From NCBI GenBank assembly GCA_012295275.1, contig CM022673.1, positions 27,218,001 to 27,282,000 of the forward strand: DNA of 64,000 bases, given 5' to 3'. Below, piece by piece: positions 1 to 64,000 of this stretch. The notes below the pieces were generated by a model. It was not told the DNA's origin. It made no database searches and saw only the letters and a program-made list of their open reading frames with translations. The stretch comes from Chrysomallon squamiferum. Taxonomy: Eukaryota; Animalia; Mollusca. Numbering within the stretch: the first letter of the stretch is position 1; the number at the start of each line of letters is the position of its first letter. Both the position numbers and the translations under genes were made by a program.

Positions 1-80
1 TATTGCTTAACTTTGAATAGCCTTCCAGACTAAAAATAATTTTTTATGTCATAAATCTAACATTCCCTTAAGGATTATAA

Positions 81-82
<2 letters not shown>

Positions 83-160
<78 letters not shown>
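83..160. repeat. (GT)n microsatellite
   Basis: Direct reading. Confidence 0.95.
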
Positions 161-711
161 TTCATTTTAACATTTAATTAATACATTGTGATAAATAAAA
201 CTGCTTATAAATGAAGTCGATCAAGTTTCTTTTTCTTTCTTTTTTCTTTATTGTTCCATAATTATAATATTGATAGTTTTATTTTAGTTTCAGCTAATAT
301 ATTTTTATTTTAAAAATTTTGTTTTATTTCTTGATTATTTTTAAAGTATGTGTTATACTCTTAATACAATATTCTTATTTATTTTATATATTTTTTTACT
401 TTCATTCTTTTTTATTATATTTTTCAGGTTTTTGTTATTCATATATTTTTATTTTTATTTTAAAAAGGTTTTATTTTCTGTGTCATCTTCAGTTATGATT
501 TTTTTTTTTTTCTTTTTTTTTTAATTGTTTTATTTTATTTTATTTTTTTACTTATTTTCTATTTTTGTTTAATTGATTTTTATTGTTATTATTAATATTA
601 TTATAATTATTCAGTTATGGTTTTTGATGGTTTTTGTATTATTATGATTATTATGCATGTAGTGTGGAGTGTTATATACTAACATTAATCACAAGTACTA
701 GACAGTCTCAA

Positions 712-1350
712 AGTGCAGTGGTTAAAACTTGGTCTTCATACTGATAATCTGCAAGATTGCATCTTTGCGTCATCTCCTTGATTCACAGAGCATTAACATT
801 TTTATAATGCTTAAAGAAACTAAGTAACTTTTAAAGTAACTATTATTAATTACAGCAGAGGGAAGTTGGACATTCTATACCAACAGTATCTCTGATAAAT
901 ATTCTATTGTACTGATTCTGCTATTCATTGGTTTACTGGACTGTGAGCCCAAAAATAATGTGCCTAACAACTAGAACCAAAAAAAATAACTAGCAACAAC
1001 AACAGCAACAATAAATTCGATAGTTAATATTTTGCATATTTAAATATTAATTCTAATTGGTTCATACATTCAACACTTTTGAAATTTTTTAACATTTAAC
1101 TGGAGATTCAAATGTGTCTCCCTAGTACATATTTAAAAAAAATATGAGTCATCTTGTCAGAAGAGAGTTAATGTTTTACAAAGTTAGTGAGAAGACAGGA
1201 TGTAGAAGTCTCTAACCTAGGATCTTTTAGCCAAAAAATATGTTGTGATTTTACAATTCCTTAAATAACTTGAGCAAAGTGAGCTGGTACTGAGATGCAA
1301 TCTTTATGCCTATCAAGCCACAAGGTCAGAGGTTTAACCACAGACACTGG
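712..1350. mobile_element. Two oppositely oriented, degraded tRNA-SINE-head-like remnants (about 712-790 on +, about 1270-1350 on -)
   Basis: Both read gtg..gtggttaaa...tgata...aagattgcatct on opposite strands (753-764 vs 1293-1304), with an A-box-like start. Confidence 0.35.
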
Positions 1351-3514
1351 TCTAGTTAGTGCAATTACCTGCCATTTTAGATGTATATGTATTGAACTTT
1401 CTGATTGGTTAATGAATGTTCTGAAATTTGTTTAGACCAATAAAATGTTTGATTACAATCAACAGTTTAAAAACAGAAATCTAGTCATGTTAATCAATTT
1501 TCATTTGTCTGCTTTTTGGTTGTGATTATGAACATTCTTTACTGCTTTAAAATAATATGATTTCTTTTTTTTTCTTCTTTATTTTTTCTTCTTTTGTTTT
1601 GTTTTATTTATTTACTTATTTTCTATTTTTGTTTAATTGATTTTTATTATTGTTGTTATTCTTATTATTATTATTATTATTATTATAATTATTATTTTAA
1701 TGTTCAAATGTTTCATGATTTTTACATTATTATATTTATAAATGATATATTTTTTTTAATGTTAACAGTGATAAATATTTTTATGTTTTGTGATATAATG
1801 TGATTATTGATCCAGATGATTAATGGTTTTGCAATATTTTATTTAATTTAAATGTGTATTATTAAAATTTATTTATTTATTTATTTATTATTATTATTAT
1901 TATTGTTATTAGTATTATTATTATTATAACTTTTTTTTTTTTTTTTTGATGTGAAATGATATGCATAGTAAGATATAAAATGTATTGTTTTGATCTTGTT
2001 GATTTATTTTACAATCAGTAATAAAAACAAATTAAAAAAAAAAAAAAAACCAGTATGAAGTCTATAAATGTTTGTGTTTGTTTGCGTTTATGTGTGTTAT
2101 AGGATCAGGTGCAGAGTTTCTTTATAAAGTCAGCATAATCATCATGGAAAAATAAATAACTGCAGCTTGAATTCACACATAATATAAAAATAAATACTGA
2201 CATAATTTCAATCATTTATCTCTTAAGTTTAATTATGTTCCCAAGAATGAATTTTATTAAATAATTTAAACTGAAATATGATGGGACAACCAAAAAATCA
2301 GGCTTTTGTAAAGAAGCACTGAGAATTAAGTCATAACAGATCTTTATGGGACTTTTCCATTTTGGTGAACCACAAAGTTGTTGCATAAAATTATTTTAAG
2401 AATTTCAAAATGGTAATAATTTTTATATTTTATAACAAATCATCTAAGAGTTGTGATGATACATGAACATTCCATTTTTCATATGCTGTCAGCATTACGC
2501 TCACATAAAATATCTCACCACATTGTTTTGGAGTTATGCCCTTTGAATTTGTGTTTCAGCAGTTTTATATAAATGATGAATACAGCAGTTAAATGTATTG
2601 AACTGTGAACTGATTTGATTGCATCAAATGCTTAAATATGTTACATAGATGAAATTTTCAGTAGGCAAACCACAATTTTATTTTAAAACCACATTTTATG
2701 TTATTTACAGGTGCAAAACTTCAGTCTTTTCCTGTGAAAAGATTAGGTGCTTTAAAATGCGATAGTTTAATTAAAACTATTTCATATTACTTCTATTTAC
2801 TTATATTACCTGTTAAAAATAAACAATGACATGATTTCAATCATTTATCTTTAAATTATAAGCATTGTGAGCATATTTATCTTTGTCTGCTAAAAACACC
2901 AAACTAAACAAAAAAACAGAAAACAATCATTATAAAATATAGAAATGTTTTAATAATTATTATTCATAATTGTTACTGTTATAAAGCAAGTGCTTGAGCA
3001 TGTGTATTTTGTGAATATATGCATGTTATTGATCTCTCAGATCTTTTGTATTGATTATTGTAAATTTCCCTTATACTGTTAACAAGAATCATATTGATAA
3101 TAAAAGAAGTAGCAGTATTTTAGGTACCAACATACAGTTCATATGTTCAGTATTATTTATGGAATATTTAAGAAATTGTATCACATGTACATATTGGGTC
3201 CAGAAGTATAATTGTTTCTAATTGCTATTTTTTAGGTTCCATTTAAATTGCATCACAACATTTTCCATATTTAACTGAAAACAGTTTTTACTATTAATAT
3301 TCCAGAATTTGTGGACAAGTATTTCTGTTTTATCACTGGTATATTGCCTTTCAGTATTTCGTGATATATTTTTACTATGATCTCTTTTATAGCCTACAAC
3401 AGATCTGCTGAATTCTTTATTTATGGCCTCTACACTAAGTTTTCTTAGTCTTTCCATGAAGTTTTCTGTAATTCCAATCAGACAAATTTCCAACATATCC
3501 ACTCATCAGCTAAG

Positions 3515-3900
3515 TTGAATCTGTCTCTGAAGTTAACACTAATCTTGACTCTGACCCTAACCCTGACATTAGCATTAACCCTTACTCTGATTCCATTTCT
3601 TAATTTTGAATCTAACCTGACTTTAACCTTAACCCCAACTCTGATTCAGTCTGTAAACCAGAATCTAATTTTAAACCTAACCCTGACATTCATCCTGACT
3701 GATTCTAAACCTTATTTTAGACCTAACCCTGAATGTTACTCTAACCTGACTCTGATCTTAAGCCTGATTTTAAACTTAATCCTGACTGTGATCCTAAGTC
3801 TAATTTTGAACCTAATCCTGACTCTGATCCTAAGCCTGTTTTTGAACCTAATCCTGACTCTGATCCTAAGTATAGTTTTAAACCTGAATCTGAATTTGAC
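3515..3900. repeat. Degenerate (CCCTAA)-like hexamer array with 36-bp higher-order units
   Basis: 6-bp periodic accctaaccctgac...; four 36-bp units cctgactctgatcctaagcctgattttgaacctaat at about 3746-3890. This explains the Leu-alternating pseudo-ORF 3515-3943. Confidence 0.8.
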
Positions 3901-6900
3901 AATCCTTACCCTGTTTGTAACACTGATTATGGTTCATCTCTAAGCATGTCCATTATATTGACATGGTTGGTAATAAAAAAATATTTCAGTTTGTTATTTT
4001 CTAAGTAAGATTTTATTAGTCTCATTAATATTTAATTTTACTGTTCCAACTTGTTTTATGCATTTTTAGTTGATCAGAAAAATCCATAACTCCTTTCATC
4101 TTTTTTTAATGTTTTTTCATTTATTTTTATTGTTGTTTTCCAGATTCTCAATTTTCAGTTGTGTTTTGTTGCATTAATTTATTTACTTGTACAGTTAATA
4201 TTATTTTATTTTGTTATATTTCTGTTGTGTTGAGTCTTGTACATTTAATTAACTTTTGCAGGCATTCAGCTTGCTTATGGTTACAAAACTTTACTGTATT
4301 TACAGGCATACCTTTATCTTTCATTCTTTTTTTTTTTTTTTTTTGATGTAGTAACATTTTTATCATCACTTTTGTAATTATTAATCATACCAATACAGAC
4401 TAGGAATCATTTTGTTATTATTTTGTCTTAATTATTATTGTTATTTTATTCTTAGTGTAAATACGTATCTTAATTATTATTGTTAAGTTATTGCCAAAGT
4501 AATTATGCATAAAAATTTGTAAATGTTTGGGTCACAGTACTAACATTCAGTCTAATGGTAATAACAATTCCATTATAAATGGTGTCATGATTTTTGATTA
4601 TATTAATTTTATATCTTGGAGTAACCAAGATATATAATTAATATAATAAAAAATTATGATACCTTTTGTTACAAGGACAAAGTTAATTTATTTTTTTTTT
4701 TTTCAATTTAATGGAACCAGAAACTTCTTAGCCTACACTGCCACTGTATGTTATATATAGATTGGTAAATTACTGTTTCTGAAATGCACATTTCTTGTAT
4801 TAAATGTTTACACTGTCATCTGGTCAAAAAAACAATTTTATTTGATTAACATAAAACTAACTAGTAATGAGTAATAATTCCAAATTTAGTTTCATGTTTC
4901 ACACAATTATGTGAATATATTTAAATAACATAAAAAGATTTTTAAGGGTTGCTACTGAACTGTTTGTTAATGCATGTGAATGATTATTATAATATGTTAT
5001 AATATAAGTGTGTACCAGTGTGGTATTTGTCTGTGTGTAAGAGTGGCCCTTTCATTGGTGCCTTTAATACCATGTCTTGAAAAAAAATATAATGTAATTT
5101 AGGTTGTTTTTCTTGCAGGGGTTTTCATGCCAAGACGTGTGGCAAAAATAGCTTTAAATTTATTTTAAAAATAAACATATGTTTATGTTATTACAGTTTC
5201 AATGCCAAATTCACATGTCTTTGTTGTTTTCTTCAGAATTTGTATGTGCTAAATAATCAATGATTTGTTTGCAAAACTCACTTCTTCATAATTTTTTTTT
5301 TTTTATTACAATATCTAAAATATATTCATAATCCATTTATACTCAGTTATAAAACTGCTTTTAAACAGTATTAAAATATTTAATGACATAAATGGCAGTT
5401 TTTATACTTGTAATCTTCATGCTTTTGAATTATTTGACCATTCTGTTCTGTGTCCAATTAATTTACAGTTTGTTTTGTGTCTGGATGATTATTAGATAGC
5501 TTTTTTTTTTTTTTTTTTTAATTTATTGAATTATTGTTTGAATCTTCATTTTTTATTTTTTATTTTTTTTATTTTTTTTTGGCTCAACAGTCCTGTTGAT
5601 TAAGCATTAATCTACTGTGAACGTAAAAAGAATTACATATTTACATGACATTTCATTACTATATTGTGAAACACCATTTCACTTTGTTTTTAAACCATTT
5701 TCATCAGAATTTTTAGTTTTAAATAATTAGAAGGCAGCTGTTACAATTTACACCTATTTAAATTAACCAAACATTTTTTTTAAATATATAAAGCAAATTG
5801 TTGTTTTTCTTGATGTTCCTTTTTTCTATACATATTTCAACTACATTAATTTTAGAAGTTAAATAAGAGTCTTTTTTAAAACACCTTTTCTTTGTTTTTT
5901 TTTTTTCTTTAATTGTATTAGTATTATTATTTTGTACTTATCAGGTTTAATGATTTATTTCTTAAAACATTGTTTTGTTGGTATTTTAATGTAAACTGTA
6001 AAAAAAATTTACTGTCCAAAATTCAGTGCATATTTTTGCCTTGCTATTTACTGAAGTAACTGGGATGGTTAGCATACATTTTTGTAATTTAAATTTTGTA
6101 AAATATGCTTGTCATATTATTAGTTATTTTTGGCTTTCTTTCCCAACCTAGGTTTTTGGGTTGTTGTTTTTTTTGTGCCATAAAATTGTGTTACTTTCAC
6201 ATCTATATTATATTGAAAGAGCTTATTGTTGTTAATTTTTGTACACTTTTGATTTGCAAACTGACATATTCTTAGCAAATTTATTCACTATAAAAATAGG
6301 GGAGATATCAATAATATCAGTAATAATAATACAGAATGTGTCAGTTAGAAAAATTAAAAGATTAAAATTCTGTGATTTATTTGCAAGTAAATAAACATTT
6401 TGCTTATTAAGCATTGTTTGTTGATTTATTGTCATTATTGTTTGTGTCATATATAACCTTTTTGATGAGCAGATATATTTTTAGAAATCATAATGGTTGT
6501 TTACATTTAAAAAAATATTTATATTTAATTTGGTGAATTAATAGAAATATAATAAATGTAAATAATAATAGTAAATCAAATGCAAAGAATAGATACAGAC
6601 CTACTTATTTCCTGAAAATAAAAAATAATAATTACAATAAATAAAAAGAAAACTTTGAAAATAAAATGTTCATATAAATAATTTATGACCTTTTTTTTAC
6701 TAACCAGTTTTTTTATTATTATTATTATTATTTTTAATTTATATTATTAATGCAGTTTACAGTAACTTTTCAATATATGTTATTTATTTTTTAAGTTTTA
6801 TAAAATAATATATAGTTATTACATTTTATAATAGGATGTAATATTTATTTATTTTTTTTTTTTTTTTTTTATTTTTAGTTAGCCAAATGGGTTACAAGAA

Positions 6901-7634
6901 ATAATGACATTTTAGTCAAGCTTTGTTTGGTTTTTGTGTACGTCTCAAAAGGGTTAAAATAAACACGCACACACGCACACACACAAACACCATCTGATAA
7001 AGACAAAAATCGTAAATGTTTCATTGTTATTCTATATATATCCAAACTAAATAATATTGATATTTTACTTGAGTTAAGAAATTCTGTTATTTCATTTAAG
7101 AAACCTACCTATTTTGATACGAATCATACATTATTAAACTGATAATTATTTTATCGACTAAATTAAATAATTTAACAGGCTTGTTATTTATAATGATTAT
7201 TTTATAATAATAATAATGATAATAATAATAATAATAATAATAGTAATTTTCGGTTAAATACAAACATAAATGAAGATTATATTTGTAAAAAAGCTTTGAC
7301 AAAAAAATTGTCATTATTGTACAAAACACCATTCAAGAAAATACCGAAAATACATCGAGTCTTTTCGCCGATACTCGTAACGGAATATTACGGAAAAGAC
7401 CGAGGTACATGACATTTTTATTCGGTTTTAAAATAGTGAAACATTAAGAACATGTTAAACCAAAGATGTTCTAGTATTTATTTATAACATTCCTGAAAAC
7501 AAAATGTTTTGTACATGTATATTTTATATATATTTTTTTAACGTTATCACTGATTAAGTTAGATTAACATACAGTTGCAAGCCGTTAGCTGAAAATTCCT
7601 TAAAAATTAAAAAGCCTAAAGCATATTGGGTATA

Positions 7635-7648
7635 GTTGCCATGGCAAT
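7635..7648. promoter_or_regulatory. X-box (RFX-binding) motif GTTGCCATGGCAAT
   Basis: 13/14 match to the palindromic X-box GTTGCCATGGCAAC. It lies about 380 bp upstream of the YTH-NTase ATG and just downstream of a CpG-enriched patch (7340-7430). Confidence 0.5.
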
Positions 7649-8026
7649 GATTAAAGCAGCTAGATATTCTTGAATATGATTTTAATATAATTTTTATGTA
7701 ATATTAAAAGTGAGTAACATCTAGAAACCCTTTACATTTAATAATAATAATAATAACGAAATGTATAATGATGGTAATTTTGTGTTTTAATTTACATTTT
7801 TATTATTAAATTTGGCACACTAATTCAATAACAAAATAAAATAACAAATATCCCCAAACTGACAAATAAGCAAACAGCAAAACCTCATAAACGAAAACTT
7901 ATGACAAAAGCATGGACAACATAAAATCCTCATTTTATTAAAAAATACATTAACTAACTAAAAAAAATGATTTCCATTAAAATTCTTTGAATACATTTTC
8001 ACCATATCAAGACATTACCATCAACT

Positions 8027-9696
8027 ATGGCCAGTTCGGGCTGCTGTGAAAAATACTATTTTATTGTGAAATGTCGAAATATAGAAGCTTTAAAAAAATG
8101 TTATGAATCAGGTAGATGGGCATGTAGGAATAGAGTTAAACCCCCTCATCCACACACCATCCTAACACACTGTTTAAGAAGGAAGCCTGTCATTTTAATA
8201 TTCAGTGTTAATAACTGCCATGGTTGGCATGGTTACTGTGAAATGACTGATGTTCCTGAAGCTGTTGGTAGCAGCAAATCTGATTCTGGTTTTAAAATGA
8301 TTGACAGCCATGATGCTGGTGTTGATGAATTGGATGGTGGCAAAAATAAAGAAGATGGTATTTTAATACCTAAAAATATTGATGATACTAAAATGGAGTC
8401 ATGTTCTTCGGTTGCATTTGAAAAGGAAACTGAAGAGACTGAATGGTATTATTTCAATGTCCAGTGGAAAACAATATTTTTAAAAGAATTTGGAGAACAG
8501 TGTTTGTCATCAGCCAAAACAGAACACTTTTCTGTGTCAGAAAATCTTAAAGTTAACAAAGCAAGAAATTGGCAAGATCTTCCTGAAGATATTGGCAGAC
8601 ATCTTTGCGAGTTGATTGATGAGCACTATGCCGAGTTAAAACAACAATTACAGCTGAAAGTTGATGCTCAGAAAGCTAAACAACCTGAATCATTTTTGGT
8701 ACCCGGTGTAAAAGAGGACAGTCACTGGTACTGGCAGAAAGCAGTTTCCAAGGTTGAAGAGGAACTTGGAAGAATTCATCTTGCTTGTCCATTTGGAAGT
8801 CAGAGGTAAGTTATGTTGAAAAAATATTGGAAAATTAGTTTAATACGAATGAAAAAAGACAAATAATAATGATGAAGATGGTGCTAAATAAATAAATAAA
8901 TAAATACCTAAAAAGAGGAGCAAGTTAAAATTGAATTTTGAATTTTCACCAATCATTAATTTTGTAAAATGATATAATATCTGTTTATTTATTAATTTAT
9001 TTATTTATTTATTTATTTATATAGTTGTTTTCTTCCTTGTTGTATTTATAGGTACAATTTGCATGATGCTGACAGTGATATCGATGTGTTTATAGTTTAT
9101 CAAGCAAGCACAAAAGATGTTTTGGGACTTAATCCACCAAAAGAAACAATCAAGGTTTAAATTATCTTAGTATCAGATTTCTGTGGTGTATCAAAAAATT
9201 TCTGAAAGCAGAAATGGAACTAATAAAGGGCGACAAATTGTTCAAGCTCATAAATATTTTTTTATCTTTTCTATTTTTTGTTTTTTGAATTTGTTTATTT
9301 ATTTATCTATTTTTTTACATACATATTTTTTTCAATCATTCTAAAAATGATGATGATATCTTCTGTTGATTTTTCACATTTAAAAAATAGAGGCACTATT
9401 GTTTTTTCTTCTTTTCTATGCTTTATATACTGCATGTAGCTTATTTAGAAAGAAACAGTTCTTTCCCAGTTTTTGCAGATGTAGTGTATTGATAATTTTT
9501 TAAAACTGGAATTATTTATGCAAAAAGGTTCATATAATTTTGACTTGTCCCTCCCCAATAAAAAAAATCCTGCATATACATGTGCTTCTTCCTATTTTTC
9601 TCTTTCTGAATAAATGTATATGTGTATGCAAATATATATTTATGTAAATGTTTGTGAAAATATGTTTTTGTGTGTATTTGTGTGTGTGCATCTATA

Positions 9697-9733
<37 letters not shown>

Positions 9734-11841
9734 ATGTACATGTATATAAATGATTGTGTTTGTTTTCAGAACAGTGATAAAGATGGATGTGACTACACGA
9801 TTCTAGAACTACACAGATACTGTGATCTGCTGGCCACTGGTGATCCTCGTTGTGTTGAGACTTTGTTCCTGCATGAATCAAGTCTAGTGAAATGTTCCCA
9901 AGAGTGGAGACAACTCAGGGAAAAGTCTGAACTCTTCCTGACAAGGTTTGTCTGCCAAGTTTAGCGTAATTTTACACCAAAAATATATTGTTGCAGTTAG
10001 GACAGTAGTATTTCTTTTAAAAATAGCTGCCTAACAACTGTTTCCAATTCATACACACAATTGTTTTGATTCAGATTAAAATATGTATGATATGTGTTAG
10101 AATCAGGTTAGGATTAGGGTTAGAGTTAGGATTTGGATTACTGTTATAGATATTATTAGATTAGGAGAAGAAGCTATTGAAATTCATTTCAGAGAGAAAA
10201 AGTAATAATTGTAAAATTCTCCACAGAATTAAAAAGAACATTAAGAAGAATATAAATTCAAGGCTTAACTAAATAAATTTTGCAGGAAATTTTTCACTAA
10301 AAAATAATTTAAAAATTTGAAAAAATTAAGTAATTTGTTTTACTAGACAGTGCCTGGACAAATATCTTCGAGATGCACTAGGATCAAATGGTGTAAAACA
10401 GTTGTCGAAGTGGAAAGACCTGAATCCTGAAACAAAGGAAGTACCTACAAGAATTAAGAAGCTGGTATATATCATAGTCAGACTTCTTCAAAATGCAAGG
10501 TATGGTTCTTTTAGGCACTTAGCATACTGAACCAAAATATTTGCTTTTGACAAATACAATAGATGTTAAAAATAATGAAATATAAACAAAATATTTGGAT
10601 GAAAATTTATTATTAGTTATGATTTCAATTTTTTGTTTTTGTTTTTAGTATTTCATAATTATTTCTAACAGCATTATTCATCAAAAAAATAAATAAATAA
10701 AAATAAATAAAAAACATTACTAAAATTAAAAGTGTTTGCACCAGTCAAAGCTTAGCTAAAACCTTTTAACTGAACATGGTTTTTAAACACAGCTGAGTAA
10801 GAACATTTACACAACTTTTGTTCTTTTCTAACTCTTCAAGATGTTTTGTTTGTGTTGTTATTTTTGTTTTAAACAATACTAGTTAAGACACACAATCACA
10901 CACATACATACATACACAAAGACACTCACTCAGGATGTTGTGTGTATTCAGAAGTGTATGTGTGTGTGGATTGGTGTTGACTGGTTTTTTCACTGCTAGT
11001 GTAGCCACATATTTATACACTCAAGATGTAGGTTGTTTTGCTGTTTGTCTGCATAAGCACACAAAAAATATGTGTTTTTTATTTAGAGATATCATTCAGG
11101 GTGTCCATCTTAAAGTATTCCGGGAAGCTGGTTCAAATGAACATCAAGTACTAAAGTCCATTAGACAGGATCAGAAAACAATAGATGATATGTGGAGCAT
11201 AATAAAGAGGTACAATATGTAGATAATAAATGAATGTTTAATAGATTAAAGTACTAATGCATTAAATGAATGAAGAAGAAAGAAATATTTTGTTTAACAT
11301 CAACGTTTTTTTTCAATCTTATATATGCTTTTTTTATATATGTTATTGAAAATGTCCATTCAGATAATGAGAAAAATTCCAGATAGAGGCTATACAATAA
11401 AATCCTTTTATTCCACTGATCTGAAACAGATTTTTTATTGGTGTGGTCACAAAAACAGGACTACACATACCAAGGCCTTTAATGAAATGGTGCTTAACAC
11501 CTTTTGGACAATTGAGAAGGTTATCATCATTACCATTTAATCCAAAACAACCTAAGAGTGATATATGCGTTGTATATTTATTTTGAAATTTTCTTTGAAG
11601 GTTACAAATAATATATTTGTTTGATATATCTAAATGCACCTACCTATCTAATCTAACAATCTATTGGTCTACATAAACATACATATAATATTGTTTTTCA
11701 CATTAAATTTTATACAGTCTTATGGATGAGGTGGAACAAGGAAAAGATAATGTTACCATGGATACAACAGAATCAAAGAAACTTGTGGAAAAATGGCTTC
11801 TTCAGTTAAGATATGATGACTTCCATTTGCATTCACTATGA
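8027..11841 (+). CDS. YTH-like domain fused to RlaP/YcgL-like (Pol-beta superfamily) nucleotidyltransferase, 485 aa, 6 exons
   Basis: Exons 8027-8805, 9052-9154, 9770-9945, 10347-10499, 11087-11209, 11718-11841. All introns are GT-AG, phases are consistent, and the total is 1458 nt with no internal stop. The N-terminus has YTH hallmarks: YYFIVKCRN...SGRWAC...VILIFSVNNCHGWHGYCEM...FNVQW...KVNKARNWQDLPEDIGRHLCELID. The C-terminus has FGSQRYNLHDADSDIDVFIVY (hGS-x10-DhD), DYTILELHRYCDLLATGDPRCVETLF and a terminal VEKWLLQLR, as in RlaP/Nuc-transf proteins. Confidence 0.88.
11265..11515. mobile_element. Degraded gastropod SINE-like repeat in intron 5 of the YTH-NTase gene (related fragment at about 24550-24690)
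   Basis: Motif order gaaagaaatattttgtttaac...cagataatgaga...cttttat...acaggactacacataccaaggccttt resembles an abundant gastropod SINE body recalled from memory; not searched. Confidence 0.35.
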
Positions 11842-13832
11842 ATGACGTGATATGAAAAACACTGTTTTTAATGACATTATACAAAAAATTCAAATGGAAA
11901 TAATCACTATCACTGTTCTCAACCAAATGAACATAAAGAAAAAGAGATAAAATGAAAGAAGAGAAATCACAGAGAAATATTTTAAAAGAAACTTCAAACC
12001 ACATTTTCTGTGGGATGGAAACTTTCTCATTTATGTAGTTAAACAATTTATAAGTTTTCCAGATGACATTCAGTTTGTTTTATTAATAAATCTGTAAATG
12101 ATATCTTGTGTTCAAAACCAACTGCAATATGTAACTTTGTCCACATTGATATAACCTGTATGTATAAATAAGATGTATATTTTTTTATTTATTAAAATAT
12201 GAAATACAAACTGAAATTAACTTGGGCTTTCTTTGTTGTTAAACATAAAACTAATTTTCCTTTCTTCAACATTTTTGAAGGCTGATGTTTTTATTTCAGT
12301 GTGTTAATATTTTATATTGAAAAGTTTAATTTCAAATATATCATCTTATGATGTTTATTTTCCAATTAAAAAATATGTACAAATGTATGTATAAATATAC
12401 ATTAAATGTTTGCATTTAAACCAGAGTATGTCAAACATAAAAATGGAAAGAGTAACAAAATCACAAAGTATGCAAAACACTTTATTTTAATACTTGTGAC
12501 ACTAAAAGTGAAACTGTAGCCTTAACACTAGTAGGTAAACTTAATCAGCAGCTTATATATAAATACACATATATATACACACGCACACATACATACATAT
12601 ACACAAACATACACACATATATGTACACAATATATAACATACATGCATATGTATGAATGTATACATGTATGTATTTATGTATTTTTGTGTATGCATGTTG
12701 TCTGTGTTTGAGTGTGTGTGTTCTTGTGTACACATACACACACACAGACATACGTACACAGACAGACTCATGTATATACATGTTATTTATTGCAAAGTTA
12801 ACATGATGGCTTCCGTGTTAAAGTAACATCTAAAAATATTCATGCAAATATAAAATCCAACAAAAATATGTATTATGAAATATTATTGCATATATAATAT
12901 TATATAATCACTGGATGTACAAAATACTGCTCTTTTCTAATATATACATGTATATCAAAAGTATGTATTTGTGGAGTAATTTTGTACAACTATTTTAAAA
13001 CAATATTCTTCATTTTTAACATTTAGTTACTCTGCTGTGAATTTTCAGGCCAAGTTTCATGTGCATAAGTTACGTAAGTTTCCTCCTATTTAATAATATT
13101 TGATATTGCATATATTATCATCTAATAGTTTAAATCTGTTGTTTTAAACAATTAGGCCCATTTTTAATTTACAAACATATTAACAAAACAGAGACAAGTA
13201 TTTCTGTCTCATTGTTTTTCTTCTTTTTCTTTTTCCTTTTAAAAATATTTTTATCCAATATGTATATTAAAAACATACTTTTATAAAATTCAATAGGATC
13301 TATAATATGTAAAAAATGTATTTATTCTATTATAGTTTGTGTATGAGTTAAAATTGCAGGCAAGAAAAGTTAAAAAGCTAGACATTCCAAATATATAAAA
13401 TTTCAAAAAGCCATATTAAATACTGATAATCAAGATGAAGTATATGTCTGATATCACAGAATGTTTATCATAGGTAGAAATAATTTTTTCAGGCTAATAC
13501 TCACAACCATTGCCAGTAATTACAAATATTTTGGGGGGTTTTGAAATTAAAATCTCCTCAATCTGTTTTAAGGGACAAGATCAGTTACACAACAAATCAG
13601 TGTATTTCAAAGAATCACAATCATGTGAAAGCAAAAAATTTAAACATTCTCTGAGATTCTCTGTACATTCTGATTAACTAATGTAATGTTTAAATAGTGG
13701 TGGAAAATGGTTTTTAAAAAGAATAAAATAAAATACTAAATCACTCCAGAAAGTACAGTCCAAAAAAAAAAAAGAGATATTTAAAAAAAAAAATTTGATG
13801 GTTGTGTTGTGAAATTTTAGTGATTTGCTTCT

Positions 13833-15646
13833 TCATACAGTGACTGGATTTCCACTTCCCACATTCTGATACTCTGTGTTGTACATTTTGGGAGCAGTCA
13901 TTATAGATTTTGTTCCTGGTTTAGGTAGGTTATATGGAGTATCGACAGGACAGTAGTAATTTTCTTTCATCTTCACATCAGATGGAGTGGTGTATGAATC
14001 CTGATGCAGTGTTTTCAGACCCCTAAAATGAAAAACAAAAATAATTTAATGGCATACCGAAATGAGTCTTATGACGCAAATGTAGTAATGTAAAATTCTA
14101 ACAGGAATAGATTTAAAAAACTAGAACATAGAAAAAGTGTTAATGAATTAACTGGTTGCTTGAAAATAGAAAAGTCAGTTACTTACATGTACGGCACAGG
14201 AACCATGGCTTTAGGTAATCTTGGAATTTTAGTTGCTGTCTTGAAAACCATTGTGTCTCTCATTGGTAGCCTTTCCCTGGGCACTGATGCTTTAGGCAGA
14301 GGACTGAAAAACAACAGCAGATAATTTGTACAATATTCAGATCAGATCAGTTTGGATGTGCACAAATTGTATGAAATACAGATACAGTAAAGCATTTGTT
14401 ATTTAGTCATGGTAGTATGTTTACTGGTTTCTCTTGGTTTATGTGCAGTCTTAGAAATAAGAAAGACAAAATGTGCTTACTTGTGCTTTTGGCCATGGCC
14501 CCAGGCTTTTGGATATTCTTCACAGTCCCAGTATGTTGCTATATCCTTCTTAGGATATTTCTTCATTTCATCTGGTCTAAATCTCCTGTGGTCTTTTTGT
14601 GTGACTGACAAATATGGATCAAGGTTCCGCAACAAGGCTTGGTCTTTCACATAATACGGCTGACCTTGGAGTTTAGGGTTTTGTGTGGTACCTTTTCCAT
14701 ACTGAAAATAAAAATACAAACTTTATATATGTTAATTTATTATAGTAACTTATTCAGCAAAGGTTTTCTATTACTCTTAAAGAGAAAAAATGTTAGAATT
14801 TCAAAGAGTATTTAGTTCAATAAAAAAAATAGTAAAAAATAAAGAATAATAATAAATTGTTTTTCAAAAAGATATTTTTCATATAATTATTTGTACTGAA
14901 TTATTAAATAAAATGCTTTTTAAAAGATCAATACTAATTAAAATGAAATCTACTTTAAATATTCCATTTTCAATAACAGATGAAAATAAAATCTTTTTTT
15001 TAAATGCATGTTAACAAACATCTCTGTATACAAGTTTCAACATTCAGTATTATTTTTATAAGCTTTTCTGCATGTAGTAACATAATTTTCTATATCTGAA
15101 ACTGATAAAATGTAATAATTTGCTCACCTTTGTTGGGCCTTCTTTGTGGTGATCTTGTAGATTGAATGGCTGGGGGCCAGCAATTTCATCAAAGTTGTAT
15201 TTGTCTGGTAAGCCTTTCCTTGCACAGAACTGATCTTGTTGTTCTGTTTTTTGGTTTCCCATAGTTAATGGTTTTCTCCAGCCTCCCTGACCAAGCTATA
15301 ACATATAAAACAAAATTATAATAACTGTTGGCGATTAAAGTGCACCCTGTGCACACGAAATAAAAAAAATCTAATAAATATCTTTATTATTTTATTGTTT
15401 TGGTGTTTCTTAGTTAAAAGGTATGACAATAAAATAATATTGTTACAAAACATATGAATATCATCATTATATACCTTTGCCAGATTGGAGTTGTAATGTT
15501 ATTATAGTATATGGCAAGTTGATAGCTGTAATTGTTTTCATGTATTAAAAGAAATTTCAAGAAAATCAATCTGCTCTGTACATGATGTTGTCATGCCATT
15601 TGGCTTTTGCTAACAATGAAGAATGACTATAAATCCTATAAGTAAA

Positions 15647-15679
<33 letters not shown>

Positions 15680-16477
15680 ACAATAAATTACTGACAGTAT
15701 TATTCTTCCCTTATTTTATCATTTACATTTTTATATATGTGATAATAATTTATTTATGTCACAAATAAAACAATTATATGAGTGTATACAACATGTTTTG
15801 GGACTACATACTTATATCATCAGTCATCCATCTGAATAGACATTTAGCATTTAAAAAATTTAAAAGTCACCTTTTCAGCAAGATCTTTGACATAATCGAC
15901 CTTCCAGTGCCCTGGTGCCTTTTTATGCAAGGGAAAGTCATACAGTTGTCCTTTATATTTTTTGTCATGAAAATCTCCATATGTTGTATCATAGGCTCTG
16001 TCCTTAACAATTTCATCTGGTTTTGCTAGAGTTGGGGGAAGAGGCTCTCGAATCCATGTCTGTTAAAAACAAAATAATGGAATATAGTTGAGATACATTT
16101 AAAAAAAAAAAAAAAAAAAATTTAGTAAACATTAAATCATGTATCTTTGATAAACAAATAACTGGCAGTGAAACAATGGTAACAAAATATTAAATATATA
16201 TATATATAATTAATAAATATTTGATATCAATAAGTAATGAATAAACTTTTTACAGCTGTTTATTATAATCTGTCAGTTATAAATTAACCATCTGAATTTT
16301 TATTTAAAGTGAACTCTTGGGTAAATTTCTCATGGGCATATAATCTAATAATTTGGGTATCAGTCCACAATGATGTTAATTTAGTGTCATATATGAGAAG
16401 AGAGAATAGATGCAACTGATATTGTTTTTGGTGTTGCTTTGCTGTATTTTGTTTTGTTGTTGTTGTTTTGTGGGGGG

Positions 16478-16509
<32 letters not shown>

Positions 16510-16878
16510 CTATCCAACGTATTTTAGTATTTTATAAAAATAAGGTTACTAGTGGGATATGATCCAGATACATATAAATCTTGTATCATGCATGATCTAC
16601 TTATTGTTCTGTATAAATGAACAGTTCGAAAAAAAAATGTTTTGTATATAAAATATATGTATTATGAATCATAAAATGAAAAATGTCAGAATATTGTCAT
16701 TGACTGATACATCTAATAAATTAAGATAACTATCAAAACAGAACAGTTTTAGAACATCTATAGATACCTTGAATTCTGAATCCGGAAAATAATAACCAGG
16801 ACGGTACTGATGTCCAATTCCTGTGCTCGTTTGATTCCAGTCCTGCCTTCCTTCACTCTTTAGCTCTTTAAAACTCAT
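13833..16878 (-). CDS. SAXO3: SAXO3-like axonemal microtubule inner protein, 331 aa, 6 exons
   Basis: Exons (minus strand) 16878-16768, 16059-15871, 15295-15128, 14701-14481, 14303-14187, 14022-13833; GT-AG, in phase, 996 nt. Motifs WNQTSTGIGH, EPLPP..DEI..YDTTYG, VKDLAEKLGQGGWRKPLT, LDPYLSVTQKDHRRF and a C-terminal APKMYNTEYQNVGSG resemble vertebrate SAXO3 as I recall it, with Mn-like T/S-x-Y/H-x-F motifs. The gene model is firm; the name is less certain. Confidence 0.7.
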
Positions 16879-17023
16879 TATTGTATTATTCTAGCATTTA
16901 TTATTAAATTCTTCGTTAATAAAATTATTGTTGCTTGAAGCTAATCTGATAATGAGACAAATGATCGTTAAAAAAATATATATATATCAACAGTATCATT
17001 CACCTGTTAAAACTAAGGAACTC

Positions 17024-17037
17024 GCTTCCTTGGTTAC
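17024..17037. promoter_or_regulatory. X-box-like motif GCTTCCTTGGTTAC in the SAXO3-like/TMEM237 intergenic region
   Basis: Degenerate RFX site about 150 bp upstream of the SAXO3-like ATG; both flanking genes are ciliary. Confidence 0.35.
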
Positions 17038-18302
17038 CAGTAAACGGATACCGTTAAATACTGAAAAGACCGTCAATGAACCATTTTGTTCACACACGTA
17101 AACTGGTTTTGTTAATTTCATTTACGATAGTTGTCAGCATTATTTTATTTAGAAAATTAAATAGGCAACCAATACTGCTTTTGAATGAAAAACGAATTTT
17201 TAAGTGATTTTAAAATAATAATAAAAATGATGATACTATCGGTGTATTTTGCAGCTATATATAACAGCTATTTTTATTTATTTATTTATTAATTATTTCT
17301 CATAAATGTATTATTATATTCACTAACGCCTTTCCTACAGATTAAACAATTTATGAATTTTCTTCTTGACAGAAATATAATTTAGAAAGACGATTTTTCT
17401 GCGAAGATTTATACAATTATAACTGTCTACTTAATTATTGACTTTATGATATTATGTTTAGTCGGGTGCACTTTAAAAGATAACATTGAATTACTGACAG
17501 TTTCGGCGAATGACATTTGTGGTGACCATCTACATTACAAATGATTTATGTGGCGTATTTACTATATTTCCATTAACACATAACACTTTTATGTAATGCT
17601 ATTAATTTTTTTTTTTTTATTTATTTATTTTATTTTTTTTTTAAAGAAAGAAAGAAACAACCGTCGTTTTATTGTTATAATTACCAAGATGAAAACTGTA
17701 ATTTCGTTATTATTTTATTATTATTATTGTTTTGTTTGTTTGTTCTTTTTTTTTTTTAAATATTAAAACAATATAACCTAAAATACTTAGATACATTAAA
17801 AATCAGGCACAAGAAAGTAAGTCCCGAGGATAAAGATCACAGATGTGTTTGGACAAAGTTCAGAAGACTAAAAATAATTTGTGACAATACAAGAACTTGT
17901 TGCCTGGTCATTAAGGCTGTTGGTTTAAAACTACGGTTTCACAAAAAAAAAAAAAAAAAATGAACTTACTCGTTAAATAGTTAATTGCAGTGGTAATTCT
18001 ATTAATGTTATTGTTGCTGTTGTTGATAACGTCGCAACTGTTTATTTCAGAAAAATGGGTATTAAATAAATTATTAAATAAAATAAAATATTATAAACTG
18101 TAAGTAATAACTAAGTAAAACGTACTGATTTGATAATTAAAGTACACAAATTCACCTATATTTTTATTTAGTTATTTAAACGTTTTGATGTGTAATGATT
18201 TACATCTAATTTTGATCCATTTCGGTTGTTGAAGATGTAGGTAAATGTTTAACGATATTTCTAAGGGCGATAAGTCATGAATCATTAATCAAGAGCCAAA
18301 AG

Positions 18303-18305
<3 letters not shown>

Positions 18306-18361
<56 letters not shown>

Positions 18362-18692
18362 ACAAACATACATTGAAATGCTGGTAATATATAATAAAAT
18401 TCTAAAGAGAATATATTAATAATATATTTAAATATAGAAAATATAACTTGTTTTCGGAAAATTAAGTGTGGTATTGCATTTTGTCTATTATGAAAACTAT
18501 TTCATGCACCATTAACCACTTAAATTAATGAGTAGGCAATATTTTTAACTTAATTTAATTTTATGTAATTTAATGCATGTATATATTTGTTTGTATTGTT
18601 TCTTTTTCACAGTAGTTACAGATTTGGTGAAAAAAATATATGTGCATGTGTATGTATGTGTGTATATGTAATTAAATAAATAAATATATATC

Positions 18693-18778
<86 letters not shown>
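18306..18778. repeat. (CA)n at 18306-18358 and (GA)n at 18694-18778 immediately upstream of TMEM237
   Basis: Direct reading. Confidence 0.95.
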
Positions 18779-18780
<2 letters not shown>

Positions 18781-18846
18781 AACCAATTTATTTTAGTGTT
18801 ATGAAAACTTTTGGCACGGATTGGTAATATTTTCCTTCGCAACAAA

Positions 18847-21288
18847 ATGGCGCTGGAAGGCAAAGACAATAACACCGAGTCGAAAAAACCACCAATTTCA
18901 CCGAGGCCGAAAGACTGTGGTGACATCCCTGATGTCAAACCTGTCAAAAAGAAGAAGAAGAAGAAGCTGTCAGATTCACAGGATGTAGATCAAACAGATG
19001 AAACTGGAGAAACGAAGCCTCGGAGACGCCGTCGCTCGCAAAGTGCAAGTCAAGACACGGACGCTGAAGTAAACGAATGTAGTAATTTGTCCAGTGAGAA
19101 ACCAGTGACACCCAAGAAAAAGAAAAGAAAACCCAAACTGAAGACTACAGATGGTGATCAGGATAAGACGAAGACAACTACTGAAACAAAAGAGGTAAAA
19201 CTGTCATTATGAATTATCCCTTCACATTTCCCCTTCCACTGACTGCCAGCTGTATTTATAGGAAGTTGCAAATTTATAGTACATCTATCGCATTTAAATT
19301 TTAATTTGCACTATAGTAATGCCAACACGATTTCTTTTTCTGTATATCTAGCACCAGATAACTGTTACAAATAAATAATTATGTTAGAGTCATTTAGTTT
19401 TAAAACAATAACAACAACAAAAAATGATTGTTATTTTATAATATAATACACTGATGTACAGGTTGAAGTTAAAAAACCCAGTGCACATTTTTGCTTTATC
19501 AGATTGTGTTTTAATTTTCCAAGGATGTAGGTGGCAGCAAGGCTAGTTTGTTGACAAATGGCACTGCAGCAAGCACACCAAGAAAGAAGAAAGGAAAGAA
19601 GAAGAAAGCTACAGGACATGCTGTGCATGCTGATGATGAATATCTGGACAATGGTTTAGCTGCTGACTTAGCTTGTGTTAATGATGATATAATAAAAGAC
19701 AATGATCTGAAAGAGGAACCATTATCACTTGTAAACCTTCAGAATAAAGCAAATCTTAGAAGTGAACCTACTCCAAAAGTATATATTGAAATCAACAGTA
19801 AGTCTGTTATACTTTGCTAATAATATATATTCTATAAATTTCCTAGAAATACTTTTCATTTTGAATAAATTCTTATTCTGTAATATGTACTTTTCTGGTA
19901 ATTAATTTAAAACTTTGTAATACATTCTCTCTTTTTTTAACAATATGCTTTGTAAAATTTGTTGTCAACTGAATATTCAACCTACAGATATAATATACAT
20001 TATATACCATTTCATTTCCACATTCTGTTTCTTTAAGTCTCAATAAACCAAAAAATTCATATTTGATTTAGAGGAGTTCACTGTGTGTGCATGTGTGTGT
20101 GTGTTTTTTTTTGTTGCCATTTCATTACATCTTTTTTTATCATTTACACTACGATCTTTATTAAAAATTTAAAAAATCTTCATTTGCAGGAGGTTTTAAA
20201 AAAGAAAGTAAAACACAATATGCAAAACGAGTAGCAGCACAAGAAGTAGAAAAGATAGGATTGCCTGAACCTTCGCGTCAAACAACCATAGACTTTGCAC
20301 TGTCAGTGCACCGGTTCTCAAGACTTTCTGTTTGTTTATTCATGGACTTACAGCGGGCATGGCTTTGTGGCATGTTGTTATTGTTTATGTACTAAGTGCC
20401 TACGATGACTTTGACTTCCTAAGCCACTACCAGCCTCTTGCTTTGCCAGTGCAATGTGTGTTTTATCTTTTACTTGTTTTCTGTACAGTGTCAGCCTGTG
20501 ACAGGTAAGGTATTCTGGTTTCTTCTTTCTTTTTTTTAATTTACTGTTATTATAAATTATCTCCAGATTAATTGGTAATACCATATTCCGGAAATTTCAG
20601 TTCACTGATGTCAAGAATAAAACAACAGCTATTATTATTATATATTTCTAAAGCTATACTTAAGCTATTGTATATATATATAAACATATTGACAGCAAAA
20701 GGTGTTTTTTTTTATGGGTTTTTTCACATTTTAAATGCTATCACAGTGAAAAAGAAATGCATCTTCATGAATTTATTATTTTATTTTAAAATACAATGTT
20801 AATATATTCCTGTTTTTTATTGGCAAAACAAAGTTTAATAGCTGTAATTTTATTATTATTTATTTGATGTTACAGTCACAGCTTGATTGATCCTGATTTT
20901 GTAATCTGGTTAAAACAAATTATTTTTACATAATTTTAAAAACATTTAAAAAAAATTAATAATGGTACATCATGAGAATTAACTAGTTTAGTAAAACATA
21001 CTGAAAGATTTTCCCCTCATTTCCATTTTTTAATGTAGCTGAGTAAACATTTTTTGTTAAATTTATGGTTTTAAAATAATAAATTATTTGGAATTGTTAC
21101 TAGATGTTTTACTATATTCATTTTGAGAAATAAAAGAATATGAAAAAAGCAAAAAACAAAGGAATATGTTTTTAAAAAAAAGATGGGCTAAGCAGAACAT
21201 AAGTGATCAACAAAAAACATAATCATAACTTAATATATTTGTTCTTTTCTCTATTTTATTTTTATTTTAATTTTTAAAACTTTTTACC

Positions 21289-21345
<57 letters not shown>

Positions 21346-22241
21346 TACAGACATATATATGTATATATATTTTAACTCTTTTTTTTCAGATGGGATATAG
21401 GAAATTTAAACGTAAAATTCCTTCTTAAAGCAGTAACATTACACAATGGTGCTGTATCCATCTTAATATATTTTGCTGCAATTATTGTGAGTGTCACTGT
21501 AGTTTCAACCGAAGACAGAATACACCTCTATTATACAAATGAAGACTTGTGGAAAGATCAGAGTGTAAGTTTTAATTAGAAAATTATATTAGCAGGTAAT
21601 ATGGTGAGAAACAATGAATTAAATGGTAAAATATATTAATCACTGTTTAATTTTTTTTAATTTTATCAATAAATACTAGATTTTCATTAAAAAGAAATTG
21701 ATATTAAAGGTTGTTACAAGACAAGAAAAAGGTTTTTTCCACATCAAAAAGTACTACATTTAGAAAAACCCATTAAAATTAAAAATAAAATAAAATGTTC
21801 ATACCAATAGTTGTTAACATTCTTTTTCTTTTAACGTATGGTTTTTAACTTCTTATTTATGATATAAGATTGCTAATTAAGTAATTTTTTCACTTTTATA
21901 TATATATATATTAGAAATTTTATATCAGAAATTTATGTAATAATGTACATATGTATGTGTATTCATTCTTTTATTATTTAGATTACTGTAATAATAATAA
22001 AAAATAAAAACATAGCGACGATTTGACACTCCTTGTTAGCAAATTTTAAATATTTCAGGTTCGAGAATCGGAACTAAGTAGCTGGCGAATAATGAACACT
22101 GCCCGAGGTGTATTAGCCATCCTGGGATGGTTTGTTCTGTCAATCACACCGAATGCCGACAGACTAAGGAAAAGTTTACAGGAAGGGGATGATGATGACG
22201 TTCTCTTGGGCAATGAGGTCTGCATGATATCTCCTGCTTGA
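18847..22241 (+). CDS. TMEM237: Transmembrane protein 237 (ciliary transition zone), about 431 aa, 5 exons, with an apparent 1-nt frameshift in exon 3
   Basis: Exons 18847-19194, 19524-19797, 20190-20504, 21390-21564, 22059-22241. K-rich disordered N-terminus, then TTIDFALSVHR / LKTFCLFIHGLTAGMALWHVVIVYVL...FYLLLVFCTVSACDRWD...LIYFAAIIVSVTVVSTEDRIHLY...WRIMNTARGVLAILGWFVLS: four TM segments matching TMEM237. Exon 3 is one base short near 20312-20320. Confidence 0.9.
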
Positions 22242-25200
22242 CGTCATCACTTAATTTGATTTGCTTTACTTAACCCGAGCTTAGGGCAAGGAAATCGGGA
22301 AATTAAAAATAGTTTTATTATTAGGACGCTCCTTTGCAATTAGACCCTAGCCCTAATCGAATATCTGTGATACTACACAGCTAATGAATGAAATGAAGTC
22401 CTGGTATTGCACAGAAAGTGAACTGTCTTCGACAGGAAGTTATATTTAACATATGTAATTTCAATATTAACAGCTTTCAGCCTAAAAGTTATATTCATAA
22501 TAGAAACATTTTAATTTGATTTTTATTAGTTTTAGCATTTTTATTTTATTATTAAACAAACTTTGTTTTTTGTCTGACTGTTTATCTGATTACATCACTA
22601 AAACAAAGGCTGTTAGTTTTTATAAAAACACTACGTTTTAATAATAAATGAAAACATTTGTGTTGTAATACTGTCTTCAAATTTCAGGCTTAAAAGAAGC
22701 AAAGACAGAAATATATAGATTATGTTTCTATAATTTTTATATATTGTGAGAATAATCAAATCCGTCCTGTTTATCAGTTAATAATCTCTACGATTCCAAC
22801 ACCACCGATAAAACTGTAGAACAGTGTTTTTCTTGGCTTAGATTACAATTATATCAACGTGTGAAGTTTAGAATGTTTTGTTTACAGCATAATCATTTTA
22901 AAAATCATTTATCAGTTAGAAGACATCGATAATGCTATCTGCCAGGGTCAAACAAATTTGTTTTAAATTATTAGCAACTATCAGCAATACATTTCTTATC
23001 CCAGATTGTGACATAAATGGGTCATTGTCCTTGGATTTTTTTTATTTTTTTTATTTTTATTTTTTTATATAAATTTTTACTTTACATAAACTGTCAACTG
23101 GATTTTAATTTTTTTAAATTATTATTTGTTGGTATCCTGTAGTTAAAAACAATTTTTTTGTTTTTACCTTTTTTTTATCCCCAAAAACGAAATATTTTTA
23201 TATATATTTTATTTATTATTTTGTCTCTGTTGAATTACTGAAAATGAACAAAATATAAGTAACTATGTTTTTTTACAGATTTATTTAATTAAAATATATT
23301 ATTTAAAATTAAAAATTAAAAAAAGTACGGGTCATGAAGCATATTCTGATATTAAATATGGTTTTGGATTAAAATGATTTGAACATTTTGTTGTAGTTGT
23401 TATTTTGTTGTTGTTGTTGTTTTTCATTTGTACCAATACATTTTAATTATTATTTTTAACTTTTTAGAAATTAAATAGTTTTAGAAAAATGTTACAGATT
23501 GAAAATTCAGGTATATTATTTATTTTTGTAAGACTTAGATGTGAAAAAGGGAGGAAAAAGTCAGCATTTTTAACTGATGTAAATTTGAAGCACATTTTTA
23601 TTTTACAGATAAAAATATTTAGGTTTTTTATTATTATTACTAGATTACAATTAAAATAATTTTCAAGGTGGCATTTTGTTTTATTTGTGTGTAATAACAA
23701 GTTTTTAGTTATTTTATTTATTTATTATTACTTCATTTTCACTTGAGACATATTGACAGCTTCATAACTTTCTCACAAGCTAATCAACTGAGGTTTTTTT
23801 TTTTTTTTTTATCTGTTTCTTATTTTATTTTTAATCATAATAAATTAGTTGTCAAATTTAGTTGGGGATAAATTACATAAGACTTCAGTTACGATATGGC
23901 TTGCAGACATATTACAAATAATGTATTTTTTAATAATGTTGATATTTTTAACAACCTGCAGTTGAAATTTCCCTTTGGTGGTGTGAACAAATACTATAAA
24001 TATATGTCGATACACGTGTACTTAGAAGTGATTGTTTTATTTGTAGCAGTCATTCATTGCAACTAATAAAGTATGATATTAAAATAACTATGACATGATG
24101 ACGTATGCTGATGGCATTTTTTCTTTTTGTTACGTCATTTGTTTATGATTCATTTATTTAATATTATTAATATCTAGGATGCGAAACCATAAAGAAAGCT
24201 TATCTGGGTTTTTAACATTCTTCAATATAAAATGACGTCACGATAAAGAATAAACGTATGTAACAAATCATATATTTGTTTTACTGTTGCGCCATTATTA
24301 TTAACAAAGTTTGGTTTTAGTCATATAACATGTACACCCATAAATGTCTTTATTTCATTAAAAATAAACAAATAAAGTGTACATATCCAATCTACAGATA
24401 AGGAACGAGTTAATGGTTAAAAAACGAGGGCGGTAATTCTGTAAATAGTCTTTTTTTATATATGTATGCAGATGACAGTTTCATGATAATTTAAAAGACA
24501 AAAAATGTTTTTATGCTATTAACTATCAGCGAGGTAATAAAAACATGAATAAATATAATTAGTTAATGTGAACTTAACACTTTTTAATACCAATGGTTAA
24601 ATTTACAAGTTTTATAATTTTATTAATGCTAATAAGAGATAGGAAATCCGTGGCAACCTGTCCATGGGCTTCTCTTACTGATTAGTTACTGGGTTTGAAT
24701 ACAACCAAAATAGCCTTTGGCCTTTTTGTTTCCTTTACGTATTATGCTTATCTTGGACGTTTTGTGTAACTAATCTAATATTAATCAGTGTCAAACTGAG
24801 ATCAGAAATGACGAACAGCCATAATCAGCGACTAATCGGCGTTTGATGCACATCCGGGGCACATGGCAAGTTGAAGATTTATATTTTGGTTTATGCTCTT
24901 ATAAATATGGAAACCGCATGATACCAAACATTATTTAAGTGCTATAATTTCATAATGAATAATCTATCCACACAAATAATTTAGTTTATTTAAAGAAGAA
25001 AAAAAGAAACAACATTAATTGAGACTGCCATTTTTCTGTATTATTTTTTCTTCCAAACAGAAAAAGTAATATGCTCAAACAGAGTGAATGAAGTTCCAGA
25101 GTGTGTTTATCAGAGTTAATTAATTAATTCTTTCCAAATATAGTTGTGCAGGTTGACCATCACTTACTCGGCAGTCAGTTTCCGGTTCGGTAAACAATCC

Positions 25201-25421
25201 GGCACTAATTTCCACTAGAGCAATTTCACATTTCTTTGTTTTGGAAGCGGAAGTGATGAAGACTTGGTTTCTTATCTAAATCTGTAATAACCTGTAACTT
25301 TAACTTTTATTTTACCTGTGTTTCATTAAAATTCCACTTGATTTTTAATTATTACCATCTTGTTAAGATGTATGGAAGTTATTTTTCATTCATTCATTCA
25401 TTCATTCATTCAATCATTCGA

Positions 25422-25466
<45 letters not shown>

Positions 25467-26991
25467 CTTTTTATTATTAACAAAGATTGATGGTAACAAC
25501 TTTTTTTCTTTTCTAAAAGGTATTTCGGCTGTTTGATCGTATGAAGATCATACATGTGCCTAAAGCAGTAGCGTTTCCTCTGTTTATAACTTAATGTTAA
25601 TTAGGGGGAAAAACTCTTGAATCCGCTGTTTTCTTACGTGTACTTACGGAACGGTGATTAATTCCTGTCCACTTCCTGTCGTCATACCATCATTATTTAA
25701 CAGACCTCGGGAAAATAATCTAGTTTTCAAATTATTCTGAGCCGTGGGCAAAATATATAAGCTTTAAAAAAAATAATAAAAAATATAAATAAATATAAAT
25801 AAATAAAAGTCGTTTATGATGATTATCACAGGAAGTTTACTTTAATGAATACGTCTTCAAACTGATACGCTGACATCTGTAGATTCGCGAGCAAAATTCA
25901 GTAATGGTGGATGCAAAAAATATATATTTAAAGGACGCCATATATATATATATATAAGATAAACATCTTCATCCGATCTTCAAAAATGGCCCCGAACCTT
26001 TCTTCTTCTTTTCAAAAATTATAATTTTGCATTGTATTTTTTTCCGATTAAAGCACTGTGCATATTTTGCTTTCGTATTAACTGACCATACTGAAGCTAC
26101 TCTGTGGTAATTTTTTTTAAGAAAAAAAAAAAAAAGTGAAAAGTCTTTGGTTTAATCATAAAACATATGTCAGTAATTATAGTCATGTTAAGAAGAAAAT
26201 ATACACGGTCAACTGCTTATTACCGATAATGTTTAATTAAAATGTAGGTGATTATTAAATTAAAAATGTATAAACTGTTTTATATAAATAATAATAATAA
26301 TAATAAGTAAATAAGAATTAAACAAATAAACTAACCTAAAATAATAAGTAAGAACTATTATTGCTAGAAAATAAATTCATCAATCAAGTTTGAATCACAT
26401 TGTGCGCAATATTCTCACATTAAACACTCGAAATATATCGAATTTGTTATTGATTTTTGAAATCCATAAAGAGAAAAGTTATATTAAGATTTTCTGTTTG
26501 CAATAAATAAACTAGAATATTTTATAGCTTTCTCCAGTATTTATTTTTAGACTTATAATATACAACCTTAATTCTGCACAATTTTTTTTATAAATTCAAA
26601 CACTTTTCATATTATTACTGTCATGATTATCTTTTTCCTTTAAAGAAAATAAAGAAGCAAAGTATATTTACATATAAGGAAAAGTTTTCTCTTTTTTAAA
26701 ATGAAATGTTTATAGGAAGGTATTTCTATTAAAGAATGCTATGTTTATATATTTAAACAACTTAAATCTAACTTGAGTGGAATCCCATTTAATTACTGAC
26801 GTCCGATAAAATACGTTTCGATTCTTTTCTTACTGAAATAATTCAAAAATATATAATATATATTATTGTTTGAATAAAACCGCAAAATTTTAAACTTTTC
26901 TTTCTACTTCATGTCTAAATTTTCTTGATTCGTTTTCAGATTTAGTTGCACAACTGAATAAAAATACTGCGTGCATTTATCTACTTCCATT

Positions 26992-28232
26992 TCAGCCCAT
27001 GAAACCGCCGCCCATGCTTTGGTTTGGGAACATTCCTCCAAAAGGACTTGGGCCACCACGACCCCTTGCACTGAATCTTCCCTGCCTGTTTGGTTGGCCA
27101 AACATTCCTCCGCCCATCAGTGGTGATCCTGGAAATCGTTGACCACCAAAGCCTCCCATCTGACGACGTTGGCCGCCCTGACCTCTCTGTAAAAATGGGT
27201 TATTCATTGGCTGGGCCATTTGTTGTTGCCATGGATTCCTTGATTGCCAGGGGTTACCACCTTGTTGCCATGGATTACCTGCTTGCTGCCACTGATTCCC
27301 TGTCCGTCCTTGAGTGCGTCCTTGTTGCCATGGGTTTCTCGGTTGTTGCCACGGGCTGAAACTTTGTTGCTGTCGTCCTGATAATCCTCCCAGTCCAAAA
27401 CCACGTGACTGTCCCATGAGGCCTGGAATTTGTCCCCAGGGCATCCCCATGCCTTGGGTACTTGCTCCCCATGGAGATCTACCTCTTGAAGGCTGGCCGA
27501 ACTGTCCACCCAAAAAGAATTCTGTGCTGCTCCTGTCATGGTTGGTCCGGCTGGCCATCCTTGCGATTGTCCTGATGTTTGTCTTGTTGGTTGTCCTGGT
27601 ATTTGTCTTGATGTTTGACCAGGTATTTGTCCTGGAAATTGCCCTTGAAGCTGTCCTGGCATTTGCCCTGGAAGTCCTTGCATTTGTCCTGGAAGCCCTT
27701 GCATTTGTCCTGGAAATCCTGGCATTTGCCCTGGTATTAGTCCTGGAAGTCCTGGCATTCGTCTTTGCAGTTGTCCCGGAAGTCCTGGCATTTGTCCTGG
27801 CAGTTGTCCTGGAAGTTGTCCTGGCAGTTGTCCTGGGAATTGTCCTGGAAACTGTCCTGGAAACTGTCCTGGAAACTGTCCCGGCGTCCGGCCTGGTAGT
27901 GCTGGCAACTGTGGTAGTCGTCGCTGTGTTGGAAACGAAAAACCTCCTAAGTTACCATTTGAAGATCCTGAATTGACATTTGCACCAGAAGTGGAGGTGG
28001 AACTGGAACTGGAGGAAGTGGACGTTCGACGTGTATTGGTATTTGAACCACTTTGACCAAATAGATTGTTATTATTTTGAGTACTCGGAAGGCCAGGTAA
28101 TGCTGGCACATTTTGCGCGCCTGTGTTTCGAGTACCACCACCTAGAAATGAGTTTGTTTGTCCTCCAGTGGGGCCCCACTGAGCTTGGCTCAACGTCAGC
28201 AAAAGTGCTAGTGTTGTCAGAGATACTAGCAT
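26992..28232 (-). CDS. Secreted Gly/Gln/Pro-rich low-complexity repeat protein (about 413 aa), apparent 1-nt frameshift at 27512-27516
   Basis: The ATG at 28232 directly follows an acceptor-like ttattgcag. Signal peptide MLVSLTTLALLLTLSQA/QW, then (F/L/M)PGQ tandem repeats. The ORF 27204-28385 frame switches to the 26992-27558 frame at a T5 run; adding one T gives QNSFLGGQFG, echoing TNSFLGGG near the N-terminus. It continues with NPWQQ repeats and a G/M/F-rich tail to the TGA at 26992. Confidence 0.8.
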
Positions 28233-28280
28233 CTGCAATAAGAAAAGATAACCAGTTATTAGTATATACACTGTCTGAAT

Positions 28281-28385
<105 letters not shown>

Positions 28386-28787
28386 GAATTAATGAAAGAA
28401 CAATTCAATTGTATTACAATCGTATATTCCATGAAAATAAACAAGACTTAATTGCATATATTTTGAGTATTCATCGATTTTGTGAACATCCAAATTTCTT
28501 TTTCTTTTTTCTTAATTATTTGTTATAACATTCAGTATTCTTATATCAAGAAAAAAAAGTAATGATAATTATTTGCCTTAAGTCTTTATGTAATTTTCTT
28601 TCTACTCTTAGTGTAAGTTATAGTTAAAATTGTTAAAACTGTGATTTACATAACTAACAAAATATAAAGTACTATTAATTACATAAACGTATTCTTGTTA
28701 TATTTAGTGGAATAAGATTATCCGAATCTTAAATTTTTGAAAAATGGTCCACTGAGCTGACGAAAATAATAATAATTATTTTTAACT

Positions 28788-29120
28788 ATGTTAAATATTA
28801 TTACACATCAAATTCGAAAACCAAATGTCTGGGTAAGAAAGAAAACAAAGATAATAGATGTGAATGAACAGGTTAGAAGTCGGAAGTGGACATAGGCAAA
28901 ACACATCAGTAGTATACAAGAAAATCGTATAACCACTGGAAACAATAGGAGGAGAAAAGCAGGACGATGGAGAGATGAAGTGGTTGACTACTGGCATGGA
29001 ACCACCAGGCAGAGAACAGTGCAAGGAAGGAAGATTTAGAAACAACACGCTGAGACCTTGTCCCGACAATGGTACATTCTATCAGCAGATGATAATGGTG
29101 ACGATGATGAGGATGAAGAA
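28788..29120 (+). mobile_element. Degenerate 3' end of an RTE-clade non-LTR retrotransposon
   Basis: Translates as MLNI...KPNVWVRKKTKIIDVNEQVRSRKWT*AKHISSIQENR...RRRKAGRWRDEVVDYWHGTTRQRTVQGRKI*KQHAE. This is the post-RT C-terminal region of RTE elements (W.GHI.R, RGRP.RW.D), with two TGG>TAG stops and a (GAT)n tail. Confidence 0.8.
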
Positions 29121-29245
29121 TAAATAAACGCATAATAACATTTACAAACACATATATATAAATTATACAGGCTGAACCACAAAAAACAGGTTTGTTAGTA
29201 ATATCGAATTCAAAATGATGTTATGTTAATTAAATATAAATTTTC

Positions 29246-29298
<53 letters not shown>

Positions 29299-29862
29299 TA
29301 TTAATAATAATACAACAATAAATCCACAAATGAAAAATAATAATAATCAAAAAGCATTTTTAAAATGATATGTGTAATAATAAAAAGTACAGAGCAAATT
29401 TGCATAACGCACCTTTCCAGTTAGGTGTTACAAGTCCAATATCCTTTGAAAAAACGTTTGATTGCAATATGCAAACTTAATACACGAAACGTCACTTCCT
29501 GATCGTGTCAGATTTCTCAAAATTTTGATAGATTGGATGACTTAGCGCATAATGGCCGAACCTCGCGGCGTTTATGACTGATTCTCCACTTCATATTAAT
29601 TATAAAGTAAATAGGTTATATTCAAATGCAGTAGCCATATATATGATCGCTCAGCTATGTGATGACTGGTTTGCATTATAGTAACCGTCAATACGTATGA
29701 CAGGTATTTCTCGTTCCAGCCATTTCCCCAATATTGGTTTATCAAATTTTGTAGTGCTTTACAGGCTTTTGGAACGTGTATCTCAAAGATCTCTGGCTGA
29801 CAACAGAGTAGTCCATTGTGTGGCGCAGTTAATTTTCTCTCAGTATCTAGGTATCACACGTT

Positions 29863-29950
<88 letters not shown>

Positions 29951-30377
29951 TCTGGGGCATAAATGACAATATACATTGCTTCAAGGCAAAAACTGGGCTA
30001 AGATTGAAACGTGTGAAAAGGATGCTATAAGTCTTAAATCATCAGATGTTCGATAAACCTGTTTGATGACTGATATCCTTCAAGTCAAAACCTAACCGTA
30101 GATATAAACGAATTCATTAAGTAGGTATCGTTTCTATCGTAATAGAGATTTATATTTTATTTTATATTTTATATTTTTAAAATAAAATCTTAGTATAATT
30201 TTATATTACTTTTTTTTAAATTAGAATAACGGTTTTTTTTGGGTTTTTTTGGTATGAGGCATTTGCCTTATTTGCCTCAATGTGGTTACGGCCATGTATA
30301 TATAAGGACCCGTCTTTTTAAGTGATTAACTGGATGTTTAATTATAGCATCAACGACAGAGATGTAGACTGACATTT

Positions 30378-30517
30378 ACGCATGCGCAACACCTTAACGA
30401 GTACCGATTTCTCATGCCTCAACATATAATACTACACCGGTTTTAGAAGGCCGAACCGATAAAAATAATAAGAGAGAAAAAAAAAAAAAAAAAGAGCGAG
30501 AGAAAGAAAAATGGCGG
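30378..30517 (+). promoter_or_regulatory. CPSF6 housekeeping-type promoter with NRF1-like and YY1-like motifs
   Basis: ACGCATGCGCA at 30378-30388 (NRF1-like), AAAATGGCGG overlapping the ATG (YY1-like), and local CpG enrichment. Confidence 0.45.
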
Positions 30518-31967
30518 ATGGCGTGGACATTGATTTATACGCAAACATCGAAGATGATTTTAACCAGGTTAAATGAATTTAAAACTGTAATATATCTCTT
30601 TACAGAGTTATTTGCAAATTATTTATAATTGTATAATGTGCTATAACTGCTTCAGTGAAGGGCATGTTTATTTGGATAATGTGTAATAATGTTGCTGCTT
30701 GCAAAAGCCGAAAAGGCCGAAAAACGCGTTCGAATTTCTGAAAATTGAAATGAATGTTTTGTACTGTACTCTGTACACAGTTTTTGCATAATAGCCGAAC
30801 ACACTAGAGCCAAGATGCCAGAAATTTTATTTTTATTGTTTATTATTTGACTCAGAGAGTGGGATCTTATATTTTTTAGCTGAATCGGCAGAGCAAGACA
30901 CCGAGATAATGTATCATATGTAGCCTGCATATTCATATTGATATTATGTAGGTTACGATCATAGCTTTTAATAGTTTGTCCCTTTTATGATTACTTTATT
31001 AATGTAAGTGTAAAGGCAATCATTTTAAGTACCAAATCTTTTTATATACAGAATATTATGATAATGCTGTTTCTGTTAAATTAGGAATATTCATTATTAT
31101 TGGCGTATTATTTGTGTTATTGTTAATACTAATAACAGTGTTGTCAGATTATTGTGACTAGGCATTATTTAACTAATATTGTCAAAACTTCAGCAGCAGA
31201 GTGAATCATAAAATATTTATTTAACCAAGCTTCAATCCATTTTTCTATGAACAATTATATACAGTTTTAAGATGTGCAACTGTTGACTTATCAGATATCT
31301 TGGAGACTGAAAACATAATTGCTGCATGCAGTGATGATCCATCATCAACATAAATAAAGTGACAAGTTAAAGATATTTTGAGAAGACAACTTTTGCATAC
31401 TGCATACTGCGTATTTGAATTCACAAAAAAAAAAATTAAAATTGCTGATACTTAAGGATTGATACATGATTTCAGAAAGTGAATTATTTTTAAGATAAAG
31501 CATGAAATTAATTTTTTTTTTTTAACCTGAAAAAAAAGATAAGATACCTATTAATCTTGCCACAGGTTCTCTCACAATAGGTGACATACCGTAAATTCAG
31601 TTTTTGCATGAGAGAAATGCTGTTTAAAATATTTATTATTAAGTATTTTAAAATAATAACAGAAGATGATTTTGTCTTATTTGATAAATGAAGTAGTCGT
31701 TGATACTGCAAAACAAGTTTATATGCTGATTAGAAAAATGAAGGTTCATTTTAAGAAGAAATTATTTTAGTGAAATAGAAGATATTGGTTTCTATTTGTA
31801 CACAAATTATCGTACCGTCTGCTACAATAGAAAACCTGTTAAATTCATTAAAATGACCATGGTGTTTATATTTCCTTTAGGACACAGAATTTGGTAGCCA
31901 TGGAGATGATTTGTACGATGATGTTATTACAGCAAGTGCCAGTGGAGATGGACTGGAGGTAATTATA

Positions 31968-32006
<39 letters not shown>

Positions 32007-35000
32007 TTTTATTATTTATTATTAAGTTTTGAATTTGTTTATTTGATGTTTGAATATGATTAACTAAAGGTTAAATTTTTTGGTAGCCTAAAAAGTGTGT
32101 TAATTTAAAAAATAAAAATATATATATATTGTCTCTTGTTTGCAGGAAAATAATTAATATATCTAAAATATATTGGTTTCCATTTTAAACAAAATTTCAC
32201 AGCATGGGCAGAGTAGGATATATTCCAGTGTTTAAAAATATTTGTTTACATTGATTTCAGCATTTTCCAAATAAAATGATAAATGTTCTAATGTTTGTTT
32301 CAGTCAAATAATCACTCACAGAAAACTCCATCAGCATCAATATCTGTGAGCAGTATACCACCCAACTACACTGGGAAGAAATATAACTTGTATGTTGGTA
32401 ATCTGACTTGGGTAAGCATTTTATTAATTTAGAAAAACATTTATTATACTATTTCTTGACATTCTAAAATTATTATTAATATTATATTAAAAATCCTGCC
32501 ACAAACTAAGTTTAGATCTATTTGTTTTGATGAAAATTCAGTTTATAGATAAAAAAATATGAAAGATTAATGGACACTGCTAGTTATTTTTAACTTTGAG
32601 TCATTAAATTGTTCTTCTTGCTGAATATGTTTCTTTTCATATATTTTTGTCTGATTTAAATATTCATGTAAAAATTAATGCTGATGTATATGTGCAGTTA
32701 TTTTAAAAAATACTCAGCAAAAGGGTATGTATTTTGAAGTACTTGCGTAAATGTTCATTTTAAATAGGAAAATTTAGAAAAGAATGAGTTGATAATTTAA
32801 TTTTCTGTGAACAAATATTTGTATTAGAACTATATACAGATAGGTGTATGGTTGGTTAACATGTAATACTGTAAAATCTAAAAAAAAAAAATGAAGAAAA
32901 GTAATATTTGTTGTGGCATGCAGCATTTCCATCAGAATAGAATTTTTAAAACTACATAAATAAATGTCTTTAATCATAAAATAAAATGAAAAATGAAATG
33001 AAACAAAAAAACTTCGAAAACTTATTTTAAAAACAAAACAGAACCAGATAAACCTGAACAATAGTAATAATAATAATTATTATGGTAATATATAATCCAA
33101 AATTCCAGTGCAGGCATGGACATTATAAATAAGATTGTTGCCTGAACAGAAAAAAATCCTTACAAGTATGTCATTTGTTGTCTAATAATAATATACTGAG
33201 TGACAAGAGTGTTTTATTTTGCAGTGGACAACAGACCAGGATCTGACTGATGCATTAACAGCAGTTGGAGTTCATGATTTGTTAGAAATAAAATTCTTTG
33301 AAAATAGAGCAAATGGCCAGTCCAAAGGGTAAATATTCCTTAGATAGTTGCAATCTTTATTTATGTTAACACAAAATAATATTTTTAAACAATATATATA
33401 TATATGTATAATTTTTTTTCTCAACCACTGAATTGAAAATAGTATCATTTATACTTTTGTTTTAATCTGTATTGGTAGGATCAGGGACTAACAGTAACAT
33501 ATAGTAACATTTTAAAACCATTCTGTATTCTTTTATTTAAGTTTCTTTGTTGTCTGTTAAAGGATATTTTTATTTTATTTTTTTTTTTGCTCTGAACTGA
33601 AAGTTATTTGATTTGTAATTTTTTTTTAATGTGTTTCAGATTTGCACTAGTAATCGTAGGGTCTGAGAATTCTTCCCGAGCTATATTTGACAAGTTATCT
33701 CGCAAGGAAATCCACGGTCAGGTGCCACAGGTGACCCCATACAGTCGTCATGCTCTTAACCAGCTAGAGGCAGCTTCCAGAAAGGGTGGTGAAGGGCCAC
33801 CCCAGACAAACAACAGTGAGTACTGATACTGACAAAGTAACCACAAATAGTAAATCATTGATAATAGCTTTTAAAAAGCTCAGCTGTACAAAGATTACAA
33901 AGATTTTAATTAGACGCAAATATCTTTTCAAACTCCTCTAGATCACCATCTGGAAAATAAATATTTAAAATTTAGAAAAATATCAACCAAAGACAAATAG
34001 AAGCATAATTGTAATTAATTTTTTTTATATATATAAAGAAAACATATGATTTTTAACATGCAAACAGTGCTTAAACAATATATTAAAATTAGAAAAATAT
34101 TGGACACTGAATCAAAATATTAAAATAAACTTAATTTATTAGGATATGAACTTTTTTTCAAAAAAAATAAACTAAAACCAGTGGCATAAACCTCAATAAT
34201 CTTTTTTTCTTCATCTTTAGATCGAAGTTTCCAGAATCGACAGGAGCATTTTGGAGACAAGAGCCCTCGTGGATCACGTCCTCCAACTCCTAACAATCCA
34301 GGAAAACAGCACTTTCAGCCCAGGGGGGTCCCCAGAGGACCTCCTGTATCAAGTCAGGGTCCTCCACAACAGGGTCCTCCTACTGGACCTCCACCTGGTT
34401 ATGGTGAGTAGATCTGATTTTTTTTTTTTTGACCCCTCTTCATTCCTCTTTATTTTTTTCTATTTTTTTATTTTATTTTATTTTATTTTTTCTAATTTTT
34501 AAATCAATAAAAAGATGATTTGAGAAATCTTCATTTAGTTAGTGATCAAATATTTTTCATGTTGAGCATTGTTTGTTTTTTAGCAAGTATTTTGTGCATG
34601 TATGAAGGAGGGTGGTTTTTTTTTGTTGTTGTTTTTTTCAAATTCTTTTTCATTTTTAATATATTCTTCAATGAAAAACTATGTTTTATTTTAATCAGTA
34701 GTTCTCCAAAAAAAAAAAGAAAAATTTGTTTCAGAATGTTCTTACTGACCCTTATTCATTTATTAATTGATCATCTGCTTTACAACTTACGTTTAACTTT
34801 TACATTGATATACAGTAAATGTTTGTGTATTTAATTACTTTTGTGTTGGCTTATTTTAGCACCTGTGAGACCAGGTGGTGGACCTCCTCCTGGTATCCCA
34901 CCCCCAGGCAGTATGCCTCCTGGAGTTCCTCAGATGCGTGGCCCACCACCAGGAATGGTAAGTAAAAATTGATATTATTTGTTAAAATTACAACACTGTG

Positions 35001-38000
35001 TATGTTGTTATGTGTTTGAGACTTTTCTTAATAGTCTTATTTAAAACAATAAAATGTGTCACTGCTTTTGTAGATTGGATTATTGTTTGTGTCTAACTTC
35101 TGTTAGCAAATACAAGAGAATTTTAACTTTAAGATTAAACAAAATAATATTTCTAATATCAGTGAGTCACATTAATTATTTCAGCACATGGAACATGGTA
35201 TTTTATAATTAATTTTACATTTTTGATTTTACCTCCGTTTTCTGATAATTTAAAACTTTATCACTTTTCTCATGCAAAAAAAGTGGACCATTTTCACTTG
35301 TTGAAATTCAAGCTAGCAAAGTTTAATTACTTAATTTCATTTGTTTATTGAAATAATTTTTTTTAAACTTTCATGTGCCATGTATTTGTACTTTAGAACT
35401 ACTTAATTACATTTGTTTATTGAAACTGTTTTTCTTAACCTTCATTGTCATGTATTTGTACTGTTGAATACTTAATTACATTTGTTTATTGAATTAAGTT
35501 GTTTTTTTTAACCTTCATTGTCATGTATTTGTACTTTTGAACTTCTTAATTACATTTGTTCCTTGAAATAAGTTTTTTTTTTACCTTCATTGTCATGTAT
35601 TTGTACTGTTGAACTGGTATTTCATAATTGTCATCATACTATCCTTTAGCCTCGCCTAGGACCAGGTCCCCCTCCTCCAATACGTGGACCCCCAGGTATG
35701 CATGACCCTCGAAGACCCCCACCTGTCAGACCTGAGTGGAATCCAAGAGTACAAGGTAGGTTTTTATCTTTCAAACTATAATTTTAAATATTTATTATAA
35801 ATAACATTTCAGACCCTTTTATCGTCTTGTATTTATATTTTATATTTTTTTTTTTTTTACATCATTTACCTCAAATATGTTTTCTTTATATACACCATAA
35901 TACCTTCAGTATTTTTTTTTTATCACATATTTCTGTTGAATTATACACCATTTTCTTTCAGTAAACATGTACACATTGTATATAAGGCAGTGCATTTTGA
36001 AGCCTCTTATTCCAGTTTTTTTTTTTTTTTTTTTTTTTGTGATGTAACTAATGAAAAACAAATTTGCATTTGCATTCTTTTATGTTTGCAAATATAATTT
36101 GAAATGATAGATTTCAAGAAACAGGATCACTTTATTGGGTTTTTTTTTAAAAAACAATTCTTTAGTTTTCTTTTAAAAATAAGTTATTAATTTTTTTTTT
36201 TTTAACCTTTGTCGTCATGTATTTGTATAGTTGAACTGGTATTTCATAATTGTCATCATACTATCCTTTAGCCTCACCTAGGACCAGGTTCCCCTCCTCC
36301 AATATGATTTCCTTTTCAGTTTATAAATTTGTATCTTGTTTCCCCAGCTTTTGTTTTTGTTTAAAATGTTGAAATCAGAATTCATCAGTGAAAAAAAAAT
36401 GAAAAGATGAAATTTTATTAATAAAAGTTTTTAAGTTTAATTTTAACTAATAATAAAAACATCCTTTGACAGAAGTAACAAATGTTTCAAAGAATATTAT
36501 TTGCAGATGGCCATTAAAAATGTCTATGATTCTTAAAAATTAAAGCAATAATTTATAAAAACCAGTAATCAGAATCTGAAGTAGGCAAAATGTTTTTGCA
36601 ACTGTATTTAACTGTTTCATATTTGTATGTGAAAACATGAATATGTATCTGTTGATTTAGATGACAAGGTTAGATGAAACATGACATTGAAAAACTAAAT
36701 CAAGCTGTTTTTGTTTCTATCATTTTAAAATATTATGTCAATTATGCTTAAAATGATTATAAATCAGACAGGTACTATCATAAGTAACAGTTATGAATAA
36801 ACATTTTTTTTAAAGCTTACAGATAATGTTGCATGGTGATGAAGTAGTCCATCTGAACCACAGAAAATGCAACATATAATGAACGTTTGATGGTGTAAAA
36901 CAGACATTTTACATTTTATGTTTTTAGACTGTGTGAGCAATGGGAAATTTTAAGATTCCTATGATCTTGCTCAGAATCTTTTGGCATTTAGTTTCACAAA
37001 GATACTGACAGGATTTTTTTAATTATTTATTTATAGATTTTTTTCAAATCAGAATGTTTACTTTAACTGAGATTAAAGTATTAGAATATGTTAAATAACT
37101 ATTAAAATATTTGTACTGTTAAAACTATTCAGTATTTGAAGGCTTTAAAAAAATAAATAATAAGCAACATTAACAAATATAAATCAACATTAAATATGTT
37201 TGGTTTAATATCGTATTAGTACTTTATTTGGTATTTGTATTTATTAAAAATTTTCCAAACATAATCAATGATGTGTTGTTTTTTTATTATTATTTTCTTA
37301 TTTTATTTTATTTCTTTTTTAACAAATGGAAACAACAGCATCGCCTGGAATTGGTGAAAGACCATTTGGTACTTTTATTTTTTAATATATGTTGTATGTA
37401 ATTAGAACATAATATTTTTACAGTAATACTTGCTTTATGTAATTTGCATTATCAGAATGTAATGCTTATGTTTTTTTAATCTAGTTATATATATTTTTTT
37501 GATTTTTAAATTTAATTTTTGGTGTTGTGAGTATTGCAAATAAAATATAAGCTTAATCTGAAATTACTTTTACTGCTCTGAGGTGTATTACTTTGCAAAA
37601 CTTATTATTAATGCAAAGTATAAGTTGCTTTTTTGTGTAAGCTTGTATTAATGTGTGTAGCTTCCTAGATGTAGTTTGAATTAGACCTAGAGGTGTTCTT
37701 CTTTTTTTCTTTTTTTTTCAGAATACTTGCATTATTTGAAAATTCATACATTACTTATAGGATTGTAGCCAGTATTAGCTTTAATTTATGAATTTAAAAA
37801 AAAAATAAAAAGGTGGTCTTTTATGCAATGTTACATTATTAGTTCATGAAAAATTAAAATACACAAAACAATCTTTAAGAATATGTAATTTTAAAATTAC
37901 GTTATTTCATCCCTTTACATTTCTCTTCTGGGTTCAAATTCAGCTTTTCTTTTATTTCTCTTATTTATGTTCATATCTTTTAAACTATCAGCTATTAATC

Positions 38001-38144
38001 TGAGCACTAATATCATTGTCATATAACATTGATATAACATTACTTTATTTTTTTTTTTTTTTTTTTTTACCTTATTTCGTTTTCCTTCTAGAACCAATAG
38101 ATGCTAATGGTCAACCTCTGCCCCCTGGGAGTAAGTCAGGCCCT

Positions 38145-38175
<31 letters not shown>

Positions 38176-41100
38176 GGCAGTGGTTGCTTGGGAATAATGA
38201 AAATAAATAATACGCATTTGGTTACAGGGTCCTCCAACTGGCATGTCAAATTGGATTGATAAACTTCCAAATATCAATATATTCTCGACTGAAAACAAAC
38301 CATTCTTTTCTGGTCTGAAGTAGAATAAATTGTATCTGATTCATTGTAATCTTCCTGTTACTAAATATGTATTGTGAATTAATTCATAATTTTTTTTTAT
38401 TCATAATAATTAATTGAGATGCTCAAATAATCAATCAGTACTAATTCTGGTTGCAATCTGTAGTTCTCATTCATTCATTTTTATTTTTTTTTTTTTTTAT
38501 TTATTATAAAGATGAACATAAATTATAGGTGATCTTTCATTTTATACTTTAGGTGGGTAATTATGTTTTTGCAAAATTGTTTTGAAATAGTGCTTTTTAA
38601 GTTAAGACCTATAATTAGTAATACACATTTCCCAGTCCTATACTGGGTCAAATTCTGTTTCTACAAAGACAGAAACAAATTGATAATCTTTTATTTCAAA
38701 TTGTTTAACATGAATATTAAAAAAAAAAAAAAAATCTAAAGCAACAAAACAAACAATAATTTAATAAAAAATAGAAAGGCATAATAGATAAAATTAGTAT
38801 GCTTACCTAATATATAAATTATTAGTTAAAATTAGAAAAAAGTAATAATAGATTTTTTTTTTAAAAGTAAAAAAGGAATGAAAGAAATTTAAACCTTTAC
38901 ACTCTTCCCAAGTATTTCTGACCCTCAAAAATATACATCTCCTTTGGTTTTAGTGGCCTTAATAGCTTGTTTTAGAGACTATACATATCTGGTACCAGGG
39001 CATTTCATTTCAATATCCACATGATGTTAATCTCTCATCTTTCATTGTTTTCAGTAGTCATTTTAAAAGAAATATAAATTTATTACCATTGTCCATTTGT
39101 ATTCTTTAATACGTATTCAGAGTTATTGTTGTTCTTTCTTTTCATTTTTTTTTTTTTTTTTTTTTTTTTTACATTATAATTTGTGATTTTTCTAAATTTA
39201 AAAAAAATATAATTTTTAAATAAATATACTAAACCTTTCCTTCTGTATTTTTTATCTGTTAGTTTTAATAGTTATCATTTTTTTAATTTGAATTTGATAG
39301 TCGTGTTTGTTATTTTCTTTTTCTTTAAAGAAGATCAAAATAAGTGTGTTACTGAAAATATGAACCAGTTTTTAAAAATTATATTTTCCTCCATATAAAA
39401 CTTAATTTTTAGAAGTCGGCCACATCTTGAGATATTTTGATATAAATTGAGTTATCACTTTTTTTTCTGACAATAATAACAATTAAAAAAATTAATAATA
39501 ATTTGTATTCTGATTTGACATGCTTCCCTTTACCTTGAATATTTCCTGGGTTTGAAGGTGAAGGTCAAAGTAATACTCAAATAGAATTTAATTTCTCTGC
39601 AAATCACAGAAGTATTCACAGTTGCAGTTACTATTTTTTATTATTATTATTACTGATGAGAGACACATACATTTTACATGAAAAATTCTAAAAATCGTAG
39701 CTCAGCTTTATTGTTTAAATTACGGGTCAATTTTATTATTTTGTTGACTTAATTTTATGTTATTTTTTTATAGTCATAAAGAATTCTATAATGCTTTAAT
39801 GAAAACACTAATAAAAATCAAATGAATATAAGCCTGAAAATTAAAACTGACCCCAGAAAAAGATTTTGCTTCTTTTTTCATTATTATAATTATTATTATT
39901 TATAAAAAAAAAAAAAAAATTAGTTGAGCAAATTTTAATACCCTTCTGGTGACTGATTTTTGGCATCATCTTTTTCATTTATTGAATCATTCCTGTAGTG
40001 AAAAGTTGTACTGATGTGTATGCACTTTAAACAGGGTCTCATTATGGTGTCAAAAATCAGCAACCTGTTCATTAATTGTTTATAAGCATTAAGGATATTG
40101 ATAATTTATTTGTGTTTAGGGCAGTGCATATCTGTTCCGATCAGAATTTTATGTTTTTACAGTATTGTTATTTTAATCTGCACATCCTGATTTTCATTTT
40201 AGCTGCATTCATTTGTGATTGTTTTATTTGGTATTTTCAAAAAAAGAAAATATTTGAAAATGAAATTGTTTGGGGATTAGAGGTATCTATGAAACATGAT
40301 GCTTTATACATCACTTTGCTGTTTTCAATGAACATTTCTTTTCAATTTAAGCTCCTTTCCACAATGCAGGACCTCCACCCCCACAACCTGTTCCACCCCC
40401 AGGACTCAGACCGCCCATGGCAGGTAACAGAGGTTGTTATTTTTGAAATATAAGTAGTTTCATTCATATTATTAAAATGTTGTTTCAGGTAATTTTTATA
40501 TATTAATGTTATTTATTTTTATTTTTTGTTTTTTACTGAAAATGGTTTTAATAGTCTGATTGATGATTCATAATAATGTGGATCTATAATGGAACTTTGA
40601 ATTCTGTAGAAGTATGTATTGTCTGGATATTGCAGAGAGTAAAATAATTTTTTTCACCTTTGTTTCTGACAAATAGTTTAAAAAAATGGAATGAATAAAT
40701 ATATGAACGAGTTAACTTTTTATTAGCATAACAGTGCTGATTTTTATTATTATTTTTTTTGTTTTCTAGGACCTCCACAAATGCCCCCAGTGTCAGGAGG
40801 CCCACCACCAGGACAGATGCCCCATCCAGGAGGCCCTCCAGCTCCAGCCCCCCATGTGAACCCAGCATTTTTCCCACCCCCTCATACCCGGGCACCTCCA
40901 CCAGGGCCAGTTGTGACTATCCAGGTATGTTCCTGTTTTTAATTTCTTCTTTTAATTTTGAAAAAATTAATTAATGGATTATAGTAAAATATTTCTTATG
41001 ACAAAGAGGATATTATTAATGTGACATTCAGTTCCAGTTTAGACATATTGTAATGGAGATTACCAGACATGAAGTAAATACAGGCTTTATCATTCTGAGA

Positions 41101-42580
41101 ATATATTTTATCTACTTCATCTTCAGTATTAAATAATAATATCATTGGTATTTTTTATCAGATGATATAGTTTCTGCCTTTCTAAATAATATTAATTAGC
41201 AGGGGTTTTTTTTGGAGGTGAAAAGATTTAATCATCTGTTTTATTATTATTTTAATTTGTAGCCTGGTGATCCTTATGGAAGACCTCCACCTGCAGCTTA
41301 CCCTCCTTCAGATCCTTATGGCAGACCAGCAGAGAGGTACATACTTATTTAATATAAAAAAAAAATAAAAAAAATAAGAAATAGAATCTTAATTTCTAAA
41401 ACTATTTCCATTTAAAGATCACATTTAAAAAAAAAAAAATCTTTCAGACATGAGCCACCACCCCCTGCCCTCAGCGAGCAAGAGTTTGAAGAAATATTTC
41501 AGCGAAATAAAACTGTGTCCAGCAGTGCTATCAACCGGGCAGTGCAAGATGCCAGTGCAGGTGAATAAAGTGACATACTCATGTCAAATGTTATTTGTAA
41601 ACTTCATTAATACTCATCCAAATTAAAGCAGAATTAACAACTATGGAACTTAACTGCTACCTGATATATTTTTTGTATTATTTAGAAGCTAAAATTCATC
41701 TTGAGAAATCATACTGTTCTAATTGAAATGGATATGACTTGAATTCTGATCCTGATTTGTCAGAGAACACACACATAAATATCATTGTTTAAATTTGACA
41801 AAGGTGTGTAATTTATAACTGTTAGAGTTCAAAATGGATTAGTTGATTTATTTCATTTTCAGCCGATTTTGCCAGCGCTATTGAGACACTGGTGACAGCT
41901 ATATCTTTAATCAAGCAGTCCAAGATAGCTGGCGATGATCGGTGCAAGATTTTAATCAGCTCACTTCAGGATACACTTCATGGCATTGAAGAGAAATCCT
42001 ACGGTTCCAAGTATGTGACAAAATTTTCAGAAATTAATATCTTTGACAGTAAAGTATCAAGTACTTAAACACAACTGCAAATCTGCTGTTTAACATTTAC
42101 ATGTAGTTTCTCTAGCTCTTATTCTTAAATATTTGTGTTTTTGATTATAACAGTTATTATTTAGTTATTTGTTTGGGGTCATTATTAGGTGGGGTAAAAA
42201 AAAAAAACCCACTAAAGAGATGATGAAATATAATTTGGATATTCAGAAAAAACAAAACATAGTAGAGTTATCCTCCCTTGATGCAGCTATTGGAGCAGAT
42301 GGTCAAAAAATGATATTTTATTTTTGGTGTTGTTGTTGTTGTTGTCAGGAGTTCCAGCAGTCGCCGCTCACGCTCACGGTCAAGGGATCGAGACCGAGAA
42401 CGGGAAAAACGAAGTCGCCATCGATCCAGAAGTCGAGATCGTGACTACGAGCGAAATCGAGAGAGGGAGAGGCACTACGAGGAGCGACACCGGTCAGACC
42501 GAGGGGACAGGAGTGAGAGGGAGCGAGAGAGAAGTGAGAGGGAGTATGCTGGCAGTAGCAGCAGCAGTCGCAGGCATTGA
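30511..42580 (+). CDS. CPSF6: Cleavage and polyadenylation specificity factor 6 (CFIm68; CPSF6/7 family), 567 aa (580 with microexon)
   Basis: Exons 30511-30567, 31881-31958, 32304-32411, 33225-33328, 33640-33815, 34221-34403, 34860-34957, 35650-35755, [38092-38130], 40352-40423, 40770-40924, 41263-41336, 41448-41560, 41863-42010, 42349-42580, all in phase. Diagnostic sequence: [35 protein letters not shown]...[15 protein letters not shown], Pro-rich region with [55 protein letters not shown]...[19 protein letters not shown], and an RS/RE tail. Confidence 0.96.
35328..35614. repeat. About 70-bp tandem repeat x4 in the CPSF6 intron preceding exon 8
   Basis: Units start near 35328, 35400, 35469 and 35543: tacttaattacatttgtttattgaaa...ccttcattgtcatgtatttgtactgttgaa. 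Confidence 0.9.
36202..36307 (+). other. Duplicated copy of the CPSF6 exon-8 acceptor plus first 11 codons, ending in TGA (pseudo-exon)
   Basis: 36202-36304 nearly repeats 35580-35682 (gttgaactggtatttcataattgtcatcatactatcctttag|cctcrcctaggaccaggtycccctcctccaata), followed by tga. Confidence 0.88.
38092..38130 (+). CDS. CPSF6: 39-nt symmetric (phase 1-1) cassette microexon of CPSF6 ([13 protein letters not shown])
   Basis: Long polypyrimidine tract plus ctag acceptor, perfect gtaagt donor, frame-preserving, Pro/Gly-rich peptide matching its neighbours. Confidence 0.7.
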
Positions 42581-44082
42581 ATCCTCGATTTTTACAGGTA
42601 CGATTATCACAACTGTTACAGGTAGGTTTGCATATCTGTCAGCACACAAATACATAAATTGTATAAAAGATTATTTTTTTTTTTTTTTTTAATGACTATA
42701 CTTTAAAAGAAGAAAAAAAAATAAAGCTTTTGTTTTTAATCACTATTTCAGTTCTTAAAACTGGTTATGGTTTTCATTTTTTAATTTTTTATAGTTAATT
42801 TATAAAGTAACTGTTTTGTTTTAGTAAGTTTTATATTTATTTAATATTTTAAAAAAGAAAGAAAATGGTTTTATTTTTTATAATTTAATACTTTTACTTT
42901 CTTTCAGATTTCGATCTAAAATTATTTATTATTTTTTTAAACATTTTTTTGGCCAAATTTCTAAATATATAAATTTTGTTTGGATGAATTAATTTTGTGG
43001 AAATTTTTTGTTAAATCTTTTTAGCCAGAAATTATTATTATTATTATTGTTATTGTTACTGTTTATTTATTCTTCTAAAAATTATTATTTCTTTTTTATT
43101 TATTCATTTTAATTAATGTATATTTATTATTTATTTTTACATTTTAAATAATACATATTTTTCCTTTTAATGACTTTAAGATTTTCAGCTAATTATTTTT
43201 ATTGTTATTGTTATTATTATTTTATTACTATTAATGGGGGGTTTTTTTTTTTTTTTTTTTTTTTTTATACTTAAAAATGTAAATTCCTTTTAATTACAAT
43301 TTAATTTTTTTTTTTTTTTTTTTTTTTTTTTCATGTTAATTATAAACATGGCTGCAATAATCTTTTGGCTATTTTATAAATTAATGATTTTATAATAACA
43401 ATACAGCAAAATAAACATTTATTTCATTTATATATATGTATATATATATATAAATAAATGAAATAAATGTTTATTTTATTTAACATCACTAGGAATATTT
43501 TACTTAATATGAAATGGGAGAGAAAAAAGGATTTTGTTGTAAAATTTGGGGGTTGAGTTTTTTTCTAAAATCACATTGAGTAAATAAAATAATAATAAAG
43601 AAATATGATTGCAGGATTTTTTTTTTTTTTTTTTTTTTTTTTTGACTGATTGTTACGAACAGAAATTCAACTGGATTCTGTTTGTCTGTAAATATTATTA
43701 ATATTATTTGCAGAACTCAGTTGATTTTCAAGCCTGAAATTGGTTATCATTGCTCAATTTTGGGGAAAACTGAAGTATTTTGAAAATTATTTTGTGGTAT
43801 TTTGTTGGGTTATTATTATTATTATTATTATTTATGTTTTGTTTTTTTTGGTCTTGTTTGTATGTTTATGAGGTTTTGAAAATATTCTCATTATTCATCT
43901 CTTATGTATTCTGTGAGAACATCAGGTCATTTCCATGTCAACTTTATGTTCTTTTATACAACGCTAGCAGTGTTTACAATTTCAATAACATCTTAGGAAT
44001 TACTCCCATGAATGTGATAAAGTTGACCTGAAATGACTCGATTAGAATATTGTTTGGCTTGTATTTTCTTTTTTTTTTATAA

Positions 44083-44127
44083 TGTGTGTGTGTATGTATA
44101 TATATGTATAATGTATATATGTATATA

Positions 44128-44189
<62 letters not shown>

Positions 44190-44265
44190 GTATATATGTA
44201 TGTGTGTGTGTGTATATGTATATAGATATATATGTATGTATATATGTATATATATATGTATATAT
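44083..44265. repeat. Compound (TG)/(TA)n microsatellite
   Basis: Direct reading. Confidence 0.9.
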
Positions 44266-46344
44266 TTTTTAATGGTGTTGATCATATGTGTAAAATTTTA
44301 TTATTTTATTTTATTTTTAAAATATATAGTTGATAAAATGTGGCTTTCTCCACAAAAGGATTGTTAAATATATTAAATGTAAATTTTCAAAGGATTTTGC
44401 ACACAAATGTATTCATGAAAATAGTGAGAGGAAAAAATTTCTCTCTCTAAATGTTGTTTTTGTTAAATCAAAGATTTAAATGAAACAGCTTTATCATTTA
44501 AAAGTTATCATCATCAACATCATAATGGAAATTGAAATTTACAAGAAAATACAAGTAACTGAACTATTAATATGTTTAAAAAAAAATCTGAAGAAAAATA
44601 TGTTCATACCTACTGTTTGTATGCACACATTAAACGAAAGTACTAATTGTTTTTGTATGTAAAATTGTGTGAGATAATTGACTTTTTTTTTTTTTTTTTT
44701 CATTCTTTGAAATTATTTTCACTCATTTATAATGTGTGCAGTTAGTACTGTATGCTTTAACCAGAATATTACTGAATACATTAATGAAAACCTTGTATTT
44801 CATATGTTGAAGCTTGATAACATACTGTGTGAGTTTTAAATGTAATTAACTGAATTTGATACCCCCCCAAAAAGAATTTCATTTTTGTTTTCAAAAATAA
44901 TAAAAATGTAAAGTGAGAAGTTTGTTTTAGGATACAAAATGTTAAATTTAAAGTTATCAACATGTTATACATGTATAAGAAAGCTGTTTTTTTTTAAATT
45001 TTGAAAATGTTTATTATTAATAAATGTTTGACACATCAAAATCATGCACTTAAGAGATTCTTATTAAAGCTAAGGTTTTTAAAACTATATTACCATAGTG
45101 TTAATGATGCTTGTATAGAAATTTATTTTTGATAAAGTAAATTATTATTACACTCATACAGTTTATTAGTTTCTGAATGAAATTTGACAAAAACAGATTA
45201 ATTTAGCTTTTTAAGATGTATTGTACTAATATGATAACATAAATTAAACTGAACAGGTTTTAATAGAAACATTATTTGGCTTGAAGGTATGTACTCAGGA
45301 ATTGAATATCTAGGAAAATATTAGAGATTTTTTTTTTTTTCATTTAAAAGTTTCAGGTTTAATGTAGAAAACTGGTGTTTTAAACTAAAAATAACAAACC
45401 TGTATTAAAAAAGGAAGAATGTTAATCCGATATGCATTAATTATAAAATAATTTTTTATATATATGGTATGATAGTTCGTGAATTATGAAGTTAACTGTG
45501 TTATGTCTTCAATGTTTAATATTAATTTTATTTGTTTTTCCACATAAAAACATATTTCTATTTTCTTTTAGGTTATATAACCTTTGACCTTCAATGTCCA
45601 TTGTGATTGCATCTAGTGTACTAGGCTACCATAGCTATTTGACTGTATCCATTTCGTTTATTGTAATTGTGAAATGTACATTAATTACTTCACCGTTGGA
45701 TTTTTGACCTTCTGAAATAAAATCAGCTTGGACATGATCAGCTGACGGATAACTGGATCAAGTTGGGACAAGGAAAGCGCTTCATCACCGAATCGGTTTT
45801 ACAGTTCGTCAAAATGAATTTTACAACGTTCTTCAAGTTATTTGCCTCATGGATCATTGCGGATTTTTCATCATGCTTTTTTAAATCTTTGAAAGCATTT
45901 GTTTTTGTTTGCTTTTTTTTTAAATGTTTTTCTTATTTTTTAATTTTTTTTTTTAAATTCATTTCACATATTTTTTATATATTTTTTTTTATTATTATTA
46001 TTTTATTTTTTTAATCATCAGTGTATGGTAAATAAAAAAGTTCTTAATCACCCAGTTTTGTCAATTGTTTTTTATTTTCAGCATGTTTTGTTACAAGGTC
46101 AAAGGTTATTTTCAAATAACATTAGATTTACTGTTTGTGAGGGTAAATGTAACTTGTATGTATGTATTAGACTTCATAAAATCAATAGCTGTTTTTATTT
46201 CAGGGTAAATCTTAAATTACATTTTAAATGTTGAAAGATACTTCACAAATTTTGTTTTGAAAGTTTGCATTGTATAAGAGTTCATTAAACTGAATTATAA
46301 ATTCTGTCCTTTTTACATTCTTTCAGTGACTCTCTCTCTCACTC

Positions 46345-46378
<34 letters not shown>

Positions 46379-49300
46379 GCTTTCTCACACACCTAAACAT
46401 ATCTAATAAATGATTTATGTAAATTTATGTAATTATGTGCCAGAATTGTACTTACAAAAAGTTGTTTGGTTTGTTGGTTCATGATTTTAGTTTTGTATAA
46501 ATATTAAACCATTAAAAGTCACTGGTATTATTAACAAGCTATATGAACTGTAGGCTATGAAATTAATTTTAAAATTTTGAATGAAATGTTCTAATTTTAA
46601 TACTACCAAAAAGTTTTGGTATGTCATTTATTCAGTTCCTTTTGTTACCTGTACTCTTTTCAGATAATTCCATTTTTAAACATTTAAAATGAAGGTTTTT
46701 AAAGAATATTTTTCATATTTATTATTTTGGTGATGTAAATGCATTGTTTGTTGTTTATCATTAACAAAATTAGAACTTTTCAGTTAATGTCTCTACTCCT
46801 TTGTTTTTGTAATTTATATTTCAGCCTTTTTTTTTTTTTTTTGTCTGTAACTTAAATGTTGCACATTTTATATATATATAAAAATAATAATAATAATAAT
46901 AATATAATAATAATATAGACATGTCACAGTATTTGTTACAAAATATTAAAAAAATGAAAGTTTCTTAATCTTTCCAAATATTGATGGTCTAAATGATATA
47001 TACATATAATGATAGATTAATGTGTGTGTGTGTGTGTGTGTGTGTGTGGATATATATATATTACAGCAATTACGTTGTGAACCTAAAAATAGAATGAATG
47101 TTTCTCCATTTCTGAATATGAATGAATGGTTTTTAAGTGCCAAACAGATGTAAGTTTATTTGTGTAATGGCTGTTAGCAGTTGCTTTTCCAGTGGATCAT
47201 TCCACGTTCATTAATCAACAAGTGCTAATGTACTGCTGAGATATAAAATTACTGATATGACTGAATCCCTCTGAACATAATGTAATAAATAAAATGAATA
47301 ATAATTTAAAAAATCAAGGTTCATAAATTCATATGATTTATTACCAATAAAAAATATTGCAAATAATCATGTTGACATTTAATGGTAAGTGTGCATAAAG
47401 CAGTTAAAAATGTTTTGTTTGTATTGTTAATACTTTCATATTTAATGTAGCATTGAAAGGTATGAGTGTATGAAACTGTGAGAATGTTACTAAAATTGTT
47501 TCATTTTTGATTTACTTCGTTTATGAAATCTTTAAAGACTGCACTGAAACCAAACGATTTATTACAGTTGTTTAGTAAATTAACAAATAGTATGTTAAAA
47601 ATATTTCTTACTCATCTACGGGTTGTTACACATTTTTGTTATTTTTGTTTGTTGCTGATTTGTTCAAATATTTTGAGGTTCTGCATGCTTTTAATTAAGG
47701 GTGGTTATAACCGAGTTAAATTTGTTTTTGTTTGTCTTTCACTGTAAATAGGTTTTATATATATACTTGCTCATTAATCTGTAGTTCGAGCTCATGTAAC
47801 AAATTTTAAATATTTCATTTTTTGTTCTAATTATTATTATTATTATTTTCAATGTTTTGATAACTAGAATTAATACTTTTAAGACAAAATGAACAAAGTA
47901 GTATATTATTTCATGAAAATGGCAAATAATGATACAGAAGTGACATACACATGCACATGCATAAGCATATAGAAATATTAAACAAAAAACTATAAAACAA
48001 TGCTTATGAAGAAGGTATCAATTCAAATTAAATTGTTCATTGGCTGTTCTATTTTAAGAGTAAAATATATTATAATTTTAGTACAAAAAATTGTATATTA
48101 AGATACAGCAACATATATTTAAACAACTTGTACAGTACTATTAATGAAAAAAAAAATAGTTGTACCTTAAATTGATATTTCTGAATTGTGTTTTTAGACT
48201 CAGATTTTATATACATATGGTTAATACTTTTTTGTAACATGTTTACAATATTTTTACATAATTATGATTAATTAAGAGTTCAAAAATAGTAATGTAATTA
48301 TTGTTTTGTTTAATTGTGTGTGTTTGTTTTTTAAAAATGTTTGAACTGGAACAAAGAAAAATTAATCGTAATTTCTTAGGTTTTAGGCATTCCATTACCA
48401 TGCATTCTTTAATCCATAGAAATGTCTTTCACATACTTTTTATTTCTCTCTCTCTCTCTCTCTGACACACACTCACACACCAATAATAATAACAAATATA
48501 AACTAAATATATATATATTTAAAAGTAAATAACCATGCCTAAATGAGTACACACAGCACAATGTAAAATTACTGTTTTTGTTATACAGATGTAATTAGTG
48601 TTACAACTGTTAAGCTTCAAGAATATCATAGGTGTCTTTTATGCCTGTGTTCTTATGGCTGGCATGAAAAATTGAAGTGTGGTCATATTTTTAAATATTC
48701 CTATTTGACAATGTTATTCCTTTTTCTCTTCTTCACAAATTATGTCCATATTGACAACTGACTAGTTGTTGACTTAAAATTATCATTGCTTGATTGATTG
48801 CAAGTAACCTGGTATTTAGACAGCATTAATTAAATTAGACATTTTGACATTCAGCTATAATGAAATCACATGGTTAAAACTGGTGAATTTAATATTTAAA
48901 TAATGTTAGATTTCCCCAAAAGATATAAAATCGACTTTTCCCTTTAGATATGTGGGATTATAGTCCTGCATGGGTTTTTTTCAGTTATTAAAACTGGAAA
49001 TCTGTTGTCGGTTTTTGAAACCACTGTATCTTTAGTTCCTCTTTGTTATTATTATTTTAAGATATATTTATTTGGATAATAATTGAACAAATAGGATTTT
49101 TTAAAATATTATTATTATTTAAATGTAAAAATAAATAAGTGAATTTTTTTTTTGTGAGAATTAATAATAGATCTGAAATATACATGTGTGTAAATATATA
49201 TAAAAATTTAAAACCTTTTTTTTATAAATTGTTATTTGTAATGTTCAAATCTGAAATATGTCAGTAGTTCTCCATTAATTGATTAAAATTAAAATAAGAA

Positions 49301-50042
49301 GAAATAGTAATAATTAAAGAAAAAATCATCTTCATAGCGAATATAATTTTCACTAAAAAAAGAAATCACAGAAATGAAATTTAGAGTCAGAAATATATTT
49401 TTTGTAAATATATGTAAAATATCCAAATAATTAAAATGGTGGTTTAACTGAAATTATATTAGGGATGGAGAATGTACAACTTTATTTGGTTTCATTTTTA
49501 TAATGCAAAATGTGATATTTTTTTTTTTAAATATTTTTTTAATTATGGTATTTTTATAGTAATTGTATTTCACATCTGTTCACGCTGATGTCTGTATGCA
49601 TATTGTTTTTGACATCATGCTGTGTGTTTGTTTGTTTTTTTAGTCCTAATTTTAAATCTAGTCCAAAATACTTGATTATCTGTTAATATCTAACTTGATG
49701 TAATTTTAAAATTGTAAAGTTAGTGTATTTTTTAATATGAGTTTCATTTATAGTCTTCAGTACATAATTTCTGTAATTCTTACTAACAAAATGATAAAAA
49801 TAAATTCAGAATGAATAAGTCAAAACCTTAAACAAAAACAAAAAACGACACGTGCACATACTGTTTGTCAACTATTACAAACATTAATACACCAGTGGAT
49901 GTTTTATAGTAACTAGTTTCTCAAAGTATTTTGAAAAAAAGATATATACATTCCTAAATAATGGAAAGGTTAACAACTACACACCTTTCGTTTGATGATC
50001 AGTTTAATTTTAATATTTAATATTAAGAGAAAACCAATAAAT

Positions 50043-50083
<41 letters not shown>

Positions 50084-50606
50084 TAAAAAATGCATATAAA
50101 TGAAGCCATCAAACTTTATTTATTTTATTTTTATTTTTATTATTTTTTTGTGGGAGGTTAGACAAAATTATTTGCATAATTTTAACTGATTACACAAAAA
50201 TAAATGTATTATTCAGTTTTGACAGCAATATGAGTATCTTCTGTTGACAAAAATTTATTATTTCTACTGCATTGTCTGTTATCGCATTGACATATTTTAG
50301 GTTGACAAAAGGGTTAAAATAGCTGTTCGTTAATTTTTTTTATTATTATTATTTATTTTTTTTTTAAATAATAAAATCAAATAGTAATGGTTACCTTGAT
50401 AATTAAGTAACGAACTCAATGAAACATTTTCAGTAGAAATGACAACTGCGGTATGCTAACTTAAATAAAAAAGATGGCGGATTTATTATTACTATTAATA
50501 GTATTATTAACTCACACATGTAATTGTGTTGCGAAAATAATATGAAATGTGTATGACAGTTCATGAAAAATATAAGTATACATTTCACATCCCAATAAAA
50601 TTAAAT

Positions 50607-50842
50607 GAAATATTCAGGCCAAGAAGATCATAATGTCTTACATATAGGTAATCCCTTTTAAAGCCTTTTGTTACCATTTTCTTAAATACTGTAATTATGT
50701 CCCCTTACACGTGTAGTCACGCGATACACCAAAAACAAAACGATGCGAGAGAGACTGCAGACGACATGTGAGATTTTATATGGAGCTAATTATATATGAG
50801 TTGATACTAACATGAGCACAGATATTTATTTTTTATTTATTA

Positions 50843-50892
<50 letters not shown>

Positions 50893-51054
50893 CGAATAAC
50901 TTTTGCAGTGTATTGTAATTTCCGGCCGATTTTCGGTCGGCCAAAAAGAAAGAAAAATTAGGGGCTTTTCTTTTATTTATTATTTAAATTACTAATTGGG
51001 TGCACCGGATTGGTATTTTGTGAAAACAAGTCATGAAGTTGGCCTGAATATTTC
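50607..51054. mobile_element. MITE-like element bounded by a 16-bp perfect inverted repeat
   Basis: gaaatattcaggccaa (50607-50622) and ttggcctgaatatttc (51039-51054), with degenerate complementarity continuing outward. Internal GC hairpin ggccgat-tttcg-gtcggcc (50924-50942) and an (ATT)n tract. Confidence 0.55.
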
Positions 51055-51299
51055 TTTAACTACAGTTGTGTTGCACTTCATATATTTGTATATCACGAAA
51101 TCAGTGATAATCGAGTTTATAGTTGTATTTCGTCTGATTGTTTTATACTAGATTTTAAATCTTAGCCTCATGCTAGATATTTCTCTTACTTCTATGTGAT
51201 AAATAGTAGATTTGCATTCTAAAATATTATGGTTTAAACATTTAAATAATGAGCACATATTTTCGTTTCTTTTATTATCTTCATACACTAGAAAGTATG

Positions 51300-51341
<42 letters not shown>

Positions 51342-52757
51342 TTTATTTAGTTATTTAGTTATTATTTGTTACATTTGGTATTATCTTACACATACATTAA
51401 TCACTGTTTGCTTATGTTTAGAAATATCTGTCCATAGTTTCTTTTGGTTTTAAGATATCAAACTTCTAAAATGTGTTGGATAATTCCGATTTCTGTATGT
51501 ATGTAATATTATACGTTCTTTGCTCTCGTGGCACAATGTAGTTTCTATCTTTATATTGTGTTTAGATGGCAAAGAACAAAGTAATTGTAATATTTTCACA
51601 ATCATCAAACTTTAAAAAAAAAAAAATATATATATATATATTATGTTCCTATCTCCTTTAAAGCAGTGCTTCTTAATAAAAGAAGGGAGAGTGGGATAAA
51701 ACAAATGAAAAAGAAGGATGGGCGGTAAATTTAATTGCGTTTAAATAAAAATTTGTTATAGACTCGAGGGTGAATGGCACTGAAATAATTTAAGAAGCAC
51801 TGTTTAACAAATTATAGTGCTTATAAAGCATTAAAGGTACGGTTTTCTTACCTTGTTTATTCACGATATTTTGTTACTTTCTGTCCAAACATACGAATAT
51901 ACTCCATCTTCTGTTGTATCATTAATTTGTAATTATTTCATATCAAGCACTTTTTAAGAAATTTGTTTTATTTGTTTATTTTATTATTAATATTATTATT
52001 ATTATTATTTTCTTTTTACTTTTTTGGTTTTTTGCTGTAATTTTTTTTAAATATATTATTTTTAAATCTGCCTTTTATTTCAGCTTAATTATAAAGATTT
52101 TTTTTCAGATATCCTTCCCAAGCTATTCAGGGATTTTATTTACACTGGATTATTTCCAATTAATATTGCTTTCTGTAACTTTAAAGGAAGTTATATTGTA
52201 ACTATTTTACAGAAATGGAAATAGGCGCGCGCTTTTTAGTTGTATGTATGTCTGATTCTCTGTGTGTGTGTCTGGTTAGACAAAGAGTCGATGAACATAC
52301 GGTTATTCAGAACTATTTTTTAATGTGTGTTTTCGAAGTAAATAAAAAAAAAAAAATTTCCGATTTAATACTTGTGTATGTTCAGAAATGTATTAAAATT
52401 TCAGAATGTACAATTCTACACGTAACACTATCAATGCTATATCGTTATAGTTTCATCATTTGTTCGTGTGTTTGTCGGACAGAGACGACGAGGATATGTT
52501 ATTAGAGTAATTCAGTGTATTTAGTATTGCAGTTACTGTAATAACAAAATGGTGTTTTCCATCTGTCCTGACTGGTTTCGTGTTTGTGTTTTAATTTACG
52601 AGTTACTTTAACAGTAGTTTAATAACCTTTCCAAAAAAAACGAAATATTTTTACATGGCTATTTCATGTAAATGTACATTAATTTTGTGTGTATTTATCT
52701 TTAATATAGTTTTACATCACAGTTGTAAACTGCACTTACAAACATTTATTTTAGATA

Positions 52758-52800
<43 letters not shown>

Positions 52801-55773
52801 TATTGCCAGAATATCGACAACACAGGATGTTTTGTTACTGAATCAGAATATATGAATATTTAATGAGTGTGTGTGTGTATGTTTGTGTGTGATAAAAATA
52901 AATTTTTGTGGGAGTCAGTAACCAAATGGATTAAAATGAAACTGTATTTAGAAACAGATGTACTTCCAGTAAAGTCCTCTTTGTGAAATGTACCTTGCAT
53001 AGACTGTAATATACTGACGTCAGTGATGATATATATTTATTTAATTACTTTGAAATGTATGCAAACCAAGTGTTTTATAACGCAAGGAATTCAGTAGTCT
53101 CTATCTCAGAACAATTTACGTGCTGATTAAATCTTGACGTAATTTTTATCATGTTACGTTCATGACATTTCATTGTGTGAATTTGTTACCATTTGTAATT
53201 GAAACGGAGTTTCATTCAGACTACGACATTATAGCTGTCAGTTTAGTTCTTGAGTTCGTGTACATGAAATAACATTACTGTATGTGTGTAAGTTATAGCA
53301 GAGGCAACCGAGAAAAACAAACGAGACAGGTAAGTATCGAAATTTCAGATGAAACGAACAATTCAGGGCGTTTCTTATTTACCCGAAATGTTACAGGAGA
53401 CAGACACGCTGAAAGGTAAAATAGCAGTTCATTAAGAAAATAAGATCAGCTAACCTCTACATGTGTGTACAAAAATGTATGTTTTATTATCAAACTTGTT
53501 TTCAAATAACTGAAAGGATGGGAGTATCTATCGTGGTGTTTATTTGTAAGAATGTTGGAAAGGACGAATTGAACAAACGTAAAATTAGTTCCACAACAGA
53601 ATTTTGGTAAATGTGGTTTAGCTGATCTTTTTTCGCATTGTGTATTGATAACTATATACCCATTTATTTGTGAATTTAAAAACATAAAGTCAATAATTAC
53701 CATTTGAATCATTTTTGTACATTTATATTCATGTGGCATGTTTTCTAGAAAATTCAGTATACAGTGTATTTGTTTTAAACTGTTTATTTATTATAAAGCA
53801 ATATGAACATAAATGAAGGAAATCTGTGATAACTTGGATTGTAAAATTTTCTTACACCCTAGATATTCTTACAAGTATGGAACATTCTTCCGTGAAAATA
53901 AAAATGTAGATTCATACACCGCAGTAATATATGAATGACAGTAAACAATTAAGTTAAGATGCTGCAATTTTAGAATAGCTTTAATGATACGTATTTAATA
54001 TTATTGTACCTGCAGATAAATGGCCTAAATATATTTCATGTATATTTTTTATTTGTAATTCAGGATCAGCCTTTGGTAATGAAAAAGAAAACCACCATTT
54101 TCTCCGTTTAGTAAAGTGGTAACATAATTTCAAAAAATTAAAATTTTTGTTTTTTTGTTGTATGAAACAAATGTTCCTATTCGGTCGTCATGATCAGTAT
54201 ATGTATTAAGTTCATTTCAGATGTCATTTATTTTGTATTTATTTTATTTATTTATTTATAAAAGTGAAAAAAATGTGAATGTGTGATTATGGCCTACGTG
54301 AAATTTATTTAGACCATTTGTTCGTAGCATAAAAGGTGCATTATTTCCACGCTTTGAACTTGAGTGAAAAAGAAAATACAGGTGATTGACTGATGGATTG
54401 TATCTGGATTGTTTCCTCTGAAGAATTAGTGGAATTGTCATCCGGACTGCAGAGTTAATTAATATGTTTATAATTCTTCGTCTCAACAACACATTTAAAA
54501 AAATAAAAAAAAAATTCTCTCTAAATCTCTCTCTCTCTCTCTCTTTCTCTCTGTGAAAACAAAATTGTTTTGCTTCATTTAATTTATCAGTATTCTTTTA
54601 AAAACCTAATAAAGATAAAAAAAACAGGCTGTTGTTGTTGTGTTGTTTTGAAATAATACTGGAAATCGTCCGATTTAATCATTGTCAGTAAATCAGATTT
54701 TCGTGGAAGAAGAGGGAAGGAATTAATAATAGCTTATTTGTTTTGCATCTTCTTATGCATGCGATCCACTGTGCATTTATATATTATTGTACAATATGAA
54801 ACCGAATGAAAAATTGGGCTTTATTTTAGCTGTTGTCTGTGTGTATCACCAGCAATTAGAGCATCCACAGAAAGTAATTGTTCAAAACAGACTTGATTTT
54901 AGTCAGTTTTCCAGGCGTAATATTTTAAGTTTATTTATTTAAAAAAGAAGACGACAAAAAGGAGTGGTGTGTGGAAAGAATAAACCTGCTTTGGATAAAT
55001 AAACATTAGTTAAAATCTGCCAACATGGCAATTAACAGACAATTTATAATTCGATCTACCAGTTTAATATGTAATAAATATGCCAGAAGCTTCCTGTTAT
55101 GGCACAAAGAATTAGTAGTAAATTAAGAACATTTATAACAAAGAAATATCCACTTAGGTGGTTATGTAACCGATTCAGAATAGTTTTATTGATGAAAGGC
55201 TGAATAATATAGATCATAACTCAGTCGACACTGAAAAATAAATCCAGGCTGTCGTTCTTATTCGCTGGTCAACCAGAACCTTGTTTGCTAGCTATATTCC
55301 CGGGAAATAGCATAAAAGACAAACAGATCATCAACATGTCCTAGGTCGACTTGAGACTTGAGCTGTAGTGTGCGCCCTTGCAGGGCATCCATGGAAAAAA
55401 GGTCACTGTTTTAATATTTATATATTCCCGTCAGTCTAAAACGGTACAAGGATTGTAGGTGCTGTATTTGTCGTAATGCATGCAAACGTGCGACAACAGT
55501 AATACCAAGAGAATACTCAACACTTCAAGTGTATTTTTATATAAAAAACGTTTTATTACGCGTGCACAATGATACACTTTACAAATGTTAGTATCTAAAT
55601 ACAAGATGCAGCGCTGCGAAAAATAAGTAATAAAATATATAAAAGAAAATGAAAAGTATAAATAAACGAAACGAAACAAAAACACGAAAAAGACCTTCTG
55701 TTACACTGATGATTTGGAAATGTATTTTGGAGTTCGTGTTCACTGAAATATTATTTCTTCTGCGTTAATTTAT

Positions 55774-56278
55774 TCACGCGTCTGTTTCCTTGAGAGAAAA
55801 AACTCGACTGGCTGGACCGGTTCTGGTTAGTTCTTCCAGCATTTCTTGTGCAGTGTATTTGTTGTAACTGTCCTGACTGTCGCAACCTTTGTACAACAGG
55901 CAGGGGTTAAATATTTGTTCCTCTCGTGAGCACAGATTTTCATGATTGCCTGTATTTAAAACAGATTATATAAGCTGAACACATTCGCTAGTAAGTTATT
56001 CATCATGTTATGTAAGTTTTGGGGTGTGTTTTTTTGGGGTGGGGAGGGGATTGTTTGGGAGTTTCTTTTTTAAACACACTAGCAGTATGCATGTAATTAT
56101 GTTCTTGTTAAAAATACTCCAGCTAAAGAACTTGTGTCATTAGAACAAGAAGCATTTTCGGAGTGTTTGAAGAGCATTCATTACGTTCAAGTTTATTTTC
56201 TAAGGAGGCGATGGTAATAGGCTTCGAAAGTATAAGTGACAATGATTTCGATAACAGACATCTGAGGAGTAGCTAAAG

Positions 56279-56357
<79 letters not shown>

Positions 56358-57019
56358 CTGACTGACTGACTGACTGGAGCGAAATGTCTTTGGCATAACA
56401 GTACCTACCTCCTATGTTCAATACCTTAAGTGATGCATACTGTGGATTGGTGGAGCATCCTGGAATGTACTGACAATGGTCACAGTAAAGCACGTTTTTC
56501 AGAAGTGAGAGGCCCTCGTCGTCGTTGTTGTTGGTGTTCATTAGCTGAGGAACGCCGCCGAGCACGTTCTCCAGCTCTCTTTCCAGTTCTTTGTTCTTTT
56601 CCCTGCTCTCAGCCAGCTGCAGCTGTTGTTTGTAGATGAGAAGCCGAAGTTCATTTATCTGCAATTACCAACAAATAACTTATCTTTACAAATATATATA
56701 TATATATTAAAATAATAGTAATAACAATAATAACAACAACAATAATTATAATAACGATAATGATGATGATGATGATAATAATAAAAAAAACACATGCACT
56801 CGAATCTATTTTCTATTAATAAACTGATAATAAAATCAATTGTATACGTTTCCTTTTGCAAAAAACAGACGGAGTTTCTTAAAATAACATTTACGCTAAT
56901 TCTAAATATAAAAAATTAAATTAAAAAAAAAGTAATAAAGTAAAATAAAATAAATGAAAATAAAAATGAAAATACATTTAAAACAAAACTAAATATTGTT
57001 TACATCCTTGATATCTGAA

Positions 57020-57065
<46 letters not shown>

Positions 57066-57725
57066 TTTTTTTTTCTAAATAATATTCGCCTGCACCTTGT
57101 TTTGTTTTGCACAGTCGAGTGCAAAGGCTTTCTCACGATTATGTTGTATACACAACAACGAGTCGAGAGTAGACCATAATCGAGGCTCATCTGGAACAGA
57201 AGATATTGTATATATAATAACAATGATTACAACAACAAAAAAATCGAGACTTAATTACAAAGAAGAAGAAAAAACAAATACATTTGTAATGTTCAGAAGT
57301 AAAATCGAAAGCACTACATTTGTGCCAAATAAAAACATTATATTACTAAAACCGACTTGCTTTTAAAGATATTTTTATTTCTTGTAGTGGCATTATTCGA
57401 GATAAAAGCAGACATTAAAAAACCACGTATTCAAAATGAACGAATGAATGGATGACATCTACAAACCAGGCTGAGTTTTCATGATTTCTGATATACCCGA
57501 CTGAAGAAACAAGGTGTCTGCTTTTAAACTTCTCTCTGTTGTCAGCCATTCTTCTTCTTTCTCTTGCAAAAACATCTACAGTTTAAAACAATATGACAAT
57601 AAAATCATCATCGTCGTCATAATCATTATCTTTATTATTATTTTTTATTATAGCGGAGAAACCCAGCAAACCGAATAATAATTCTGAAGTCATTCATTTA
57701 TTGTGTCCAAATATGTCTTTATCTC

Positions 57726-57783
<58 letters not shown>

Positions 57784-59524
57784 TACATAGGCACAGTCAT
57801 GCTGGTAAGAAGAAAAAAAAAAAGATCCCAAATCTAACAAAATAGTAATCTAGATAAAAACGTTAGTCAGTGATATAAATAAAGTAAAATAAAATAAAAA
57901 TAAATAAAATGAAGTAAAATAAACTAAAACAACATAAAATGAAGTAAAATAAACTAAAACAAAATAAAATGAAAAATATATATAAAAAAAAAAATAAAAA
58001 TAAAGACAGACAAACAGTAACGTGTTGTTTTACATACTGATCTGGAGTAACGCCCACCTGCACTGATTTCAGTTCTGACTTGAGAGTTTTAATTACGTCA
58101 CACAAACGTCTCGTGCGTTCGGTGCTCTTCTTCTGCATGTTTTCCAGTTGCGCAGCTTCTTTCATTATTTCTCCAATATAAATATATATTTTTTAAATTT
58201 ATTTCAACAATATCACAATATACATTTATTTATTTATTTATTTATTTATTTTAACAACATAACAATATAAATTTTTTTTTATTTGAACAATTTAAAAGCT
58301 ACGAAAAGAACATACTTTCAATTTAATATTTGTTAAGGGTGGTTCTTCATTATATAAACTTTAACACCGTAGTTTTTCCGTTTTTTCTTTTCCTGCCATG
58401 TATAGAGCTTTAATAAAAGACATTACGATATCGAACGAAATAGTATAAAAGTATAAGCTATCTTGCACTGACAAACTAGTTGAAATGTTTTATGAACTTA
58501 AAACGTTACGAGTTACTTTACCGATTAAAAGATATCGGTGTTGTCTCCAAAGTTCAGACACATCCCCCGCTATATTTCGAGCATTTTTCAAAGCCACTTC
58601 GAGGTCTTTCAGTTCCATGTTAGTTTGCTTGTTGACTGACTCTTCTTTATCCGCATGGAACAACTGTGGACACGACTCATCATCAACATCGTCATCGTTG
58701 CGCTTTTCTGACTGGTATTCTTTGTTCGACACTGTAGGAATAAACTTGACGTGCTTCACAAAAATGGGCAGAATCCACGAGAGATAATCGAACAGGTTGG
58801 CAATTTGCTTGTCCATGTTTTCTATCAGGCTGGCGGCTATTTCCATTGTAGACGACGAGCTGCACTCGCAGGAACATTGAGACTTGATGGACTCGTTCGA
58901 ATTGCTTGGACGGCGAAAACGTTGAGTGAAAAGAGAATCGAATGACACCGGTTCCTGATCTCCGGAGTCTCCCGGAAGAGAACGAGGCAGTTCGTGAAGA
59001 AACGATTTCGGCGAACCGATTTCCGAATCGCGTCGTTCGTTTTTGTCGATTAAGCCCGACTTCTCCGCGAGATCGGGAGCTCTGTCGTCCTGAGACCGAC
59101 GCATGTTATCATGAAAAATATCACTCTCGCTCCTCACTCGTCTCACAGCGTATTCTGATTCCAACAGGTTGCCGACTTCATTATCGTCCAGCAACGAACT
59201 GGATGACACCTCGTCAAGAACGACTCTTTCAGACGACGGCTTCCTTCTCAGAAACATCAGACTGTCGACTTTTGAGACCATGCGACTCTGCTCGACTCTC
59301 GCAGTGGATCTTGCCAGCAAATTGTGATCTACGGGGTCCGTCGTTTCTTCTTCCGTGTCACTCTGGCCGGCTTTTAAAATGGCTTCAGATACTAAAGAAT
59401 CCGTAATTTCTTCCTGACATTTATCTTCGCTAATGTTTATTGCACTTTCTCTATTAAACATCATCTTTCTAAACATCAATAAACCGCTATTTCTTACCGA
59501 ATTCTTGTTTTGGTATGACGTCAT
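55774..59524 (-). CDS. Uncharacterised protein with acidic/Ser-rich disordered N-half and coiled-coil C-half, about 581 aa, 6 exons
   Basis: Exons (minus strand) 59524-58522, 58170-58058, 57575-57467, 57190-57096, 56658-56409, 55949-55774; GT-AG, in phase, 1746 nt. Heptad segments: MELKDLEVALKNARN, LCDVIKTLKSELKSVQ, INELRLLIYKQQLQLAESREKNKELERELENVL. The exon 2 acceptor is an unusual GAG and the last two junctions have alternatives. No family recognised. Confidence 0.7.
56282..56375. repeat. (GA)n plus (GACT)n intronic microsatellite
   Basis: Direct reading. Confidence 0.9.
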
Positions 59525-59608
59525 ATCGGCACTTGTAAACTGACGTCACTGAATCGCTGATTCCAGCAAACAGCTGAATTAATTTTCTCTCCTTCACTCT
59601 TTTCTTTT

Positions 59609-59640
<32 letters not shown>

Positions 59641-59825
59641 CTTTTCCTTTTGTTTTATTTTACATTTTGTTAGTCCTTCTTTAATATTATAAACAGAAAA
59701 TAAAATTTTGTAATCACTTTGGTTAATTCAAAACATGTTTCTGAAACACTGCTTGTTACAATAAATTATAGGTTTTAATCCGTCACAGAACATTAACATT
59801 TTTTATCTAGTTGTGGATAATAATA

Positions 59826-59856
<31 letters not shown>

Positions 59857-60147
59857 TAATCTCGAACTCTGACGAAAAGCAATCTAAACTACCTATTTTC
59901 AAATTTTGTTTTCTTTGTTTGTTGTTGGATTTTTAATATTAGTCTGACAAACGTGATGACGTCATAAATCCAGATAAAATGGCGCATTAAGATAATTAAT
60001 TAATTATTTTTCTATTTATTTATTTTATTATATCACAAACACACACACACACACACTTTTTATTTTATAATGAATACTTCCTGTTCCAAAAAGCAGTGCA
60101 ATATTCCCTGTTATCTTTAAGCCGCCCGTGACAATAGCATGACGTCA
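59516..60147. promoter_or_regulatory. Cluster of four perfect CRE palindromes (TGACGTCA) between divergent genes
   Basis: TGACGTCA at 59516, 59541, 59957 and 60140, plus a YY1-like AAAATGGCG near 59977. Confidence 0.65.
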
Positions 60148-60393
60148 CAGCATCAAAGGACGTAATGAGTACAAAAAATGTTTTACAAAACCGTGACATT
60201 CAGTAAAATGGTCGGGATTAATCGATACAACAAAGGTGGAGCCTAGTAAAACTTAATCGGGAATCATGACAGTTGCACTAATAAAGTGAAATTTTTCTCA
60301 GATCCCATAGCGTTGCAGCTGAAAAAAAGTTTCACAGCAAGAACTACATGTATACATATATATAAGTGCTTAAGTGCTTAAATTCATATGGTT

Positions 60394-60517
<124 letters not shown>

Positions 60518-60701
60518 TTGTTCGACAGATAGCGAGTACTTTTTTTTGAAAAGTTTTTGGTTTTTGTTTGGCTGATAGATTGTCTATTTATTTATTTATT
60601 CATTTATTTATTTATTTATCTTTGTCTATTTTTAAACAGTGAAATAACATCCTATACTTCGCGTTACCATCGAAGGATCATTTGAAATACTGAACACAGT
60701 C

Positions 60702-61331
60702 ATGGACAAAGGTAACAATGAATTTTGTAGAGGACTGGATCAAGCCAAACAATGTTCGAATAACATCGCCTCTAAAGCTGCCGATGAATCGACTAATGTT
60801 TTAAACAGAGCAGTGGAAGGCACTGCAGGTGCCTATAGCAAAGCCAGGGATGATTCAGCCTATGTATACAACAGAGCTAAGGATGGTGCAACCAGTGTTG
60901 TCAACAAAGCCGTGGAAGGTACAACTAATGCAGTGCAAATGGTTAAGGACGGTACAAGCAATGTAATGAACAAAACTGTAGAGGGTACAACTAATGCAAT
61001 GAACAAAGCCAAGGAGGGTGCAACCACTGTTGTCAACAAAGCCGTAGAAGGTACAACTAATGCAGTGCAAATGGTTAAGGACGGTACAAGCAATGTAATG
61101 AACAAAACTGTAGAGGGTACAACTGCAGCAGTGCAGAAGGCCAAGGCGGGTACGACCAGTATAATCAGCAAATGCATGGAGGGTACGACAAATATAGTGA
61201 GCAAATGCATGGAAGGACTACAAAAGGTGAAGGTGGGAACAGCTAGCGCACAGACGAGGCCGAAGGAAGGCACAGTCGGTGGACAACAGAAAGCCAAAGA
61301 TGAGCCAGGTAATGTAGTGGGTAATGTTTAG
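60702..61331 (+). CDS. 11-mer repeat amphipathic-helix protein (LEA-3/perilipin-like), 209 aa
   Basis: Higher-GC ORF built of units such as AKDGATSVVNK/AVEGTTNAVQM/VKDGTSNVMNK/TVEGTTNAMNK, with Gly every 11 residues and a near-perfect 132-bp internal duplication. An acceptor at 60638-60639 implies an upstream non-coding exon. A possible donor at 61309 could extend the CDS. Confidence 0.78.
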   Translation: MDKGNNEFCRGLDQAKQCSNNIASKAADESTNVLNRAVEGTAGAYSKARDDSAYVYNRAKDGATSVVNKAVEGTTNAVQMVKDGTSNVMNKTVEGTTNAMNKAKEGATTVVNKAVEGTTNAVQMVKDGTSNVMNKTVEGTTAAVQKAKAGTTSIISKCMEGTTNIVSKCMEGLQKVKVGTASAQTRPKEGTVGGQQKAKDEPGNVVGNV

Positions 61332-64000
61332 GGCAGTTCAAGTTCTATCAGTAAAAATCGTGTTACGCAGCTTGACCAAGTAATTCATTTTTAAGCCAGA
61401 ATCATGAAACGTTCAGAGAGTTTGAAAATTTTGGTCTAATAGAATTCTGAATACAAAATCGAAAAGTATGAAGCAAATAATTAATAAAATATGCAGTCGT
61501 TCTTCAGTTGGATTATGTTTCTGAGTGATTTAATCAAGAAAGATTAGGTATGAAAATAACCGTTTATTGGTTTATTTCTTGAAAATATAAATATTAATGA
61601 TTGAATTAGAATCGACTTCACTAAAAATACATCAACTAACTGACATGTGAGCCCTGGTTTTTGTAACTGGTGTGTTGGCATCCAAATTGTATGTGATGCA
61701 AGAAAAAATGAGAAATAGTCATTTTTGTATGCTCTGTAGAGAAATTGTACAAAAAACCACCTCGGACACCCCAGATCGATTCAGGAATAAAGAGTGTGTC
61801 AGTTGCACAAAAGATGGTTTACTAATGAATAACAATAACGACAGACTGACTCTAAAATAACTAAATCACACTTGCCAATTAAAATAATAAACTACGGAAC
61901 ATCTTCACAAGCCGTAAAATGAACATAATTAAGGCATCTACTACTGTATTATTTTGATGTGCCAGTACTAGTCTCCACGACATCCAAGGTACTCCAGTTA
62001 TGAATGACCAACATACGTGTCTGCGAGTTCAGTGATCTCACTGTGTAAAAGGCATTTTACAGGACCTAGAGGAAACTATATACAGTGTGACTATAAAATT
62101 GATGAAAAATCTGGAGCAGTGAATGATGGTATTCTTATCTTTAAACTTATAATACACGTTCAACAGTATAACCTCGGCCAGATACTGTTAATTTTAGCAG
62201 TTAAAGTCTGTGGAGAATATGGCATAATTTACAAAATTCGAGTAACACCAAAGACAAATGTCACTAATAAATAATTATGTATTTTCCTACAGAGAGCAGC
62301 CCAAGGTATAAAAACGAACATACATTTGCAAAATAACAACAAAAATGATGTAGAACAGCTATTTAATTGATATCCGATATGGTACGTGACATTATGGCAA
62401 CAACATCAATGACACTGAATAAAGCCATCGGTTTAAATTAGTGACATATTTCAGAAAAAACAAATAATGGAAAATACTTATAACAGGCCAAAAGCATGCT
62501 TTTCGAGCATTTGTACTACATCTGTACTGCCAATTAAATGTCAGCGGATCAACTCACTGAATACATTTGTATTATTAACACCAGTGTGACAAAAAACCGT
62601 AATACATTTCTTCTGAGAAAGAATTAAAAAATCTCACTATCAACGTCATATAGTATTTGTCTGCTGAAAATGAGAAAAACAACAATTTATAACTAAAATC
62701 ATATCTTTTGATATTGTCACAATATGACTACTACATGCTCGACAAGGATCAGTACCACCAGTAACATTTCAGGTATTCTTTCCCATACAAAAACACATCA
62801 CGTATTAGGTATAGTGCTGCAATGTAATATTTATTTACCAGAACATTATTACAAGTCATTATGAACCAATATTCTGGCCAGTATTTAAGGCTGCGGTTAA
62901 CATACTCGAACTGAAGAATTACTCTTTCTATCTATACATCTAAAGATCAGTTAATTATTTTCAGAACTTTCTTAATAAAACCTGTAACGAAGTACGTTTT
63001 TTTTTTTCCAGTCGTCGAAGGATGGTGTAAACCACAGAATGTGTCTTGTGATTCACCTAACTCGAGGTTCTAGAGTTATCCGAGTACACATATTTGCAGA
63101 AACAAGGTTTTCGGTGCCATGTGTTTAAACGAACCTTAAGTCACTTCGTCGGACAAACACTTAATTCGTATTTGAACAAAAATATTTACCTCTTCGGATC
63201 GTCATGGCTCGTCGACTCCTTCCGGAATTTAGTATGCATGCGTCTGAGATCAAAACATTTATATTAATATGTTAGTTTTCTTGTTAAGTTTTAAAGTTGT
63301 TTTTTGTTTTGTTTTGTTTTGTTTGTTTGTTTGTTTTTTATTTTTAGATTTGTACATATAAATTGTATTATTATTTTCAATGTGTGTTACTACAAAAACA
63401 TTTCTATTAATTAATTAAACATTATCAATTAATTAAAAAATATATATATCAAAGAAGTATTTTTTTTTTTATTCATTTACTGATTGATTCTATTTTGCTT
63501 GAAAATGAACGGCGTAAAATTAACAGAATAATAACAATAATTAAGAAAATGAAAGTTAAACAAAACAAATAAATAAAACTTGCAGGTGCCATTTAGATGG
63601 ATTTATGAAAAACATATATGATTTTTTTTATTATTTTTTTTTCTTTTAATATCATCCAAAACATTTATATTTTTTTCCAGCCTACGCACGAAAATAATTA
63701 ACTAACTAACTAACTAACTAACTAACTGACTGATTAACTTACTAACTAACTAACCAACTAATCAACACTTATTTTTATTCTTCATCCTTCTTGCACATGC
63801 ATTTCTTCATCACGACTTGGGACCTCAGCTTTTCGAAGATCTGTTATTAATCATCATATTTTTCTTCCTTTCTCAAGTCCAGATGTCCATTTATGTTATT
63901 TTCATTATACCCACACTGAACACAGGGAACCAGGATCGGACCTCGCAGTCTGGGTCCAAGAAGGTCCAGACTGTTAGCAGCTTTATGAGAGTTCTTTCAG

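Follow-up and report, generated by a model that had tools for sequence, protein, structure and literature searches.

The gene at positions 8027-11841 of the forward strand, within the 64-kb window of Chrysomallon squamiferum contig CM022673.1 (the whole stretch of DNA analysed, to which all positions refer), encodes a YTH domain joined through a helical linker to a nucleotidyltransferase (NTase) domain that sequence profiles firmly place in the RlaP family. Its six exons join into 1458 nt that specify 485 amino acids and a stop codon, with no internal stops. YTH-RlaP proteins are one conserved eukaryotic family. Our best reading, to which we give somewhat better than even credence, is that they are RNA 3'-end nucleotidyltransferases carrying a remodelled YTH domain for docking on RNA. 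The usual picture has YTH proteins as a handful of m6A readers and sees RlaP as a repair enzyme of bacteria and phages; in this gene they are combined in one protein. The intact catalytic residues, kept across distant eukaryotic groups, point to an RNA 3'-end enzyme that standard models may lack.

Relation to the RlaP family

The RlaP domain is divided among six exons, and for this reason the exons of the window, scored singly against the profile (PF10127, cut-off 23 bits), all fell below the cut-off, the 34-aa exon 2 giving 15.4 bits. Whole orthologues score 35-57 bits against the same cut-off (E about 1e-8 to 1e-15), and the nearest orthologue, P0001, whose NTase is 73% identical, scores 44.4 bits. 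Profile-profile comparison with 20 stand-alone RlaP-type proteins, one of which (P0136) is a partial family member, gave a probability of 100% and an E-value of 8e-60 over 228 columns. The catalytic set of G257-S258, D269-I-D271 and D302 is intact in this protein. D269, D271, D302, E324, S268 and Y261 are kept in 52/52 family rows; these rows were chosen by the motif GS-x-x-Y/F/H, so that conservation of G257, S258 and largely of Y261 is fixed by construction. The three aspartates are also present in 29-30 of 30 stand-alone RlaP-type rows.

The NTase-only model of the Mytilus orthologue P0044 (pLDDT 95.6, pTM 0.92) has an NTase followed by a helical domain with a C-terminal helix, a layout that agrees with PfRlaP as described in the available part of PMC12776372, the comparison being with the description only. 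The best viral structure matches of the whole orthologue model are phage nucleotidyltransferases. Like the RlaP family (PF10127; PfRlaP/PaRlaP; phage phrog_388), the protein has the Pfam and PHROG match, the three aspartates, and the N-terminal NTase preceding a C-terminal helical domain. The family also includes a phage member, T4 NrdC.11, named in the same preprint, and identity to the named phage members is only about 24-29%. Unlike RlaP, the protein is encoded by a spliced eukaryotic gene, has an N-terminal YTH domain and helical linker, has no operonic RNA ligase, and possesses a family-specific, Gly-containing insertion at about aa 367-369 that is missing in 29/30 stand-alone rows. No RNA ligase was found among the 68 ORFs scanned in the window, but genes of eukaryotes are not arranged in operons. 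Against the 3'-end reading, only one of the four phage relatives that were looked at has a gene annotated as RNA ligase no farther than 4-6 kb away. Locus searches found no prokaryotic or viral neighbours.

The Pseudomonas RlaP enzymes have now been characterized in a December 2025 preprint (PMC12776372). In the sections available, they add one or two NMPs to RNA 3'-OH ends with Mn2+, cut tRNA is preferred, E. coli protein and DNA are not labelled, and PfRlaP shows little NTP preference. No RlaP chain surfaced among the PDB structure or sequence matches. With this and PF10127 matches of only about 1e-8 to 1e-15, the substrate is carried over by family membership and not by close homology.

The YTH domain and its m6A pocket

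The YTH domain spans aa 11-197 (8057-8617) and contains W31 (8117-8119), K15, A21 and the family motif HGWHG. It matches PF04146 with an E-value of 2.2e-15, exon 1 alone scoring 57 bits against a curated cut-off of 22.1. An acidic, hypervariable insertion at aa 76-139 (8252-8443; 17 D/E and 7 K/R) occupies the loop that bears the second cage Trp of canonical YTH domains; it contains no Trp, it has a pLDDT below 50 in the orthologue model, and the cage loop varies from 16 to 200 aa across the family alignment. The second half of the domain (8444-8572) contains W140, and R180-N181-W182 in place of the canonical R-D-G. It is followed by the long helical linker with a PxF-type motif (about aa 198-232, 8618-8722), placed from a helix at 160-190 in the orthologue model and from alignments. 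The model of the Solemya orthologue P0011 matches YTHDF2 by Foldseek (E 3e-9), and its YTH fold superimposes on that of YTHDC2 with Z 19.7 and rmsd 2.0 over 127 aligned residues. YTHDC1, YTHDC2, YTHDF1-3 and the plant/apicomplexan CPSF30-YTH proteins have the same fold (Z 16.6-19.7), the same first Trp of the cage and the same Lys and Arg in the groove; by sequence, AtCPSF30 and YTHDC2 match best. The family does not have the architectures of the YTHDF, YTHDC1 and YTHDC2 classes, in which YTH stands alone with low-complexity arms or is joined to a helicase: profile scans of orthologues matched no helicase or ankyrin domains, and 19 of 21 matches have YTH together with RlaP. According to the available text of PMC6112328, an NTase fusion is absent from all five human YTH proteins. 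The whole-protein orthologue model (pTM 0.62) leaves the mutual placement of YTH and NTase unsettled.

What has become of the m6A pocket? Residues were counted in 41 animal-type alignment rows, with the cage mapped by alignments to YTHDC2, AtCPSF30 and P0217; the YTHDC1 numbers given here are in part those that we presume to correspond to the family positions. The first cage Trp (W377 equivalent) is W31, present in 41/41 rows, and the basic residues of the RNA groove (R475 and the KS-motif Lys) are likewise kept in 41/41, as R180 and K15. As for the second cage Trp (W428), the whole loop that follows the GY/F strand is free of Trp in all 41 rows. At the N1-reading Asn/Asp position (N367) there is A21 in this protein, and Ser in 27, Ala in 6, Asn in 4, Gly in 2 and Asp in 1 of the 41; the D476 equivalent is Asn in 40/41. 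Two canonical m6A-pocket residues are lost in the animal-type rows, and on these alignments m6A reading by the YTH domain of the fusion protein is doubtful. At the third cage position (L439, or Trp/Tyr), W140 (37/41) lies one residue out of register in the alignments, and W/F182 (37/41) is a new aromatic adjoining the pocket. W140 and W182 may between them restore an aromatic cage. Some dinoflagellate-type or protist rows keep loop tryptophans, and two protist rows have a Trp exactly four residues before the strand Phe, the spacing of canonical readers. In contrast to the m6A readers, the family also has a basic insertion after W31 in addition to its acidic loop. The family supplies a naturally occurring YTH variant whose pocket is altered. 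Fission yeast Mmi1 (Z 17.5) is like the family in having a small residue at the N367 position, an Ala, and is described in the available part of PMC6112328 as having an impaired m6A pocket and binding unmodified RNA. Unlike the family, which keeps the groove Lys and Arg, Mmi1 is without an enzyme domain and uses another surface, and kinship beyond the YTH fold is not claimed.

The protein could be viewed as an m6A reader-writer, its rebuilt-cage YTH domain binding m6A-marked RNA and its NTase tailing the same RNA for decay or processing. The true YTH fold, the invariance of W31, K15 and R180, the two pocket-side aromatics and the canonical spacing in two protist rows are consistent with such a role, and an m6A system is present in oysters (PMC10787124, in its available part). 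Nevertheless, we consider it an unlikely, minority reading because animal-type rows lack both the cage's second Trp and the Asn that reads N1; the first-pass annotation, which took the domain for a modified-base reader, goes beyond the evidence on this point. The Asn at the D476 position also argues against it, as do the one or two nucleotides and indifferent NTP choice described for PfRlaP (PMC12776372), which are unlike those of a tailing polymerase.

Proposed function

How might a YTH-RlaP protein work as an RNA 3'-end nucleotidyltransferase? By analogy with the Pseudomonas enzymes, it would transfer NMP to an RNA 3'-OH in a metal-dependent reaction, making short additions and preferring a break inside folded RNA. 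Judging from the anatomy of the protein, K15 and R180 of the YTH domain and a family-specific basic loop (CRxRxxPPxP) would grip the RNA, and the linker would bring its 3' end to the cleft that separates the NTase from the helical domain. The tailed product could then be either ligated, as in repair, or degraded, the tail serving as a mark. TENT/TUTase enzymes, GLD-2 and Cid1 act at RNA 3'-OH ends helped by an RNA-binding domain, and this action is likely shared. In contrast, they belong to another NTase family, with only a faint structural match (E 0.01-0.02, TM about 0.2). RNA-end nucleotidylation, already proposed in the first-pass annotation, gains as the likely chemistry from the RlaP family match and the analogy with the enzymes of PMC12776372; the word "predicted", used there of RlaP enzymes, is outdated now that activity has been measured in Pseudomonas, as the available part of that preprint reports. 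No support for the suggested role in antiviral defence was found in the analysis. The protein is small and soluble, and is directly assayable by the published RlaP protocol.

More speculatively, and with probability on the low side, one early fusion could have joined RlaP to a YTH domain whose pocket is rebuilt (W31, W140, W182 and a small residue at the N1 position). The resulting enzyme would read some base modification different from m6A, such as a purine of tRNA or rRNA methylated at N1, and would refill lost nucleotides at nuclease breaks prior to ligation. If true, modification-guided RNA repair would exist in molluscs, sponges and many protists and be unknown from model animals, and the family would represent a very old, undescribed enzyme of RNA repair in eukaryotes as well as an additional YTH protein class.

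The 3'-end reading has a limit in that the top solved-structure neighbours of the modelled NTase act on other acceptors. The best match is Hailong HalB (Z 8.9, rmsd 5.0, 174 aligned residues, 12% identity), described in the available text of PMC13434031 as a self-primed oligo-dA synthase, and the other top neighbours are aminoglycoside NTases and protein adenylyltransferases. Together with a faint match to MntA (E 0.04-0.08), these would fit an NTase whose target is a protein or a small molecule, or whose product is a short signalling oligonucleotide, after the YTH domain has bound nucleic acid. We regard this as quite improbable. HalB and the aminoglycoside NTases share the Pol-beta NTase and four-helix domain at Z 7-9, which is the background range of the tool for this fold, and they have 10-14% identity and different acceptors, whereas sequence profiles firmly favour RlaP. 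The best PADLOC hit (E 0.002) is unconvincing. Nucleotidylation of a partner protein, raised in the first-pass annotation, is weakened because Pseudomonas RlaP labels no E. coli protein or DNA in the available part of PMC12776372.

Distribution and prior recognition

Among animals, the YTH-RlaP fusion occurs in molluscs, an annelid, a brachiopod, a nemertean and a sponge, and outside animals in a choanoflagellate, five amoebozoans, a stramenopile and a dinoflagellate. What had been taken for an animal architecture is spread over distant eukaryotic groups. No cnidarian, ecdysozoan or deuterostome fusion is present among the named matches, many matches being without a name. The NTase domains of the fusions form one branch (support 92/87). 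Its animal part agrees with the phylogeny of the hosts, and the fusion was apparently inherited vertically in animals. A Spironema sequence was not tallied as a separate lineage because it pairs with Salpingoeca (support 100/98); prey contamination of the transcriptome or gene transfer may explain it. The Lingula orthologue has a WIPI4 gene as its neighbour, but synteny with it was not seen at this locus.

Automatic annotation already shows the architecture, as a Pfam pair and as an ESM Atlas cluster with 74 eukaryotic members; therefore, the novelty lies in recognition and interpretation and not in the sequence. Our literature search found no paper on a YTH-RlaP or YTH-NTase fusion, in line with the earlier statement that no characterized animal protein of this kind was known, although this does not prove absence, and Burroughs and Aravind 2016, who reportedly gave RlaP its name, may mention eukaryotic fusions. 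Other YTH contexts are treated in PMC7641849 and PMC4738411, the available parts of which describe no NTase fusion.

Gene structure and transcript support

The first-pass gene model of six in-phase GT-AG exons is confirmed as an open frame, and tblastn with the Gigantopelta orthologue as query matches all six exons at 54-83% identity. The start ATG is flanked by A at -3 and by G at +4, with an in-frame TGA upstream. All features lie on the forward strand. Exon 1 (8027-8805, aa 1-260) encodes the YTH domain, the linker and the start of the NTase as far as GSQR, and is covered by RNA contigs at 7866-8398 and 8437-8719. Exon 2 (9052-9154) encodes Y261, S268 and the catalytic D269 (9077-9079) and D271 (9083-9085), and is joined in RNA to exon 3 (9770-9945), which carries the third acidic residue D302 (9791-9793), E307, D319 and E324 and has both of its junctions seen in RNA. 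The helical domain follows in exon 4 (10347-10499; K391, Y394, R398), joined in RNA to exon 3 in 3/3 runs, and in exon 5 (11087-11209; R430), joined in run X1 to exon 6 (11718-11841), which encodes the C-terminal helix (WL..R476) and the stop. The five GT..AG introns measure 246, 615, 401, 587 and 508 nt. RNA contigs from one study show exact splicing at the predicted sites of introns 2 (run X2), 3 (X1, X2, X4) and 5 (X1), whereas no contig spans or contradicts introns 1 and 4. The YTH, linker and RlaP order stands as first proposed, as does the interruption of the catalytic motif by intron 1 (FGSQR|YNLHDADSDIDVF). This motif is read through uninterrupted in 61 database proteins, and 75 gene calls are interrupted precisely there, as expected of unspliced DNA (both counts include near-identical cluster members). 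Complete orthologue frames of 454-487 aa are present on Logan contigs of 1.6-2.0 kb, which leave no room for introns. Although introns 1 and 4 are unbridged in this organism's RNA contigs, it is extremely improbable that the exons belong to separate genes or that the enzyme half is a dead remnant, given these continuous proteins, the gene calls that break right at the intron, the intron-free frames and catalytic residues that are invariant in the family.

A probable 5' UTR (7866-8026) is unspliced in RNA contigs (X1 records 1 and 2), which cannot place the transcript start. Among the differences listed between the window and the RNA runs, 11/11 indels fall outside the CDS, which makes up 30% of the compared stretch, and 9 of the 14 coding substitutions listed, out of a longer set, are synonymous. 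At the other end, RNA contigs extend to 11972 and 12070 within a probable 3' UTR (11842-12090) that has a polyadenylation-type hexamer at 12085.

Gene model and transcript support

Splicing the window at the sites of the first-pass annotation joins six forward-strand exons (8027-8805, 9052-9154, 9770-9945, 10347-10499, 11087-11209 and 11718-11841) into the predicted 1458-nt frame, encoding 485 amino acids plus a stop, with five introns that are all GT..AG. Four public runs were compared over 7600-12500, three of them RNA runs of one study (X1, X2 and X4), in contig form and differing slightly in sequence from the window. Among the five junctions, those of introns 2 (X2), 3 (X1, X2 and X4) and 5 (X1) are joined in the RNA contigs at the predicted bases, but contigs bridging introns 1 and 4 are absent from the three RNA runs over this region. 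For intron 1, the gap in Chrysomallon squamiferum is filled by relatives: 61 stored proteins read through the motif at this intron, and 75 gene calls end or diverge just past it, both counts taking in near-identical cluster members. Four complete YTH-RlaP frames on Logan contigs of 1.6-2.0 kb are, we infer, spliced transcripts. All 11 indels listed against the runs lie outside the CDS, and 9 of the 14 listed coding changes are silent. The closest relative is a protein of the gastropod Gigantopelta, with 73% identity in the nucleotidyltransferase (NTase).

The RlaP nucleotidyltransferase domain

Exon 2 alone gives sub-threshold Pfam matches to NTP_transf_2 and RlaP. Whole orthologues score 35-57 bits for RlaP and match the phage family phrog_388, and profile comparison of the family with stand-alone RlaP-type proteins gives a probability of 100% over 228 columns, bearing out the RlaP-type identity first proposed. 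The catalytic aspartates, including the suspected third, are kept: D269, D271 and D302, with S268 and E324, occur in 52/52 family rows, while 49/52 carry K391 and R398 and the other three have gaps there; rows were chosen by the GS motif, and the 6 of 88 that failed the pattern are excluded from the count. A confident NTase model of a Mytilus fragment (pTM 0.92) resembles solved structures only at a distance, its neighbours being NTase-plus-helix enzymes (HalB, Z 8.9, and aminoglycoside NTases). Among predicted viral structures, a whole-protein orthologue model matches phage nucleotidyltransferases, down to E 6e-12.

According to PMC12776372, Pseudomonas RlaP extends RNA 3'-OH ends by one or two NMPs, with a preference for the break in a split tRNA and for Mn2+; the paper mentions a few eukaryotic members without description. 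Phage RlaP is tied to RNA ligases in PMC7824862, a link seen in one of four phage relatives inspected; in Gordonia phage DatBoi (locus L001, 5989-8262) an RlaP-type gene is followed by a small ORF and an RNA ligase.

The YTH domain and its pocket

The YTH assignment holds: exon 1 reaches 57 bits against a Pfam YTH cut-off of 22.1, and a Solemya orthologue model (pLDDT 83.7, pTM 0.62) matches YTH structures with Z of 16.6-19.7. The pocket was mapped via alignments to YTHDC2, AtCPSF30 and one further canonical YTH, on which YTHDC1 residue numbers were placed at the probable corresponding positions. K15, W31 and R180 do not vary among 41 animal-type rows, which comprise the window's protein, 26 named sequences and 14 assumed to be animal. 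The loop in which canonical readers carry their second cage Trp spans 16-200 aa in these rows and contains a Trp in 0/41; the N1-reading position is S in 27, A in 6, N in 4, G in 2 and D in 1. Canonical RDG has become RNW, with Trp or Phe at the last position in 37/41. W140 (37/41) lies one residue out from the third cage position and, judged from the alignment, could together with W182 rebuild an aromatic cage, contrary to simple loss; loop tryptophans are kept in several protist rows. PMC6112328 gives the m6A pocket as W377, W428, L439 and N367, with Ala at N367 in Mmi1, which binds unmodified RNA; its five human YTH proteins all lack an NTase, as had been maintained for the known animal YTH proteins.

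What might such a protein do? Most likely, on balance, the YTH domain would dock RNA, the long linker helix would bring the RNA 3' end to the RlaP domain, and RlaP would put one or two nucleotides on the 3'-OH, for example at a nuclease break in a tRNA. An m6A-guided writer, close to the modified-base reader-writer of the first-pass annotation, is possible though doubtful: both domains are present, but the protein lies outside the canonical m6A readers, whose second cage Trp it lacks, and we file it with PF10127 plus a YTH fold. Ranked below this, and less probable still, is nucleotidylation of a protein or small molecule, or synthesis of a signal; in PMC12776372, Pseudomonas RlaP leaves E. 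coli DNA and protein unlabelled. That the gene model is false or the enzyme dead is highly improbable, with proteins of relatives running through the intron-1 motif and the catalytic residues kept, even though the RNA contigs leave introns 1 and 4 unbridged.

Distribution and evolution of the fusion

Both domains are known singly and their pairing is already listed in databases, one Atlas cluster with both having 74 eukaryotic members. A literature search, with the 2016 RlaP-naming paper outside its coverage, found no paper on the fusion, in agreement with the original claim that no characterised animal protein of this architecture is known.

Exon 1 as query retrieved 21 longer proteins, of which 19 combine PF04146 with PF10127. 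Profile searching gave 60 matches, the named ones from gastropods, bivalves, a chiton, Owenia, Lingula, Lineus and the sponge Corticium; cluster look-up yielded a complete 451-aa protein from the choanoflagellate Salpingoeca kvevrii. A search of 1.84 billion representatives returned 3253 matches at E <= 0.001, of which the best 150 were taken, 68 Pfam-scanned and 10 looked up; the eight named are Balamuthia and Pelomyxa (NCBI) and Arcella, Stenamoeba, Flabellula, Platysulcus, Spironema and Tripos (EukProt). In Arcella, the Tripos cluster and Flabellula the RlaP score is at or below the Pfam cut-off, yet the catalytic motif is intact. The survey envisaged at the outset thus finds the fusion in spiralians and a sponge, and also in a choanoflagellate, amoebozoans and further protists; vertebrates, arthropods, nematodes, cnidarians, fungi and plants are absent from the named matches, which suggests loss in these groups. 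In Lingula, gene model P0089 joins a WIPI4/PROPPIN propeller to YTH-RlaP, probably a mis-joined neighbour; the window contains no WIPI4/PROPPIN gene.

An NTase tree of 49 rows, a subset of 90 aligned, sets 26 YTH-fused rows opposite 20 stand-alone rows across a moderately supported branch (92/87; root arbitrary), and three ungrouped rows without detectable YTH fall within the fused side. Support is 98/94 for a group of animals, choanoflagellate and Spironema, 100/97 for spiralians and 98/94 for molluscs; the branch uniting the five amoebozoans is weak (87/55). The sequences fit a single early fusion followed by vertical descent at least since the animal-amoebozoan ancestor, and transfer may have carried it to stramenopiles and dinoflagellates. 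Spironema P0129 and Salpingoeca P0071 group at 100/98, contrary to the species tree, perhaps through contamination or transfer.

Amoebozoan members have an extra RlaP-like copy without the catalytic motif, and Platysulcus has YTH followed by active, dead and active RlaP copies (multi-copy proteins P0132, P0141, P0148, P0149, P0254 and P0140). The C-terminal 570 aa of the Balamuthia protein resemble a bacterial 605-aa RlaP cluster in Atlas (TM 0.46/0.58), a lead towards an ancestral tandem form. Verrucomicrobiota are commonest in that cluster. A clade at 100/98 comprises tandem RlaP-RlaP proteins of 510-610 aa without YTH (P0152, P0184, P0188, P0207 and P0223).

Neighbouring frames

The surrounding genes appear ordinary. 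A TMEM237-like gene has exons at 18805-22238 (+; Pfam E 4.5e-18 at 20269-20505), and a CPSF6/7-like gene has exons and an RS-rich stretch at 41416-42689 (+; RSLD domain, E 2e-23); that this 3'-end processing factor lies 30 kb from the YTH-RlaP gene is probably coincidence. A 351-aa open frame (58493-59545, -) has no match in a Pfam scan. The long frame at 27207-28388 (-), with a signal-peptide-like start, Gly/Pro/Thr/Arg-rich repeats and no convincing Pfam match, may encode a secreted protein of shell or glue, and a 227-aa frame with amphipathic repeats (60648-61328, +) looks LEA- or perilipin-like by eye and weakly matches synuclein (E 2e-6).
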